Of a stretch of 6,296 bases of DNA, positions 1 through 6,296 are shown in pieces. Position 1 is the first letter of the stretch. Each line of letters begins with the position of its first letter. Source of the DNA: Chlamydiota bacterium (GTDB lineage: Bacteria; Auribacterota; JACPWU01); the NCBI GenBank assembly GCA_016196885.1, contig JACPWU010000048.1, forward strand, positions 1 to 6,296, written 5' to 3'. A model generated the notes under the pieces. It saw only the letters and a list, made by a program, of their open reading frames with translations. It was not told the origin of the DNA and ran no database searches. The position numbers and the translations under genes are program-made.

Positions 1-429
1 CATGGCTTTCGAGGCTTTGGAGGCGGCTTTTTGCGCGTTTCGAGCCTGCTCTTCCGCTTGTCTGGCCTGGTCTTCTGCTTCTTTGATTTGGTTTTTGAGT
101 CGTTCACCGTATTCAAAGCTGGTTTGGGTTCCGTATTGATCCAGTGTGACAATGTAGTCGGGATGTTCTATTTTTTCGGATGTTATATCTAGTGTTCTGA
201 GCTTGAGGAGAGGTTCATACTGGGTTTTTTTGGGTTTTTTTTGCAGGGTTTTTACTTTTCCCCCTATACGTTCTGGGGAGATAAATCCTTCTTTTGAGAT
301 TTCTGGGCTGATGATGCTTTGGAGGGGTTCGCTGGCAGCTTGGGTGTCATTAATGATGTCAAGAGGGAATCCCCAGAGGATTTGTTGAGCGATTAAGACG
401 ATGGCGAGAATGTGTTTGATGTTTTTCAA
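1..429 (-). CDS. Hypothetical secreted or membrane-anchored protein with a TTG start; the C-terminus is cut off by the window edge
   Basis: The minus-strand frame with codons at plus positions 3n-2..3n has no stop from 465 down to position 1. It has no in-frame ATG except at 3..1, so the ATG-only track misses it. TTG at 429..427 follows a G6 run (plus-strand C-run 434-439) with a 4-nt spacer. Translation: MKNIKHILAIVLIAQQILWGFPLDIINDTQAASEPLQSIISPEISKEGFISPERIGGKVKTLQKKPKKTQYEPLLKLRTLDITSEKIEHPDYIVTLDQYGTQTSFEYGERLKNQIKEAEDQARQAEEQARNAQKAASKASKAM... It has a hydrophobic N-terminal signal or anchor segment and a charged, coiled-coil-like tail. Confidence 0.5.
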   Translation of the reverse strand, partial: MKNIKHILAIVLIAQQILWGFPLDIINDTQAASEPLQSIISPEISKEGFISPERIGGKVKTLQKKPKKTQYEPLLKLRTLDITSEKIEHPDYIVTLDQYGTQTSFEYGERLKNQIKEAEDQARQAEEQARNAQKAASKASKAM

Positions 430-459
430 TATTCCCCCCGATAGGATTGAATGGGGTGG

Positions 460-468
460 ATTATATCA
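460..468 (-). promoter_or_regulatory. Candidate extended -10 promoter element (TGATATAAT) for the downstream TTG-start gene
   Basis: The minus strand reads TGATATAAT across 468..460, a perfect TGnTATAAT. It lies about 30 nt upstream of TTG 429 in the 77-nt gap after the integrase stop. No convincing -35 was seen. Confidence 0.3.
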
Positions 469-505
469 GAGGGTGAGGGGTTGTGCTTTATTTTTTTTAT
501 CGTTC

Positions 506-2131
506 TTATTTTCCTCTTCTTGCTTCTTTTTCTCTGGGATGGGTTTTTTCGTGTGCTTTTTTTAAGTCTAGGGGGAGGATTCGGGTGTAGATTTGGGTGC
601 TGGAGAGTGAGCGATGGCCCAGTTGCTCTTGGATGTGCCTGATGTCTGCATGGTTTTTGAGCATGCCTGTGGCACAACTGACTCGCCAGGAATGAGAGGA
701 GTAGGTTTTTCTCATGCCGCTTTTATGGCAGCATCGCCTCATGACGCTGTTGACGACTTTTCCAGAGATGGGGCCTCCTTTTTCTGATAGGAAGAGGAGT
801 CTCTCACATCCGCTTTGAGCTGCCATGTTGAGTCTGGTTTCATCCAGGTAGCGTTTGACCCAGTGGAGTGCGATTTCTCCGATGGGGATGATTCTTTGGA
901 ACGAGGGGCCTCCTTTGGGGTTTTCGATTTTTAGGAGGCCGTGTTCAAAGTCTATGTCTTCGATTCGGATGCTGGATGCTTCTCCGACTCGTGATCCTGT
1001 GGAGTACATGAGTTCAAAGATGGCTCTGTTACGAATGCCTGTGGGGCGGGTCATGTCGGGCGAATGGAGCAGGATTTTGATGTCTCGTTCGTTCATGAGC
1101 CGGGTGTGTAGCCCTTCCGTGTGTTTGGGCCAGGTCATTTTGCGAGTGGGATTGGTGAGGATTTGGTCTGTTCGCTCACACCAGTCCATGAAGGCTTTTA
1201 CGGCTCCTAGTTTGGCCCATTTTGTGGCGTCACTCCATTTTGTGTTTTCGTATATTTTGTTTCTGTATTTTTCTAGGACGCCCAGTGAGATTTGCTGGAT
1301 GTCTTCGATCCCAATTTCTGTGAGGTGTTGGAAGAATTTCTCAAGCTGATGCTTTTTCCCCAGAATGGTGCTCTTTCTTAATCTGATTCTTACCTCACTT
1401 AGGTGTTTGTCTAACGTGTCTTGCCAATGAGGAGAAGTGCAGGGTTTCTGGATGATTTCTTCTCGTGTGTCTTCACTGAATGCGTATTTGAACCCTCGAG
1501 TGGGATCATTCCCTCTATATCCATTTTGATGGCTCCATCGGATGAGGCTCTTTAGGAGGTGAAAGATTCGGGTGCGCCCCACACGATAGAGCAGTGTCCC
1601 AAAACGCTGTGCGGGGTAAAGGTCTAGCTCTTTTGCAATTTTTTCTAAAATTTCTCGATCCAAGGTCTGTAGTTTTGTCTCATATTTTGTGAGCAGTGTT
1701 TCGAGCTTTCTATATTGGGTGAATAGGAGTGGGATGTGAGCCAGTCTTTTCTTCCTTTTTCTGAAGGCGGTTAAATAGGCTCTTAAGATTTCTCGGTCAG
1801 TGTAGGATCTTTCTTTGATGGGCCGCTGGGTGAAGCGATACGGAAGGACTGGGCTTTCTTGAATGATGTCCCTGGATTTAAGGTAACGGTAGAAGTCTCT
1901 GACTCCCCTGACATATTCCCAGGCTGTGAGCCGATGATACCCTCGCTCTAAATAGAGATGTTCCCTGAATGAGTTGATGAAGAGGGCATCTACATGGATG
2001 CTGTCTTTGCCTTTGTCTTTTAAATATTCTAGGTAGTACCTTAGGCCCAGCTTGATGTGGTCATATGCTCCAGGTTTGTATTGGGTTTTTGTTTCTTCTA
2101 AAAATCTTTGGATGTGGTGTTCTGGTGACAT
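506..2131 (-). CDS. Tyrosine recombinase (phage integrase family), unusually long, with two N-terminal SAM-like core-binding domains
   Basis: 541-aa ORF. The C-terminal catalytic domain carries the canonical residues: Arg in YSTGSRVGEA, HxxR in HSWRVSCATG, LGH in EQLGHRSL, and the Tyr nucleophile in STQIYTRI. There are two SAM-like segments, at roughly aa 5-95 (..FYRYLKSRDIIQESP) and aa 255-335 (..FMDWCERTDQILTNP). A good SD (GGTAGAGGT) ends 8 nt upstream of the ATG. Confidence 0.95.
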   Translation of the reverse strand: MSPEHHIQRFLEETKTQYKPGAYDHIKLGLRYYLEYLKDKGKDSIHVDALFINSFREHLYLERGYHRLTAWEYVRGVRDFYRYLKSRDIIQESPVLPYRFTQRPIKERSYTDREILRAYLTAFRKRKKRLAHIPLLFTQYRKLETLLTKYETKLQTLDREILEKIAKELDLYPAQRFGTLLYRVGRTRIFHLLKSLIRWSHQNGYRGNDPTRGFKYAFSEDTREEIIQKPCTSPHWQDTLDKHLSEVRIRLRKSTILGKKHQLEKFFQHLTEIGIEDIQQISLGVLEKYRNKIYENTKWSDATKWAKLGAVKAFMDWCERTDQILTNPTRKMTWPKHTEGLHTRLMNERDIKILLHSPDMTRPTGIRNRAIFELMYSTGSRVGEASSIRIEDIDFEHGLLKIENPKGGPSFQRIIPIGEIALHWVKRYLDETRLNMAAQSGCERLLFLSEKGGPISGKVVNSVMRRCCHKSGMRKTYSSHSWRVSCATGMLKNHADIRHIQEQLGHRSLSSTQIYTRILPLDLKKAHEKTHPREKEARRGK

Positions 2132-2155
2132 TTTTTATACCTCTACCTTTTTCTC

Positions 2156-2268
2156 TCCAAGTTGTCCAAGATTTGTTTTCTAAAGATGACTCATCGTCTT
2201 ATCAATCACTTACATCTAAAAAAGAACTAAATATCTTGGATTCCAAGATTTTCCAAGATTCCAAGTTG
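2156..2268. repeat. Iteron-like TCCAAG repeat clusters flanking an AT-rich core, between the replication gene stop and the integrase start
   Basis: TCCAAGTTG occurs at 2156-2164 and 2260-2268. TCCAAGATT occurs at 2165-2173, 2242-2250 and 2252-2260; 2241-2260 is a 10-bp tandem TTCCAAGATT x2. ATCTTGGA-T-TCCAAGAT at 2233-2249 is a perfect 17-bp palindrome. The clusters bracket an AT-rich ~60-bp segment (2174-2232) that contains the palindrome GATGACTCATC (2185-2195). Confidence 0.8.
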
Positions 2269-2298
2269 TGAATAACTCGTGCTCGGATTTTTTGGACA

Positions 2299-4302
2299 TT
2301 ATTGCGCACATAGTTGATAGACTTTCCGCGTGGTTCTTCCGCTTCTTTTGAGGATGACATATTCCAGGTCTTCTAGTTGTCTCATTTGGCTTTTAACAAC
2401 GTGGTCCGGTAGGGCTGTCCACTTTCTGATGTCTCGGCGTGTGAATGTGAAGTCTTCGGTGGATAGTTCTTTTGCTTCTTCATTTACTTTCTTTTTGAGT
2501 AGATCGTAGAATTTGGCCAGGGGTTGCGGTAAGTCTAATACTATGTTGTTGAAGATGCCTCGCGTGAGGTCTCGAGCCATTTCATAATCTTTTAATGTGG
2601 CTTCGATGATTTGCCCCCCTCTTTCATCAATACCCCCTCTTATTTTAAGAGGGGCTTGGGGAGTTACTTCCCTAAAGGGGTCGGGGGAGTTATTTCCTCT
2701 TTGGTACTGATACAGGAGCGCTATGACTTTAATGAGGCTTAAAAATTTGTCGTAGTCTCGCCGACTCCTTAATGTCTGATACGGAAAGTCTATCTCTAGC
2801 TCGCGAGGGATTTTGACTGGATGCGCTTTAAGGAGCCTTTGTGCATTGTGATAGAGTCTCTTCAGTTTCTCTTCTTCCTCCAGGGTGATTCCCTCGCCTG
2901 AGGCCTTTTTCCTTTGTGATTCCTGGATTCTTTTGGTTTGTTCAATAGATTCATCAAGATAGAGCTCAAAGCAGCGATTTAGATTCTCTTCATTAATTTT
3001 CTCTTTGGTGGATGATTCCATGTAGGGGGTTCGGGCACTAAATTCTTTGAGATGGGTTTTCCATTCTCCTGTTTTGGGGTCTTTTCCAGATGCGGCAAGG
3101 GATAGTTTTCCCCTGGATTGTAGGCTTCGGATGGAGTAGTCGGCATCACTACTTCCATCCCGTTCATCTACCGCTACGATTTTTCCGTCTAACTCTTCTG
3201 GGCTCATGTAAAATAAACTCTGCGCTGTGATTCTTGTGAAGAAGTGCCATTCAGTTCGAGGGATAAATTGTAGGACGTATTCCATGAGTGTGGATTTTCC
3301 TCCTGCACTCCCCGATCGGACGATGGCGCTCGTGGGTTTGTCCATGAGTCTTGACGTTGCAATAAGGTAGAGGATTTTTTTGTTGGTTGATTCTCCTACA
3401 TAGCCCAGGCGGTCTAGGTCACTGGCCATGCGATCGAGAAGATTAGGGTCCTTCAATAATGTAAGAGCTTCTTCTTTCTCTTGTTCTGTCATCTCGTTTT
3501 GCTTCTCCTGACCGCTGAGTGCTGAATGCTGAACGCTCTCTTCTAACTCTTCCATCATCACTTCAAGATGCTCTTCCACTTGTGCTGACTGTAGACTCAG
3601 TCTCTCTGCTGCTTGATTTGAAAAGCTTCTCCGGGCCCTGGCGCTGTGGAGATCTGTTCTGTCTGTGAACTGTGAGTCTTGATGAGTGAGTTTCAAAATA
3701 ATCTTGAGATGATTCTTCGTGGCATTCTTTAAATCTTTGACTTGATATATGAGATCACCGTATTTAAAGGTCGCTTGATCTTCGCTTCGCTCGACAAGCT
3801 CGGATGATGGATCTTGGATGATGGATGGTGGATGAGAGGTAGTTTTGTTTTTTCCATGATCCACAATCCATGATCCATGATCCTCGCTGAGGGGCTTTAG
3901 AATTTCCCTCAACGATTCGCCATTCCCATTCAACTTCGGCATCGGACAAATGAGCTGCCTTAAATATTCCATCGCCCTTGGAAACGCCACTCCATGCGCA
4001 TGCTCAATAAAATCTATGATCGTTCCCCCGTGATGCCCTCCTTCACAGTTCCATAACCACACCCCCTTATCCTGATTCATCCTCAACCGAGGAGACCTCA
4101 ATTTATCCTCGTGGAATGGGCATGTCCCCTCATATTGACCATTGACCCATGATAGACGTACCCCTTTGTCTTTCATGATTTGGCGCAGGTCTAACATCTT
4201 CACTTGTTGGATTTCTTCAGGTGTGAACTTGTGGTAACCGTTATTGGATGGTACTTCGAGTAGCTCCTGCATATTGGCCCCCTTGTCTCTGTCTCCATTC
4301 AT
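2299..4302 (-). CDS. Replication protein: N-terminal CHC2-like zinc finger, central P-loop NTPase, probable C-terminal winged-helix domain (primase/helicase-like initiator)
   Basis: 667-aa ORF. The DnaG-type zinc finger motif is CPFHEDKLRSPRL...WNCEGGHHGGTIIDFI (about nt 4030-4122). Walker A is RSGSAGGKSTLMEY (nt 3289-3315). Walker B is KIVAVDERDG (nt 3157-3183). The C-terminus FTFTRRDIRKWTALPDHVVKSQMRQLEDLEYVILKRSG looks wHTH-like. An alternative start at ATG 4272 (MQELLEV..) has the better SD (AAGGGGG, 5-nt spacer). I could not recognise a TOPRIM or AEP catalytic motif. Confidence 0.9.
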   Translation of the reverse strand: MNGDRDKGANMQELLEVPSNNGYHKFTPEEIQQVKMLDLRQIMKDKGVRLSWVNGQYEGTCPFHEDKLRSPRLRMNQDKGVWLWNCEGGHHGGTIIDFIEHAHGVAFPRAMEYLRQLICPMPKLNGNGESLREILKPLSEDHGSWIVDHGKNKTTSHPPSIIQDPSSELVERSEDQATFKYGDLIYQVKDLKNATKNHLKIILKLTHQDSQFTDRTDLHSARARRSFSNQAAERLSLQSAQVEEHLEVMMEELEESVQHSALSGQEKQNEMTEQEKEEALTLLKDPNLLDRMASDLDRLGYVGESTNKKILYLIATSRLMDKPTSAIVRSGSAGGKSTLMEYVLQFIPRTEWHFFTRITAQSLFYMSPEELDGKIVAVDERDGSSDADYSIRSLQSRGKLSLAASGKDPKTGEWKTHLKEFSARTPYMESSTKEKINEENLNRCFELYLDESIEQTKRIQESQRKKASGEGITLEEEEKLKRLYHNAQRLLKAHPVKIPRELEIDFPYQTLRSRRDYDKFLSLIKVIALLYQYQRGNNSPDPFREVTPQAPLKIRGGIDERGGQIIEATLKDYEMARDLTRGIFNNIVLDLPQPLAKFYDLLKKKVNEEAKELSTEDFTFTRRDIRKWTALPDHVVKSQMRQLEDLEYVILKRSGRTTRKVYQLCAQ
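2615..2697. repeat. Hairpin plus direct repeats embedded in the replication gene
   Basis: CCCCTCTTA (2634-2642) and TAAGAGGGG (2646-2654) form a perfect 9-bp inverted repeat with a 3-nt loop. CCCCCTCTT also occurs at 2615-2623. GGGGAGTTACTTCC (2658-2671) and GGGGAGTTATTTCC (2684-2697) are 13/14 identical direct repeats. The encoded peptide (..NNSPDPFREVTPQAPLKIRGGIDERGGQ..) is low complexity. Confidence 0.7.
3801..3882. repeat. Converging arrays of 7-nt repeats inside the linker-coding part of the replication gene
   Basis: 3801-3835 is five exact-phase heptads: GGAT-GAT GGAT-CTT GGAT-GAT GGAT-GGT GGAT-GAG. 3853-3882 is four inverted heptads, ATG-ATCC ACA-ATCC ATG-ATCC ATG-ATCC, preceded by a degenerate TTCC. 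A T-rich spacer separates them (3836-3852). The arms can pair as an imperfect stem of about 30 bp. A 7-nt period is not a codon multiple. Confidence 0.8.
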
Positions 4303-4549
4303 TCAGTTCTCTTTGCCTCAAGAGATCGAACATTCGATCTTTGAGCCCATCAATCGCTTGGCGGTACTTCACCACATTCCCTGAAGCGATGCCCCTTCGA
4401 TACTCTTCCTTCAAGCCCTCCAGCCGATCCCCAATAAACACGAACACCACCGACTTTTTCTTCTGAGGGTGGGGGATCAAATCCTCCAACTCCATCCCTT
4501 GTGTTAAAAACCACGCCCCTTCATACAGGTCGGTTGTTAATATCTTCAT
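4241..4549 (-). CDS. Small DUF5659-like protein (mobile-element or phage-associated, function unknown)
   Basis: 102-aa ORF with a good SD (GGAGAAAG, 7 nt before the ATG). The pattern TTDLYEGAWFLTQGMEL..KKSVVFVF..L..LKEEYRRG.A.GNV.KYRQAIDGLKDRMF matches my recollection of the DUF5659 consensus (TxDLYLAAxL..G..L....V.FVF....Y..g.a.V....lK). The 3' end overlaps the replication ORF by 62 nt, or 32 nt if that ORF starts at 4272. Confidence 0.7.
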   Translation of the reverse strand: MKILTTDLYEGAWFLTQGMELEDLIPHPQKKKSVVFVFIGDRLEGLKEEYRRGIASGNVVKYRQAIDGLKDRMFDLLRQRELNEWRQRQGGQYAGATRSTIQ

Positions 4550-4691
4550 CTTCTTTCTCCATCTTGAGTTCTTCCAACATCTCTCGTATCTTCTCCATCG
4601 CTTCCTTGCAATATCCCCCCAACTCGACCCCCTTCCATAAAATGGTCATGGGATAGACCAGCCGGTTTGAAATCCTGTGAAGAAGTTCATC
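4521..4691 (-). CDS. Candidate small first gene of the minus-strand operon (56 aa, unknown function); frame uncertain
   Basis: The frame from ATG 4691 gives MNFFHRISNRLVYPMTILWKGVELGGYCKEAMEKIREMLEELKMEKEDEDINNRPV, which is helical and protein-like, and overlaps the DUF5659 start by 29 nt. A competing frame (ATG 4701 to TGA 4546, 51 aa, MEKDELLSQDFKPAGLSHDHFMEGGRVGG...) has GAGG 4 nt upstream and an ATGA overlap with the ATG at 4549. Its product is G/R/D-rich and looks like an off-frame translation. Both are under 60 aa and absent from the track. Confidence 0.35.
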   Translation of the reverse strand, partial: DELLHRISNRLVYPMTILWKGVELGGYCKEAMEKIREMLEELKMEKEDEDINNRPV

Positions 4692-4764
4692 CTTTTCCAT
4701 ATCGCCTCAACGATTTTTTTAACCTCTGTCAAGAGGGAAAATAACGCATTTTAAATGTAAATAT

Positions 4765-4792
4765 ATTATAGATATTATCTATATTCTGTCAA
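4765..4792 (-). promoter_or_regulatory. Consensus sigma70-type promoter for the minus-strand operon (small ORF, DUF5659-like gene, replication gene, possibly integrase)
   Basis: The minus strand reads TTGACA (4792..4787), a 16-nt spacer, then TATAAT (4770..4765). Both hexamers are perfect. The predicted start of transcription is near 4758, 55-70 nt upstream of the first candidate ORF. Confidence 0.65.
4767..4783. promoter_or_regulatory. Candidate operator: perfect 8-bp inverted repeat TATAGATA-T-TATCTATA
   Basis: The 17-bp palindrome lies in the spacer and overlaps the -10 of the consensus minus-strand promoter. A third half-site-like copy, AATCTATA (4797-4804), sits next to the plus-strand -10. 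The divergently transcribed XRE regulator is the obvious candidate binder. Confidence 0.5.
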
Positions 4793-4813
4793 CAAAAATC
4801 TATAACCTATCCT

Positions 4814-4819
4814 TATAAT
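4814..4819 (+). promoter_or_regulatory. Candidate -10 (TATAAT) for the XRE gene, implying a leaderless or near-leaderless transcript
   Basis: A perfect TATAAT at 4814-4819 overlaps the first ATG (4818). The second in-frame ATG (4827) lies 8 nt after the hexamer, where transcription would start. No SD-like purine run precedes either ATG, and the -35 is poor at a 16-18 bp spacing. Confidence 0.35.
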
Positions 4820-5216
4820 GATTACCATGAAAGCGGGAAGACCCTCTAAATCACAACGTACAGATTTCGGCGAACGATTGCACGGCTTGAGGCTTAATGC
4901 TGCCTTGTCTCAGCAACAGGTTGCTCAATCTCTTGGGATTTCACAGCCTTCTTATGCTCTTTGGGAAAGACGCAATGTATCGGTAACTCCGGATCAGCTC
5001 ATCAAATTAGCCAAGATTCTTGGAATCGATATCGAAGAGCTTTTCTTCGATTCTGATAAAGGTAAAAATTCTAGAAAAGGTTTGAGAGGACAAGCAAGAC
5101 GTACTTTCGAGATTCTCTCCAATATGCCAAGACACCAACAAAAGAAGGTCATTGATGTCGTCCAGGCTCTCATTTCGGCACAAAGTCAGCAAGTTAACAA
5201 TCACCCCATGCTATAA
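4818..5216 (+). CDS. XRE / Cro-CI family helix-turn-helix transcriptional regulator with a C-terminal extension
   Basis: 132-aa ORF. The classic HTH_3 pattern is FGERLHGLRLNAALSQQQVAQSLGISQPSYALWERRNVSVTPDQLIKLAKILGIDIEELF. The C-terminal ~55 aa (..GQARRTFEILSNMPRHQQKKVIDVVQALISAQ) resemble the tail seen in many phage or mobile-element XRE regulators. The true start may be ATG 4827 (MKAGRPSK..). Confidence 0.9.
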   Translation: MITMKAGRPSKSQRTDFGERLHGLRLNAALSQQQVAQSLGISQPSYALWERRNVSVTPDQLIKLAKILGIDIEELFFDSDKGKNSRKGLRGQARRTFEILSNMPRHQQKKVIDVVQALISAQSQQVNNHPML

Positions 5217-5228
5217 TCGAAAAACATC

Positions 5229-5720
5229 ATGACGCCTCGATATAACATCTATCTCGACACATCTGTTTTCAACCATGCCCTCTGGAGTTCTAATCCTCTT
5301 TTTAAGGAAGAAAGTTGCTGGCTTTTTGAAGAAATTAATAAAGGCCGATTCGAAGCCTTTACGTCTGGTGTTACAATCGATGAGATTGAGAAAGCCCCAA
5401 CAGAAAAGAGATTGCGTTTGTTCGAGCTTGTGGATTCGTATCCTGTTGAGATTATAAAACCTATCGATCAAGATCATATTGATTTAGCACGAACCTATCT
5501 CCAAAAAGGCGCCATTGCTAAAGGAGAGACGAACGATGCTCTTCATATCGCCGTAGCCTCAATAAAAGGTATAGAATTAATTGTCAGCTTAAATTTTCAG
5601 CATATGGTAAAATTTAAGACGAACATTATGGTGAGTACGATTAATGCTCAAAACAACTTAAAGGCGATTGAAATACGTTCGCCAGGGATGATCAAAGATG
5701 AAATCATACGATCCAGATAA
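5229..5720 (+). CDS. PIN-domain protein (VapC-like putative ribonuclease toxin)
   Basis: 163-aa ORF. PIN signature positions are NIYLDTSVF (first Asp), VTIDEIEKAP (Glu), ETNDALHIAVASIKGIELIVSLNFQHMV (conserved Asp and the terminal xNFxH motif) and the ..IEIRSPGMI tail typical of this PIN subfamily. It starts 12 nt after the XRE stop, with no obvious SD. Confidence 0.9.
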   Translation: MTPRYNIYLDTSVFNHALWSSNPLFKEESCWLFEEINKGRFEAFTSGVTIDEIEKAPTEKRLRLFELVDSYPVEIIKPIDQDHIDLARTYLQKGAIAKGETNDALHIAVASIKGIELIVSLNFQHMVKFKTNIMVSTINAQNNLKAIEIRSPGMIKDEIIRSR

Positions 5721-5892
5721 AGAACTGCATAAGATTAGAAAAGCCATTGGGCAAGAGCTTGAGCACCTCGGTTCACGGGAGTTCCTCAAACGGCTCAATG
5801 AGCGAACCACTAAAATTATTAATGAGCATGGTTGGCAGAGTCGCGTCCGGCATCTTCCCAATGTCAAGATCAAGTACCGCCAGGCCGCATAA
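5698..5892 (+). CDS. Small helical protein overlapping the PIN gene's 3' end; candidate PIN partner (antitoxin-like)
   Basis: 64-aa ORF MKSYDPDKELHKIRKAIGQELEHLGSREFLKRLNERTTKIINEHGWQSRV.. Its start overlaps the PIN stop region by 23 nt. AGGGA lies about 9 nt upstream. It is charged and helical, resembling small proteins I recall next to this PIN subfamily. A 109-aa antisense ORF (5658..5987) covers the same DNA but looks spurious. Confidence 0.55.
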   Translation: MKSYDPDKELHKIRKAIGQELEHLGSREFLKRLNERTTKIINEHGWQSRVRHLPNVKIKYRQAA

Positions 5893-6137
5893 TCTTTAAT
5901 ACAATAAAGAATCACCCATCCCAAATCATCCTTCTCATATCTCACCGATGTTTTTTCGCCCGCCCCTTCTTTCCGCCACTCCAACATCAGCCCGTCTTAG
6001 CCCAGGGCTCGTGATCCAGTGAGAGCCATTGATCTTTCCGCATTCACTCGGGGGGGTCACCCTATTTTTTTAAGTTTATAAGGTGTTATTAATTCCCCCG
6101 CCCACCCTATGCCCCACAAAAGTATTTTTGACTTTGG

Positions 6138-6246
6138 CCTTTCCCTTCCAGTTCTTCCCCGTTTCCAATGTCCCCTTCCCTTTCCCTTCCCCCTTCGTCC
6201 CGACATCCCGATGTCGTGACTACCCTCTTCTCTTTCCTATTCCCTG
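6138..6246. other. Strongly strand-asymmetric polypyrimidine (C/T) tract in non-coding DNA
   Basis: The plus strand is almost entirely C/T, with repeated CCCTTCC-like units. 6171-6196 is 26 nt of uninterrupted pyrimidine (tccccttccctttcccttcccccttc). The tract is interrupted only by the 6197-6220 hairpin. Confidence 0.7.
6197..6220. repeat. Inverted repeat / hairpin GTCcCGACAT-CCCG-ATGTCGtGAC
   Basis: CGACAT (6201-6206) pairs with ATGTCG (6211-6216) around a CCCG loop. GTC (6197-6199) and GAC (6218-6220) extend the stem across one mismatch. No U-run follows on either strand, so I do not call it a terminator. Confidence 0.5.
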
Positions 6247-6248
6247 AC

Positions 6249-6278
6249 GCCACTTTTTTGCCGTCCAAAAAAGATGGC
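6249..6278. repeat. Inverted repeat GCCA-CTTTTTTG-CCGTC-CAAAAAAG-a-TGGC
   Basis: CTTTTTTG (6253-6260) and CAAAAAAG (6266-6273) are a perfect 8-bp inverted repeat around a 5-nt loop. GCCA (6249-6252) and TGGC (6275-6278) extend it with one bulged A. The stem is A/T-rich, which is atypical for an intrinsic terminator. Confidence 0.5.
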
Positions 6279-6296
6279 GATAAGGTATCGGGTTTA

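Follow-up and report, generated by a model that had tools for sequence, protein, structure and literature searches.

The antitoxins associated with PIN-domain toxins were catalogued in 2009 and include DUF433, COG2886, COG2880, COG1753 and MerR-like families, which carry DNA-binding folds. For the PF01850-type groups PIN.4-PIN.7, Matelska et al. (2017, PMC5499597) gave 'function unknown' and contexts unlike those of canonical toxin-antitoxin operons, and that paper describes no downstream partner of about 55 aa. Nor did the literature that we searched yield any description of a PIN toxin with such a partner. This is the arrangement that we report here, from a 6.3-kb Chlamydiae contig analysed over its full length of 6,296 nucleotides (the window). 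The small partner differs from the antitoxin families of the 2009 catalogue, and the PIN clade may be one of PIN.4-PIN.7.

In the window, integrase, primase-like and small genes form a backbone on one strand, and the genes for an XRE regulator, a PIN protein and a 64-aa protein lie on the other (Table 1). Scans of the whole window for tRNAs and Rfam families gave neither a tRNA nor a tmRNA, nor any credible RNA family, and consequently no att-site tRNA could be identified; a long terminal repeat, the sign of a circular contig, was also absent from the window. An earlier note on this DNA had described the three rightward genes as one cassette, in which both the XRE protein and the 64-aa protein were candidate neutralisers of the PIN toxin. 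Its account of the layout was accurate: the XRE gene ends 12 nt before the PIN gene, and the first 23 nt of the 64-aa ORF overlap the 3' end of PIN. Following our analyses, we consider it fairly probable that PIN and its small partner form a two-gene, toxin-first, VapC-like module of the toxin-antitoxin type and, as part of the same judgement, that this pair is cargo on a compact integrase-primase-repressor integrative element of ~6 kb, the window, in an environmental Chlamydiae genome.

Table 1. Features of the window, with the evidence for each.
Feature	Position	Strand	Basis or remark
Element backbone	506-4700	-	divergent from XRE; Pfam and NCBIfam
Tyrosine integrase	506-2131	-	Pfam, NCBIfam
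Primase-like CHC2 zinc-ribbon protein	2299-4302	-	Pfam, NCBIfam
102-aa gene	4241-4549	-	backbone
59-aa gene	4521-4700	-	backbone
Weaker promoter-like site, TTTAAA/17 nt/TATTAT	4750-4778	+	9/12; a hint, such sites occurring in chance number
Sigma-70 consensus promoter, TTGACA/16 nt/TATAAT	4765-4792	-	12/12; consensus match alone
Perfect 8-bp inverted repeat TATAGATA-T-TATCTATA	4768-4784		core of inverted repeat I11; candidate XRE operator
XRE/cI-type repressor gene	4818-5216	+	HTH_3; 132 aa; stop TAA 5214-5216
PIN-domain (VapC-like) nuclease gene, predicted toxin	5229-5720	+	PF01850; 163 aa
Two-gene homology block common to window and locus L001	5229-5926	+	blastn, 76% nucleotide identity
64-aa partner gene, proposed antitoxin	5698-5892	+	overlaps PIN 3' end by 23 nt, other frame
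Terminator-like hairpin and T-run	6030-6069	+	consensus scan; about 140 nt past partner stop

The two genes are paired across genomes. The partner family was found directly downstream of PIN at 67 of 88 loci with an HMM, and at 84 of the 88 when variant forms were included. Independent metagenome loci gave the same result, the partner being downstream of PIN in 69/72; these relatives were recovered by a profile scan, a scan with the single protein having given none. The earlier note had asked whether a downstream gene of ~60 aa is conserved with the PIN subfamily, and these counts bear this out. Starting from the partner, the HMM matched 72 of 4,830 ORFs, of which 69 lie beside an intact PIN and the other three beside PINs that are broken or were mis-called by the ORF script. 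The junction of the two genes has a median of -4 nt, with 67% of junctions overlapping and 94% within -30 to +20 nt; the typical overlap is 1-8 nt, compared with 23 nt in the window. The two proteins also co-diverge (Mantel r=0.63, a value reached by none of 1000 permutations); covariation between single residues of the two was set aside, 129 cognate pairs being too small a number for it. One natural fusion of PIN and partner was found (P0066), with a model of pLDDT 93.4 in which the partner part consists of two helices (pLDDT about 82-94). We read the 64-aa ORF as the partner of this PIN subfamily, coupled to it in translation.

The genes upstream of PIN are heterogeneous, with a Phd-type ORF in 2. 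An HTH gene was present among only 4 of the 88 upstream ORFs and 1 of 49 in the metagenome set; all four belong to window-type (Chlamydiae-type) loci, which represent two independent cases only, too few to show whether placement behind a repressor gene is the rule among them. Comparison of the window with its closest relative L001, a Chlamydiae-type locus that shares the small backbone genes (102-aa gene 53%, 59-aa gene 40%), showed that nucleotide similarity begins exactly at the PIN ATG and stops 34 nt after the partner stop codon, and blastn found none in the XRE gene. At the protein level the PINs are 75% and the partners 70% identical, whereas the XREs are 25% identical. Homologues of the window XRE that are 49-58% identical, C-terminal extension included, diverge from a homologous primase and integrase backbone in 5/5 contexts and adjoin a PIN gene in 0/5. 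Backbones homologous to that of the window were found at loci L091-L098, with integrases of about 30-33% and primases of about 28-35% identity. Because the XRE family is kept in primase-integrase elements that lack PIN, and the L001 XRE is so distant, we assign the XRE gene as the predicted repressor of the mobile element backbone, independent of PIN. It is predicted to be neither a dedicated component of the module nor a neutraliser of the toxin.

These results bear directly on a three-component toxin-antitoxin system, in which XRE would be a dedicated regulator, the 64-aa protein the antitoxin and PIN the toxin. The co-directional and tightly spaced genes are consistent with it, as are the candidate operator and promoter upstream of XRE and the occurrence of an upstream XRE gene at both independent Chlamydiae-type loci; a separate regulator would also be sensible for a partner without a DNA-binding domain. 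Nevertheless, the scarcity of upstream HTH genes in both sets of loci, the start of homology at the PIN ATG and the XRE family on backbones with neither PIN nor partner make such a system unlikely. The earlier note's cassette with two candidate neutralisers did not hold, nor did its suggestion that PIN homologues might conserve an upstream XRE gene. Its view of the locus as an undescribed module survives in part: the XRE, PIN and 64-aa trio is not a conserved unit, the real unit being two genes, but the pairing of PIN with its partner does appear undescribed, with no model for it in Pfam, NCBIfam, PHROG or PADLOC.

The PIN protein itself matches Pfam PF01850 at 1.9e-9 (38.6 bits, cut-off 23.6), and PADLOC, PHROGs, Pfam and NCBIfam gave nothing beyond this generic family. 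Its clade is large and distinct, with 4,563 clusters (50% identity) at E<=1e-3 and 1,726 at <=1e-10. A scan of IMG/VR viral contigs found no relatives. Among 89 homologues, 80-89 keep the residues D10, E52, D103, N122, H106 and H125 (Asp or Glu at the D10 position in 80/82, E52 in 87/87, D103 in 88/89), and the metal-binding site that they would form is predicted to be intact. The 'xNFxH' motif pointed out in the earlier note is LNFQH in the window PIN (residues 121-125), and within it the fourth acidic active-site position of the clade is occupied without exception by Asn122 (89/89), H106 and H125 being invariant too. Some VapCs are reported to tolerate a polar residue here (PMC5499597). Such an Asn together with the pair of invariant His is atypical for VapC, and may indicate a different chemistry or substrate. 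Using Foldseek with the model of P0066, we obtained as neighbours AF1683 and VapC chains from 5x3t, 3zvk and 6a7v; the clade is 20% or less identical to solved VapCs, and when the PDB was searched by sequence with the profiles of PIN and partner, no meaningful match emerged.

The partner family consists of basic proteins of ~55 aa, predicted to form two helices, with a conserved E-x-H-x-I-R helix and a basic Lys/Arg-rich C-terminal tail (family pattern 'E-I-H-x-I-R ... Y-E-E-x-K'). The median pI is 5.2 for PIN versus 9.4 for the partner, a charge complementarity between the two. The basic character of the partner speaks against an antitoxin, many antitoxins being acidic. A search of Pfam and NCBIfam at E<=1 with eight partner sequences, that of the window and seven diverse members, gave no domain, thus no DNA-binding domain, and the modelled structure holds two helices only; this agrees with the earlier note, which had seen no recognisable DNA-binding motif in the 64-aa protein. 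PHROG and PADLOC had no model for the window partner.

Such features might also suit a pair that is not a toxin-antitoxin system at all, but an enzyme of two subunits that acts in RNA processing or on nucleic acids, where the basic partner would be a cofactor, a specificity subunit or a nucleic-acid-binding subunit. The Lys/Arg-rich tail would fit nucleic-acid binding, the atypical active site and the lack of defence-database or viral matches point the same way, and covalent fusion is more easily explained by subunits that cooperate. Fused toxin-antitoxin proteins are nevertheless known, such as EzeT and CapRel, and VapC toxins are the nearest solved folds. The distribution of the pair argues further against an enzyme of this kind, since it is patchy over many bacterial phyla and one archaeon and looks horizontally transferred, and the modules occur in tandem duplicate at some loci. 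They are found on the integrative element, beside other toxin-antitoxin genes (Phd/YefM, RelE-like and MNT among the neighbours) and on Leptospira plasmids, where rep is followed by PIN ('VapC family toxin') and then by an overlapping partner. The pair on a Leptospira interrogans plasmid has the accessions WP_000014356.1 and WP_000044296.1. We therefore regard a two-subunit enzyme as improbable, and retain the toxin-first module as our preferred reading.

We also considered the more conventional order, in which XRE would be an HTH antitoxin that binds PIN through its C-terminal extension (HigA/Xre-PIN-like) and the 64-aa protein would be accessory or unrelated. HTH antitoxins occur in about 16% of PIN toxin-antitoxin loci (PMC5499597), and the order and spacing of XRE and PIN are canonical. 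As the earlier note had observed, the XRE protein has a C-terminal extension: HTH_3 covers residues 24-75 (Pfam, 3e-11) and leaves ~56 aa, and residues 98-126 gave a weak match to an NCBIfam VapB model, which at E=0.085 is far under any threshold. The full-length likeness is instead to RstR (RstR-like match at 4e-15, yet under the curated cut-off), to CapH-like proteins (1.9e-6) and to phage-type repressors, including PHROG transcriptional repressors. The protein is predicted to consist of an HTH at residues 17-76, made of five helices in the AF2 model, then a linker and two C-terminal helices at 89-127. Foldseek neighbours of this model are C-proteins, DdrO, CapH, ImmR, Stl and the lambda/P22 repressors, which places the modelled structure among the repressors of mobile elements and defence systems. 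These features fit a cI/RstR-type repressor, with an XRE-family HTH and a C-terminal region for which a role in oligomerisation is predicted. As XRE homologues keep this extension even where no PIN gene adjoins them, and the PIN clade is without upstream HTH genes nearly everywhere, an XRE antitoxin is very unlikely. The NCBI call of this gene starts at the Met at 4827 and gives 129 aa.

There remains the reading of the 64-aa ORF as a chance overlapping ORF beside a solitary PIN, for which one could cite that public annotation of this DNA contains no such gene and that the ORF has no database family, but this is refuted, with hardly any probability left to it, by in-frame purifying selection (omega 0.15 against the 70%-identical L001 orthologue, versus a pN/pS of 1.2 in the shifted frame of the same DNA), by the same position of the family across phyla, by metagenome replication, by co-divergence with PIN and by a conserved start codon. 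The omega of PIN against its own L001 orthologue is at the same level (0.14), and the M1, K2 start of the protein is kept in distant relatives. The 64-aa ORF is a genuine gene conserved at the protein level, in answer to a question that the earlier note had raised. When the 64-aa protein served as query in a word-based search for homologues, one relative only was obtained, the family having been recovered via genomic context, and the named copies are all annotated 'hypothetical protein'.

Two candidate promoters lie upstream of XRE. The leftward consensus promoter points at the 59-aa, 102-aa, primase and integrase genes and holds the palindrome in its spacer; the weaker rightward site overlaps the palindrome and points at XRE, PIN and the partner. 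The XRE gene thus has the surroundings expected of a backbone repressor, divergent from the replication and integration genes and with a candidate palindromic operator in the intergenic region. XRE would repress the leftward replication/integration promoter through this palindrome and would probably autoregulate its own operon, and in practice it would then be the transcriptional regulator of the pair here, although not a conserved third component. XRE is probably co-transcribed with the pair in the window, and the terminator-like hairpin is likely the end of the XRE-PIN-partner transcript. A promoter-like site within the PIN gene (5581-5608, 9/12), from which the partner might be transcribed separately, was rejected, such sites being no commoner than chance.

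For the preferred toxin-first module, we propose that PIN would be a Mg2+-dependent endoribonuclease toxin and the partner a protein antitoxin without DNA-binding domain, produced via translational coupling. The partner would bind the acidic PIN and block its active site, possibly with the E-x-H-x-I-R helix or the basic C-terminal tail. The pair would occupy a variable cargo slot right behind the repressor gene and be transcribed with it, and would consequently be expressed while the element is quiescent. Perhaps it stabilises the element by post-segregational killing, or gives defence; the latter role has no direct support, given that PADLOC and PHROG matches and IMG/VR viral-contig relatives are lacking. 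It counts against the proposal that a partner with no recognisable DNA-binding domain does not account for autoregulation at the many loci without a regulator.

We hold as about evenly balanced the broader proposition that the W/L-N-F-x-H PIN clade and its ~55-aa partner constitute an unrecognised PIN family of toxin-antitoxin (or defence) type that puts the toxin first and is very widespread, with at least 4,500 protein clusters at 50% identity in many bacterial phyla and at least one archaeon, the antitoxin being a new two-helix class without DNA-binding domain. Many 'solitary VapC toxins', the copies on plasmids of pathogenic Leptospira included, would then be complete modules whose partner gene is usually overlooked or named hypothetical. 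The pair on small Chlamydiae integrative elements would be one that is wired into a repressor operon, in practice a circuit of regulator, toxin and antitoxin. If the partner is an antitoxin, this would be a large new PIN family of inverted order, it would raise the question of how modules of this kind are regulated, and it would re-annotate thousands of 'orphan' PIN/VapC genes as having an unannotated or uncalled ~55-aa partner, among them those that adjoin the replication gene on plasmids of Leptospira interrogans. For the window, the slot for cargo that follows the repressor would help to explain how small mobile elements are maintained in the Chlamydiae phylum. The pair would not be a new kind of system, given that toxin-antitoxin partners are known to mix and that other toxin families include toxin-first operons.

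Compared with VapBC, the pair has the PIN/VapC-like fold with a conserved Asp-Glu-Asp metal site, a small, adjacent and translationally coupled partner, and a multi-copy, patchy distribution that includes plasmids and mobile elements. It differs in that the toxin gene comes first, the conserved neighbour of PIN lying downstream and not among the heterogeneous upstream genes; in that the partner lacks DNA-binding domains of the AbrB, RHH, Phd and HTH types and matches no VapB family; and in the invariant Asn at the fourth catalytic position of PIN, with D-A-x-H and W/L-N-F-x-H motifs that carry the invariant His. Operons in which the toxin gene comes ahead of that for a small antitoxin are higBA, mqsRA, hicAB and brnTA, and PIN and its partner fit this reverse order, with the toxin first and a same-strand gene immediately downstream. 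In those systems, however, the toxins are RelE-, HicA- or BrnT-type and not PIN, and the antitoxins are autoregulating HTH or RHH proteins, unlike the partner described here.

A proposed antitoxin without DNA-binding domain is a likeness to omega-epsilon-zeta and paaR-paaA-parE, and in the window an HTH regulator also lies upstream, probably in the same transcription unit. The three genes of those systems are inherited together, whereas here the regulator is a backbone gene that about 97% of PIN-partner loci lack. In lambda cI-rexAB, and with similar cargo of prophages or elements, accessory genes for protection or addiction lie directly behind the maintenance repressor and are expressed from the repressor promoter in the quiescent state. 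The window resembles this arrangement in having its cargo behind the repressor, with a divergent promoter-operator switch facing the replication and integration genes; it differs in being an element of ~6 kb with integrase and primase and without virion genes, and in carrying the PIN pair, not RexAB, as its cargo.

The 64-aa open reading frame (ORF) behind the PIN gene is a real gene. Measured against L001, the orthologous locus closest to that of the window (protein identity 75% for PIN and 70% for the small protein), its omega (Nei-Gojobori) was 0.15, and the portion outside the PIN overlap gave 0.14, as did PIN itself, whereas the same DNA in a shifted frame gave a pN/pS of 1.2. The protein is thus under purifying selection, and the explanation as a chance ORF is refuted. 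Its first residues, M1 and K2, are kept even where the relative's PIN shares only 37-47% identity. Neither a collection of 15 billion proteins nor the gene calls of the GenBank copy of the window include the protein, which indicates that gene callers missed it. It had no match in Pfam, NCBIfam, PHROGs or PADLOC, consistent with the lack of a recognisable DNA-binding motif claimed in the earlier note, whose coordinates for all three genes, with the gap and the overlap between them, were reproduced exactly on re-reading the sequence.

At E<=1e-3 a profile search with PIN recovered 4,563 clusters (50% identity), of which 1,726 also passed E<=1e-10. The 80 genome loci that we analysed span Omnitrophota, Nitrospirota, Elusimicrobiota, Spirochaetota, Bacillota, Planctomycetota, Desulfobacterota, further phyla and one Methanomassiliicoccaceae archaeon. 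Of the 88 PIN ORFs that had 200 nt or more of sequence behind them, 67 were followed by an adjacent same-strand partner ORF (E<=1e-3 with an HMM iterated on the 64-aa family) and a further 17 by an ORF of 40-100 aa at the same position, in three variant groups keeping an 'LHEIR'-like core; only four had neither. An independent set of 80 metagenome loci gave a partner-family ORF behind 69 of 72 distinct PINs, so the downstream gene of about 60 aa is indeed kept by PIN homologues. The partner HMM matched 72 of 4,830 ORFs in total, 69 of them adjoining an intact PIN and three adjoining a PIN that was fragmented or mis-called by the ORF script (L032, L039, L067). The junction (median -4 nt, 67% overlapping, 94% within -30 to +20 nt) is typical of translational coupling, the layout already noted in the window. 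PIN and partner distances were also correlated (Mantel r=0.63, 129 distinct pairs, 0 of 1,000 permutations as high). All nine partner proteins found in public collections were unnamed or 'hypothetical protein'.

The partners of the three variant types, also encoded behind PINs of this clade, have only the short LHEIR-like core in common with the main family. The type 'MPYFSEFYQVEVR…GLHEIRVR' was seen in 11 loci (L060, L065, L066, L068-L070, L076, L079, L081, L083, L087), 'FDYYK…ELHVLRALKSRYW' and the related 'FPxDxALQEVH' form in four ORFs of one BLAST cluster (L053, first copy; L074, L075, L085), and 'DAVKLMRxIRDQMS' in two loci (L048, L084). Six loci (L014, L020, L028, L041, L053, L054) have tandem modules, two within a few hundred nt, and contig PMCS01000009.1 carries at least three. 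The module was also observed in Leptospira interrogans plasmid pLiSL47 (locus L088, 2483-3128) and L. kirschneri pLiSL20 (L089, 2501-3128), directly downstream of the replication-initiator gene in both. In RefSeq one of the two PIN genes is a 'VapC family toxin' and the other a 'hypothetical protein'; the overlapping partner of 57-63 aa is a 'hypothetical protein' in both plasmids.

No sequence-level match of the PIN clade to any PDB chain was found and typical members have only marginal PF01850 scores, so the clade is distinct. By fold it is VapC-like, with Foldseek neighbours (AF1683 (1w8i), M. tuberculosis and Rickettsia VapBC VapC chains, Shigella VapC and PcrIIC1) that share no more than 20% identity. 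Conservation of the metal-binding residues D10 (80/82, counting Asp or Glu), E52 (87/87) and D103 (88/89) makes an active nuclease likely. The fourth active-site position is an invariant Asn122, alongside invariant His106 and His125, all borne on the motifs D-A-x-H-I-A and S-(W/L)-N-F-x-H-(I/M)-V-K, and the chemistry or target may differ from that of the VapCs studied so far.

PINs are acidic (median pI 5.2), and the partners, whose positive charge clusters in the C-terminal third, are basic (9.4). P0066 (197 aa), a representative protein of the clade, is a natural in-frame fusion of PIN domain and partner motif (…AWIDKIRLEMYEQTKNMSYEEMHDYFRNK…); it is the only fusion among the top 150 representatives and may be a sequencing frameshift. 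In its AlphaFold model (pLDDT 93.4, pTM 0.78) the partner segment forms two helices (pLDDT about 82-94). The basic partner, the existence of a fusion and the finding of no defence or viral associations would all suit a cooperating enzyme pair, which we consider improbable. A toxin-antitoxin-type role is supported by the patchy distribution across both domains, the tandem duplications, neighbourhoods rich in toxin-antitoxin genes and the position directly behind the Leptospira replication-initiator gene.

The same analysis of the upstream side found no conserved gene before PIN. An HTH domain (Pfam) occurred in 4 of 88 upstream same-strand ORFs, those of the window, its two identical copies and L001, and in 1 of 49 in the metagenome set; the upstream XRE gene is thus not kept by PIN homologues. 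Among the other upstream genes are those of an efflux pump, radical-SAM enzymes, amidases, an integrase and a DNA methylase, with occasional toxin-antitoxin genes (Phd/YefM; RelE-like and MNT-like by inspection). The XRE proteins of L001 and the window are only 25% identical. Nucleotide similarity between the two loci runs from the PIN start codon (5229) to 5926, 34 nt past the partner stop codon, and L001 has the window's backbone (102-aa gene 53% identical, 59-aa gene 40%). In the window, the two-gene, co-inherited, translationally coupled PIN-partner module is a discrete block right behind the repressor gene of an integrase-primase element.

Homologues of the window XRE protein (48-72% identity) lie, in all five examinable contexts, divergent from a zinc-ribbon/Toprim primase and a tyrosine integrase (identity to the window about 30-33% for integrase, about 28-35% for primase and 49-58% for XRE). 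What stands behind the XRE gene varies there (a convergent gene, a resolvase, an unknown gene of 95 aa, or no gene at all), and HMM searches of these loci found neither PIN nor partner. A genuine three-component system of XRE, PIN and 64-aa protein is compatible with the gene layout; however, PIN-partner pairs without XRE, and XRE without the pair in 5/5 contexts, make the three-gene cassette of the earlier note unlikely. Its undescribed module is real as a PIN with a downstream partner, but of two genes and not three. The C-terminal extension of XRE, put at ~55 aa and found to be ~56 aa beyond HTH_3 (Pfam), has the sequence GGPxGKARRVFExVSxLPRHQQKKIxDVVEAL conserved in PIN-less homologues and so cannot be a PIN-specific neutralising tail. 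That XRE is the canonical upstream antitoxin, contradicted by the same dissociation and by this tail in PIN-less elements, is very hard to credit.

The XRE gene encodes the repressor of the mobile element itself. In the protein's model a flexible linker joins a five-helix HTH to two helices, and the structural neighbours are restriction-modification C-proteins, ClgR, DdrO, CapH, SinR, ImmR, Stl and the lambda and P22 repressors. Sequence similarity links it to CapH, to PHROG 'transcriptional repressor' families and to RstR, the last at 4e-15, which lies below the curated cut-off. The consensus promoter points to the 59-aa, 102-aa, primase and integrase genes and has the palindrome in its spacer, a layout that resembles a genetic switch as far as sequence can tell.

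Features of the XRE-PIN-partner region and the divergent genes
Feature	Position	Strand	Placement	Basis
XRE-family gene	4818-5216		12-nt gap to PIN	HTH_3 3e-11 (Pfam), residues 24-75
PIN gene	5229-5720			PF01850 1.9e-9 (Pfam)
64-aa ORF	5698-5892		starts 23 nt inside PIN 3' end, other frame
59-aa gene, 102-aa gene, primase-like CHC2 zinc-ribbon protein, 541-aa tyrosine integrase		opposite	divergent from XRE
Palindrome TATAGATA-T-TATCTATA	4768-4784		117-nt divergent intergenic region	perfect, 8-bp
Sigma-70 promoter (TTGACA, 16 nt, TATAAT)	4765-4792	(-)		consensus match, 12/12
Weaker rightward promoter-like site			overlaps palindrome	consensus match
Terminator-like hairpin	6030-6069		behind partner gene	consensus match

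Because the integrase, primase-like and small genes diverge from XRE, we place XRE, PIN and the 64-aa gene on a small integrative mobile element. The window is one entire contig (6,296 bp) of a Chlamydiae metagenome-assembled genome, and GCA_016178005.1 holds a 2,959-bp copy. The primase-like protein (2299-4302 (-), 667 aa) retains the CHC2 zinc ribbon (aa 30-115) and, in a C-terminal region of ~500 aa, a Walker-A-like GSAGGKST. Missing from it is the DNAG_N/Toprim segment, which every related element has in its homologous primase, encoded by a single gene of 900-1,045 aa or split into adjacent genes (L096); aa 11-121 and 165-664 align to relatives, with ~300 aa missing between. With its shortened primase the element may be a deletion derivative or non-autonomous. 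A 23-nt stretch (window 4509-4531, L001 260-282) is 100% identical amid otherwise diverged DNA, where the 59-aa and 102-aa genes overlap, and may be a conserved site or merely a strongly constrained gene overlap. Inside the primase gene, 3794-3891 contains two tandem 14-mers (3799-3826) and a hairpin; its sub-threshold miRNA/snoRNA-type Rfam matches (E 0.01-0.4) are probably chance. Both contig ends (5893-6296 and 1-505) are non-coding, the right one pyrimidine-rich with CCCTTCCC-like runs past the terminator-like hairpin. Scanning the window found no tRNA or tmRNA gene and no long terminal repeat. At the far end of a related integrase-primase-XRE element, L097, a Gp49/HigB-like gene and a 120-aa gene (304-992 (-)) would be a different toxin-antitoxin-type cargo of the same element family.

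In the mechanism that we propose, the coupled block behind the repressor gene would encode a Mg2+-dependent endoribonuclease toxin, PIN, and a protein antitoxin of ~55-64 aa without a DNA-binding domain, which would bind PIN and occlude its acidic active site. The pair would share a transcript with the XRE repressor in the quiescent element, and would stabilise the element or protect its host. XRE most likely represses the leftward replication/integration promoter via the palindrome and autoregulates its own operon, which would make it in practice the pair's regulator in this element, and not a conserved third component. Taken as a whole, we regard this mechanism as moderately probable.

The PIN-associated antitoxins of the 2009 and 2017 (Matelska et al. 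2017, PMC5499597) surveys are DUF433, COG2886, COG2880, COG1753, MerR-like, RHH, AbrB, Phd and HTH proteins, and the present partner is undescribed in both; in the 2017 survey a few PF01850 subclusters, PIN.4-PIN.7, carry the label 'function unknown, different genomic context'. A full-text literature search found no description of a PIN toxin with this downstream partner. Toxin-antitoxin systems are already known to mix and match partners and to occur with the gene order inverted. The sequences suggest a new partner family in a putative PIN toxin-antitoxin-type module whose toxin gene comes first. The family is large, unannotated and testable, the plasmids of pathogenic, culturable Leptospira being a source of the module for experiments. 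Among known systems it would work most like VapBC, but it fails the defining architecture of an upstream antitoxin with a DNA-binding domain. It has its gene order in common with higBA, mqsRA and hicAB, but not their toxin fold or HTH antitoxins. With epsilon/zeta it would share an antitoxin without a DNA-binding domain, although here the regulator is not co-inherited with the pair, and its placement behind a repressor gene recalls lambda cI-rexAB.
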